Made by a program: the position numbers and the translations under genes
Virus record (IMG/VR): IMGVR_UViG_3300029092_000236
Length of the DNA stretch: 29,083 bases
Reading direction: 5' to 3' (one strand)
Source: a virus
Taxonomy: Duplodnaviria; Heunggongvirae; Uroviricota; Caudoviricetes
Notes under the pieces: model-generated
What the model was told of the DNA's origin: nothing
The model's input: only the letters and a program-made list of their open reading frames with translations
The model's database searches: none
Shown here: positions 1 to 29,083 of the stretch, piece by piece
Layout of the letters: the number at the start of each line of letters is the position of its first letter
Numbering within the stretch: position 1 is the first letter of the stretch

Positions 1-1553
<1,553 letters not shown>

Positions 1554-1569
<16 letters not shown>

Positions 1570-2132
1570 AACCTCAGTTGTTGTTTTAGTGCATACCCCA
1601 GCTGTTTCGGCATTTCCGCAGCAATGATGTGGTCGCGGGCATCTTCAAATGCCTGTGTCAGCGGTCCGGACAGCGGGATTTTCACCACATCAATGGGGTA
1701 ACGATTTTTGCCATCAATACGTCGCATCACATGCCAGCGACCATTCGCCAGTTGCTGAATAAACGCATCCCGGAAAAGATATTTACCCACCTTCAGCACA
1801 CTGCCACGGTACTGCAGTTTTCCACCACGCCGGGCCAGTCTGACCCGGGCTGTCCCCAGCTTAATGGCGGGCAGATTGCCCCGGTTAACGCGGATCCTGA
1901 CCGTCATTTTTCCTGACGGACTGGCTTTAAACACCCGGACACGCTGACGTACCAGTTTCAGGGGGATCCCTTTCACCTGGTTATCTCCCGCAACGGTATT
2001 CCCGGCAACCTGCCGGGTGGCAACCGAGACCGCTTTCTGTGCCACACGGTTTATCGCCCATGCGCTGGCCTGTGGCACCATACGGGTATCAAGGCTGTTC
2101 AGATTGCGGATGGCATTCTCAAGCCCCTTCAT
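1554..2132 (-). CDS. Minor tail protein Z (lambda gpZ-like)
   Basis: 192 aa, the same length as lambda gpZ, with shared blocks KGLE, AINRVA, PAIKLG, FIQQLANGRWHVMRR, GKNRYPIDVVKIP, LGYALKQQLR. ATG at 2130-2132 preceded by AGAGGTG. Confidence 0.8.
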
Positions 2133-2143
2133 CCCACACCTCT

Positions 2144-2419
2144 TTACTCAATAAAGATCATTGGCTTACCGTTAAAACGTTCATGCCGTGTGACCGTCCA
2201 TTGTTGTCCGTCATAAACAACGCGATCCCCGCGCCGTGGGCGGTATCCCGAAGAAAACACCACCAGAGAGACCGCAGGTCCGGACAGAGCATTCAGCTCT
2301 GCCAGTGTTTCTCCCGGGATCACAGTCATATCGACATCATTAATCGAGGCTGTCTTTCCCATCTTTCTGACCGTGATCGCATCCATACGCGCTGCCAGCC
2401 GGGAAAAGGGATCAGACAT
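2144..2419 (-). CDS. Head-tail joining protein (gpFII-like)
   Basis: 91-aa ORF in the lambda FII position between the decoration-like gene and Z; coupled to the upstream gene. Confidence 0.5.
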   Translation of the reverse strand: MSDPFSRLAARMDAITVRKMGKTASINDVDMTVIPGETLAELNALSGPAVSLVVFSSGYRPRRGDRVVYDGQQWTVTRHERFNGKPMIFIE

Positions 2420-2735
2420 TGAGTTTTACCGGCACTTCTTCTGCACTGGTTCCGGCATCTGCCCAGACAACCCCGACCAGCGGCTCAGAGCCGCTGTTAG
2501 TCAGCTGAACTTTTCCTGACTTCAGATAAACCTTCTTACCCGTTTTCATGTCATCCGTTTTCAGCTTAGGCAGCATAAACACACCTTCGGTTATGCCGTC
2601 GCCTGTTTCTCCCTGTGGAATATCGGTCAGCGCCACCGCAAAAACATCCCCCACCTGCACCAGATCTCCGCTGCTGATGGCTGCACTGGCAACAATCGCC
2701 ACCGTTTTTCCTTCTTCTACAAAATTCTTTGCCAT
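2412..2735 (-). CDS. Small head protein downstream of major capsid (DUF2190-like, possible decoration protein)
   Basis: About 107 aa from ATG at 2733-2735 (MAKNFVEEGKTV...), RBS GGAG 7 nt upstream. Gly/Val-rich small beta-type protein in the conserved position after the capsid gene. The ORF-track N-terminal extension is probably not translated. Confidence 0.45.
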   Translation of the reverse strand: MAKNFVEEGKTVAIVASAAISSGDLVQVGDVFAVALTDIPQGETGDGITEGVFMLPKLKTDDMKTGKKVYLKSGKVQLTNSGSEPLVGVVWADAGTSAEEVPVKLNV

Positions 2736-2776
2736 AACTGTCTCCGCACAGCCCCGTTCAGGGGCTGATTTCAGGT

Positions 2777-2797
2777 ACAAAAAAAGCCCTTACGGGC
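2777..2797 (-). terminator. Rho-independent terminator or attenuator after the major capsid gene
   Basis: Minus strand GCCCGTAAGGGC hairpin followed by TTTTTTTGTACC, lying between the capsid stop (2822) and the next start (2735). Confidence 0.6.
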
Positions 2798-2821
2798 CAT
2801 CAGAGTTGTTGTCTGCGACGT

Positions 2822-4780
2822 TTACGCCGTACATTTCACCAGGCCGCGGTGATCAACTGGCGCAACACCAGCGTCAATACGCACTTTCGTTGTCACGCCA
2901 TCCACACTGAAGCCCTCCATCTGATCAATATATGGCGTATCCACACCGTTGAGATAAGCCACTTCAATCGTATCGGAGCCTTTGGACGCAGCCAGGTAGA
3001 AGGTGGTCTGGCTGTTATCATCAAGACGAGGCTCTGCAATAACGGTCGCAAAATCTTTCACCGGGTTAATAATACCGGCGTTAATGTCAGCCCCCTTGAC
3101 ACTTGAGGAGCGAATGACCTGGTTAGCAACAGACTCCATCGCCGTCGGTACCAGTACGAACGCAGGACGAATATTCAGATGACGCTCACCCTCTTTCTGA
3201 ACGCGCATCAACTGGCGGGCTTTATCCAGCGATGCCACGTCCATTGCCGCGCTCTCCAGTACGTTTGCATGTTTCGCTTTATCGAACAGACTTACATTAT
3301 CTGTGGAGATTTTCGGGTTAGACGTCAGAATGGCATAAACCAGATCGGCAATAGTGGATTTCGCCGCACGGCCCAGCTTCATCGGGACATCGGTCAGCAT
3401 ATTCAGATCATCATTGATAATGGCCTGACGGGTGATACTGAACAGCTCGCCATAGGTCGCCAGTGCAATAGTGGCCTGTTTATCTCCGGTGGTGACGTAT
3501 TTATATTCTGCCCCTTCACGCACCTGACGCAGAGCACTGAAGCCCCCCATACCCACACGATGGGCAATTTTAAAATCAGACAACTGACCTTTCCGCGTCC
3601 ACTGTTCATAGGTTTCAGGGGCATCTTCCCAGCCCTGCAGAATGGCTTTGTTCGCAACATCCAGCAGAATATTACCGAAGTCAGACGTACTGTGTGTGAA
3701 CGCCGCACCGACCATCTGCATCGGGTTATAACTGGAAACACCAATACCACGTTCAGTCAGTGACATACGGGCATATTCACGCAGGGTCATCCCGTTGTAG
3801 ACATTATCACGTTCAGTTTTTTCAAACCCGGCGCGCGCCATCAGCGCCTGGCGGATCCCGTCCCCCACAAAATTACCGTTACCGGCATAAATATGAGCCG
3901 GGGTATTTTTATTGGATGGCGTGGACTCGCGCCCCATCTCGTTCAACAGCTTTTCGCGGGCCTGCTCCAGCGAACATTCAGGATCGGCAAGACACTGAGC
4001 CTGCAACGACTGATAACGCCCGCCAAACATGGCAAACAGATCATTAATACCGTTTACACGCGCTTTTTGCTCTGCCAGGACCTGCGCACGGATGCTGTTT
4101 TCATCCACCACGGGTGCTGCTGCCTGCACTGGCGTCCGGGAGGCTGCAGGTCCATCATCCTGTACGCGTGGAGCACTGTTGCGTGGCGGAGTAATCATAT
4201 TTCGAATGGATTCCGGCATCTTTTTAAATTCCTCTGTACGTTTTGACTGAATACATGCCATTGCCTTAACGGCTGGTGTCACCTGATCAGCAAATCCCTG
4301 TGCCAGACATTCGGCACCGGACATCCAGGTCTCATCCGCCAGCATGGCAGCAATTTCATCGGTGGTTTTCCCGGTTTTCTGTGCATAAGCGGGTAACAGA
4401 ACCGCCTCAACTTTATCGAGCAGGTCGGCATAGGTGCGCATGTCCTCCGCATCACCGCCCGTAAAGCCAAATGGTTTATGAATCATCATGAAGGAGTTTT
4501 CCGGCATAATGACCGGGTTTCCCACCATCGCAATGACCGACGCCATTGACGCCGCCACACCGTCGACATAAACGGTAATGGACGCACCATGTGTTTTCAG
4601 TGCATTAAAAATGGCGATGCCTTCAAAGACATCGCCACCCGGTGAATTAATATGGAGATTAATGTGGGTGATATCGCCCAGTGCATTCAGATCACTGATA
4701 AACTGCTTCGCCGTAACACCCCAGAAACCAATCTCGTCATAAATATAAATATCCGCGTCACTCTGGTGACCTGCCTGCAT
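2822..4780 (-). CDS. Prohead protease (ClpP/S14-like) fused to HK97-fold major capsid protein
   Basis: N-terminal region has ClpP-like motifs (INSPGGDVFEG, GVAASMASVIAMVG, MMIHKP); the C-terminal about 400 aa is capsid-like. Probable ATG at 4778-4780 (MQAGHQSDADIYIYDEIGFW), just after the portal stop. The ORF-track start at 5041 would overlap the portal gene. Confidence 0.75.
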   Translation of the reverse strand: MQAGHQSDADIYIYDEIGFWGVTAKQFISDLNALGDITHINLHINSPGGDVFEGIAIFNALKTHGASITVYVDGVAASMASVIAMVGNPVIMPENSFMMIHKPFGFTGGDAEDMRTYADLLDKVEAVLLPAYAQKTGKTTDEIAAMLADETWMSGAECLAQGFADQVTPAVKAMACIQSKRTEEFKKMPESIRNMITPPRNSAPRVQDDGPAASRTPVQAAAPVVDENSIRAQVLAEQKARVNGINDLFAMFGGRYQSLQAQCLADPECSLEQAREKLLNEMGRESTPSNKNTPAHIYAGNGNFVGDGIRQALMARAGFEKTERDNVYNGMTLREYARMSLTERGIGVSSYNPMQMVGAAFTHSTSDFGNILLDVANKAILQGWEDAPETYEQWTRKGQLSDFKIAHRVGMGGFSALRQVREGAEYKYVTTGDKQATIALATYGELFSITRQAIINDDLNMLTDVPMKLGRAAKSTIADLVYAILTSNPKISTDNVSLFDKAKHANVLESAAMDVASLDKARQLMRVQKEGERHLNIRPAFVLVPTAMESVANQVIRSSSVKGADINAGIINPVKDFATVIAEPRLDDNSQTTFYLAASKGSDTIEVAYLNGVDTPYIDQMEGFSVDGVTTKVRIDAGVAPVDHRGLVKCTA

Positions 4781-4793
4781 CCTGAACCAGGAA

Positions 4794-6302
4794 TTATTCT
4801 TCGGACTGGTCGTCGGTGTGCTGCGGCTCCTGTCGTTTCGTTGCGGCACTGCTGCCTCCTTTATCACTGGCCGGATCGGTATCAAATACCAGATCCAGCT
4901 TGCGGTTTTCATCAATTTCGGCCTTGCGCCGACGTTTGACATCATCTGGATTACGACCACCTGCACGTACCCAGTCTGATTCTGTCGCCGCTCCACCACG
5001 AATCTGAATTTTCCAGGCCTCAGCCTCCTTAACAGGGTCAATCCACGGCATCACCGGTCCGGAATACACCGCGGTATACAGTGAAGAACGATCAAGATCG
5101 CGGGGTAGCCTGATAACACCGGATGCCACAGCCTGTTTCAGCCAGGCACGATACATCGGGCGGGTGACGGCACCAATAAACCAGTCCTGCAGGATCAGGT
5201 AGCCATCAGTGGATTCAACCAGCTCCTGACGCTGGGCGCTGTAAGTGCCGTTATAGTTGCGCGCTGTACTGGAAAAACTCAGACGACTGCCCGCCGCCAC
5301 GGCACGCAACTGACCATTACGAAAAGTTTCAAGATTAGGATTGGGGCGATCCGACTTCACCATTCCGATTTCTTCGCCGGGTTTCAGATCGTCGTAAATA
5401 ATGCCTGGCTGAATGGTAAGCTCGCGTTCCTTATCCTTGCTGCCATTACCATCCGGTTCATAGCTCTGCCCGTCGCCTTTCCGGATGTACATCCCCAGAG
5501 CAGCGGCGATCCTTGCTGCAGTCAGCTCAGAATCTTCATACTCTTTCAGGGCACTGAGGCGGATCAGCACACCGGACAACAAAGACGTCCCGCGCATCTG
5601 GTGCAGACGGCGAACAAATTTAAGATGCAGCATTCGCTCTGCATCCACTTCTTTGGTTTCCATCTGCCGTCCGGATACGGGACGGCTTTTATACACCAGA
5701 TATTTTTCGGGACGCCCCCAGTCATCAACAAACACGCCCTGATTCAGCCTGTTGCTCTCATCACTGGTCATGGGAATAAAGTCCGGCTCGAGCGCCTCCA
5801 GCCAGAAATGAACACCGGCAGAAGGCGTCAGGCTGTTTATGCGCCCGGAAACCATCTGGGCAAACACCTCACCATCGCGCAGCCAGGTACGCAACATCAG
5901 ACGTTCCAGCATCGGACGGGTAAACTGCCCGGTGACTTCCGGACTGACAGACCATTCACTCCATCGGGTGCGTATCTCCGCTGCCAGATCACGGGCAATG
6001 GCCCCATTGCGTAATACCGGATGTGGCTCGACAATAATCCCGTTTTTCCCCACCACCCGTTCTTCCAGCTTGTCAAATACACCAATGACCAGATCGTGGT
6101 TGTTATCAAGGTAACGGGCCTGCTCACGTAACGACACGGCCCCGTACTGGCTTAACTGGTCGGCAGTTCGGTTTTCCCGCCGGGCTTTGTGTGTCCGCGT
6201 CGTTTTTACGGCCTCATAAGCCTGGATCACCGCACGGGAACGCAGCCTTGCCGCTTTCCATCCTGGTGAAAAAACGCCAATCACATCATCAAGAATTGCC
6301 AT
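4794..6302 (-). CDS. Portal protein (lambda gpB-like)
   Basis: About 500 aa between gpW and the protease-capsid gene. ATG at 6300-6302 overlaps the gpW stop (TGATG). Call rests on size and position plus lambda-B-like character. Confidence 0.8.
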   Translation of the reverse strand: MAILDDVIGVFSPGWKAARLRSRAVIQAYEAVKTTRTHKARRENRTADQLSQYGAVSLREQARYLDNNHDLVIGVFDKLEERVVGKNGIIVEPHPVLRNGAIARDLAAEIRTRWSEWSVSPEVTGQFTRPMLERLMLRTWLRDGEVFAQMVSGRINSLTPSAGVHFWLEALEPDFIPMTSDESNRLNQGVFVDDWGRPEKYLVYKSRPVSGRQMETKEVDAERMLHLKFVRRLHQMRGTSLLSGVLIRLSALKEYEDSELTAARIAAALGMYIRKGDGQSYEPDGNGSKDKERELTIQPGIIYDDLKPGEEIGMVKSDRPNPNLETFRNGQLRAVAAGSRLSFSSTARNYNGTYSAQRQELVESTDGYLILQDWFIGAVTRPMYRAWLKQAVASGVIRLPRDLDRSSLYTAVYSGPVMPWIDPVKEAEAWKIQIRGGAATESDWVRAGGRNPDDVKRRRKAEIDENRKLDLVFDTDPASDKGGSSAATKRQEPQHTDDQSEE

Positions 6303-6514
6303 CAGAACCTCGCAAGCCGGTACCCGGGATGCCCCCGTCGTCGTGTAATCAGAGCCGCAAGGCGGCGCTCCCACTCCTGCCGTCCCTGCCGGATCTCAGA
6401 TAAGTTTTCCATGGTCATCTGCTGACCATTAAAGGTGACGGATTTTCCGTCCAGCACCGCCATTTCAGCTTCCGTATAACGCTGAATCATGGCTTCGATA
6501 TCATTCTGGTTCAT
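6302..6514 (-). CDS. Head-tail joining protein gpW-like
   Basis: About 70 aa between TerL and portal, as in lambda W. ATG at 6512-6514 overlaps the TerL stop (ATGA); GGAGG sits 6 nt upstream. Confidence 0.6.
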   Translation of the reverse strand: MNQNDIEAMIQRYTEAEMAVLDGKSVTFNGQQMTMENLSEIRQGRQEWERRLAALITRRRGHPGYRLARF

Positions 6515-8613
6515 AACCATCCTCCGGAAGTCAGCCAGGGGTTAACATCGTCAGTTACTGTTTTCTTCCGTTTTTGTTTTTTAACAGGCGTGGATACCGG
6601 TTCCGGTGTGGGTGACGGTTCGGTACTGTCCGGGACACACTCCAGCCAGGTTTCCCGGCTCGCCCACTCCGGTGCATCCGGCCAGCGGATCTTTTCGTAT
6701 CCATGCAGAATGACCAGAGCCTCGGCATACACCATCAGGTCAAAAGCTTCGTTGGCACCGCGACCCGGCTTACTCCATTTCCCGTCACTGCTCCGCTCTT
6801 CATACGTCAGTTCGTCGTAAAACCAGCTCCCCAGCCAGTCAGGGAAATGCACATAGCCGGGACCTGGCGAGTCACGCCATAACGCGTTATTCACCCGGTC
6901 TTTCAGGGCATCCGTCTGAAGAAGCCAGAGCGGTACATCACCTGCGGCCTGCGCCCGTCGGCCCGTTCGTCCGGTGTTATCAGGGAATGTACGGGTGATC
7001 AGTTTTGCGCGCCGGATGCTGTCGCCCTTAAACAGGTAAATACGTTTACCAAGGCCATCACGACGGCAACGACGCCAGAATTTATAGGCATTATCAGTGA
7101 CTCCGTCTTCACCGCCGGAGTCCACCGCCATTGCCATCAGTCGCATTTGTTGAGAAGGATCGGAGGCCAGCGGCCAGCTTTTATGAAAAACATCCGTCAG
7201 CAGGACATCCCAGTCTTCCGGATAGCTGGCCGGATCAATTCGCTGGCTCTCCCCGTCGCTGTCACCGCGCAATGACTGCGTGATGTTGTAACGATCAATA
7301 ATCCAGCGTTCGCCACGGCTGCCATAGCCCGTTACCTGAACCACAAAACGGCGATGACGTCCCGCCTGCACATCAACTGTCGCCACCAGGAAATTAACGC
7401 CATCCGGCACACTGCGGGAAGGAACTGGCTCTGCCCGCTGCTCAAGCAGTTCACTTTTTCGTTGCTCCATGCTGGCACGGGGAAGATAAGGTAATCCCCA
7501 GTCGGTATTGATAACCGTCTTGAGTGTTTCTTCACTTCCGGTTGTCTCGTATTCCTGTTCTGCAGCAAGCAGTTTGTAAACGAGTTGCGAGAGTGTCTGG
7601 TAAGCAGCTGCCGGACCCTCCATCCAGAATGACGCAATACGTGAGCGTCGGGGATCACCATAACGACTGCCATCCGCATTGATGGATTCACCATCCCGCA
7701 ACCAGACCCCACGTCCGTTCAGCTCACGTTTTTGTTCAGGCATAATCCGTCCTGAACAGGAAGGACACTGAATATAAGCCGCCTCACTTGCCAGCACGGG
7801 ATCGGCAATATCACGGAAACCAGCAACCACATCGCCGCAGGGCTGAAAATACTCACCACAGTGTGGACAGGGCCAGTACCAGCGACGGCGATCGCCACGG
7901 TTATAGAGCGACAGTATCCCCGTGGTTGGTGGAGCCTCATGCGGTGAAGTCCGTCGCCATTTCACATCCTTCACATCCCTGCCGGGGGAACTCTCCACCA
8001 GCGTCATACCACTGGACATAAATGTGGTGGTACGTTTTGAGGCAAGAGAGAAGGCATCCCCCTCGCCATCAATATCTTCCGGAAAACGGTCATAATCCGT
8101 CAGCGCCACGCATTTATAATCTGATGAGGACATGATATTGACTGACGGCCAGCCGATTTTCAGGTAGTTGCCAGCAAGGAATGTTCTGTCATAAACGTTG
8201 TTGTCATTTTTGTTCGGACTCAGGCGACTGACCACTTCCGGGCTGACGCGAAACGTTCTGGCAAGTCGTTTTTTGGAGTGTTCGCGGGCTTTTTCCTCCG
8301 TCATCTGAATGATCAGCATATCAGCAGGATCGCAAATCACGTTGTAAATCACCCAGCCGTCAATCAGGCCGATAGTCTTGCCAGTTCGTGCCGGGCCAAC
8401 AAATATCACTGCGTCGTATTCACGCGAGGCCAGGCAGTTCATCGGCTCAATAACATACGGTGCCACCAGCGGATCCCACGGGACTGAGTTCCCGGCCCCC
8501 ATGGGCACCCGCATATACTGAGCAACGGCATCAGCAACCCGCATTCGTCTCGGTGCGCGAAGGATATAACCTGAATCGGTTCGTGCTGCCTTTGCGGTTT
8601 CCTGATTCAGCAT
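6511..8613 (-). CDS. Terminase large subunit (lambda gpA family)
   Basis: 700 aa with Walker A VGPARTGKT and a zinc-ribbon-like CPHCGEYFQPCGD comparable to lambda gpA ACPHCGEE. Start overlaps the TerS stop (TAATG). Confidence 0.9.
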   Translation of the reverse strand: MLNQETAKAARTDSGYILRAPRRMRVADAVAQYMRVPMGAGNSVPWDPLVAPYVIEPMNCLASREYDAVIFVGPARTGKTIGLIDGWVIYNVICDPADMLIIQMTEEKAREHSKKRLARTFRVSPEVVSRLSPNKNDNNVYDRTFLAGNYLKIGWPSVNIMSSSDYKCVALTDYDRFPEDIDGEGDAFSLASKRTTTFMSSGMTLVESSPGRDVKDVKWRRTSPHEAPPTTGILSLYNRGDRRRWYWPCPHCGEYFQPCGDVVAGFRDIADPVLASEAAYIQCPSCSGRIMPEQKRELNGRGVWLRDGESINADGSRYGDPRRSRIASFWMEGPAAAYQTLSQLVYKLLAAEQEYETTGSEETLKTVINTDWGLPYLPRASMEQRKSELLEQRAEPVPSRSVPDGVNFLVATVDVQAGRHRRFVVQVTGYGSRGERWIIDRYNITQSLRGDSDGESQRIDPASYPEDWDVLLTDVFHKSWPLASDPSQQMRLMAMAVDSGGEDGVTDNAYKFWRRCRRDGLGKRIYLFKGDSIRRAKLITRTFPDNTGRTGRRAQAAGDVPLWLLQTDALKDRVNNALWRDSPGPGYVHFPDWLGSWFYDELTYEERSSDGKWSKPGRGANEAFDLMVYAEALVILHGYEKIRWPDAPEWASRETWLECVPDSTEPSPTPEPVSTPVKKQKRKKTVTDDVNPWLTSGGWL

Positions 8614-9104
8614 TACTCCTCCTGCTGTAATTCCTCCTCATCATCCGCACCTGCTTCGGTCACCCGCAGGGCTATCTGATCGCGCAGATCATCAATAATG
8701 GACTGAACACGGCTCACAGCGGCAGGCTGCAGGCCGCAGTCACGTTCCAGAATATCCGGTAATGTCTCCAGCACCTGCACGACCGCTTTTGCCCAGATGG
8801 CAAACTCCCGTCTGACATCACTGGCCGGAATGAGTTGTGCCGTTTCCTGTTCGAACTTAAGACGCTCACGTTCAGACTGATACCAGGCTTTGCGTTCATG
8901 TGGATCCATTTCGCCCTCAGCAACCGGCGGTGGTAACCCCATAAATTCAGTCAGAATATCGGTCAACCGGTATAGCTTGAGTTTGTCATGTCCACCAGCG
9001 GGACGAATGTTTTTCAGTCTTGCCACGACAGTCTGGCGGTGCAGACCAGATAAAGCCGCCAGTTGATTAATATTCAGCACCAGGTTTTTCAACTCATGAT
9101 CCAT
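8613..9104 (-). CDS. Terminase small subunit (Nu1-like, N-terminal HTH)
   Basis: 163 aa immediately upstream of and coupled to TerL. N-terminal HTH-like NINQLAALSGLHRQTVVARL, acidic C-terminus. GGAGG RBS before ATG at 9102-9104. Confidence 0.7.
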   Translation of the reverse strand: MDHELKNLVLNINQLAALSGLHRQTVVARLKNIRPAGGHDKLKLYRLTDILTEFMGLPPPVAEGEMDPHERKAWYQSERERLKFEQETAQLIPASDVRREFAIWAKAVVQVLETLPDILERDCGLQPAAVSRVQSIIDDLRDQIALRVTEAGADDEEELQQEE

Positions 9105-9149
9105 ATTTCCTCCGGAGAGCTTTAAACATGCATCGTGCGAACAACTTTA

Positions 9150-9300
9150 AGAAAACGCGTTCGATGTCGAACAAAAAACACTCAATTCGACATACAAAAA
9201 ACAAACAACCATTAATAATCAATAAGATGCAAAGATGATGGTGGCCGATAAAAATGCAAAAACTAGCCTTTTTCCGCGACGCTCCCGCCCCGTGGCAGGG
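9150..9300. other. Candidate cos region (cosN-like GC-rich core plus cosB-like repeats) upstream of TerS
   Basis: Minus strand at 9274-9295 reads CCACGGGGCGGGAGCGTCGCGG, close to recalled lambda cosN context ACGGGGCGGCGACCTCGCGG, at a similar distance from the terminase start. Repeated TCGAACAAAAAACA / TTCGACATACAAAAAACA elements and palindrome GTTCGATGTCGAAC at 9159-9210. Confidence 0.4.
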
Positions 9301-9656
9301 ACCCCCACTGGGAGGACCCGACAGCCTGACAACCGTGACGAGCATCTGAAACAGAGCGTTACATAATGGCATGGGGATAATTCAGAAGGACATCACAGCA
9401 TGCCCACACAAATTAGTGTGAGTGTCCTGTTTCTTACTACGCGCAGGACTGACGAGCATGAGGGGAAAATACGCGAACCGAAATGCCTTATCTTCAGAAA
9501 TGCAGCCGGCATCCGAACTGGACGATATTGTAAATTCACCTAAATACGAGGCATTGCTGTAGTTGAATTGCAGTACTGTATTAGCCTTACAGTGACAGAA
9601 TACGATATTGACTCTGTCACTTGTGAAATGGTCAGAATGGTTAGCAGTTATGGTGA

Positions 9657-9863
9657 TCAGTCAACCACCAGGGAATAATCCTTCGTATTCTTATCGTGCT
9701 TTACTAACGCGGCCTCAATTGCCCTGAATGCTTCCAGAGATACTTGATGTTCTATACATGCAATTACAACATCCGGGTAACCCATCGAAATGGTGCTATT
9801 AAGCATAGTTTTTACACGAACCTGCTCCTGGGAGGGGGCATCAGTGTATTGATCTTTATGCAT
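9657..9863 (-). CDS. Hypothetical small protein (68 aa)
   Basis: ATG at 9861-9863 with GGAG 7 nt upstream; clean ORF in the AT-rich moron belt. No family recognised. Confidence 0.4.
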
Positions 9864-10074
9864 TTTGTCGCTCCATTCGTTTGCTCTTCACTTGCGGCTA
9901 AAAATATAACGTCAAATCACTCAGCATGAAAGAGTGAAAGTTTCAGCGCGTTTCCCTTACATAATCTGTCGTTTGTATTCTCTTCAGGCATACCGGAAAG
10001 ACTAGGTATTGTCACACAACCAATACCATTGACAATCGAGATTTATATCTATTCGGTAATGTTTAAATATAACA

Positions 10075-10100
10075 AAACCCCGTAAAAACGAGGTTTATGG
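10075..10100 (-). terminator. Possible weak terminator downstream of the gns-like gene
   Basis: Imperfect hairpin AAACCTCG / CGGGGTTT followed by a T-rich tract on the minus strand. Confidence 0.3.
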
Positions 10101-10158
10101 GTAATTTGTATTGTTGAATAGCATCTGATGAGAAATTGATGCTAATACTATAAACATG

Positions 10159-10332
10159 CTAGATTAAATCAATCTTGATATCATAGCTTTCAAGACCAGT
10201 CATTTTTTCCCGTGCAGTAAACTGGATACTGGTAACTTCTTTCCCGGTCTTTTTCTTAAGCTCAATGATTTTTTTTGTTATATATTCAGAAATATCTGCT
10301 TCTGTTTTTGTTTTTAACTCTTCAATGTTCAT
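10159..10332 (-). CDS. GnsA/GnsB-family small protein
   Basis: From ATG at 10330-10332 the 57-aa product MNIEELKTKTEADISEYITKKIIELKKKTGKEVTSIQFTAREKMTGLESYDIKIDLI matches the recalled Gns family. The ORF-track N-terminal extension is unlikely. Confidence 0.7.
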   Translation of the reverse strand: MNIEELKTKTEADISEYITKKIIELKKKTGKEVTSIQFTAREKMTGLESYDIKIDLI

Positions 10333-10504
10333 CATTTCCTCTTTTAGTCTGTTATGACTGTCCTGGTACACAGTAGTGTCAATTATATGGAGCAAACGTA
10401 TAAAAGATAAGATGAAACATCGCAATAATCAACATACGACGGTCTAAATTTCACACAAACAGATAAAGATGATTATCATTTATTATCAATGCATTAGAAT
10501 CAAA

Positions 10505-10735
10505 TCAATTCAAGAGTCTCATTGCTGCTTCCAGAATTTCTTCTGAAGTTACATGTCGATCCGCTGCTACATAAATGACTTTATGATCTCCGGTCAGAGA
10601 TGGAAACCCTGCAGCCATTACAGTGAGGTGTGTTGTTTCGCCATTTGGATATTCACGCATGATGGTGTTAACTCCGGTCATCACTGGCACTACCATTGCT
10701 GGTTCAGAGTTAAAAAAAACTATTATTTTTTTCAT
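10505..10735 (-). CDS. Hypothetical small protein (76 aa)
   Basis: ATG at 10733-10735 (MKKIIVFFNSEPAMVVPVMTG...). No family recognised; lies between the gns-like and cspI-like genes. Confidence 0.4.
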   Translation of the reverse strand: MKKIIVFFNSEPAMVVPVMTGVNTIMREYPNGETTHLTVMAAGFPSLTGDHKVIYVAADRHVTSEEILEAAMRLLN

Positions 10736-10774
10736 AATGTTACCGTAATATGTGAGTATCCATCGACTAGACAC

Positions 10775-10800
10775 TAAGCAAAAAAGCTCCCGAAGGAGCC
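10775..10800 (-). terminator. Rho-independent terminator between the cspI-like gene and the next gene
   Basis: Hairpin GCTCC-CGAA-GGAGC at 10786-10799 followed on the minus strand by TTTTTTGCTT. Confidence 0.55.
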
Positions 10801-11006
10801 TTCATTTTCACTTTCTTAAATCTAACGACAGATGGCTAACATTTAAGTATTGTGAAATATTATCAAATGTAATCATCATTGATTTACAAAAGATACATTT
10901 TGCCCCGAAAGGATTTCTGTCAGAAACATCAAAAGATGATGTTCTATACTGAGAACCATGGCAACACGGGCATCTAAAGTGAATATGGTTTGTAATATTT
11001 TCTACC

Positions 11007-11222
11007 TCAAAGTGCCACTACATGAACAGCTGCAGGGCCTTTAGGTCCGTTCTCAATACCAAATTCGACTTCCTGATTCTCAGTTAACGTTTTGAAATCG
11101 TTGCTCTGAATAGCTGAGAAATGCACAAACACATCTTTGCTACCATCTTTCGGCGTGATGAAACCAAAACCTTTTTCAGGGTTAAACCATTTCACTAAAC
11201 CAGTCATTTTGTTAAACATCAT
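11007..11222 (-). CDS. cspI: Cold-shock protein, CspA family (CspI-like)
   Basis: 70 aa with [66 protein letters not shown]; RNP1/RNP2 motifs present. Very close to recalled CspI. Long AT-rich 5' leader upstream. Confidence 0.85.
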
Positions 11223-11582
11223 TATTACCTTTTGAAGAAGTTAGCCCTTGGGCAGAATGGTCCGAAAAAAAATATCAGAGAGAAAAACCAACAAGGAAAT
11301 CTCAAGAGGTACAAATAATAAAATTATAACAATGACTGCTTCAGATAATTTTGTAACAAACCAGAACACCATTAACGCATGATTAACCAACCATAGCAAG
11401 GATTACTTTTGTAAAGAAAAACACACGAATGAAACAATAGCTTTATTTATTAATAAAACGTGTCATTCTGTCTAATGACCTTTTATCTTACCCTTAAGAT
11501 TTCAAGGATTTTGACTCATGGAAGAGTCCTTTTTATTTAAATTTCACATTCAGCGCTAAAAATAATCCGATTTAATATTAAT

Positions 11583-12610
<1,028 letters not shown>

Positions 12611-12723
12611 GGATATTTATCAGGATTTATCGGCTTCAAATCCCCGGATATGTTAAATCTTACCTCACCAGTGATGGGCACTGGCGGGAGGAGGATGTCA
12701 ATCTGATAAACACAGAGGTGACT

Positions 12724-12984
12724 ATGGATTACACAAATCTACCAAAACAAACTTTTGCTGATTTAATCGCACTCAGGCAAGCAGTCGTAGCTCTAATCAA
12801 CTTGTTGCCGGAGAAGGAAAAGGAATTAGTTAAAGCGCTTCTTAACAGAACTGCCGCCGATTTTTCATCATATCCACTGACAGATGACCTTGCGGACCTT
12901 CCTGAATTAATTGCAGCGTCCGCCATTAAGCTTACTGAAGAGATTTACCCTCCTCAAAAATCTTCACAAAATTCCTGCGAGTAA
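12724..12984 (+). CDS. Hypothetical acidic helical protein (86 aa), opposite strand inside the lysis cassette
   Basis: ATG at 12724 with AGAGGTG 6 nt upstream. Its 3' end overlaps the 3' end of the convergent 183-aa gene by about 50 nt. No family recognised. Confidence 0.4.
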   Translation: MDYTNLPKQTFADLIALRQAVVALINLLPEKEKELVKALLNRTAADFSSYPLTDDLADLPELIAASAIKLTEEIYPPQKSSQNSCE

Positions 12985-13483
12985 CTTCAATGCAATAATC
13001 GTAAAACGCCGCAAACTGCTCATCGCGGCGTTTTTTTTCATCTTCAGAAGGGATCAGCACCGACAATTTTTTATTCAGATCAGCGACGCTGCCCTCCAGT
13101 TTTTCAATGGGCGATTCAATATCATCTTTTTCTGACCGCAATGCCGTCGGTGGCGTCTTCAGAGAACCAGTAATTCTTCCCGGTAGCTTTCCTTTGTAGG
13201 TTATCCACACATTCTGCGCCTCTAAAATTATGGGGCGCTTTTCCGGCGACTGCTCATCCCCTACACATAACCCGGCAGCAACATCCAGGAATACCTGTCT
13301 GATTCTCATTCTGGCTGCTGCCTCATAAAACTCCAGCGCGGCACCTTCAACACGGTCCAGCGAGATGTCCAGGTCAAAAATTTCACCGTCAAAGCGTTTT
13401 TTGTCCCGTAAGGCTACAGTTACCGCCACTTTATTCTCAAAATTGCGGACTCCTTTCACAACCAGTTCATAGTCTTGTGTCAT
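12932..13483 (-). CDS. Hypothetical protein (183 aa) inserted between holin and endolysin
   Basis: ATG at 13481-13483 sits 4 nt after the holin stop, with a purine-rich stretch upstream. 549-nt ORF without transmembrane segments, charged C-terminal half. No family recognised. Confidence 0.5.
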   Translation of the reverse strand: MTQDYELVVKGVRNFENKVAVTVALRDKKRFDGEIFDLDISLDRVEGAALEFYEAAARMRIRQVFLDVAAGLCVGDEQSPEKRPIILEAQNVWITYKGKLPGRITGSLKTPPTALRSEKDDIESPIEKLEGSVADLNKKLSVLIPSEDEKKRRDEQFAAFYDYCIEVTRRNFVKIFEEGKSLQ

Positions 13484-13487
13484 TGGA

Positions 13488-13703
13488 TTACTCTCTTCTC
13501 GCAACCTTACGCCTGTCTTCTTTAATCTTGAAATAAAGGTTTGTCAGATACGTCAGCAGGCCAAAAACCAGACTACCCAGCACACCGATTGCAGCCCACT
13601 GTGACGGAGTTACTTTATCGAGTAACTGCAATGCCCAGAAACCAGCATTACCAGCCGATGTGCCATAGGCGATACCTGTTGTTAACTTATCCATTGATTT
13701 CAT
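13488..13703 (-). CDS. Class II holin / pinholin (phage 21 S-like), dual-start motif
   Basis: 71 aa [71 protein letters not shown]. Two transmembrane segments, MKSM dual start, close to recalled S21/EssD. Strong RBS GGGGTGAGG. Confidence 0.85.
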
Positions 13704-13921
13704 ATCCTCACCCCGATGTACACAGATGGTGCAATATGTTTGAAAAGATCGGAGTCTATGGGTTAGTTTTTATAGCAAACGTTGTTCTCAACGGCGCTAA
13801 AAAACAGACACATTAAAAATGTGGGTAATTATTTTAAAAGAAAATCATATATTAAATAATAATACGAGATATGTTTTCATATTTAGTGTACTGTATACGG
13901 CCATTTATACAGGAAAAGCCT

Positions 13922-14092
13922 ATGTCAGAACGTAAAGACTCAAAATCACGCCGTAATTATCTCGTTAAATGTTCCTGCCCAAACTGCACCCAAGAGTCAG
14001 AACACAGTTTTTCAAGAGTACAAAAAGGTGCCCTTTTGATCTGCCCTCATTGCAACAAAGTATTCCAGACAAATCTTAAAGCTGTAGCTTGA
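13922..14092 (+). CDS. Small zinc-ribbon protein (56 aa; CxxC...CxxC)
   Basis: ATG at 13922 preceded by AGGAAAAG. Product MSERKDSKSRRNYLVKCSCPNCTQESEHSFSRVQKGALLICPHCNKVF... with four Cys in two CxxC pairs. Own terminator downstream. Confidence 0.5.
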   Translation: MSERKDSKSRRNYLVKCSCPNCTQESEHSFSRVQKGALLICPHCNKVFQTNLKAVA

Positions 14093-14149
14093 TTGATTTT
14101 ATTCGTAACAAGTATTTTTTATATTTTAATAACATATTTAAAGCAGATA

Positions 14150-14176
14150 ATAAAAAACCCGCCTGAGCGGGTTTAA
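14150..14176. terminator. Bidirectional hairpin terminator, stronger on the minus strand
   Basis: AACCCGC-CTGA-GCGGGTT stem-loop at 14156-14173. Minus-strand reading is followed by TTTTTTATTATC; plus-strand T-tract is weaker. Confidence 0.55.
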
Positions 14177-14455
14177 TATTGTGGTACTTTTTGTGGGAGT
14201 CATTCACTTACGCACTTTGTTTTGCTATGCCAGCAGTTAGCTTCTGCTGTAAAACTATTCATGCAGCAAACCTGCACTTCACCACAATGGTTAGCATACT
14301 TTTCCTGATTAAGTTATTGCCAAATATGCTGGCCATTGTTTCATGTATTGGACCTCCTTACTATTTATTAAAGAGATCCAATATTCACCACTCTGTCTGT
14401 ATCTCCACTCAGGCATCAGCCTTCTTCGTTATCGTATACAGACAAACTATGAATT

Positions 14456-14671
14456 TTAATCAGTAATTATGACATTTGCTGCTGCAGGACCTTTAGCACC
14501 ACTCTCTACAGAGAAGGTAACCTTTTGACCTTCAAACAAGGTTCGAAAATTATCATTCTGAATCGCAGAAAAATGCACAAACACATCTTTACTACCATCA
14601 ACAGGAGAAATAAAGCCAAAACCTTTATCAGCGTTAAACCATTTTACTAAACCAGTCATTTTATTTGACAT
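14456..14671 (-). CDS. cspB: Cold-shock protein, CspA family (CspB-like)
   Basis: 71 aa [71 protein letters not shown], close to recalled CspB. Confidence 0.85.
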
Positions 14672-14971
14672 TCTACATTCCTTAACTTGAGCCTTTCGGC
14701 ATAAATGGCTTGTATAACAGAAACGACTTCGTACTTAATTGGAGAGACTCAAAGAAGGAATAAGTGAATAACACCTGAAATGAGAACTGCTTTAGTAAAC
14801 TACTTCGTATATCGTCTGTTCTTCAAACCGACGCAATCATTAACGCATAGTTGAACATATGAAGCAATGTTTATTTTAGACATCCAGCCATCTTCAACCC
14901 CATCAAAAAACTATAGCTTTCTTCAGGAACGTGTGTATAGTGCGCCCAGTTATCAGTATTAAGGAATTTTT

Positions 14972-15184
14972 TTGTCCCGTAAAATGACAGGAATTGTCAA
15001 AACCTTTGACGGCAAAAGCGGCAAGGGTCTTATCACCCCATCCGATGGTCGTATCGATGTCCAGCTTCATGTTTCAGCGCTCAATCTCCGCGATGCAGAA
15101 GAAATTACCACCGGATTACGCGTGGAATTTTGCCGGATAAATGGTCTGCGTGGCCCTTCAGCTGCCAATGTTTACCTTTCATGA
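14972..15184 (+). CDS. Cold-shock-domain protein, CspF/CspH-like
   Basis: 70 aa [70 protein letters not shown]. Divergent from the cspB-like gene, as in the Qin prophage. Confidence 0.8.
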
Positions 15185-15465
15185 GCTATATTAAAGCTTT
15201 AATTTCAGGCCCCATCGAATCAAACATGGAGAGTTTTCATGAATAACCCCGTCTGTCTTGATGACTGGTTGATTGGCTTTAAAAGCTTATGCTGTACTTT
15301 GACCGTAATAGCTCTGCTAATAATGTAATATGCAGACTCATTGTATCTAGGGACATAGTACTGGAAGAAAACATTTTAAACATCAGGCAAAGTCACCCGA
15401 TAAATAATAAGTAAACAAACATGAATCCCGGAATGAGATTCAACATCTCTATTACCCTATCTAAA

Positions 15466-15505
15466 GCACAAAAACCCGCTCATCAGCGGGTTTTCTACTT
15501 TTTCT
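15466..15505. terminator. Bidirectional rho-independent terminator; candidate tR' downstream of the late promoter
   Basis: Hairpin AAAACCCGCT-CATC-AGCGGGTTTT at 15471-15494 with T-tracts on both strands. On the minus strand it lies about 45-60 nt below the predicted late-promoter start. Confidence 0.6.
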
Positions 15506-15539
15506 TAACGTCGGGTATATAAAGCCCATCGTTGAAAAA

Positions 15540-15568
15540 ATTTTATCCATATTTTTTGAAAAATGCAA
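15540..15568 (-). promoter_or_regulatory. Candidate Q-dependent late promoter (pR'-like) with presumed qut region
   Basis: On the minus strand just downstream of the Q stop: -35 TTGCAT (15563-15568), 17-nt spacer, -10 TAAAAT (15540-15545). Confidence 0.45.
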
Positions 15569-15599
15569 GCATTACGTCGCCATCTTCGGCGAAAATCAT

Positions 15600-16352
15600 T
15601 TATCTCGTCACTTTTCTTAATTGCACCTCAGCATATGCTTCTTCCTGCCAGCACTTTGTAACCAGTTTATCAATGACATCTGCATATCCTTTGTACCACT
15701 GATAATCAGTCAGGTCTGGTACCAGCTTCTGGACATGACACCGCGCCAGTGTCGTTGGTAAACGACTAAACCGGTTTCCATTGCAACGCCCACAAATCTT
15801 ATAAACAGGCGCGCCATGAAGCCGGGTCCTTTTTTCATCCAGGACAATACCTTTACCCTTACACCCTCTGCACGCTGTGCTGACTTCTCCCTTACCATGA
15901 CAATGCTGACATAGTTCCTTCACCCACTCTTCCTTGATAACAGACTCCCCGCTTCTGGAGTATTTCACCACTTCGCGCAATACATTATGAAATCCAGTAC
16001 CAGCACAAGGCTCACAGCGAGCCTTACTTGCCGCAGACCTGGAATAATCAGCAAAGGCAAAACTCACAAGGTAAGGGATGATCTGTAACCGGATTTCTTC
16101 ACTCAATTTGTTCAATGTCGGGTTATCCAGTGCCATCGCGTAATTGAGCAGACCTTCAATCGCAAAGTGAGGATCCTGAACGCCAGCTTTTGCCAGGAAT
16201 AAGGCAAACCCAAGCGGTGCTTTCGACTGCACCATCCCCTGCGCAGCCATCACATCCGTAATCGTTAAACCACCTGAGCCTGTCGCCGGTGCGGCATCAC
16301 TCAATTTTGGAGATTTTGGGGAGTAATATTTTGGTAAGGCTTCAAGGTTCAT
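15600..16352 (-). CDS. Antitermination protein Q (QuuD/QuuQ-like, zinc-binding)
   Basis: 250 aa from ATG at 16350-16352 (MNLEALPKYYSPKSPK...), GGAG RBS. Cys-rich C-terminal half (CEPCAGTG, CQHCHGKG, CRGCKGKG, CGRCNG) typical of lambdoid Q homologs in E. coli prophages. Confidence 0.85.
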   Translation of the reverse strand: MNLEALPKYYSPKSPKLSDAAPATGSGGLTITDVMAAQGMVQSKAPLGFALFLAKAGVQDPHFAIEGLLNYAMALDNPTLNKLSEEIRLQIIPYLVSFAFADYSRSAASKARCEPCAGTGFHNVLREVVKYSRSGESVIKEEWVKELCQHCHGKGEVSTACRGCKGKGIVLDEKRTRLHGAPVYKICGRCNGNRFSRLPTTLARCHVQKLVPDLTDYQWYKGYADVIDKLVTKCWQEEAYAEVQLRKVTR

Positions 16353-16365
16353 GCTCGTTCTCCAC

Positions 16366-17361
16366 TTACGCCAGTACGCCAATTGCCAGCGCACGATCGA
16401 TAAAACGAAATATCAGCTCCAGTTGGGAGCCATACTTCTCTTCAAATGTCACGGTATCCGCATGCAGCTCGTCGTGATGCTTTCTGCACAAAGGCAACAC
16501 AAAGAGATCATGCGCTTTTGTACCCATTCCACCCTGACCGTGGCCTATCAGGTGGTGGGGATCATCAGCTGGCTTTCCACAACATGCGCACGGCTGCGTC
16601 TTAACCCAGCGCGTGTACTTTTCATTAACCCAGCGGCGACGTTTGGGGCGTAACATAAAAGACTCCGGCGACTCCGGATCCACTTTCAGCGCCAGCACCT
16701 TTTTCGCTTTATCCTGGATGATGCTGGTGGCAGGAACCGAAGGCACAAGGTCACTTTCCCGGGTGACAGATGGCACAACAGGCTTCGGTAATCTCAGTGC
16801 CTTACGGGCTGCACTTTCCGGTAAGGCATCCGCCAAATCATTACGAACCAGCCACCAGCACAGTTCCGGCATTGTCACAACGTGACTGTCATCAAAACCG
16901 AGATCCCGACGCACGACAGACAACACCCAGCGGGCACAGTTATCCGTTGCCATTGATTCCAGCCGTTCCGTGAACTGGTCACGCAGCTGGTTATCGCAGT
17001 GCCAGCACAGACGAATTGCTCCCGGAGCGTGCCGCATTGTGGTCATGTTCTCGCTGTGCCAGTCGGAATGAGGCCACTGACAGCCCTTTTCACGAAGTAA
17101 CCAGCTTTCAAGACATTCCACGCCACCAGCACGACGGATCACTGCCTCATTGCGGAACACGGCCCGAACGGCAGGATCATCCGCCAGCGGTTGTGATGCC
17201 GCCGGAACGGCACCACTGGCGAAAGATGAATAACGTTCCGGCTCAGGCTCCAGCAGGACACGCCCCTGCATAAACAGGGGCATCAGCTCTGAACCTGGCC
17301 TGAACAATACAATCCCCATACGCGGGGCAATTTCAGGGGTCAGTAGTGCTCTCACGGTCAC
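16366..17361 (-). CDS. DUF968-family protein (YdfU-like) with HNH-like Cys/His motif
   Basis: C-terminal QPCACCGKPADDPHHLIGHGQGG...LCRKHHDELH resembles an HNH/zinc-finger nuclease signature. Lies immediately upstream of Q, as ydfU does in Qin. Start ambiguous: GTG at 17361 or ATG at 17319. Confidence 0.65.
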   Translation of the reverse strand: MTVRALLTPEIAPRMGIVLFRPGSELMPLFMQGRVLLEPEPERYSSFASGAVPAASQPLADDPAVRAVFRNEAVIRRAGGVECLESWLLREKGCQWPHSDWHSENMTTMRHAPGAIRLCWHCDNQLRDQFTERLESMATDNCARWVLSVVRRDLGFDDSHVVTMPELCWWLVRNDLADALPESAARKALRLPKPVVPSVTRESDLVPSVPATSIIQDKAKKVLALKVDPESPESFMLRPKRRRWVNEKYTRWVKTQPCACCGKPADDPHHLIGHGQGGMGTKAHDLFVLPLCRKHHDELHADTVTFEEKYGSQLELIFRFIDRALAIGVLA

Positions 17362-17362
17362 C

Positions 17363-18160
17363 TCAATGAACGGTATCGAGCAGCTTTAACAGCTCAGGGA
17401 ATCGGGATTCGAAGAAATGCGGCTGCGTCTCGCGCGGATTTGCAGGACTGGTGATGTTCTTGCCGAACATGCAGCCTTTCGCCGTCAGCGACCAGAATTT
17501 TTTGATGTTGTTAATCGCGGTACGGCTGTATCGTTCGCGTTGTTCAACGATCCCCAGCTTCACCATCTGGTGATATGCCTGATTAGCCGTCAGGCGGATA
17601 CCATACTGCCTCAGCAGTGCACTCAGAGACAGCGTGGGGCGACTTGAGCCATCGTGTGCATCAGCAGGAGCATCAATGGCATAGCGCGGTGCCAGATTCG
17701 GTAAGCCAACAGCCTCCTGGAGTTTCTGGCAGGCACCAAGCACTGAAGAGTTAGACAGGTTTAATTCCCGGCGCATAAAGTCCAGCAGAATCACACCAGC
17801 CTGCATCTTGTCAGCAGCCTGTCCGGATAATTTTTCCGGTGCGCTGGTTACCATGTCGAAAGTACGGATCACCTTCAGATGGAATGACGGGCTGATCCAC
17901 ATTGCATAGGCATACACCAGTTCTTTGCAGACATACGTCCCCTGGTTATTTCCGCCACGAATAACGTTAACTGGCTCTATATTGACCGAGTTGCAAATCT
18001 GCAACTCGCTTATTAAACGCTCAGTTTGCTCATTGCGGAGCCAGAATGCGGGCTTATGCTTATCCAGAGAACCAGCAGCCCTGTGCAGATCGTTCAGGCT
18101 GTAACGCCCATAAGCATCACGACGAACTTCAATACCATCAATAACCATCAGATTATTCAT
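17363..18160 (-). CDS. KilA-N domain protein
   Basis: N-terminus MNNLMVIDGIEVRRDAYGRYSLNDLHRAAG...KPAFWLRNEQTERLISEL matches the KilA-N pattern. ATG at 18158-18160 with GAGGAG upstream. Confidence 0.6.
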   Translation of the reverse strand: MNNLMVIDGIEVRRDAYGRYSLNDLHRAAGSLDKHKPAFWLRNEQTERLISELQICNSVNIEPVNVIRGGNNQGTYVCKELVYAYAMWISPSFHLKVIRTFDMVTSAPEKLSGQAADKMQAGVILLDFMRRELNLSNSSVLGACQKLQEAVGLPNLAPRYAIDAPADAHDGSSRPTLSLSALLRQYGIRLTANQAYHQMVKLGIVEQRERYSRTAINNIKKFWSLTAKGCMFGKNITSPANPRETQPHFFESRFPELLKLLDTVH

Positions 18161-18179
18161 ACTTCGTTTCTCCTCTTAA

Positions 18180-18569
18180 TCAGGCGGCTGCACCCGCCGT
18201 TTTCTCGTACTTACTGATAGTGATCTCGACCTTCCCTTCCGGGATAACCGGTCCCCACTCCACCAGCATTCTTTTCACCTGACTGTCGTCTTCCCACACA
18301 CCCGCGTGGGTCAGGGCGTCAAACAGCGCCTTGTTATAGTTGTCCAGATCGCGGATCCGGTTATCCGGAGGAAACAACACGATCTCCACTGAAGCAGGTG
18401 CCGACGTTGGTTTTGGCAGACGACGTAACTGCTCAAATATTGCTGCACACGCCGCGCTCTGGAATTTGCGCCCCGCCGCGCTTATCAGGCTCTTACCAGC
18501 AAACGCCCCTTTGTTGGGGTGTCGCCAGTACGTGTTCACGCTGGGCGGGAAAGGCAGGATCAGCTTCAT
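18180..18569 (-). CDS. rusA: RusA-family Holliday junction resolvase
   Basis: 129 aa with PPSVNTYWRH and the conserved DLDNYNKALFDALT acidic block, as in RusA (recalled DLDNLQKAAFDALT). Confidence 0.8.
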   Translation of the reverse strand: MKLILPFPPSVNTYWRHPNKGAFAGKSLISAAGRKFQSAACAAIFEQLRRLPKPTSAPASVEIVLFPPDNRIRDLDNYNKALFDALTHAGVWEDDSQVKRMLVEWGPVIPEGKVEITISKYEKTAGAAA

Positions 18570-18892
18570 ACTTTCAGGCCCCTCTCATGTAACCAGTGGG
18601 CTGCACGCAGTCTGGCGTTTTCCTCACCGGCAAGCAGTGCACGGATAATCCCGGCTGCCTCGCTGTCGTCGTCCTTCACTGTGGTATGAAGCGTGATACC
18701 CCGGGCCACGCCACGCTTTATCGTGATGACGCCTTTTTTCTCCAGTGCGCGAAGATGCTCCACCGCTGCATTCACCGAACGGTATCCCAGCATGGCTGCC
18801 ACCTCCTGATTGGTTGGCGGGAAACCACGTTCTTTCTGATAAGAAATCAGCATATCCAGCACCTGCTGCTGGCATTGAGTTAACGTCGTCAT
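18566..18892 (-). CDS. LexA N-terminal DNA-binding-domain-only protein
   Basis: From ATG at 18890-18892: MTTLTQCQQQVLDMLISYQKERGFPPTNQEVAAMLGYRSVNAAVEHLRALEKKGVITIKRGVARGITL parallels the E. coli LexA N-domain (recalled MKALTARQQEVF...GIRLL). No S24 peptidase domain. Coupled to neighbours (TAATG, ATGA). Confidence 0.6.
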   Translation of the reverse strand: MTTLTQCQQQVLDMLISYQKERGFPPTNQEVAAMLGYRSVNAAVEHLRALEKKGVITIKRGVARGITLHTTVKDDDSEAAGIIRALLAGEENARLRAAHWLHERGLKV

Positions 18893-19380
18893 TAAGCCCA
18901 CACGTAATTCCCTGACAGATACCACTCATCACCCGATACAGCGCGCTTGCTGCTTTTCCGTAAGCACCGCTCACGGCGCGCCAGAAAATTGTTTCGTTCT
19001 GACTGGGAGTGGCTTTCACGGAATGCCGCCATCCACACGGTTGCAGCACGACGGTATAAGCCCCTGGACTCCAGTTCTTCAGCCTGGCGGGTCAGGCACA
19101 AAATTACCCGGGGATCGTTAGTGCCGACATAGAAATTGCGCACAGGTCTGGTTTCACGAACTGGTTGTGGTTCCGGCTCCTGCGCTCTCTCAGTCAGGCG
19201 CGGGAAATGTCTGCGTGTATCTCCTTCACAACGGTGAGCCACACGCCCACTCTGACGTAACTTGCTTGCTGACTGCAGAACGCGCTGCCGTGAGTAACCT
19301 GCAAAAGCATCTGCAATGTCTCCGGAAGTACACCCCGGATGGGCTTCAATGAATTTCTGAACTTCATTCAAAAGACTCAT
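18892..19380 (-). CDS. Hypothetical regulator: N-terminal winged-helix-like region, C-terminal PerC-like motif
   Basis: C-terminal AEELESRGLYRRAATVWMAAFRESHSQSERNNFLARRERCL resembles the recalled PerC/Pch motif (GLWRRAA..W). Assignment is tentative. Confidence 0.4.
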   Translation of the reverse strand: MSLLNEVQKFIEAHPGCTSGDIADAFAGYSRQRVLQSASKLRQSGRVAHRCEGDTRRHFPRLTERAQEPEPQPVRETRPVRNFYVGTNDPRVILCLTRQAEELESRGLYRRAATVWMAAFRESHSQSERNNFLARRERCLRKSSKRAVSGDEWYLSGNYVWA

Positions 19381-19382
19381 GA

Positions 19383-20201
19383 TTACCCCCTGAATCCTGC
19401 CGGGATCTGGCTGTAGTCCACGTTGTCGTAACTGGCTTTGAAGTACGGGTCCTCGCGTCTGGCTGCAGATACCGCAGGAACTTCCCAGGATTCTTCGAAA
19501 TGACGATCCGGACCAAAGAACGTGACAGCCTGTTTCACAAATTGTGTGCCGCTGTTACCCATCGCAGATACCCAGCCCGCGTAGCGTTTCACACCTTCCA
19601 GCATGGTTTCGGGTTTTACCCCCTCATTCAAACGGGCTTTCCAGGCTTTGAAGGCTGCAGATTTTGAATTGCCACCAGCACGTTTGGGGTATGCCAGCCA
19701 TGCCTGCTCAAACTCCGGAGAGTATTCCGGTCGGTTTGAACGAACTCGCACAGACTCATCAGCAGATGCACCAACAGCTATTGGTTCATTGACTGGTTCT
19801 TTGACTGGTTCAAAAGAGTGACTGGTTCTGGGTGAATCTCCTGCACCACCCCCTGGTGCAACTCCTGCACTACCTGGTGAATTTGCTGCACCAGATAGTG
19901 AATTATTTGCACTACCCCCTAGTGAATCTCCTGCACCATCAAGATGAAGGAGATAGATATTACTTGAGTTACCTTTTTCACCTTTCCGGGTGACTTTTTT
20001 TACCAGCCCGGAATCACAAAGGGCCGCAATATGATTCATCACAGAACGTTTGCTAATCTCGCACTGGTCAGCAATATGCTGGTAGCTGGGCCAGCACTCA
20101 CCCTGATCGCTGGCATTATCAGCCAGCTTGATCAGAACCAGTTTTCGCAATGGATTACCCACTCGAATTTTCATCGCTTTAACCATCAGCTCCATACTCA
20201 T
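19383..20201 (-). CDS. Replication initiator (lambda O-like organiser) with low-complexity linker encoded by iterons
   Basis: ATG at 20199-20201 with GGAGG upstream. N-terminal winged-helix region (LRKLVLIKLADNASDQGECWPSYQHIADQCEISKRSVMNHIAALCDSGLV), a Gly/Ser/Ala-rich middle encoded by the repeats at 19781-19940, and C-terminal PEFEQAWLAYPKR...AFKAWKARL. Confidence 0.7.
   Translation of the reverse strand: MSMELMVKAMKIRVGNPLRKLVLIKLADNASDQGECWPSYQHIADQCEISKRSVMNHIAALCDSGLVKKVTRKGEKGNSSNIYLLHLDGAGDSLGGSANNSLSGAANSPGSAGVAPGGGAGDSPRTSHSFEPVKEPVNEPIAVGASADESVRVRSNRPEYSPEFEQAWLAYPKRAGGNSKSAAFKAWKARLNEGVKPETMLEGVKRYAGWVSAMGNSGTQFVKQAVTFFGPDRHFEESWEVPAVSAARREDPYFKASYDNVDYSQIPAGFRG
19781..19940. 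repeat. Iteron array (candidate replication origin) inside the initiator gene
   Basis: At least three tandem copies of TGACTGGTTC (19790-19829) followed by about five roughly 22-bp repeats of the form RGTGAATCTCCTGCACCA (19831-19938), then a moderately AT-rich stretch. Arrangement parallels lambda ori inside gene O. Confidence 0.6.
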
Positions 20202-20434
20202 GCTGCACCTCCGAGATGCTTCATGTTTTTTCCGGAGCAAAAGGCTATAAGCGGCATACTGATGCGGTAATTACGGCCCAGCGGTTCACAAATCACCTTC
20301 TGACATTCACGGTCAACCAGGCTAACACGTAGAACATGCCCTGCAGGCGTGGTGTACCACTGCCCAACTGTAGGAATTGATGTTTTTTTACGCTGAAGCA
20401 AACGGCAAATATTGAGGATCAACGGATTAAGCAT
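20198..20434 (-). CDS. Hypothetical protein (78 aa), translationally coupled upstream of the initiator
   Basis: ATG at 20432-20434 with GGAGGG upstream; its stop overlaps the initiator start (ATGA). Basic, Cys-containing. No family recognised. Confidence 0.45.
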   Translation of the reverse strand: MLNPLILNICRLLQRKKTSIPTVGQWYTTPAGHVLRVSLVDRECQKVICEPLGRNYRISMPLIAFCSGKNMKHLGGAA

Positions 20435-21263
20435 GACGATGCCCTCCGCTGATATTCAGGAGACGGTGAATATGAAAATTAGCCTTATCCGCCAGACGAA
20501 TACGTTCAGCCTGCAAGTTAAGAAGGGTTTCTACCAAAACCTGATGCGCCTGCGGATCCGAAAGAGTTACCTTGCGCAGAGCACGTAGTGCAGTTGTTAC
20601 ATAACTGAGTTTATGTAAGTCTTCATCATTCAGACGAGTGAGGGCTGGGACAGTAGCCATGATGGCAGCCTCCGATAACAGTGAATTACCTTCACCACCG
20701 GAAACGCCAATTTCGCTGGTGGTGAACTGAACGGGGTTGGCGTAACCGGCGTTATCGGAAACCGGCGCACCTTTCGGTGCCCCCGTCCAGCCCACCATAA
20801 TTTGGGTGTGCACAGACACAGACGATAAAAAAGACGCTGGCGCGTCATATATCGCCGATAACATTTCCAGGACGCCAATCCCGTCACCCGCTTTATAAGG
20901 TGCCTGAACAGTGTAACGTCCCGGAATGGCAGAATCAATGTGCTGGTGGTCCTTCACACTCAACAAAATCACGCCTGAATTTCCACAAAGGACTAAAGCA
21001 CTCATGCGGGTAGTCTTTGCGAAGATAGATAACGCGCTGTGTTTCTGGTTCCCAACGAATAACATGGACATAAAGCCCTCTTCCGTCACGAAACCAGCGG
21101 TTAAGTTCCCGCACAACTCGCCCCCCACAGTCAGGTAAAGTTCTCTGTGGTTACTTACAGCCAGGTGATTTGGTAATCTGCATTCATGCCGTAACAACAG
21201 GTGTTCAGCGACACTGACCACCAGCTGTTGCGACAAACGGTTATTTGCCGTTAAACTGTTCAT
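20427..21263 (-). CDS. Hypothetical protein (278 aa) between the CII-like gene and the replication initiator
   Basis: Start overlaps the CII-like stop (ATGA at 21260-21263). Long clean ORF with a Gly-rich middle region. No family recognised. Confidence 0.55.
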   Translation of the reverse strand: MNSLTANNRLSQQLVVSVAEHLLLRHECRLPNHLAVSNHRELYLTVGGELCGNLTAGFVTEEGFMSMLFVGNQKHSALSIFAKTTRMSALVLCGNSGVILLSVKDHQHIDSAIPGRYTVQAPYKAGDGIGVLEMLSAIYDAPASFLSSVSVHTQIMVGWTGAPKGAPVSDNAGYANPVQFTTSEIGVSGGEGNSLLSEAAIMATVPALTRLNDEDLHKLSYVTTALRALRKVTLSDPQAHQVLVETLLNLQAERIRLADKANFHIHRLLNISGGHRHA

Positions 21264-21823
21264 GCGTTAGTTTCTCCACAGACACAAAACGCCACGACGC
21301 CCGGAGCTGCACACTCGCGGGCGTCACTCTTTTCTGGAGCGCAAAAGATTTTGTAGACCAGTGCTGCATGCTCTTGGAGCTTCGAAATTGACAGATACAA
21401 CTCATCATTAATTGCTGTCTGCTCGTGTGGCTCCACGACCCCATCTTCGATTGCCGAACGAATCTGCTTTGAGTAATTCCCGATCTGTTCGATGACTTCC
21501 AGCAGGCGCTGGTTTATATCGGCGTTCTCTACTTCCTCAATTTCAGGAAGCGATACGAACACCCCACCAGCAGACTGTGCGACAGCATCCGCAATGTAGT
21601 GAGTGTCAGCCGCGCGCTGTAAAACCATTGCCCATCCCAGCGGGAAAATCTGATCGCCATCGGCACGAAGGCGGTTAAATAATGCGTTCTCTGTTACATC
21701 CAGCCAGTCAGCTGCTTCAGCGTAACCACCCGGCAACGCTGCGATAGTTTTTCTGACAGCTTTCACGTACCACTCAGGCTGTTTTTCTACTTTCCAGTGA
21801 TACTTACCCACGGTTAGCCTCAT
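21260..21823 (-). CDS. CII-like early regulatory protein (CP76 / YdaT-like position)
   Basis: 187-aa ORF directly downstream of the Cro-like gene, in the position of cII/ydaT in lambdoid and Rac-type prophages. Family assignment is by position and general character only. Confidence 0.4.
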   Translation of the reverse strand: MRLTVGKYHWKVEKQPEWYVKAVRKTIAALPGGYAEAADWLDVTENALFNRLRADGDQIFPLGWAMVLQRAADTHYIADAVAQSAGGVFVSLPEIEEVENADINQRLLEVIEQIGNYSKQIRSAIEDGVVEPHEQTAINDELYLSISKLQEHAALVYKIFCAPEKSDARECAAPGVVAFCVCGETNA

Positions 21824-21854
21824 CGTTCTGTGGTTAAAAATTGAAGGTGTTCTG

Positions 21855-22055
21855 TTAATCTTTCGGATAGATATCCGGTCTTAAGTCAGATTTCGTAATT
21901 GCACCTGACGTGCATTGCTCAAGTTTTTTCGCCAGCACAAAACTGGCTTTTTTATAACCATTGAAAACCAGCCGTAAGTAGCCAGGTGTTGAGCCAACTT
22001 TTCCGGCCAACTCGCCCTGCTGTTCTTTGGTTAAAGAGTCCCAATACGCTTTCAT
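21855..22055 (-). CDS. Cro-like / YdaS-like HTH repressor
   Basis: 66 aa from ATG at 22053-22055 (MKAYWDSLTKEQQGELAGKVGSTPGYLRLVFNGYKKASFVLAKKLEQ...), GGAGGT RBS. Divergent from the cI-like gene. The ORF-track extension to 22160 would cross the operator region. Confidence 0.6.
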   Translation of the reverse strand: MKAYWDSLTKEQQGELAGKVGSTPGYLRLVFNGYKKASFVLAKKLEQCTSGAITKSDLRPDIYPKD

Positions 22056-22145
22056 ACAATATGTACCTCCAGTATACATATTACATGATTGAAATGAACC
22101 TTCAAGATACTTGTACCTTATCGGTACAAAGGTTTTAATTTCGTT
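22056..22145. promoter_or_regulatory. Immunity-region divergent promoter/operator segment
   Basis: 90-bp cro-cI intergenic region with a perfect palindrome TTGTACC-TTATC-GGTACAA (22111-22129) and an imperfect ATGTAC-N7-ATACAT element (22061-22079). Candidate -35/-10 hexamers for both divergent transcripts. Confidence 0.5.
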
Positions 22146-22820
22146 ATGAAAACAATCCATGACATCCGGCGGTCTAACGCCAGAAAACTGAGAGATGGTG
22201 TTGGCGGAAATTCATCCTTTGCCACCATGATTGATCGCGAGCCAACCCAAACCAGCAGGTTTATGGGGGATGGCGCTACTAAAAATATCGGTGACAGCAT
22301 GGCACGGCACATCGAAAAATGTTTCGACCTGCCTGTCGGATGGCTTGATCAAGAACACCAGACAACGAACATCACAAAAAAACCTGATGTTTCAATCACT
22401 AACAAACAAATAACGTTAGTCCCTGTCATATCATGGGTACAGGCCGGAGCATGGAAAGAAGTTGGCTATTCTGAGGTTGATTTGAGCACAGCAGAAACGT
22501 ATCCCTGCCCTGTACCCTGTGGCGAAATGACTTATATCTTGCGGGTGATTGGTGATTCAATGATTGATGAGTACCGCCCAGGAGACATGATTTTTGTTGA
22601 TCCCGAAGTCCCTGCCTGCCACGGTGACGACGTTATTGCATTGATGCACGATACAGGCGAAACCACCTTCAAGCGATTGATAGAAGATGGAACACAGCGT
22701 TATCTCAAAGCATTAAACCCAAACTGGCCTGAGCCTTACATTAAGATTAACGGTAATTGCTCTATAATTGGTACAGTGATTTTCTCGGGAAAACCAAGAA
22801 GATACACAATAAAGGCCTAA
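22146..22820 (+). CDS. cI-like prophage repressor (N-terminal HTH, C-terminal S24 LexA-type autopeptidase)
   Basis: 224 aa. C-terminal domain has LexA/cI peptidase-like blocks (VIGDSM, GDMIFVD) and an N-terminal HTH-like region (SSFATMIDREPTQTSRF...DSMARHIEKCFDLPVGWL). Confidence 0.75.
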   Translation: MKTIHDIRRSNARKLRDGVGGNSSFATMIDREPTQTSRFMGDGATKNIGDSMARHIEKCFDLPVGWLDQEHQTTNITKKPDVSITNKQITLVPVISWVQAGAWKEVGYSEVDLSTAETYPCPVPCGEMTYILRVIGDSMIDEYRPGDMIFVDPEVPACHGDDVIALMHDTGETTFKRLIEDGTQRYLKALNPNWPEPYIKINGNCSIIGTVIFSGKPRRYTIKA

Positions 22821-22832
22821 TCAATATTTATG

Positions 22833-22857
22833 AACCTGCTTCGGCAGGTTTTTTTAT
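22833..22857 (+). terminator. Rho-independent terminator after the repressor gene
   Basis: AACCTGC-TTCG-GCAGGTT hairpin followed by TTTTTTTAT, 13 nt after the cI-like stop. Confidence 0.6.
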
Positions 22858-22859
22858 AC

Positions 22860-22895
22860 TTGACAATGTACCCATGAGATACATAATGTATCCAA
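22860..22895 (+). promoter_or_regulatory. Candidate early (pL-like) promoter with overlapping palindromic operator
   Basis: -35 TTGACA (22860-22865), 16-17 nt spacer, -10 CATAAT/ATAATG (22882-22888). A perfect 15-bp palindrome GATACATAATGTATC (22878-22892) overlaps the -10. Confidence 0.5.
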
Positions 22896-23488
22896 AAGAA
22901 ACATGAGGCAGGCAAGATTCAAACAAAATTTGGTTGTAACACGGCGTATGGCACATGCGTCGTTAGCGGTCTGGGGACGTTAAAGGGGACAATCCACTCC
23001 TTGCTAGGGCAAACAAACCAGGTAGCCGGAATGTGCAAGTCAATGATGATGCTGATAAGACGCCTAACCAGCGTGGCGATCCGGTTTGACGCCTGGGAAG
23101 AGACCAGGGTGCAACGATGAGGGCATTTATGGAGCCGCGACAAAGTGTGGTGCCGTAACTGGCTAAGTGCTCTCAGCGTTGTGGTCATCCGCGAAATGGC
23201 GCGGCGGTAAGTATGGCTGGGTTACTCTTTCCCCGTTGAGGACACCGGATTGTCAGGTTGACCATACGCCTGAGTGACAACCCCACCACAACAGCCACTG
23301 CTTTGGCGGTACCAGTTTGTACACTTGCTTCCGGCTGGTACCGCTCTTTTTACAAAACAGAGAAGAGCATCACCGGACGACGGGCTCATAACCCAATCCA
23401 TCCGGGCGGCTGCCACCGCAGGTGTTCTTCTCTGTTTTGTGGAGAAACCAACCGACCTTGCAGGGTCGATATGATGAGGAGCAGCAAA

Positions 23489-23851
23489 ATGGCTAGCGAA
23501 CGCAGTACTGATGTGCAGGCATTTATCGGGGAGCTGGACGGCGGCGTATTTGAAACCAAAATCGGCGCAGTTCTCAGTGAAGTCGCTTCCGGTGTGATGA
23601 ACACGAAAACCAAAGGTAAGGTCTCACTCAACCTGGAAATCGAACCATTTGATGAGAACCGTGTGAAAATCAAACACAAACTCTCATATGTTCGCCCGAC
23701 TAACCGCGGGAAAATTTCCGAAGAAGACACCACCGAAACGCCGATGTATGTCAATCGCGGTGGTCGCCTGACTATTCTGCAGGAAGACCAGGGACAATTA
23801 CTGACTCTTGCCGGTGAACCTGACGGAAAACTACGCGCAGCAGGTCATTAA
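23489..23851 (+). CDS. Hypothetical early protein (120 aa), YfdP-like by position
   Basis: ATG at 23489 with GAGGA 8 nt upstream (alternative ATG at 23471). First gene of the rightward early operon. The ORF-track N-terminal extension from 23258 is unlikely to be coding. Confidence 0.45.
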   Translation: MASERSTDVQAFIGELDGGVFETKIGAVLSEVASGVMNTKTKGKVSLNLEIEPFDENRVKIKHKLSYVRPTNRGKISEEDTTETPMYVNRGGRLTILQEDQGQLLTLAGEPDGKLRAAGH

Positions 23852-23916
23852 TATCGTTCTTAATTAACTGATTATTTATCTCATCACTGAATATCTTTAT
23901 ATAGTGAGGACTTATT

Positions 23917-24741
23917 ATGTCTCAGAACTTAGACGCAACCGCAATTAATCAAATCCATGCCCTTATTTCTGCTCAGGGTGTTAATGAAATTATCAGTAAG
24001 ATTGGTGCCGATGCTGTGGTATTGCCTGAGAATTTCCGCATTCATGATCTGGAAAAATTTAATTTAAATCGCTTCCGTTTCCGTGGTGCGCTTTCCACTG
24101 CCAGCATCGATGACTTTACCCGTTATTCTAAAGATCTTGCAGATGAAGGCACCCGCTGCTTTATCGATGCTGATAATATGCGTGCCGTCAGTGTACTTAA
24201 CCTGGGTACTATTGATGAACCAGGTCACGCAGATAACACCGCCACTCTCAAACTGAAAAAGACAGCACCGTTCTCTGCCCTGTTGTCTGTTAACGGCGAG
24301 CGTAACTCCCAGAAGTCACTGGCAGAATGGATTGAAGACTGGGCCGACTACCTTGTGGGCTTTGATGCTAATGGTGACGCTATTCAGGCAACAAAAGCGG
24401 CTGCGGCAGTCCGTAAAATCACGATTGAAGCAAACCAGACCGCTGATTTTGAAGATAATGACTTCAGCGGCAAACGCTCCCTGATGGAATCTGTCGAAGC
24501 GAAGACCAAAGACATTATGCCAGTGGCATTTGAAATTAAATGCGTTCCGTTTGAAGGTCTGAAAGAACGTCCGTTTAAATTACGCCTCAGCATTATCACT
24601 GGCGATCGTCCTGTACTGGTTCTGCGCATTATTCAGCTGGAAGCGGTGCAGGAAGATATGGCTAACGAATTTCGTGATCTGCTTGTTGAGAAATTCAAAG
24701 ACAGCAAAGTAGAAACCTTTATTGGTACTTTCACCGCCTGA
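23917..24741 (+). CDS. DUF2303 / YfdQ-like protein (274 aa)
   Basis: ATG at 23917 with GTGAGGA RBS. Size and gene order (120 aa, 274 aa, HD hydrolase, 120 aa) mirror recalled yfdP-yfdQ-yfdR-yfdS of CPS-53. Confidence 0.5.
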
Positions 24742-24868
24742 TTTCATTACTGCAAATGCCCCTGCGGGGGCATTTATGGAAACGTAATTAACTCAATAAT
24801 CACCGGATGGTGAGGGCTTCCTTTTACCCAAACTCAGCGCGGTGCAGCGCATATACGTGGAGAACAAA

Positions 24869-25405
24869 ATGTCATTTATTAAAACTTTTTCCGGGAAGCA
24901 TTTTTATTATGACAAGATAAATAAAGACGACATCGTGATTAACGATATCGCGGTTTCCCTTTCAAATATCTGCCGCTTTGCCGGTCATCTTTCTCACTTC
25001 TACAGTGTCGCCCAACATGCGGTGCTTTGCAGCCAGCTGGTGCCGCAGGAATTTGCTTTTGAAGCGTTAATGCATGATGCAACAGAAGCGTATTGCCAGG
25101 ATATTCCCGCTCCACTGAAACGCCTTCTTCCTGACTATAAACGGATGGAAGAAAAAATTGACGCCGTAATCCGTGAGAAATACGGGTTACCCCCAGTTAT
25201 GAGTACGCCCGTGAAATATGCCGATCTTATCATGCTGGCAACCGAACGCCGCGATCTCGGGCTTGATGATGGCTCTTTCTGGCCTGTACTGGAAGGCATC
25301 CCGGCAACAGAGATGTTCAACGTGATTCCACTGGCACCTAGCCATGCCTACGGGATGTTTATGGAACGTTTTAACGAGTTATCGGAGTTACGCAAATGCG
25401 CATGA
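24869..25405 (+). CDS. HD-domain phosphohydrolase (YfdR-like 5'-deoxynucleotidase)
   Basis: From ATG at 24869 (MSFIKTFSGKHFYYD...). HD-superfamily metal-binding motif (H-x-HD) within QHAVLCSQLVPQEFAFEALMHDATEAY. Confidence 0.7.
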   Translation: MSFIKTFSGKHFYYDKINKDDIVINDIAVSLSNICRFAGHLSHFYSVAQHAVLCSQLVPQEFAFEALMHDATEAYCQDIPAPLKRLLPDYKRMEEKIDAVIREKYGLPPVMSTPVKYADLIMLATERRDLGLDDGSFWPVLEGIPATEMFNVIPLAPSHAYGMFMERFNELSELRKCA

Positions 25406-25758
25406 ATGTTTTCGAAATGGAAGGGTTTCTTCGCGGTAAATGTGTACCGCGAGATCTGAAAGTGAACGAAACAAATGCTGAGTACCTGGTACGTAAATTC
25501 GACGCGCTTGAAGCTAAATGTGCGGCACTGGAAAACAAAATAATACCAGTGTCAGCTGAACTGCCACCAGCAAATGAAAGTGTTCTGTTATTTGATGCTA
25601 ACGGAGAAGGCTGGCTGATTGGCTGGCGTTCTCTCTGGTACACCTGGGGACAAAAAGAAACCGGAGAATGGCAGTGGACATTTCAGGTCGGGGACCTTGA
25701 AAACTTCAATATCACTCACTGGGCAGTAATGCCAAAAGCGCCGGAGGCTGGAGCATAA
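25396..25758 (+). CDS. Hypothetical protein (120 aa), YfdS-like with DUF551-like C-terminus
   Basis: ATG at 25396 with GGAG 8 nt upstream, overlapping the preceding stop. Trp-rich C-terminus ...NITHWAVMPKAPEA resembles the DUF551 tail. Confidence 0.5.
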   Translation: MRMNVFEMEGFLRGKCVPRDLKVNETNAEYLVRKFDALEAKCAALENKIIPVSAELPPANESVLLFDANGEGWLIGWRSLWYTWGQKETGEWQWTFQVGDLENFNITHWAVMPKAPEAGA

Positions 25759-26378
25759 TGACCACATTTACCAATAAAGAACTGATTAAAGAAATCAAAG
25801 AACGAATCAGCAGCCTAGAGGTTCGAGACGATATTGAGCGCCGTGCTTATGAAATTGCTCTGGCATCGCTAGAAGAGGAGCCGGTGGCATGGCTGCATTC
25901 AGAAAATGGCTTAGGTATTCCGGCAATAACGAGGAGTAAAAACATTGCTGACAGTTGGTTATCAAAGGGCTGGTATGTTCAGCCGCTATATATAGCCAAG
26001 CCAGTGCCGGTGGTGCCAGATGCTCGTCCGTCTTTAAATAATGGCATAGTCGGCTTTGATGAAGGCTGGAACGCCTGCCGCGCCGCCATGCTTAATGGTG
26101 CCGAACCTGTAAGCCAGACTTACAAGTTGAACGAGCTGTCGGGCAACTCTCCGGTAACTCCGGATGGTTGGATAAGCTGTAGTGAGCGAATGCCGAACGA
26201 TAAACAGTATGTTTGGTGTTGGGGTAAGTCTTACGGCTGGACTGAGTACGATACCTTCGAAGGGTATTACGATTGTTCGAGAAACAAATGGTGGGCAGTT
26301 ACTGACAATGGGGAAGAACCGGCATCGAAAGTAACCCACTGGATGCCGCTACCGGAGCCGCCGCAGGAGGTGAAGTAA
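25758..26378 (+). CDS. DUF551-like domain protein (206 aa)
   Basis: Start overlaps the preceding stop (TAATG). C-terminus ...KVTHWMPLPEPPQEVK matches the recalled DUF551 terminal motif. Confidence 0.5.
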   Translation: MTTFTNKELIKEIKERISSLEVRDDIERRAYEIALASLEEEPVAWLHSENGLGIPAITRSKNIADSWLSKGWYVQPLYIAKPVPVVPDARPSLNNGIVGFDEGWNACRAAMLNGAEPVSQTYKLNELSGNSPVTPDGWISCSERMPNDKQYVWCWGKSYGWTEYDTFEGYYDCSRNKWWAVTDNGEEPASKVTHWMPLPEPPQEVK

Positions 26379-26572
26379 TGAACAACTTAATGACAACTAA
26401 ACAAGTCGCCGATTTCTGTGGTGTTTCAGTATCGACAGTTCTTCGCTGGAACAGCGTAAACAGGAGAACTGGCCAGAAATACAGGCCTGACTTTCCAGAT
26501 CCTGATATTAAATCCTGCCCAAATAAATGGGCATCACACAAGATTTACAGATTTGCGGGAGTGATTGATTAA
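26378..26572 (+). CDS. AlpA/Xis-type excisionase (small HTH protein)
   Basis: 64 aa MNNLMTTKQVADFCGVSVSTVLRWNSVNRRTGQKYRPDFPDP..., the AlpA-like pattern. Strong RBS AGGAGGTG. Last gene of the early operon, near the integrase. Confidence 0.6.
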   Translation: MNNLMTTKQVADFCGVSVSTVLRWNSVNRRTGQKYRPDFPDPDIKSCPNKWASHKIYRFAGVID

Positions 26573-26854
26573 TATGTATTAGCTTAGATGTGAGCTGACA
26601 CATCTATGATTAGATGCCAAACCAAATCTGAGCGTCCACTCTTTAACAAGAGCGGACGTTACCAATGACCATATGACATGAATCGATAAGATCAAAACAT
26701 TATCGCCAAGAAATGTCATACCATTGATACAAATAAAATTGATTACCCCCTTACTCTTGTTGAAAAGTTAGTCGTAGAGTACCTATCGCAATGTAATCAG
26801 CTTTAATCATCTGAAAATTACTCCTTAAAAATTAGCTTTTATATACTGAACAAA

Positions 26855-27574
26855 TTAAATCTCTGTTTCTTTTCCTGTTCGGCTCAACCAATACTCCATT
26901 GTTTGAGTATGAATCTTTTCAGCGTATATTTTATCAATTAATTTATCTCGTTTTTCTTTAATGACTTTACGCAGTGAATCATATAACATAAAAAAACGTT
27001 CATCATCTTCCTCATTATTACCATAATTTATTTGATTGAGTTCTGAAAAAATATGATAGCACCTTTTTTTCTTGGTCCCCGGCAATATTAAAACCAAGCC
27101 ACATTGATCATATTCAAATTCACCTTTATGGGCAGCAAAGTTATGTCTAACATTCATAATAGAATCATGTAAATCTCTGTATTTTTCTGGCACATGCTTT
27201 CTCTGCAATGTGAATCGACGCCCTTTCGCCTCTGTAAAACACTTACCGTAAGTAACAACTTTTGATATAAATAAAGACTTTAATATTAGATTCTTTTCTA
27301 AATCAGGATAAATAAAGTGTTGTTCTCTATTAATGTTATTACAAATGTTTTTTATTATATTCTCCCAACCAATAACATTCCGAAGATCTTTATCCAGCAA
27401 CTGTAAGGCCACATATTGTTCTACAAAGCGGCCTTTTAAAGGTATTCGTGGTAATATTACACCTTTCTGCTTATAAACTCTTTCTATCGTATTATCTGGA
27501 TATTGGATCTTCCTTATTTCTATTCCGTCTTCTTCTGATACCCTTACTAATGGTTCATTTTTTAACTTTGACAT
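26855..27574 (-). CDS. Hypothetical AT-rich cargo protein (239 aa) with possible HEPN-like R-x5-H motif
   Basis: ATG at 27572-27574 with AGAGGG RBS. The coding sequence and flanks are visibly much more AT-rich than neighbouring phage genes. Contains RHNFAAH. No family confidently recognised. Confidence 0.6.
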   Translation of the reverse strand: MSKLKNEPLVRVSEEDGIEIRKIQYPDNTIERVYKQKGVILPRIPLKGRFVEQYVALQLLDKDLRNVIGWENIIKNICNNINREQHFIYPDLEKNLILKSLFISKVVTYGKCFTEAKGRRFTLQRKHVPEKYRDLHDSIMNVRHNFAAHKGEFEYDQCGLVLILPGTKKKRCYHIFSELNQINYGNNEEDDERFFMLYDSLRKVIKEKRDKLIDKIYAEKIHTQTMEYWLSRTGKETEI

Positions 27575-27859
27575 GTTAACCCTCTTAAATAAAAAACTAA
27601 CTTTATCCAGATAGTGTCCGTTAAGAAGTTTTCGTTACAACTAAGTTTCTAGGTAAATCATGAATCAACCTATAGTATCAAAAACATTTGGTGGTAAACA
27701 TCTGCATTTATCAAATAGCAGGAGCGATTTAGGGGCATAGGGATAGTGATGATATCTATACCCGTGCCCTCTTATGTCAACACAATGGCGTAAACTTAAC
27801 GCTCACATCTCGCTCAAAGTGTGCTAGGAGATTTGGTTATGTTCAGGTGATACAAACCG

Positions 27860-29083
27860 TCAGTTTGAATCAGAGATAGTACAATTAACAATCGATTCAA
27901 CCCTCTTCCACCATGCCAGGTAAGCTTTACGCTGTTCTTCTAGATAATCGCTCTTATCATAAACTTGCCATACCCCTGGCAGCTTATGACCAAGCATAAT
28001 TTCTGCGATATGAGGCGCAGTAAGATCAGAAAAATTTGTTCGTGCTGTCCGTCTCAAGTCATGAAGAGACCAATGAGGGAATTGATATCCTAAACGCCGC
28101 CACGCGTACTGCATTAAATTGTAAGGCAGCGACTGTAATGATGTCCTACCGACTGGCTCCCTGCTTCCTTCCTTAGTAAAAAGCATATCGGAACCGTTGT
28201 TCATAGAGATAACGTATTTTATAAGCTCTTCAACCGGTTCAATAATGGGCCGCTTTAGCGGTTCGCCTGTTATGTCCCCTGTCTTATGTCGTTCAGGTGG
28301 TACAGTCCATACCTTATTTATGAAATCAAAATCACCCACCCTAGCAGTAATTAGCTCCGAACTACGGCAACCAAAATGCAGTAATAGTTTAATGAAGGCC
28401 CGGTATTTGGGAACCATTCTAGAGCCATCGATCGCAGCATAAAGAATTTTAATTTCATCGTGTGTCAGAAACCGTTTCTTCTGACCTTTACGGATATCCA
28501 TATCTTTACCCGTGATATCCGACAGCGGGCGAGTTTCAATAAGCTTTCTCTTATACGCCCAGACATGGGCCTGCTTTGCGTTAATTAGCAATCGGTCTGC
28601 TATTGCTGGAGTCTTAGTGCTAAGAGGCTCCAGGACTTCTAACCAATCATGCAATGTAGCTGCATCGTGAGGGATATTCCCGATTTTAGAGAACAGGTGC
28701 AGCTCAAACGAGCGGAGTATCTGTTCAGAACCCTTTTTATTTTTTACACAATATGCTTCATACCAGGCACGGATCACAGACTCTACCGTCATGGCTTCAG
28801 TAGCTTTTCGTTTTTCAGCCTGCTTGACCAATCGTGGATTACGGTTTGACTCGAGTTCACCACGGAGACGGATAACTTCTTCTCTGGCCTCTTTTAATCC
28901 AGTTGCCGGGTAAGTTCCGATATCAAGACGCTCACCTTTCCCTGCCCATTGATAACGATATTGAAACACTACGCGACCTTTCGGTGATACTCTGACAGAC
29001 AGACCATCACGATCGGATTTAACCAAAACCTTATCACGTTCCTTTCCAACGACTGAACGCAACCACGCATCAGACAGCGCCAT
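27860..29083 (-). CDS. Tyrosine integrase (P4-type)
   Basis: 407 aa starting at the window edge (MALSDAWLRSVVGKERDKVLVKSDRDGLSVRVSPKGRVVFQYRYQWAGKGERLDIGTYP...). C-terminal catalytic region with HDLRRTARTN, LGHK and a downstream Tyr. Confidence 0.9.
   Translation of the reverse strand: MALSDAWLRSVVGKERDKVLVKSDRDGLSVRVSPKGRVVFQYRYQWAGKGERLDIGTYPATGLKEAREEVIRLRGELESNRNPRLVKQAEKRKATEAMTVESVIRAWYEAYCVKNKKGSEQILRSFELHLFSKIGNIPHDAATLHDWLEVLEPLSTKTPAIADRLLINAKQAHVWAYKRKLIETRPLSDITGKDMDIRKGQKKRFLTHDEIKILYAAIDGSRMVPKYRAFIKLLLHFGCRSSELITARVGDFDFINKVWTVPPERHKTGDITGEPLKRPIIEPVEELIKYVISMNNGSDMLFTKEGSREPVGRTSLQSLPYNLMQYAWRRLGYQFPHWSLHDLRRTARTNFSDLTAPHIAEIMLGHKLPGVWQVYDKSDYLEEQRKAYLAWWKRVESIVNCTISDSN

What the first reader, a model, noticed from the sequence alone, without database searches (positions are those of the whole stretch)
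12724..13483. About 0.9 kb insertion splitting the pinholin/SAR-endolysin pair, carrying two convergent unknown genes
In phage 21 and DLP12/Qin-type cassettes the holin gene is followed directly by the endolysin gene. Here the holin stop (13488) and endolysin start (12610) are separated by 878 bp. That gap holds a 183-aa gene (12932-13483) starting 4 nt after the holin stop on the same strand, and an 86-aa acidic helical gene on the opposite strand (12724-12984) with its own RBS. Their 3' ends overlap by about 50 nt, an arrangement that allows antisense interference. I recognise neither protein. Sitting inside the late operon, they would be expressed with lysis, or in the lysogen from the opposite-strand promoter. 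Candidate roles are lysis-timing control, superinfection exclusion, or a toxin/immunity-type defence pair.
Basis: partly seen in the sequence, partly recalled or inferred. Interest (0 to 1): 0.75.

Follow-up and report, generated by a model that had tools for sequence, protein, structure and literature searches.

The report
YdfR gene plus opposite-strand prophage moron
The gap between the holin and endolysin genes holds ydfR, a usual resident of this slot that is found in most E. coli genomes, plus a small self-contained opposite-strand gene of unknown function that replaced the end of a longer ydfR; this is ordinary prophage mosaicism, not a new system.

Summary
The coordinates are right: an 877-nt gap between essQ and rrrQ holds a 183-aa minus-strand ORF and an 86-aa plus-strand ORF whose 3' ends overlap by 53 nt.

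The interpretation needs correcting.
- The 183-aa protein is a YdfR/DUF1327 family member (Pfam E 1.6e-41). K-12 Qin itself reads essQ-ydfR-rrrQ. ydfR-like DNA occurs in 4349 of 5426 complete E. coli genomes and in many lambdoid and Stx phages.
- What is extra is about 376 bp (12617-12992) that replaced the 3' part of a longer, 296-aa type ydfR.
- This segment carries the 86-aa gene (phrog_2572). The gene has a Shine-Dalgarno sequence and is under purifying selection (dN/dS about 0.3 against about 40-50% identical homologues). It ends in a conserved hairpin terminator with one compensatory change. A conserved upstream block holds only a weak promoter candidate.
- The same gene lies antisense to the late operon in other contexts, for example after Rz in Salmonella prophages. 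It is always paired with a ydfR-tail-like partner ORF.

It behaves as a moron. Its protein is a small acidic predicted three-helix bundle with no informative sequence or fold match. A 2026 paper reports that the N-terminal 72 residues of K-12 YdfR bind RNase E. No toxin/immunity or defence signature was found. Interest is low to moderate.

The parts
13488..13703 (-). essQ, a class II (phage 21 S-type) holin of 71 aa
   Evidence: Pfam PF04971 E 7.3e-34. Annotated essQ in CFT073, which is 100% identical here.
12932..13483 (-). ydfR-family gene, 183 aa plus stop. N-terminal domain aa 1-72 = 13268-13483; conserved middle aa 73-112 = 13148-13267; helical tail aa 113-183 = 12935-13147.
   Evidence: PF07041 DUF1327 at 140.8 bits over aa 1-112. 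phrog_2091 matches 183/183 positions. 82% identical to K-12 YdfR over aa 1-73. The tail has pN/pS of 0.44 against the 296-aa form. AF2 gives three strands plus a helix for the N-domain (pLDDT 66-85) and a low-confidence helical tail.
12724..12984 (+). 86-aa opposite-strand gene (phrog_2572; WP_001306174.1). Acidic, pI 4.6, predicted three-helix bundle.
   Evidence: PGAP CDS in CFT073. phrog_2572 E 1.2e-53. dN/dS of 0.30-0.35 against homologues in L013 and L016. Replacements among E. coli alleles are conservative only in this frame. AF2 pLDDT is 71.6.
12714..12721 (+). Shine-Dalgarno-like AGAGGTGA, 2 nt before the ATG of the 86-aa gene
   Evidence: Read from the sequence. Homologues carry AAGGA 6-7 nt before their start codon.
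12609..12654 (+). Conserved upstream block ATGGATATTTATCAGGATTTATCGG (12609-12633) with a weak promoter candidate: TTTATC (12626-12631), 17-nt spacer, TATGTT (12649-12654). The block overlaps the rrrQ translation start region on the other strand.
   Evidence: The block is nearly invariant in 9 loci from three lineages. The two hexamers and their spacing are kept while the spacer sequence varies. The match is only 7 of 12, and it is the only candidate shared by all lineages. The standard promoter scan did not report it. Function is inferred.
13003..13038 (+). Terminator-like hairpin (AAAACGCCGC, 12-nt loop, GCGGCGTTTT) followed by four more T. It lies inside the ydfR tail coding sequence, where it encodes KKRRDEQFAAF.
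   Evidence: Fold of the 71-nt stretch 12980-13050 that contains the hairpin: -15.9 kcal/mol, z -2.6 on the + strand; -22.7 kcal/mol, z -3.8 on the - strand. The 8-bp core is kept in 7 loci with one G:C to A:U compensatory pair. The 5' arm is a 15-nt in-frame insertion relative to the 296-aa ydfR form.
12617..12992 (.). Segment with no counterpart in the long (296-aa) ydfR arrangement: the actual replacement that carries the 86-aa gene
   Evidence: blastn of the window against L024: homology runs 13715-12993 at 87% and resumes at 12616. GC is about 41.5% here against 48-55% in the flanks.
12077..12610 (-). rrrQ lysozyme, 177 aa, with a hydrophobic SAR-like N-terminus
   Evidence: PF00959 E 2.6e-24. 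Annotated rrrQ. The N-terminus reads [17 protein letters not shown] and the sequence [16 protein letters not shown] fits an E-8-D-5-T motif.

Best explanation
The window is a CFT073-type Qin-like lambdoid prophage. Its lysis cassette reads holin, ydfR, endolysin, like K-12 Qin and many lambdoid and Stx phages.

Shown. The 183-aa gene is a YdfR/DUF1327 late gene. A replacement of about 376 bp (12617-12992) removed the distal part of a longer ydfR. It installed a small opposite-strand transcription unit: a conserved upstream block, a Shine-Dalgarno sequence, an 86-aa ORF and a hairpin terminator. The hairpin lies inside the retained ydfR tail. The plus-strand ORF simply runs to its first stop, 53 nt into the end of ydfR, so the overlap is a by-product of this layout.

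Inferred. The unit is a moron. It would be transcribed from its own weak sigma-70-type promoter while the late operon is silent in the lysogen, and overrun by Q-antiterminated late transcription during lytic growth. Its product is a small acidic cytoplasmic helical protein that most likely acts by binding another protein of the host or of an incoming phage; the target is unknown.

YdfR itself would be made with the lysis genes. By homology to K-12 YdfR, 82% identical over the published interaction region, it most likely binds the catalytic N-terminal half of RNase E and possibly RNA. That would make it a modulator of RNA decay late in infection, not a lysis effector.
For: Identity and family. 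ydfR sits between S and R in K-12 Qin, PhiR5_1 and PhiR12_1, Stx2 phage 86 and the 296-aa form. ydfR-like DNA is in 4349 of 5426 E. coli genomes and 106 phage records.

Breakpoints.

The 86-aa gene is real. dN/dS is 0.30-0.35 with dS above 1. It is the only open frame and has conservative replacements. It is phrog_2572, and the distant homologue P0139 hits the same family at 3.5e-27.

It is autonomous. The hairpin is kept with one covariation. The upstream block and SD are conserved. GC dips over the segment. The same unit lies antisense to late genes after Rz in Salmonella prophages and in two other contexts.

The same arrangement is 99% identical in the sequenced phages 2H10 and PhiR63_1, and the module also occurs in PhiR5_1 and PhiR12_x, whose records give E. 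coli C or K-12 as host.

RNase E link: PMC13232886; 82% identity over aa 1-73.
Against: - No strong promoter. The shared candidate matches only 7 of 12 positions and the standard scan missed it.
- The U-tract after the hairpin is good only in the window-type lineage.
- No expression data were available.
- The 86-aa gene always travels with a ydfR-tail-like partner ORF. In Salmonella this partner has its own start codon abutting or overlapping the end of Rz. This could mean a functional pair and not a mere by-product.
- RNase E binding was shown only for the K-12 protein, and overexpression there had little effect on the transcriptome.
Confidence: 0.6

Rival explanations
1. The helical tail of YdfR (a stand-alone 73-aa gene in Salmonella prophages) and the 86-aa protein form a functional two-gene module. 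It could be a toxin/immunity-like or exclusion pair, whose convergent overlap lets each transcript restrain the other.
For: In every context found, the 86-aa homologue is convergent with a minus-strand ORF and overlaps its end by 53-59 nt. The last 38 or so residues of that ORF are homologous across contexts. All three lineages keep that frame open. In Salmonella the partner has its own ATG that abuts or overlaps the end of Rz. Indels in the tail are in frame.
Against: There are no PADLOC, Pfam or NCBIfam hits. Neither protein has a toxin-like feature such as a small hydrophobic peptide or a nuclease fold. Across lineages the tail has dN/dS of 0.6-0.84, which is weak constraint. Part of its conserved motif is simply the hairpin read as codons. 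The tail is ancestral ydfR sequence, 87% identical at the DNA level across the aligned S-ydfR region to the 296-aa form, which has no partner gene.
Confidence: 0.12
2. The module tunes lysis. It separates rrrQ from ydfR, which are coupled by an ATGA overlap in K-12. It also makes a plus-strand RNA complementary to the late transcript just upstream of the endolysin start, dampening leaky or early SAR-endolysin expression.
For: In K-12 the ydfR stop overlaps the rrrQ start. Here the ydfR stop is 321 nt (12611-12931) upstream of the rrrQ start codon, and rrrQ has no obvious SD. The conserved upstream block of the 86-aa gene overlaps the rrrQ initiation region.
Against: The same module sits after Rz, far from any endolysin start, in Salmonella prophages. 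Selection acts on the protein sequence. The 296-aa form also has a 36-nt uncoupled gap before R.
Confidence: 0.12
3. The 86-aa ORF is a chance or shadow ORF, and the region is only a decayed spacer left by ydfR truncation.
For: Within E. coli there are too few substitutions to tell, and the wobble positions coincide with an antisense 65-aa ORF. The start codon is ATG to ACG in one strain and an IS3 element interrupts the ORF in another.
Against: dN/dS is about 0.3 over roughly 90-100 substitutions against distant homologues. The SD, start and length are conserved across three lineages. Only this frame is open. The gene is kept in plaque-forming phages.
Confidence: 0.03

Closest known systems
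YdfR of the E. coli K-12 Qin prophage (P76160; Pfam DUF1327/PF07041)
   Same: Same position directly after the P21-type holin, with the start 4 nt after the holin stop. 82% identical over aa 1-73. That region was reported to bind the RNase E N-terminal half (PMC13232886).
   Different: K-12 YdfR is 103 aa, diverges after about aa 70, and its stop overlaps the rrrQ start. The window protein keeps the full DUF1327 region (aa 1-112) and adds a 71-aa helical tail. Other forms are 114-116, 176, 211, 268 and 296 aa.
Morons of lambdoid phages, for example lambda bor, which is opposite-strand and next to the lysis genes (own knowledge; a bor homologue is annotated in that orientation in Stx2 phage 86)
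   Same: A small gene antisense to the late operon, between genes that abut in relatives. It has its own terminator, a candidate promoter and lower GC.
   Different: No signal peptide or lipobox, so it is not an envelope protein like Bor. The promoter is unproven. The terminator is embedded in the coding sequence of the neighbouring gene.
Other opposite-strand ORFs in the same S-R slot: Stx2 phage 86 gp06 (phrog_1853) and a 95-aa ORF in strain ST866 (phrog_10490)
   Same: Same slot and orientation, between a ydfR-type gene and R.
   Different: No detectable sequence similarity to the 86-aa protein or to each other. These are independent acquisitions.
Convergent type I toxin-antitoxin loci that share a terminator, such as par/Fst of pAD1 (own knowledge)
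   Same: Convergent transcripts that overlap at a bidirectional terminator-like hairpin.
   Different: There is no small hydrophobic toxin. Both partners are hydrophilic proteins of 70-180 aa, and one of them is a ydfR fragment.

Membership tests
YdfR / DUF1327 (PF07041) | Match to the Pfam model above its gathering score | tested here: met
   140.8 bits against a cut-off of 25, aa 1-112 matching profile positions 1-92 of 93. phrog_2091 matches full length.
YdfR / DUF1327 (PF07041) | Located directly downstream of a P21-type holin and upstream of the lysozyme | tested here: met
   Window, K-12 Qin, PhiR5_1, Stx2-86, L024.
YdfR / DUF1327 (PF07041) | Binding of the RNase E N-terminal domain through aa 1-72, as reported for K-12 YdfR | not testable with these tools
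   Only sequence similarity is available: 82% over aa 1-73. The experimental claim is in PMC13232886.
Moron (autonomous gene inserted into a phage operon) | Lies between genes that are adjacent in related phages | tested here: met
   ydfR abuts rrrQ in K-12, and a 36-nt gap separates the 296-aa ydfR from R. The segment 12617-12992 is absent from both.
Moron (autonomous gene inserted into a phage operon) | Own terminator | tested here: met
   A 10-bp hairpin plus U-run lies 19 nt after the stop. It is conserved in 7 loci with one compensatory pair. The U-tract is weaker in other lineages.
Moron (autonomous gene inserted into a phage operon) | Own promoter | tested here: inconclusive
   The only candidate is TTTATC-17-TATGTT, a 7 of 12 match. 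It is conserved across lineages but was not called by the consensus scan.
Moron (autonomous gene inserted into a phage operon) | Expression from the repressed prophage | not testable with these tools
   No transcript data were at hand, and the literature search for the protein accessions found nothing.
Toxin-antitoxin or known anti-phage defence system | Either protein matches a known toxin, antitoxin or defence family | tested here: not met
   PADLOC gave 0 hits at E up to 1. NCBIfam gave 0. Pfam gave only DUF1327.
Toxin-antitoxin or known anti-phage defence system | The two genes are gained and lost together | tested here: not met
   ydfR is in 4349 genomes and the 86-aa module in 364. The reverse does hold: the 86-aa gene always has a ydfR-tail-like partner.
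Phage 21-type pinholin / SAR-endolysin cassette | S21-family holin, and a lysozyme with an N-terminal signal-anchor-release-like segment | tested here: met
   PF04971 E 7.3e-34 and PF00959 E 2.6e-24. The hydrophobic Ala/Leu-rich N-terminus was read. SAR behaviour itself is inferred.

The most novel reading that the evidence does not exclude
The 86-aa protein and the helical ydfR tail could be a conserved convergent two-gene module that moves between late-operon slots of enterobacterial lambdoid phages. It would have a function of its own, for example a lysogen-expressed exclusion factor or a regulator acting on late mRNA or RNase E. The terminator hairpin would be written into the partner's coding sequence.
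Probability: 0.15. Interest if true: 0.55.

Novelty: new member of a known kind. Interest (0 to 1): 0.27.

Why it matters
The main value is as a correction. The apparent insertion is the normal ydfR slot plus one more moron, so it should not be counted as a new lysis or defence system.

Two modest points remain useful.

(1) The S-R slot of P21-type cassettes is a recombination hot spot. ydfR there ranges from 103 to 296 aa, and three unrelated opposite-strand genes have landed in it.

(2) phrog_2572 is a real, selected and portable gene of unknown function, present in about 7% of complete E. coli genomes, including CFT073 and a B-derived strain. Its terminator was created by a 15-nt in-frame insertion in the neighbouring gene. 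If YdfR's reported RNase E binding holds, this slot may concern RNA metabolism late in infection and not lysis itself.

Tried and rejected
- **PDB by sequence.** The best biological hit was AcrIIC4 at E 0.21, which is not significant.
- **DUF1823 label.** The records PV340545 and PV340549 call the 86-aa protein DUF1823-containing. hmmscan did not reproduce this.
- **Rfam.** Nothing above threshold in the region; GcvB at E 0.84 is due to the terminator.
- **Large repeat proteins.** P0141 and P0144 from the exhaustive profile search are low-complexity repeat matches, and P0142 looks like a frame-shifted translation. All three were discarded.
- **dN/dS within E. coli.** Only 12-15 substitutions, and the wobble positions are shared with an antisense ORF, so it was underpowered. 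Distant homologues resolved it.
- **Conserved upstream block as a 15-codon uORF.** Rejected. There is no SD, and conservation is at the nucleotide level, not at the codon level.
- **PGAP pseudogene flag on ydfR ('missing C-terminus').** The 183-aa ORF is intact in the window and in L007, and 183-aa YdfR proteins 85-95% identical to it are annotated as intact elsewhere. The flag probably reflects comparison with longer YdfR forms (inference).
- **Literature.** Searches for the protein accessions, phrog id and DUF1327 found nothing functional.

Full report
**What is there.** The window is 100% identical to E. coli CFT073 over the query 12500-13800. It lies in a complete-looking lambdoid prophage that has an integrase, a Q-type antiterminator, csp genes, a lysis cassette, terminase, and head and tail genes.
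- holin 13488-13703 (-);
- a 183-aa ORF at 12932-13483 (-), starting 4 nt after the holin stop;
- an 86-aa ORF at 12724-12984 (+), behind AGAGGTGA;
- lysozyme 12077-12610 (-).

The gap is 877 nt and the 3' overlap is 53 nt.

**The 183-aa gene is YdfR.** It scores 140.8 bits against Pfam DUF1327 over aa 1-112 and matches phrog_2091 over its whole length. PGAP names it a YdfR family protein.

The premise that Qin-type cassettes run holin directly into endolysin is wrong. K-12 Qin reads essQ-ydfR-rrrQ, with the ydfR stop overlapping the rrrQ start. DLP12 does lack ydfR.

ydfR-like DNA is in 4349 of 5426 complete E. coli genomes, at 8614 places, and in 106 phage records, including H-19B, BP-4795, mEp460 and many Stx phages.

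The family has a conserved N-terminal part and variable tails. Lengths of 103, 114-116, 176, 183, 211, 268 and 296 aa occur.

PGAP flags the CFT073 copy as a pseudogene 'missing C-terminus'. The ORF is nevertheless intact, 183-aa YdfR proteins 85-95% identical to it are annotated as whole elsewhere, and its tail is under moderate constraint (pN/pS 0.44 against the 296-aa form).

**What is actually extra.**
- Against K-12, homology runs through essQ and the first 70 or so codons of ydfR. It resumes 10 nt before the rrrQ ATG.
- Against the 296-aa arrangement (S, then ydfR-296, then a 36-nt gap, then R), homology at 87% runs from S to window position 12993. It resumes at 12616.

So about 376 bp (12617-12992) replaced the last 445 bp of the longer arrangement. 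Within the retained ydfR tail, the window carries a 15-nt in-frame insertion that supplies the 5' arm of a hairpin.

**The 86-aa gene is real and autonomous.** It is annotated as WP_001306174.1 and belongs to phrog_2572. Close relatives are essentially confined to E. coli.

An exhaustive profile search and a second iteration found homologues about 40-50% identical: P0139, P0140, P0145, and P0146/P0147 from Salmonella. P0139 hits phrog_2572 at 3.5e-27. Against these, dN/dS is 0.30-0.35 with dS above 1.

Among E. coli alleles the plus frame is the only open one. Its replacements are conservative, with a mean BLOSUM score of +0.6 to +0.75 for the window allele against the other two (-0.29 between those two), and negative scores in the other five frames.

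Nineteen nt after the stop lies a 10-bp hairpin followed by a T-run. Its 8-bp core is kept in seven loci, with one G:C to A:U compensatory change.

Upstream, the block ATG(G/T)ATATTTATCAGGNTTTATC is nearly invariant in nine loci. It holds the only promoter-like candidate shared by all lineages, TTTATC-17-TAT(G/T)(T/G)T. The hexamers and spacing are conserved while the spacer varies. The match is weak, 7 of 12, and the standard scan did not call it. GC dips to about 41.5% over the segment.

**Contexts.** The gene always lies antisense to the late operon:
- between ydfR and R in E. coli prophages and in the phages 2H10, PhiR63_1, PhiR5_1 and PhiR12_x;
- after Rz and before the small terminase gene in Salmonella prophages;
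- in two further arrangements.

In all of them its 3' end overlaps, by 53-59 nt, the end of a minus-strand ORF. The last 38 or so residues of that ORF are homologous to the window's ydfR tail. In Salmonella this ORF is a stand-alone 73-aa gene whose ATG abuts or overlaps the end of Rz.

Part of the shared motif (KRRDE..AA) is the hairpin read as codons. Across lineages the tail has dN/dS of 0.6-0.84. I therefore read the partner mainly as ydfR sequence that travels with the moron because the terminator is embedded in it. A functional pairing is not excluded.

Two unrelated opposite-strand ORFs occupy the same slot in other phages. The slot is therefore a hot spot.

**Function.** AF2 gives the 86-aa protein a three-helix bundle (pLDDT 71.6). 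It is acidic, with pI 4.6, and has no signal peptide or convincing transmembrane segment. No fold or profile search was informative.

The one functional lead is PMC13232886. In that study K-12 YdfR, through aa 1-72, bound the RNase E N-terminal half in two-hybrid and co-purification assays and co-purified RNA, while overexpression changed few transcripts. The window protein is 82% identical over this region.

**Verdict.** This is ordinary lambdoid mosaicism: a routine ydfR plus an uncharacterised moron. There is no evidence for a toxin/immunity or defence pair. A lysis-timing role is possible but not favoured.

Noticed in passing
window 14393-14832 (-) and 11000-11366 (-): Two matches to the Rfam cspA thermoregulator (160 and 103 bits, above the gathering score) lie upstream of the prophage cspB- and cspI-like genes that flank the lysis cassette. 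The cassette is therefore embedded among cold-shock genes, as in K-12 Qin.
   Followed up: no
window 12607-12612 versus L002 6055-6058: In K-12 Qin the ydfR stop overlaps the rrrQ start (ATGA), which suggests translational coupling. In the window the ydfR stop is 321 nt (12611-12931) upstream of the rrrQ start, and rrrQ has no evident Shine-Dalgarno sequence.
   Followed up: partly
L005 2680-2994 (+); L012 997-1284 (+): Two other, mutually unrelated opposite-strand ORFs (phrog_1853 and phrog_10490) sit in the same ydfR-R slot, in Stx2 phage 86 and in strain ST866. This points to a moron hot spot.
   Followed up: partly
window 13003-13038; L024 about 2925-2976: The 5' arm of the terminator hairpin corresponds to a 15-nt in-frame insertion (codons KRRDE) in ydfR relative to the 296-aa form. 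A terminator for one gene has been written into the coding sequence of its convergent neighbour.
   Followed up: yes
L011 (CFSAN029787) and L009 (2013C-3277): There is decay of the 86-aa gene in some strains. In one, the start codon is ATG to ACG and the ydfR tail has a 21-nt deletion. In another, an IS3-family element truncates the ORF.
   Followed up: partly
window 13871-14092 (+): A YnfU-type zinc-ribbon ORF (Pfam YnfU E 4.7e-31) is open for 73 aa here, but is annotated as 56 aa in CFT073 and K-12.
   Followed up: no
window 11633-11929 (-), inside rzpQ 11583-12080: An embedded out-of-frame ORF with a lipobox-like LTSC is the Rz1/rzoQ-type o-spanin. It is annotated in K-12 but not in the CFT073 RefSeq table shown.
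   Followed up: no
window 13148-13267 (YdfR aa 73-112): This is the most conserved stretch of the family (PEKRPIILEAQNVWITYKGKLPGRITGSLKTPP), yet AF2 models it as disordered with pLDDT about 30. K-12 YdfR lacks it.
   Followed up: no

Follow-up and report, generated by a model that had tools for sequence, protein, structure and literature searches.

The window, a stretch of 29,083 nucleotides of viral DNA (Caudoviricetes; IMG/VR record IMGVR_UViG_3300029092_000236), carries just upstream of its replication initiator what is most probably a nested-gene RNA immunity switch of the P4 type, a reading to which sequence matches and comparisons between loci lead us to assign a probability of about 0.8. 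Judged from its sequence, the host element is a lambdoid prophage resembling SfV and e14, and the region is inserted in its early rightward operon. A sequence-only reading of this DNA had described two unrecognized, translationally coupled genes between the CII-like regulator and the initiator and had proposed a non-canonical replication accessory, a host-takeover factor or an anti-defence module. The stretch holds instead a known kind of regulator hidden by annotation and not a new replication or anti-defence protein: the only domain of the larger open reading frame (ORF), called Ash, appears to be the translation of an RNA immunity module composed of isrK and C4 elements. The smaller of the two genes keeps its earlier standing, being uncharacterized and coupled to the initiator.

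The early operon and its coupled genes

The early operon genes of the window all lie on the minus strand, in the order ymfL, 278-aa ORF, 78-aa ORF and O-like initiator. The first and last junctions (ymfL/278 and 78/O) are ATGA overlaps and the middle one (278/78) is ATGCTTAA, an 8-nt overlap; the operon order and tight overlaps described earlier were thus borne out by the ORF coordinates and junction sequences. The emphasis then placed on coupling has gained support as well, since the P4 eta model needs an ATGA coupling of the long ORF to ymfL. The features of the region are the following.

21260 to 21823, minus strand: YmfL/CII-like gene (NCBIfam NF041471, E 7.5e-50; Pfam Phage_CP76), stop coupled to the long ORF
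20427 to 21263, minus strand: 278-codon, putatively Eta-like long ORF, ATGA-coupled to the ymfL stop, GGAG 10 nt upstream
20935 to 21114, minus strand: 59-aa DUF4222 (RgdR-family) gene, GTG start, in the +2 frame relative to the long ORF and in its 5' third
20910 to 20938, minus strand: candidate sigma-70-like promoter, TTGATT (20938-20933), 17-nt spacer, TACACT (20915-20910)
20827 to 20903, minus strand: isrK/P4 seqA-like RNA, Rfam RF01394, full model, 55.4 bits, barely exceeding the gathering threshold of 50
20715 to 20802, minus strand: C4/P4 CI-like antisense RNA, Rfam RF01695, matched over the whole model (1-87 of 87) at E 4e-15, with 82.8 bits against a gathering threshold of 45
20669 to 20710, minus strand: downstream target sites b2, TTGGCG (20710-20705), and a2, GTTATCGG (20679-20672)
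20427 to 20660, minus strand: nested 77-aa gene (MATVPALTRLNDEDLHK...), in frame with the long ORF, in the position of P4 kil, P1 icd and Gifsy-1 anrP
20198 to 20434, minus strand: 78-aa gene (phrog_1153, SfV orf38), 8-nt overlap with the 77-aa stop, ATGA with the O-like start
19383 to 20201, minus strand: O-like replication initiator, HTH_36 N-terminus, DnaD-like/primosomal-like C-terminus

The 2.8-kb region finds a match in 3108 of 5426 complete E. coli genomes, with at least 80% query coverage in 517 of those. The same gene order is present in Shigella phage SfV (orf36-orf39, 97% DNA identity), where orf37 is annotated 'immunity region', and in Escherichia phage 2H10 (100% DNA identity); the RNAs and the DUF4222 gene are missing from the annotation of both records.

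A replication accessory such as a helicase loader, or a host-takeover or anti-defence function, could be sought in the 278-aa protein, the 78-aa protein or both, given that the two ORFs directly precede the initiator, to which they are coupled, that the 78-aa gene always accompanies this initiator type whatever the payload allele, and that, as had been pointed out earlier, no DnaC- or lambda P-like protein is recognizable in the operon (Pfam, NCBIfam, PHROGs). However, searches of Pfam, NCBIfam, PHROGs and PDB sequences linked neither ORF to helicase loaders (DnaC, lambda P or DnaD-type), primases, other replication factors, or defence and anti-defence proteins; PADLOC profiles gave no match for the 278-aa, 78-aa or 59-aa ORFs, and a PDB sequence search with the 278-aa ORF returned nothing below E 0.37. 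The apparent absence of a loader is better explained by the C-terminal half of the initiator itself, which matches the PHROG families 'DnaD-like helicase loader' and 'primosomal protein'. In e14-type relatives, which have neither the RNA module nor the 78-aa gene, the O-like gene comes directly after DUF4222, so that initiators of this kind are not always accompanied by these elements. With the 278-aa ORF already explained by an RNA switch, a replication or anti-defence role for these proteins strikes us as scarcely credible.

The 78-aa ORF is a real gene of narrow distribution. It bears a coding signature, with a ratio of synonymous to non-synonymous changes of 26:27 in its own frame, compared with 11:42 and 8:45 in the other two, and it is always found directly upstream of the O gene. 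It was described earlier as unrecognized; it can be placed in phrog_1153, the family of SfV orf38, all 41 clusters of which are 'hypothetical', and a Pfam search gave no match even at E 10. It is possibly a distant relative of DUF4222, to which it aligns by hhalign at E 0.036 (probability 1.4%), the 59-aa DUF4222 protein in turn matching phrog_1153 at E 0.008. The O-like initiator that follows is presumed to be the regulated downstream gene; loci of Erwinia, Edwardsiella and Plesiomonas likewise have an O-like gene after the module.

The Ash domain and the RNA elements beneath it

The 278-aa ORF, also held earlier to be unrecognizable, matches Pfam Phage_ASH (PF10554; E 4e-17, 62.9 bits against a cut-off of 26) over aa 117-210 and is 100% identical to an NCBI 'ash family protein' present on 813 contigs. 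The Phage_ASH match coincides on the same strand with the isrK and C4 Rfam matches, and this holds throughout the loci compared: isrK and C4 were found in 30 of 30 'Ash' loci from other genera, always together with Phage_ASH. Altogether the long ORF spans the out-of-frame DUF4222 gene, the internal promoter, isrK, C4 and the in-frame 77-aa gene. The -35 hexamer of the predicted internal promoter lies 325 nt downstream of the start of the ORF, and this promoter ends 6 nt short of the isrK match; a -35/-10 pair occurs at the same distance upstream of isrK in 30 loci from other genera, and its position is conserved in 31 loci altogether.

Within isrK, the upstream targets b1 (TTGGCG, 20878-20873) and a1 (GTTATCGG, 20862-20855) are followed by an intrinsic terminator made of GACGCGCCAGCGTC and T6 (20846-20827), which also appears in the consensus scan; the c4-a1b1 model overlaps isrK weakly. 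In the C4 element, the loop of hairpin 2 (a', CCGATAAC, 20758-20751) is complementary to GTTATCGG and the single-stranded b' (CGCCAA, 20742-20737) to TTGGCG, each at two sites, of which the downstream a2 overlaps the Shine-Dalgarno sequence GGAGG (20673-20669) of the nested 77-aa gene (ATG 20660). The 5' end of C4 includes the ATG of codon 156 (20798), at the position of Gifsy-1 orf45. The consensus fold of C4, obtained from 25 homologues including the window, comprises 27 pairs, 16 of them with compensatory changes, with a closing stem around two hairpins.

Among 46 alleles from E. coli prophages, a1, the C4 loop and a2 covary three ways and define 7 types. Across 36 loci with 31 distinct loops, cognate sites are complementary over 7.8 and 8.8 nt and non-cognate combinations over 4.2 and 4.4 nt, the 8.8 and 4.4 nt being those of the downstream target sites. 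The window belongs to type GTTATCGG/CCGATAAC, whereas SfV is of another type (GATCAAGG/CCTTGATC). Immunity specificity is, by this analysis, apparently set by the variable C4 loop and its targets, and the many loop/target types could render near-identical prophages hetero-immune.

These observations bear on the annotation of the 278-aa ORF as a conventional 'Ash family' protein, that is, a transcriptional regulator or antirepressor, according to the PHROG and 2H10 labels, in which the RNA matches would be incidental. Such a protein would account for a frame left uninterrupted in almost every relative and provided with a good coupled start, for a Pfam score above cut-off, for the NCBI name and for the matches to PHROG families 3960, 821 and 995, labelled 'transcriptional regulator'. 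Nevertheless, polymorphic sites in the Ash part are spread over the three codon positions (24/23/19) with no third-position excess; variation among the 'residues' falls precisely on the antisense loop and its two targets, which covary as base pairs; and the conserved 'motifs' are the predicted promoter (the 'IDS..GRYT' motif of the 'Ash' translation), the C4 stems and the SD-ATG. A plain homologue search with the 278-aa ORF gave only relatives of at least 90% identity, and a representative homologue search located the start of distant homology at about aa 104-117; the N-terminal 100 residues evolve neutrally and are missing from all relatives below about 50% identity. A single-sequence AlphaFold2 model of the ORF is unstructured (pLDDT 35), which is weak evidence, and in P4 the genetics assign the immunity function to RNA (PMC10111431). 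We therefore consider a conventional Ash regulator very unlikely. A literature search for P4 'ash' mutations found nothing.

The long frame and the genes embedded in it

In the window the long ORF has 0 in-frame stops, against 3-7 per segment in other non-coding frames. None of the 46 alleles has a stop in this frame (1-8 in other frames), and the alleles differ by indels of 3 nt. Among 70 C4 loci sampled without regard to frame, the payload frame is open in 48 and the other two frames in 11 and 0. Substitutions in the long frame nonetheless look neutral both in the 146-nt spacer (21115-21259) and in the DUF4222 overlap. Indels of 1 nt break the frame in 2 of about 160 related loci (L068 and L052) and, among the 30 loci of other genera in a protein-selected set, 10 have a stop within isrK-C4, so that not every locus keeps the long frame open. 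A structured RNA in the spacer was considered and rejected, its fold being no better than that of shuffles (z -1.47), and no promoter or terminator was found there. A programmed frameshift fusing DUF4222 to Ash was likewise dropped, since each frame has its own start and the DUF4222 stop is conserved.

The eta region of P4 (NC_001609) offers a precedent. The isrK and C4 matches lie inside the eta ORF (8168-8812), whose last 65 aa are Kil (MATTLTPSHPEF...) and which matches Pfam Ash at E 4.5e-23. Since the anatomy of this eta/kil region recurs in the window, along with its Pfam and Rfam matches, the 278-codon ORF appears to be an Eta-like nested ORF, held open without amino-acid constraint and coupled to ymfL.

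The same locus could also be read as three or four separate small proteins, with a long frame that is never used and whose openness is a by-product of RNA conservation. The products would be DUF4222 (59 aa), either 123 aa from the ATG at 20798 (an orf45-like leader plus payload) or the 77-aa protein alone, and the 78-aa protein. RefSeq PGAP annotation points this way, as it calls on 99.9-100% identical DNA a 181-aa Ash protein and, in another frame, the 59-aa DUF4222 gene, with no 278-aa call; so do the match of phrog_4908 (123 aa) to aa 156-278, the stops in the isrK-C4 frame of the protein-selected loci, and Gifsy-1, where translation from the AUG at the 5' end of the C4-like element is required for the downstream gene (PMC4825925). 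Against it, the spacer and the DUF4222 overlap are not RNA-constrained and still hold no in-frame stop, the frame stays open across 7 divergent specificity types, 3-nt indels included, and the ATGA-coupled start with its GGAG recalls what is reported for P4 eta and its upstream gene (PMC10111431). On balance we find separate small proteins with an idle long frame unlikely and retain the Eta-like nested ORF.

The 59-aa ORF embedded out of frame matches Pfam PF13973 (E 1e-13, 50.9 bits, cut-off 27), a family of 99 clusters across Enterobacteriaceae; the stop codon of the ORF falls within the -35 element of the predicted internal promoter. Another DUF4222 protein, RgdR (ECs1581), is a prophage regulator of LEE/T3SS and motility in EHEC (PMC3378721, PMC10877973). 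The two share the domain and a prophage location, and RgdR too went unannotated in one genome; they differ in length (59 aa against 99 aa) and in the RGD tripeptide, absent from the 59-aa sequence, which has RDGRG instead.

Between the window and K-12 e14, the DUF4222 frame shows purifying selection (pS 0.92, pN 0.27), in contrast to the long-ORF frame over the same segment (pS 0.28, pN 0.43). In the e14 set, 22 DNA haplotypes encode one protein, a sample biased by the choice of loci through DUF4222 identity and given no weight here. The e14 ymfM gene (SfiC, 'cell division inhibitor'), which has a published SOS filamentation phenotype, contains a DUF4222 ORF with an AAGGAG-TTG start. It is possible, if somewhat doubtful, that the DUF4222 product and not the long frame is the selected protein, that e14 ymfM is a 5' remnant of an Eta-like frame, and that ymfM is misassigned should the DUF4222 product cause the filamentation. 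DUF4222/RgdR proteins, including that of the window, would then be division inhibitors or global regulators expressed upon induction, and the long ORF would be a rare case of a frame maintained solely so that ribosomes traverse a regulatory RNA. The specific doubt raised here is which frame of e14 ymfM causes SOS filamentation; a literature search for ribosome profiling of ymfM found nothing.

The nested 77-aa gene is preceded by a conserved GGAGG-8 nt-ATG arrangement. Its product aligns gap-free at 25-46% identity, and the gene displays within E. coli a weak synonymous excess (14:20, against 12:22 and 7:27 in the other frames). AlphaFold2 predicts an alpha-helical hairpin (pLDDT 82, helices 12-29 and 36-67), for which Foldseek against PDB and BFVD returned generic helical hairpins only, none at E <= 0.001. 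No related phage protein was detectable at E 0.01, tblastn against phages retrieved SfV-like records only, and no similarity to P4 Kil was found, BLASTP aligning just the RNA-derived part. The payload gene varies across loci, a Rha-type protein occupying the same slot in sister prophages, and homology to Kil is therefore not essential to the mechanism.

Related switches and a proposed mechanism

Immunity acts through transcription termination in P4 and through a translational block by c4 in P1, while IsrK is described as an activator. In P4, a constitutive promoter lies inside eta, termination depends on CI/seqA and Kil is a truncated Eta; Eta is translated only from an upstream promoter, its translation is coupled to the upstream gene and it prevents termination (Forti et al. 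1999, as summarized in PMC10111431). The window resembles P4 in its long ORF coupled to an upstream gene and holding a promoter, an isrK/seqA-type RNA, a C4/CI-type RNA and an in-frame nested gene, which in both cases starts MAT.. after GAGGCTGCCATCATGGC; in both, Pfam Phage_ASH and the two Rfam models match and replication genes follow downstream. It differs from P4, a satellite, in being a lambdoid prophage with a LexA-like CI/Cro switch, in its upstream partner (ymfL instead of an alpA/vis homologue), in a 77-aa nested gene unrelated to Kil, in the embedded out-of-frame DUF4222 gene and in the gene downstream, an O-like initiator instead of the alpha primase.

The immI operon of P1 and P7 reportedly comprises, according to Citron and Schuster in 1990, a c4 antisense RNA with a1/b1 and a2/b2 targets followed by icd and ant; the corresponding Rfam entries are RF01695 and RF03163. 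The downstream target set of P1 c4 sits on the ribosome binding site of a small first gene coupled to the following ones, and a few loop bases set specificity. The window shares with P1/P7 the RNA family and the two target sets, the downstream one placed over the ribosome binding site of a small coupled first gene. Its payload, on the other hand, is not icd/ant, its module lies within a longer operon and within a long ORF, and the c4-a1b1 model scores no more than 15.9 bits here.

The third relative is the isrK-orf45-anrP locus of Gifsy-1, in which the isrK RNA has its own promoter and a leaky terminator and is followed by orf45, conserved in nucleotides but variable in amino acids, starting at an AUG in the C4-like element and preceding a coupled payload (PMC4825925). 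Both loci belong to lambdoid prophages and present an isrK RNA, a frame from the C4-like AUG and a payload gene after it. In Gifsy-1, however, orf45 ends at the payload start (AUGA) while the frames are fused here, and as payload Gifsy-1 has an antirepressor turning on antQ, the window a 77-aa helical protein followed by replication genes. Fused orf45/payload frames have been reported for S. dysenteriae (PMC4825925).

From P4 (eta/kil, CI, seqA), P1/P7 (c4-icd-ant) and Gifsy-1 (isrK-orf45-anrP) together, we infer the following switch. In the repressed or immune state the internal promoter alone would fire, and its transcripts would end at the isrK terminator or be processed to C4 RNA. By pairing with a2/b2, C4 would block translation of the 77-aa gene; as the 77-aa gene, the 78-aa gene and the initiator would be coupled in series, none of them should be made from internal-promoter transcripts, Rho-dependent polarity likely contributing. 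Upon induction, transcripts from the cro promoter would carry the upstream start codon, and ribosomes leaving ymfL would translate the long ORF over the terminator, C4 and the target sites. Such translation would override the RNA block and allow expression of the 78-aa gene and of the initiator, a role for which a frame that stays open with no amino-acid constraint gives indirect support.

A concrete and testable regulatory device thus takes the place of a speculative 'unknown replication or anti-defence protein'. The label 'Ash family protein', as used by Pfam (PF10554) and PGAP and echoed by the PHROG 'transcriptional regulator' families, marks isrK and C4 RNA loci. In a very common family of E. 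coli and Shigella prophages, a second, RNA-based layer of immunity would gate the replication genes.

Organization of the early operon

The early genes lie on the minus strand and the repressor on the plus strand, in the following order.

22146-22820, plus strand: LexA-like S24 repressor
Between the repressor and the YmfL/CII-like gene: Cro/YdaS-like gene
21260-21823, minus strand: YmfL/CII-like gene
20427-21263, minus strand: 278-codon ORF (the long ORF)
20198-20434, minus strand: 78-codon ORF
19383-20201, minus strand: O-like initiator, HTH_36 N-terminus
Past the initiator, in order: PerC-like, LexA-DBD, RusA and KilA-N genes

The ORFs and overlaps claimed by the sequence-only reading are real, and the junctions ATGA (ymfL/278), ATGCTTAA (278/78) and ATGA (78/O) were recovered. 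The region is 100% identical in Escherichia phage 2H10 and 97% identical in Shigella phage SfV, where the ORFs are orf37, already labelled 'immunity region' by the depositors, and orf38. It is matched by 3108 of 5426 complete E. coli genomes, 517 of them with at least 80% query coverage, and the exact 278-aa sequence, an NCBI 'ash family protein', is found on 813 contigs.

Beside its HTH_36/DnaD_N-like N-terminus, the initiator carries a C-terminal half resembling two PHROG families, 'DnaD-like helicase loader' (E 6e-33) and 'primosomal protein'; such a half may account for the absence of a distinct DnaC- or P-like loader gene. On the 3' side, 18566-18925 and 18892-19380 (minus strand) encode a 119-aa LexA DNA-binding domain protein devoid of S24 peptidase and an N-terminally extended PerC/ANR-like regulator, replication-operon passengers of an unusual kind. 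Further along the minus strand, the Rfam cspA thermoregulator is matched twice over its full length (14393-14832 and 10961-11377; 160 and 105 bits), at cold-shock genes carried by the prophage (of cspB/cspI type in the corresponding E. coli record), and 1060-1182 matches the isrC Hfq-binding sRNA over its full length (Rfam, 150 bits, E 7e-37).

An RNA module beneath the Ash domain

When 1.84 billion cluster representatives were searched with the 278-aa ORF, non-close relatives matched only from residues ~104-117, often at their own residues 1-14; the long ORF therefore encodes no conserved protein over its first ~100 codons. Variable sites in the Ash part are distributed 24/23/19 over the codon positions, with no third-position excess. 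The Pfam Ash match (aa 117-210, 20634-20915) is jointly spanned by two RNAs, isrK and C4, detected by an Rfam scan at gathering threshold; a' and b' are the antisense segments of C4, a1/b1 and a2/b2 their upstream and downstream targets.

20938-20910, minus strand: promoter-like TTGATT-17-TACACT, 6 nt ahead of isrK
20827-20903, gene strand (minus): isrK (Rfam, 55.4 bits)
Inside isrK, hairpin loop: b1, TTGGCG
Inside isrK: a1, GTTATCGG
20846-20827, inside isrK: intrinsic terminator
20715-20802, gene strand (minus): C4 antisense RNA (Rfam, 82.8 bits)
Loop of C4 hairpin 2: a', CCGATAAC
Single-stranded part of C4: b', CGCCAA
20710-20705, downstream of C4: b2, TTGGCG
20679-20672: a2, GTTATCGG, overlapping GGAGG

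The GGAGG at a2 is followed, after 8 nt, by an in-frame ATG at 20660. The C4 consensus fold, built from 25 homologues, contains 27 pairs, 16 of which display compensatory changes. Loci from other genera (Erwinia, Edwardsiella, Citrobacter, Klebsiella, Plesiomonas, Pantoea and one Pseudomonas record among them), retrieved through an alignment of 'Ash' proteins, have isrK and C4 above gathering threshold in 30 cases out of 30, lying within the match and in its orientation, all with a -35/-10 pair at constant distance upstream of isrK. The conserved Ash motifs 'IDS..GRYT', 'IMVGRAG' and 'EAAIMATIP' therefore represent the promoter, the C4 5' stem and the SD-ATG, respectively. The presence of the RNA module in the window is near certain. 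The earlier description of the 278-aa product as an unknown protein did not hold, since its Ash match overlies isrK and C4.

The 46 distinct alleles present at 162 related E. coli prophage loci fall into seven specificity types, in each of which a1, the C4 loop and a2 change jointly. They include GTTATCGG/CCGATAAC, GATCAAGG/CCTTGATC (SfV), GCATACGG/CCGTATGC and TCACCAAAG/CTTTGGTGA, the last of which also switches b from TTGGCG/CGCCAA to GTGGAA/TTCCAC. In a set of 36 loci (31 distinct loops), the mean complementarity between a loop and its cognate target is 7.8 nt for the upstream and 8.8 nt for the downstream site, versus 4.2 and 4.4 nt for non-cognate pairs. Tandem isrK-C4 modules, two or three per contig and ~650-950 nt apart, with differing loop and SD contexts, were observed on some contigs (L330, 9712-11072; L164, 84-278 and 1043-1231), along with predicted multi-Ash 'proteins' (P0127, 821 aa, 3 stretches; P0222, 976 aa, 8 stretches); the tandem modules suggest arrays of RNA immunity modules with differing specificities.

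DUF4222 in another frame and e14 ymfM

On identical or near-identical (99.9-100%) DNA, RefSeq PGAP calls a 181-aa Ash protein and, in a different frame, a 59-aa DUF4222 protein, leaving the 278-aa ORF uncalled. The 59-aa ORF (20935-21114), out of frame with the long ORF, scores above the Pfam DUF4222 cut-off and belongs to a family of 99 clusters spread over Enterobacteriaceae. The K-12 prophage e14 has a homologue in the equivalent position, overlapping annotated ymfM. Between the window and K-12, synonymous and non-synonymous differences (pS, pN) are 0.92 and 0.27 in the DUF4222 frame versus 0.28 and 0.43 in the long-ORF frame, 39 of the 73 differences being DUF4222 third positions. Synonymous:non-synonymous polymorphism among related prophages (DUF4222 frame 12:11; long frame 4:19; third frame 4:19) agrees with this comparison, and the 146-nt spacer past ymfL is neutral-looking in all three frames. 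In this spacer (21115-21259, minus strand), which separates the stop of ymfL from the start of DUF4222, the indels relative to e14 add up to a multiple of three; no stop interrupts the long frame there, and the other two have 3 and 4 stops.

Relatives of the e14 type run from ymfL through DUF4222 to O and lack both the RNA module and the 78-aa gene. In e14 (L003), positions 6323-6681, homologous to window 20935-21263, carry the 112-aa ymfM, annotated 'cell division inhibitor'; the 59-aa DUF4222 ORF (6502-6681) uses another frame and a TTG start after AAGGAG. Comparison of e14 with the window indicates strong purifying selection in the DUF4222 frame and none in the ymfM frame. In the ymfM paper, the ymfM ORF alone was placed in pBAD24, and a control for reading frame is not described; the fragment holds the DUF4222 SD, start and whole Pfam domain, the last 6 codons and stop falling outside. 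The SfiC phenotype may therefore be a property of the DUF4222 product.

The long frame and a probable P4-type switch

In P4 (NC_001609), Rfam locates C4 (CI RNA) at 8420-8507 and isrK (seqA) at 8615-8692, both within ORF 8168-8812, which matches Phage_ASH (E 4.5e-23) and whose last 65 residues (MATTLTPSHPEF...) are Kil; this ORF is eta. PMC10111431, citing Forti et al. 1999, describes a constitutive promoter within eta whose transcripts are terminated via CI/seqA interactions and processed to CI, Kil being a truncated Eta from occasional read-through; full-length Eta is translated from an upstream promoter only, coupled to the preceding gene, and its translation blocks termination so that downstream genes are expressed. 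All sequence-level features of eta are present in the window ORF, including ATGA coupling, here to ymfL. The earlier observation is confirmed in part; its interpretation finds partial support for the coupling, and none for a replication accessory, host-takeover or anti-defence role. Independent work on Gifsy-1 showed that the C4-like element carries, in its 5' end, the AUG at which translation begins, corresponding to window ATG 20798; this 'orf45' is conserved in nucleotides, not in amino acids, and its translation is required by the coupled payload gene (PMC4825925). A fused orf45-payload is reported for S. dysenteriae (PMC4825925) and the window is likewise fused.

The long frame appears to be kept for openness, not for amino-acid sequence. 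It has no stop in 46/46 alleles over promoter and isrK (other frames 1-5) or from C4 to the ATG (other frames 0-3), indels between specificity types are of 3 nt only, and the spacer and DUF4222 overlap contain 0 stops versus 3-7 in non-coding frames. A frame-agnostic C4 sample collected by DNA pattern comprised 73 distinct loci, 70 with SD-ATG; the payload frame is open through isrK and C4 in 48 of these 70, the other frames in 11 and 0. Single-base indels break the long frame in 2 of ~160 related viral contigs, ~60 nt before the DUF4222 start (L068) and at its start codon (L052); they may reflect errors in sequencing or be genuine exceptions to the rule of an open frame.

Distant homologues of the nested 77-aa gene (20427-20660) align without gaps at 25-46% identity. 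The product of this gene is confidently predicted as a two-helix hairpin (pLDDT 82); sequence and fold searches with it gave nothing informative. Because the slot holds a Rha-type protein of ~180 aa in sister prophages and Kil-like 64-aa, 150-aa or BRO/KilA-type proteins in other genera, this gene is a swappable payload, by position a candidate antirepressor- or Kil-class effector. For the 78-aa ORF, substitutions give a clear coding signature (synonymous:non-synonymous 26:27 in frame versus 11:42 and 8:45 out of frame). This ORF always directly precedes this initiator type, irrespective of payload; it belongs to a narrow family of 41 clusters, each labelled 'hypothetical', and its resemblance to DUF4222 is in register, below significance.

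The window module is of the same kind as P4 immunity, P1 immI and Gifsy-1 isrK, here in an SfV/e14-like lambdoid prophage. The records and literature examined did not yield a DUF4222 gene lying out of frame within an Eta-like ORF, the recognition that the Ash label stands for isrK and C4, the set of specificity types or the doubt over the e14 ymfM frame. The RNAs, their targets, the promoter-like element, the terminator, nesting, coupling, covariation and frame maintenance are seen in the sequence; the working of the module is modelled on P4, P1 and Gifsy-1. Under immunity, the IsrK-like and C4 RNAs would be made from the internal promoter, and C4 would cover the 77-aa ribosome-binding site, so that the 78-aa and initiator genes, coupled in series, would not be expressed. 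Once the prophage is induced, ribosomes coming from ymfL would translate the long ORF through the module and override it, this being the least secure step. Overall, we give a probability of roughly four in five to a P4-type nested RNA immunity switch upstream of the initiator. In Erwinia, Edwardsiella and Plesiomonas loci, too, an O-like initiator lies 3' of the module, which fits a P4-like gating of replication.

Follow-up and report, generated by a model that had tools for sequence, protein, structure and literature searches.

The yfdPQRS genes in a native early-left operon with a structured leader RNA in a lambdoid prophage

Gene content and order of the operon

The window, by which we mean the whole 29,083-nucleotide stretch of viral DNA (Caudoviricetes; IMG/VR record IMGVR_UViG_3300029092_000236), contains a run of genes and regulatory elements that extends from a repressor gene to an excisionase gene (Table 1). 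An open reading frame scan places the five genes at its center at the positions assigned to them in the initial annotation, which had likened their sizes and order to the yfdP-yfdQ-yfdR-yfdS-yfdT cluster of the K-12 prophage CPS-53 (KplE1) and had proposed pairwise alignment with its products. BLASTP comparison with the proteins translated from CPS-53 of K-12 MG1655 bears out this likeness for the first four, which match YfdP, YfdQ, YfdR and YfdS over their full length at 98.9-99.2% identity, in the same order and orientation. RefSeq gives these same yfd names to the genes in identical genomes, and at the DNA level the homology with K-12 covers positions 23470-25882 of the window with 98.2% identity. 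In the case of yfdR the open reading frame opens at a GTG at 24842 (187 aa), while initiation at the ATG used in K-12 yields a protein with two substitutions in 178 residues.

Table 1. Positions of the genes and regulatory elements of the locus in the window
Feature	Position	Strand	Description
LexA-like (peptidase S24) CI-type repressor gene	22146-22820	+	Pfam Peptidase_S24, 92.8 bits; upstream of the operon
Intrinsic terminator of the repressor gene	22832-22858	+	8-bp GC-rich stem, UUCG loop, U-run
PL-like early promoter and predicted operators	22860-22904	+	sigma-70-like, 11/12 consensus positions
Leader RNA domain 1	22938-23186	+	conserved structured RNA of ~190-250 nt; outside the region of the initial annotation
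Terminator-like hairpin in leader	23305-23351	+	inverted repeat GGCGGUACCAG / CUGGUACCGC, then UCUUUUU
Leader RNA domain 3	23352-23488	+	hairpin with 25-bp arms (inverted repeat) and branched interior
yfdP	23489-23851	+	120 aa; 99.2% to K-12 YfdP over 120/120
yfdQ	23917-24741	+	274 aa; 98.9% to K-12 YfdQ over 274/274
yfdR	24869-25405	+	HD-domain phosphohydrolase, 178 aa; 98.9% to K-12 YfdR over 178/178
yfdS	25396-25758	+	120 aa; 99.2% to K-12 YfdS over 120/120
yfdT-like/DUF551 gene	25758-26378	+	206 aa; yfdT-like N-terminus (42 aa) fused to DUF551
xis, excisionase	26378-26572	+	64 aa; final gene of the operon; PHROG 1553 excisionase, E = 6e-36

The correspondence with CPS-53 ends within the fifth gene. 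Its first 42 residues align with the 101-aa K-12 YfdT at 95% identity, but the remainder does not match, and an assignment as YfdT was dropped; K-12 YfdT diverges beyond this point and lacks the DUF551 domain (PF04448) that occupies residues 137-203 of the protein encoded here (65.8 bits), in keeping with the initial description of the fifth product as DUF551-like. Phages 2H10 and cdtI carry the same open reading frame in intact form. A borderline match to DUF551 was also recovered at the C-terminus of YfdS (22.6 bits against a Pfam cutoff of 22). YfdQ is a DUF2303 protein (PF10065; 309.3 bits against a cutoff of 26.6, profile positions 2-269 of 269), which matches the entry 'YfdQ Protein' in PDB 9o7m with 36 chains (E = 7e-43); no mention of this entry was found in the literature. 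A fold search with the AF2 model of YfdQ gave no significant match, and no recognizable fold was found for either YfdP or YfdQ.

Since the ends of yfdR, yfdS, the DUF551 gene and xis overlap (by 10 nt, 1 nt and 1 nt respectively), these genes are read as one translationally coupled operon, which thus runs on past 26378, where the initial annotation ended, into xis. The 64-aa xis product matches HTH_17 (Pfam) and is annotated as an excisionase in 2H10 and cdtI. It showed no relationship to TorI in BLASTP; whereas K-12 uses TorI and IntS, the present prophage has this unrelated excisionase and an integrase that is just 22% identical. Phages 2H10 (Glaedevirus), cdtI, Ayreon and Stx2c-converting phages share 95.7-98.3% DNA identity over 97-100% of positions 23200-26700 of the window, and the two annotated records among them, 2H10 and cdtI, display the repressor gene, leader, yfdP, yfdQ, yfdR, yfdS, DUF551 gene and xis in the same order. 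They differ in the moron between xis and int, which is a 239-aa reading frame here and in 2H10 but encodes a 710-aa protein in cdtI. PADLOC returned no matches for any protein of the cluster or for the 239-aa moron, and the replication region of the phage encodes an HTH_36/DnaD_N protein only, with no helicase or loader. The stretch is best explained as the early-left operon yfdP-yfdQ-yfdR-yfdS-(DUF551)-xis, native and complete, from a 2H10/cdtI-type lambdoid prophage.

As a gene cluster yfdPQRS is already known and the present copy adds nothing new, since thousands of genomes carry an annotation of the cluster and a paper has been devoted to it; of 5426 complete E. coli genomes, 3981 contain matches to it. 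The linkage of yfdP, yfdQ and yfdR is also seen in Kosakonia and Phytobacter at 60-68% identity, while a search for related loci with the YfdQ alignment returned only loci that are 99-100% identical.

The regulatory region and the leader RNA

In an identical genome the repressor gene upstream of the operon bears a ymfK/LexA family annotation, and in phage cdtI it is annotated as 'cI'. It is followed by an intrinsic terminator recovered in a terminator scan (-11.6 kcal/mol, z = -5.2) and then by a strong promoter with a -35 element TTGACA (22860-22865), a 16-nt spacer and a -10 element CATAAT (22882-22887). The spacer and part of the -10 element lie within a predicted operator, an exact ATGTAC-N7-ATACAT palindrome at 22866-22884, and a second operator-like palindrome with two mismatches follows at 22886-22904. 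The exact palindrome occurs at just one other place in the window, 22061-22079, in the repressor/cro intergenic region. Sites with at most two mismatches number 10 against 2.3 expected, and seven of these fall at four positions in the promoter and repressor/cro regulatory regions. The shared palindrome agrees with the earlier proposal of an operator-controlled early promoter, and the predicted operators overlapping the promoter, its location on the strand of the repressor gene and its lead into xis are all features of a lambda-type PL operon. However, between the promoter and yfdP lies a structured leader of 600 nt, which is missing from the initial annotation and contains a terminator-like hairpin; expression of the operon is therefore not expected to be under operator control alone. 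In CPS-53 the homology starts 19 nt before yfdP, indicating that the K-12 copy has lost the repressor, the promoter and the entire structured leader.

Folding of the 602-nt leader as a whole gives z = -7.6. Domain 1, a conserved structure within it, has four nested helices as well as two putative pseudoknots, and its core at 22938-23127 is extended to 23186 by a CGUUGUGG tail and a long-range stem. When 23 distinct sequences are aligned with MAFFT, 96.9% of the cells at paired positions are paired, against 25-42% in controls with slid partners, and changes on both sides were observed at 12 pairs in 61 cells, against at most 4 and at most 8 respectively in the controls. A covariance model of the domain gave a match of 160.7 bits. 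The RNA is present in a single copy in the window and is present yet unannotated in 1636 of the 5426 complete E. coli genomes (30%), including Stx-phage lysogens; in P1-like and epsilon15-like phages it also lies beside tRNA genes. No plus-strand match at E<=5 was found within the leader RNA domains in Rfam 15. The region 22800-23520 gave four weak matches, none of which reached the gathering threshold, namely a partial rsmX on the plus strand at the terminator of the repressor gene, and, on the minus strand, one to CC0196 (14.6 bits, 23012-23060) and two that cover the promoter and the same terminator. A literature search with an invariant 15-mer recovered nothing.

Several other identities were considered for the leader and set aside. 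The plus strand of 22894-23489 has no ATG-initiated reading frame of at least 40 aa, and a coding function was rejected in view of compensatory base changes and of indels in the aligned leader whose lengths are not divisible by three. A tRNA was suspected because the homologues in P1 and phiV10 abut tRNA genes, but ARAGORN finds none in the window. A hammerhead-like reading of the segment CGAUGAG was rejected as the segment varies between lineages, and a 19-mer match in an Oscillospiraceae contig was discarded as fortuitous, since it fails to align.

Downstream of domain 1 lies the terminator-like hairpin (-22.4 kcal/mol, z = -3.5), which would act as a terminator; an equivalent GC-rich stem followed by a U-run is visible in the Kosakonia and Phytobacter rows of the leader alignment. 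It abuts domain 3, which always accompanies yfdP and consists of a hairpin with arms at 23352-23376 and 23416-23440, a small hairpin at 23453-23468 and a stretch with the Shine-Dalgarno sequence GAGGAG at 23476-23481. The consensus fold of a 190-nt stretch from four lineages has 14 pairs changed on both sides, mostly in domain 3; changes in the stem of the terminator-like hairpin went uncounted in this figure because the consensus fold left that stem unpaired.

This organization is reminiscent of the put RNAs of phage HK022, in that domain 1 follows closely on the early promoter of a lambdoid phage with no N gene at that place, and lies upstream of a terminator-like hairpin. However, the put RNAs are ~70 nt long, form two stem-loops and are found at PL as well as PR, whereas domain 1 spans 190-250 nt, has at least four helices, is single-copy in the window and is also found beside tRNA genes in the P1-like and epsilon15-like phages. 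Homology to put was rejected, as a search of the immunity region of HK022 (22000-32000) with the domain 1 covariance model gave no hit. Similarly, antitermination of the lambda N/nut type was discounted, there being no ATG-initiated candidate N reading frame of at least 40 aa as the first gene of the operon. We tentatively suggest that domain 1 might define an undescribed class of pseudoknotted RNA which, with the terminator-like hairpin and the segment 23352-23470, may act as an antitermination or attenuation switch that works independently of N, although we hold this with less than even confidence. Under such a reading the RNA would be conserved in Enterobacterales prophages between the LexA-like repressor genes and yfdPQR, and the same RNA would have been transplanted beside the tRNA genes of P1-like and epsilon15-like phages; once the repressor is lost, the switch would set early-left expression, including that of the potentially DnaA-targeting YfdQRS and of xis.

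YfdR and the role of the cluster

The third gene product had been described as an HD-domain hydrolase, and the H...HD...D metal-binding residues are indeed present: H50, H69 and D119 are invariant and D70 is nearly invariant (>=90%) across 28 family members. These residues, along with E73 and D78, which are themselves invariant or nearly so in the 28 homologues, align with those of the HD protein Atu1052 (PDB 2gz4, E = 4e-14). The more specific label of a 5'-deoxynucleotidase is less secure. YfdR, a member of PHROG 318, has the HD fold and the H...HD...D metal site in common with YfbR, the E. coli HD-domain 5'-deoxynucleotidase, by analogy to which its family is annotated. However, the match is short and falls below threshold, with scores under the Pfam cutoffs for the YfbR-like family PF12917 (24.2 against 25.9 bits) and HD_3 (16.8 against 22.5), and far under that of the NCBIfam YfbR equivalog NF003009 (19.9 against 122). 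Also, YfbR is not known to us to bind DnaA. Against the label, YfdR's affinities for nucleotides are reported to be far below YfbR's, and its function has been called elusive (PMC4776307).

The DnaA binding and inhibition of initiation given for YfdR in the initial annotation agree with the binding and the multicopy effect described by Noguchi & Katayama 2016 (PMC4776307). In that work YfdR binds domain I of DnaA in a Phe46-dependent manner, in competition with DiaA and DnaB, which use the same surface; multicopy yfdQRS or yfdQRT inhibits initiation at oriC, with yfdP being dispensable, and the inhibition requires yfdQ, yfdR and either yfdS or yfdT both in vivo and in vitro, while YfdQ, YfdS and YfdT show no tight binding to YfdR or DnaA (PMC4776307). 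The effect was seen in multicopy only, deletion of yfdQRST had no phenotype, and the authors concede that it could be an artefact of overexpression (PMC4776307). The view of YfdR as a DnaA-binding inhibitor of initiation remained accepted in 2025. From its 98.9% identity to the tested K-12 protein we infer that the YfdR of this phage would likewise bind DnaA and, with its partners, inhibit initiation.

These observations can be combined into a mechanism, which we favor with moderate confidence, wherein the locus is a native repressor-controlled early-left operon whose YfdR, with its partners, blocks initiation at oriC via DnaA. In the lysogen the LexA-like self-cleaving repressor would sit on the palindromic operators over the promoter at 22860-22887 and keep the operon off. 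Upon SOS-induced cleavage of the repressor, or upon infection, the 600-nt structured leader and then the coupled genes would be transcribed. YfdR, an HD-fold protein, would bind the Phe46 surface of DnaA domain I used by DiaA and DnaB, and, with YfdQ and either YfdS or the DUF551 protein as partners, it would block helicase loading and initiation at oriC. As the phage encodes an HTH/DnaD-like initiator but neither a helicase nor a loader, such a shutdown would leave DnaB-DnaC for the phage origin. The early-left operons of lambdoid phages are described as frequently carrying the cluster (PMC12315714). It may participate in host takeover, with inhibition of initiation as its potential role in phage development and putative roles for YfdP, YfdQ and YfdS.

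Comparable targeting of DnaA is found in Bacillus subtilis SirA, which uses the equivalent Phe49, and in lambda P, which also inhibits DnaA (PMC4776307). However, YfdR has no sequence or fold relationship to DiaA, SirA or lambda P, and the yfd effect requires at least three proteins. Lambda P binds domain III of DnaA and is itself the helicase loader.

Alternatively, the enzymatic activity of YfdR might be its main action, with the DnaA binding being incidental. As a metal-dependent phosphohydrolase it would reshape the (deoxy)nucleotide pool to serve DNA synthesis of the phage, or destroy a nucleotide signal of the host, for example a defence second messenger. The intact and conserved H...HD...D motif with E73 and D78 is consistent with this, as is the labeling of the family in PHROG and RefSeq as a dNMP phosphatase or 5'-deoxynucleotidase, and the low reported affinity for ordinary nucleotides (PMC4776307) might mean that the true substrate is something else. 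We nevertheless regard this as unlikely, in view of the sub-threshold YfbR-like and HD_3 scores, the far lower standing against the YfbR equivalog and the lack of PADLOC matches; moreover, a lone enzyme leaves the requirement of the only known phenotype for yfdQ and yfdS or yfdT unexplained.

The location of the cluster at the position of the lambdoid Rec module, in an early-left operon with no recognizable recombinase, could alternatively point to an unrecognized recombination or DNA-repair module replacing Red/Erf, in which YfdQ would be a multimeric DNA-binding protein; the 36 copies in the deposited structure of a YfdQ homologue make a large assembly possible. This appears improbable, as phages whose Rec module is complete carry the cluster too, and a recombination role has been judged unlikely (PMC12315714). 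We see similarly little chance that the genes are expressed from the prophage during lysogeny and benefit the lysogen through stress tolerance, with slower initiation under stress. Most E. coli genomes retain the cluster and, according to the summary given in PMC4776307, deletion of CPS-53, yfdQ or yfdS in K-12 raises sensitivity to H2O2/acid. However, the only strong promoter is overlapped by predicted operators and followed by the terminator-like hairpin in the leader, which implies that expression in a stable lysogen should be low, and, with its native promoter and leader lost, the K-12 copy has phenotypes that may not reflect the native state.

The value of this stretch is modest and lies in showing the module in its native regulatory setting, while the copy used for all experiments, that of K-12, is stripped of repressor, promoter and leader. 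An inducible lysogen of this phage type would therefore be the right system for the role of YfdPQRS, whose benefit to the phage may be a shutdown of host replication via DnaA, an effect on nucleotide chemistry or another function. More interest attaches to the leader RNA, which is abundant, unannotated and supported by covariation, and is placed where lambdoid phages lacking N would need an antitermination device.

The yfd operon and its control region

BLASTP comparison of the window products with the translated CPS-53 genes of E. coli K-12 MG1655 (NC_000913) recovered near-identical counterparts over the full length of YfdP (120 aa, 99.2% identity), YfdQ (274 aa, 23917-24741, 98.9%), YfdR (178 aa, 98.9%) and YfdS (120 aa, 99.2%). 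All five ORFs of the initial annotation are present in 23489-26378, and the likeness to the Yfd proteins that it had proposed is borne out by these four. The fifth product, of 206 aa (25758-26378), does carry the expected C-terminal DUF551 domain (65.8 bits), but its match to YfdT (95% identity) is confined to residues 1-42. In a genome with a 100% identical region (22559-23179 therein) PGAP splits this intact 206-aa ORF into two fragments labelled as partial pseudogenes; in phage records it stands as one intact gene. Stop and start codons overlap at the yfdR/yfdS, yfdS/DUF551 gene and DUF551 gene/xis junctions, and the 64-aa ORF at the last of these is an excisionase (PHROG 1553, E = 6e-36). 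Accordingly, a single transcription unit extends from yfdP to xis, so that the cluster lies where it had been placed while its 3' end reaches slightly past the proposed limit at 26378.

The spacer of the early promoter holds ATGTACCCATGAGATACAT. Mismatch-free copies of the palindrome ATGTAC-N7-ATACAT are confined to this spacer and to positions 22061-22079 between the repressor and cro genes, with degenerate copies at 22094 and 22886. This recurrence of the palindrome from the repressor/cro region within the promoter supports, at the level of sequence, the proposed operator control of early transcription.

The gene cluster itself is already known and annotated. Matches to the 3.5-kb region occur in 3981 of 5426 complete E. 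coli genomes, at least 80% of it being covered at one place in 465, and RefSeq names its genes yfdP, yfdQ and yfdR (5'-deoxynucleotidase). The phages 2H10, cdtI and Ayreon, along with a series of Stx2c-converting phages, show 95.7-98.3% identity across 97-100% of the region. The annotation of 2H10 and of cdtI shows the arrangement seen here: repressor, leader, yfdP, yfdQ, yfdR, yfdS, DUF551 gene, xis, moron and int. The DNA homology to K-12 spans 23470-25882 (98.2%) and starts only 19 nt 5' of the yfdP ATG (position 9586 of the K-12 locus). Consequently, the K-12 copy, which is the one behind all published experiments, is devoid of the native promoter, operators and leader RNA, the leader having been lost in its entirety.

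The gap between xis and int is a typical site of morons or defence genes. Here it holds a 239-aa ORF without a match in Pfam, whereas cdtI has a different, 710-aa gene; PADLOC recovered no matches to this product or the cluster proteins.

Features of the leader and other parts of the window
Feature	Position	Strand	Remarks
isrC sRNA match	1060-1182	-	
Early-right region	15600-21823	-	HTH_36/DnaD_N-type initiator at 19383-20240
119-aa protein	18566-18925	-	LexA DNA-binding domain only (68.5 bits), without S24 cleavage domain
Repressor gene	22146-22820		Peptidase S24
Repressor gene terminator	22832-22851		Clean terminator
Early promoter	22860-22887		TTGACA-16 nt-CATAAT; 11/12 consensus positions; directly after terminator
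Domain 1	22938-23186	+	Conserved pseudoknotted RNA; strong covariation
Terminator-like hairpin	23305-23351	+	GC-rich 11-bp stem (GGCGGUACCAG/CUGGUACCGC), then UCUUUUU
Domain 3	23352-23470	+	Branched 25-bp-arm hairpin and small hairpin just 5' of Shine-Dalgarno
xis	26378-26572		64 aa
239-aa ORF	26855-27574	-	35% GC segment; PHROG 8440 (function unknown)

A structured and mobile leader RNA

The approximately 600 nt between promoter and yfdP fold much better than their shuffled versions (z = -7.6), contain no credible ORF or Rfam match, and comprise three conserved parts: domain 1, a terminator-like hairpin and domain 3. For domain 1, a structure of four nested helices and two pseudoknot pairings was evaluated on 23 distinct sequences aligned with MAFFT. 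In this structure 96.9% of the cells are paired, versus 25-42% in slid-partner controls, with 12 pairs (at most 4 in the controls) and 61 cells (at most 8) changed on both sides; the observed covariation score was reached in none of 500 shuffles. The corresponding covariance model has a single match in the window and none in the HK022 immunity region or K-12 CPS-53.

Domain 1 is a mobile module with three settings: the equivalent place in other lambdoid phages; P1, P7 and D6, where it directly follows tRNA-Ile and precedes ban; and epsilon15-like Uetakeviruses, where it lies immediately 5' of tRNA-Arg. Across 151 loci, yfdP follows it on the same strand in 63 (28 of these also with a LexA-like repressor 5' of it), tRNA-Arg is found just downstream in 30 and tRNA-Met/Ile just upstream in 28. 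The 22-mer formed by CCA followed by the invariant 19-mer GGTAGCCGGAATGTGCAAG matched over 120 IMG/VR contigs. The 19-mer by itself matched 24 loci in a set of 185,579 species genomes, all in Enterobacterales except two, of which one is a chance match and the other a mislabelled MAG. In Kosakonia and Phytobacter the order repressor-RNA-yfdPQR is kept with proteins only 29-34% and 60-68% identical. Domain 1 is carried by 1636 of the 5426 complete E. coli genomes; among the records listed, none has an annotated feature at its position. It is apparently an undescribed, widely distributed structured RNA.

A consensus fold of the 190 nt 5' of yfdP has 14 pairs changed on both sides across four lineages, mostly in the long hairpin of domain 3. 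The distant leaders of Kosakonia and Phytobacter show the equivalent GC-rich stem and U-run in their alignment rows, the consensus fold leaving this stem unpaired; both the terminator-like and the domain 3 hairpins are recognisable in them. A motif GUGCUCU...GUUGUGG is repeated at the 3' sides of domains 1 and 3. The 85-89% identity of the middle leader (23178-23300, + strand) to unrelated phages (Evi, PPompW-type and an Actinobacillus pleuropneumoniae phage) suggests that it is another mobile non-coding module. Given that the order promoter, conserved RNA, terminator, gene is as expected of such a device, we infer that the leader may effect antitermination or attenuation in a lambdoid phage without N. 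It differs from the put RNAs of HK022, which are roughly 70 nt and not homologous to domain 1.

Cluster proteins and host replication

The YfdR residues H50, H69, D70 and D119 (H...HD...D), together with E73 and D78, align with those of the HD protein Atu1052 (2gz4, E = 4e-14) and show little or no variation among 28 homologues of 65-88% identity, upholding the proposed metal site. YfdR falls under the Pfam cutoffs (YfbR-like, HD_3) and far under the NCBIfam YfbR equivalog cutoff; judged by its sequence, it is an HD protein of a separate family and not a YfbR. YfdQ is a DUF2303 protein over its full length. A homologue with roughly 40% of its aligned residues in common accounts for 36 chains in PDB entry 9o7m ('YfdQ Protein'), on which no paper was found in the literature; as the example chain of this entry is C, A and B could be different molecules. 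No convincing fold neighbours emerged for the AF2 model of either YfdQ or YfdP.

The initial annotation had described a DnaA-binding YfdR and inhibition of initiation upon overexpression of the cluster, in accurate agreement with Noguchi & Katayama 2016 (PMC4776307), still the sole work cited in papers of 2025-2026. There yfdQRST was a multicopy suppressor of hda-185, the effect requiring yfdQ, yfdR and either yfdS or yfdT but not yfdP; inhibition of initiation held across several genetic backgrounds as well as in vitro, and YfdR had much lower nucleotide affinities than YfbR. Gene deletion was without effect, and the authors regarded an overexpression artefact as possible. On the basis of multicopy experiments with the K-12 remnant, the best-supported mechanism is that on induction the cluster would inhibit host initiation through DnaA, which for phage biology is a proposal. 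The early-right region encodes no phage helicase or helicase loader, and the phage presumably relies on host DnaB-DnaC to replicate. A need to draw DnaB-DnaC from oriC would be in keeping with the absence of these genes, though not established by it.

Elsewhere in the window, Rfam matches to C4 antisense RNA (20715-20802, - strand, 82.8 bits) and isrK (20827-20903, - strand, 55.4 bits) lie inside or adjoining an Ash-family gene (20427-21263), and the locus is a P1/P7-type antisense immunity element within a lambdoid early-right operon. Two cspA-thermoregulator matches (10961-11377 and 14393-14832, - strand) fall in a low-GC block at 9-16 kb that, like Qin-type prophages, carries morons with cold-shock genes. 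The 119-aa LexA-domain protein is possibly a LexA mimic that cannot be cleaved, with the capacity to modulate the SOS response.

Thus, the yfd cluster reported in the initial annotation is real and its interpretation essentially right. The window further allows this cluster to be seen in its native regulatory context, and reveals, just 5' of the coordinates originally assigned to it, the structured RNA of its leader.

Follow-up and report, generated by a model that had tools for sequence, protein, structure and literature searches.

The window, by which we mean the whole 29,083 nt stretch of DNA analysed here, is identical in sequence to Escherichia phage 2H10 (NC_049950), and it raises the question of what is encoded by gp29, a gene annotated there as 'hypothetical protein' that lies between the excisionase and the integrase. 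A first-pass annotation of this DNA had described a 239-aa open reading frame with its own ribosome-binding site at this location. The reading frame is present as described, on the minus strand: gp29 (YP_009909736 / WP_000040219, a member of PHROG 8440) spans positions 26855-27574, begins with ATG, and is preceded by a GAGGG Shine-Dalgarno sequence (27580-27584, minus strand) that is separated from the start codon by 5 nt (27575-27579). The tyrosine integrase gene (27860-29083, minus strand) is directly upstream of gp29 in the same orientation, and the excisionase gene xis (26378-26572, plus strand) is convergent with it, both as annotated in NC_049950. The AT-richness that had been remarked upon for the gene and its flanks was also evident on calculation, with a GC content of 31.3% for gp29 versus 47.8% for the whole window, and of 0.30-0.32 over positions 26600-27600 versus 0.44-0.52 in the regions on either side.

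The R-x4-6-H motif is conserved across a large unannotated family

A possible relationship of gp29 to HEPN ribonucleases had been proposed on the basis of the sequence RHNFAAH (R143-H149; codons at 27128-27148, minus strand), which fits the HEPN motif R-x4-6-H. At least one R-x4-6-H was present in 79% of shuffled gp29 sequences (mean of 1.5 occurrences; n=20,000), and the native protein contains two, RHNFAAH and R120..H127; finding RHNFAAH in one sequence is therefore not above chance. The aspect of the motif that does exceed chance is its conservation across homologs. Among 171 near-full-length homologs, R143 is invariant (171/171) and H149 is present in 170/171, while only three residues occur at position 144, H (101 members), N (65 members) and D (5 members), giving the pattern R-[H/N/D]-x4-H. 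The conservation maximum of the entire protein in these 171 members is the 9-residue window starting at position 143, and besides the motif itself the residues D63, Y109, K111, R119, H136, G151 and E/D156 are near-invariant. The motif proposal was thus upheld by the homologs but not by the single-sequence match from which it had been drawn. gp29 is a genuine gene that is under selection.

The initial search for homologs recovered 25 close clusters of approximately 240 aa from enterobacteria, together with a more distant relative (25-28% identity) from a filamentous prophage of Vibrio, and an exhaustive profile search (E <= 1e-3) extended the family to 924 or more clusters (50% identity), nearly all of them stand-alone proteins of 230-250 aa. 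Members are distributed across the Gamma- and Betaproteobacteria, with outliers in the Alphaproteobacteria, Ignavibacteriota and Bacteroidota. Scans of gp29 against Pfam, PADLOC and NCBIfam gave no match, and the sole match in the family scans was to PHROG 8440, to which the rest of the family also maps and which is listed as 'unknown function'. PADLOC-DB v2.0.0 returned no matches for gp29 and isolated, single weak ones among 101 homologs. No Pfam domain at threshold and no name is attached to members of the family, and a broad profile search of a 5.8-billion-protein database found no Pfam-labelled intermediate, all 66 of the 66 matches being unlabelled members of the family itself.

Predicted structure and profile matches point to a probable divergent HEPN family

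HEPN domains are defined as four-helix up-down bundles of two alpha-hairpins, often with an insert separating helix 2 from helix 3, and carry an R-x4-6-H motif in which the arginine is followed by a polar residue, usually N, D or H; an upstream acidic residue, in an E-x3-[KR] element on helix 2, is often found spatially near the motif (Anantharaman et al. 2013, PMC3710099). AlphaFold models of gp29 (pLDDT 86.5) and of a Photobacterium homolog sharing 33% identity (pLDDT 91.4) were compared, and these two independent models have a common architecture. An N-terminal beta-sheet domain of three to four strands (residues 1-45, with strands at 9-15, 18-24 and 30-36; 27440-27574, minus strand) is followed by a helical region, delimited from the models and the fold searches (26912-27430, minus strand), with modelled helices at residues 49-79, 92-111, 130-148 and 188-221. 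The motif, which is the predicted catalytic site, is located in the last turns of helix 3 (residues 130-148 in gp29 as modelled; 123-140 in the Photobacterium homolog). Helices 2 and 3 are joined by an 18-residue loop (112-129) bearing the conserved residues F113, G118 and R119, and a beta-hairpin (residues 157-180; 27035-27106, minus strand) is inserted between helices 3 and 4, where it adjoins the motif. If gp29 has a sensor or gate, it would most naturally lie in the N-terminal sheet, a proposed sensory or regulatory module, and in the motif-adjacent hairpin. Weak Pfam matches to BOFC_N (E about 0.13) were seen in five of 84 members (alignment A5), and might reflect the N-terminal beta domain.

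Set against the published definition, the family is predicted to form a four-helix up-down bundle, with R143-x5-H149 at the end of helix 3, an H, N or D at residue 144, and an insert between helices 2 and 3. The conserved acidic element (E/D61-K-D63-L-R/K65, with D63 in 169/171 members) sits on helix 1, whereas that of HEPN domains is placed on helix 2 (PMC3710099).

Profile comparisons gave a recurrent signal below the curated thresholds. gp29 itself matched no HEPN model in Pfam. HEPN_AbiU2 (PF18734) was the only recurrent Pfam match in the family, being found in 14/185 members, all below the gathering threshold, drawn from two non-overlapping sets (3/101 members at E <= 0.1 and 11/84 at E <= 1; best E 0.0022); the strongest noise family, for comparison, matched 5 members with an E of 0.13. 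In one member, P0159, the match (E 0.015; 15.2 bits, under the 26.8-bit gathering threshold) spans positions 113-142 of the 193 in the profile, and corresponds to helix 3 with its H...R-x5-H block. P0159 alone matched HEPN_AbiU2 among the subgroup consensus and singleton sequences, and the consensus of the whole family matched only HEPN_Swt1 (E 0.44, below threshold), on the motif segment, with the rest of its matches being noise. The gp29 family belongs to no existing Pfam HEPN family. When gp29 and two profiles were searched against the PDB, no chain was related by sequence or profile at E values up to 10; matches to Fic (E 0.56), sucrose phosphorylase and a designed bundle were discarded as noise.

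Structure prediction had been suggested as a check on the HEPN fold, and its outcome was divided, since the models do show a four-helix bundle with the motif at the end of helix 3, but Foldseek against the PDB returned nothing below E 0.1. The best structural matches are HepT-type HEPN toxins of HEPN/MNT modules, and chemoreceptor sensor domains, flagellins and designed bundles reached equal fold scores in both fold-search runs. The fold searches are compatible with HEPN, yet they are not decisive, as generic four-helix bundles score equally well. These results must be weighed against the alternative that gp29 is a helical bundle without nuclease activity, in which D63, Y109, K111, R119, H136, R143, H149 and E156 would line a pocket for a ligand or protein partner, and which would serve some other lysogenic-conversion or regulatory role. 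In favour of this alternative, the fold matches are generic four-helix bundles, ligand-binding chemoreceptor domains with equal Z among them, the Foldseek results are non-significant, no curated HEPN model is passed, and the invariant residues exceed the needs of a minimal HEPN site. An invariant arginine and histidine with an H/N/D-only neighbour, at the exact topological position of the HEPN motif, are nevertheless hard to explain in this way, and the one Pfam signal that recurs is that of a HEPN family, on the motif helix. We therefore regard a non-nuclease role as unlikely and consider that the gp29 family is probably a divergent HEPN family, a reading carried by motif conservation, predicted topology and the recurrence of HEPN_AbiU2, in the face of Pfam scores that are all sub-threshold and fold matches that are generic.

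gp29 occupies a variable slot next to the integrase

Comparison with sibling prophages showed that homology ends at 26608-26642, just past xis, and restarts at 27829-27873, at the 3' end of int. These borders, conserved among the siblings, delimit an AT-rich cargo island of approximately 1.2 kb (26643-27850; ~33% GC), of which gp29 is the sole ORF. The gene was found in 71/5,426 complete E. coli genomes, and all E. coli contexts inspected were prophages at the yjjG attachment site. Other prophages at this site carry unrelated cargo in the same slot, consisting of two small ORFs, of a 377-aa ORF, or of a 436-aa and an 81-aa ORF, all with a GC content of 32-33% (loci L007:3424-4400, L008:3179-4312 and L009:2768-4316). 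The integrase-proximal slot is demonstrably variable, a point that had been put forward for checking in related prophages. The accompanying suggestion that the position is a hotspot for defence genes was borne out as far as variability is concerned, but not by the identity of the other cargo, which had no match in Pfam or PADLOC; these alternative ORFs are candidates for further accessory or defence genes. With its presence/absence polymorphism, deviant composition and co-travelling upstream segment (see below), gp29 has the features of a 'moron'.

The proximity to int could also mean that gp29 is an accessory factor in site-specific recombination, that is, an integrase cofactor, and the order of int followed by the gene, on the same strand, does recur in lambdoid and P2-like prophages. 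However, only 71 of the 700 E. coli genomes that carry the 2H10 integrase have gp29, the integrase in other prophages being accompanied by unrelated cargo instead, the gene is compositionally foreign, and 38 of 44 homolog loci have no integrase nearby. A cofactor role is accordingly the least probable of the explanations considered here, and we give it very little credence.

Scans of the island for Rfam families, repeats, promoters and terminators revealed neither an RNA family nor any notable flanking repeats, and the gp29 strand yielded no consensus promoter. An imperfect GC-rich inverted repeat (GGGCATAGGGATAG...CTATACCCGTGCCC; 27733-27770) is located approximately 90 bp past the int stop codon, at the edge of the segment that is common to a Cronobacter copy of the gene. 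It is not a typical terminator, because no T-run follows it, and may serve regulation or recombination. In a further prophage (L006), window positions 26142-29083, comprising the 3' end of a DUF551 gene, xis, the island and int, are 97.6% identical, and the early region is otherwise different (RecT, Gp157, Ea22-like). This alignment indicates that int and its cargo are swapped as one unit between mosaic prophages.

Homologs are found in lambdoid, P2-like and filamentous prophages

A lambdoid prophage of Cronobacter contains an 85%-identical gene at the prophage end, after umuDC-like genes. DNA homology to this copy extends from 157 bp upstream of the ATG through 8 bp past the stop codon, indicating that a short upstream region travels with the ORF. 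This 157-bp non-coding segment (27575-27731, minus strand) is ~81% identical in the Cronobacter prophage, in which the GAGGG Shine-Dalgarno sequence is kept, and it is presumed to hold the gene's own promoter and 5'UTR. In Cronobacter sakazakii (L012:8001-11544) two prophages are present ~1.8 kb apart, with one 276-aa ORF of unknown function between the homolog-bearing lambdoid end and the integrase of a P2-like prophage.

P2-like prophages of Enterobacter, two Yersinia species and Citrobacter have a CI-type repressor gene, int and the gp29 homolog in this order on one strand, with the start of the homolog overlapping or closely trailing the int stop codon and with host genes beyond. In P2, C and int are co-transcribed from Pc in the lysogen. 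Given this transcription and the placement of the gene in the repressor-int unit, the P2-like homologs would be expressed during lysogeny. Among IMG/VR loci, the gene lies within 5 kb of a provirus end in 30/35 and has int directly upstream on the same strand in 16/35. Two IMG/VR proviruses carry a truncated copy (185 aa) and a frameshifted copy (91 + 116 aa) after int (L085:1510-2067 and L094:1510-2066), from which it follows that the gene decays in some prophages.

The distant homolog found in the initial search is carried by Vibrio phage 10N.286.54.E4_PE002 (PQ189351, L002), a 10.9-kb filamentous (Tubulavirales) prophage, and looks like accessory cargo on this inovirus. The depositors labelled it 'endonuclease'. 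Behind it come a 368-aa ORF, for which neither Pfam nor PADLOC gave a match, and an IS629-like transposase fragment.

Integron copies are complete single-gene cassettes

Chromosomal integrons also carry the gene: in Photobacterium sp., V. proteolyticus and V. alginolyticus it has attC-type repeats on either side, and these copies are complete single-gene cassettes with no space for a second gene. The array of Photobacterium sp. J15 (L015:1-16702) has at least 19 attC-like repeats, and its cassettes include DUF2971, DUF2726, FRG, OGG and SAD_SRA-HNH proteins as well as many domainless ORFs. In V. alginolyticus (L021:5661-14735) the array contains the homolog, a TacA/acetyltransferase (TacAT) pair and an OsmC-like gene, with VCR-type attC repeats detected up to about 10076. 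A CBASS-type cluster (SAVED, SMODS/DncV-like and a second SAVED) starts just past the last detected attC, ~2.7 kb downstream of the homolog, and a PAAR-containing gene cluster is found upstream at this locus.

Across 44 loci the tyrosine integrase was the only recurrent neighbour family, with no recurrent partner or antitoxin gene, and the gene averages 8.5 GC points under its flanks, being more than 5 points lower in 27/41 loci. No MNT nucleotidyltransferase gene is near it, and the 2H10 island and the integron cassettes hold this ORF alone. The gene therefore moves singly, with no partner, in linkage to prophage ends, integrases and integron cassettes.

This distribution bears on two further explanations, in both of which gp29 would serve purposes other than the defence of its host against phages. 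A selfish toxin of HEPN type could stabilise a prophage or an integron array by post-segregational killing, or act in competition between strains: chromosomal integrons are rich in toxin-antitoxin cassettes, which stabilise them, one homolog adjoins the TacAT cassette, and no structural match is better than those to HEPN toxins of HEPN/MNT modules. The solitary state of the gene, both in its cassettes and across the 44 loci, speaks against an addiction system, and we consider this explanation distinctly unlikely. Alternatively, gp29 could be a counter-defence or fitness factor that serves the phage carrying it during lytic growth or establishment, for instance by degrading host RNA or a signalling molecule. 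Its carriage by three unrelated phage types (lambdoid, P2-like and filamentous) and the position of one homolog ~2 kb from an Apyc1-like metallo-beta-lactamase gene would fit such a role, but the gene is also found outside phages, in integron cassettes and at isolated chromosomal sites, and the P2-like copies are placed in the lysogenic repressor-int unit and not in lytic operons. This makes a counter-defence role improbable, more so than that of a selfish toxin.

A model for gp29 as a latent RNase

The reading that we prefer is that gp29 is a stand-alone, latent HEPN-like RNase carried as prophage cargo for abortive infection, and on analogy and the evidence above we judge the chances of this to be evenly balanced. 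In this model the lysogen would produce gp29, with transcription starting in the upstream region inherited along with the gene and/or reading through from int, and the protein would be kept inactive as an oligomer. A signal from infection by another phage would switch it on, and the active protein would cut RNA (tRNA, mRNA or rRNA) independently of metal ions, with the result that translation would halt and infection abort, protecting the lysogen population. Each step of this scheme is an inference: that the lysogen expresses gp29, that the protein is latent as an oligomer, that a trigger activates it, that it cleaves RNA and that it confers defence. gp29 is a credible anti-phage abortive-infection candidate of an already known kind. 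A more specific version, which we put forward tentatively and hold to be rather less probable, is that gp29 founds a single-protein Abi family in which a novel N-terminal beta domain and the beta-hairpin sense a phage component and release the HEPN site, with D63, Y109, K111, R119, H136, R143, H149 and E156 as its uncommonly elaborate set of catalytic residues; such a protein would be portable and need no partner, whether carried by a lambdoid, a P2-like or a filamentous prophage or as a minimal integron cassette.

What is new is a sizeable unannotated family, and what is of a known kind is solo HEPN-like cargo of prophages and integrons. Current defence annotation misses the whole family. If the model is true, a function would be assigned to roughly a thousand clusters of 'hypothetical proteins', and defence-annotation tools would gain a new model. 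It would also provide, in a genetically tractable E. coli phage, a second and unrelated solo-HEPN prophage immunity beside HepS (discussed below), so that one could compare the gating of a shared RNase chemistry by different sensor modules. Because the gene is found both at prophage edges and in integron cassettes, it would, if defence is confirmed, also illustrate how minimal defence genes are exchanged between these two gene pools, and the other AT-rich unknown genes in the yjjG slot would be the natural next candidates.

Comparison with known systems

HepT toxins (PDB 7AE2 and 5YEP) and YutE (1YLM) are minimal domains of ~130-145 aa with 7-10% identity to gp29, and HepT is neutralised by its cognate MNT nucleotidyltransferase, whereas gp29 has no MNT neighbour and possesses extra beta elements. 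Vpc_cass2 (PDB 3JRT), an integron-cassette HEPN protein, is 166 aa long and 5-10% identical to gp29. Esos, encoded by a cassette of the V. cholerae superintegron, has anti-phage activity and is characterised only as having a 'HEPN-like domain' (bioRxiv 10.1101/2024.07.02.601686); as an integron-cassette HEPN-like anti-phage gene it resembles gp29, a likeness drawn by description only.

Among abortive-infection and defence proteins, lactococcal AbiU2 (PF18734, HEPN_AbiU2) shares with the gp29 family an abortive-infection context and the sub-threshold matches on the motif helix, and differs in being encoded in operons with Sel1-repeat or R-M genes (PMC3710099), whereas the gp29 family is solitary. 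ApeA is a single-protein HEPN defence that is described as cleaving host tRNA (bioRxiv 10.64898/2026.01.26.701840), and it resembles gp29 as a one-gene system that couples a HEPN effector to an N-terminal sensing region. It is set apart by the lack of a PADLOC match for gp29 and by its absence from the families matched by the 101 homologs.

The closest parallel in biology is HepS (STM14_3211) of the Salmonella prophage Gifsy-1, a 'HEPN Solo' abortive-infection protein (PMC13043305; PDB 9OIJ/9OIK); the LT2 Gifsy-1 prophage does not have hepS. HepS is constitutively expressed, has no partner and forms an inactive tetramer; when a siphovirus infects, its tail-tip protein J opens this tetramer, and HepS then cuts tRNA anticodon loops (PMC13043305). 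Both proteins are prophage-encoded, are shorter than 250 aa, have a single HEPN-type domain and no partner, and occupy an accessory lambdoid position, and homologs are often near integrases and phage genes. In HepS, which is roughly 200 aa long (residue 202 is cited), the motif is R-x4-H at about residue 100 (PMC13043305); gp29 differs in its spacing (x5 versus x4), in the position of its motif (143 versus 100), in its extra beta elements and in showing no detectable sequence relationship to a PDB chain, and 9OIJ/9OIK were not among the top fold matches. Compared by description and by structure searches, HepS offers the best guide to how gp29 might work.
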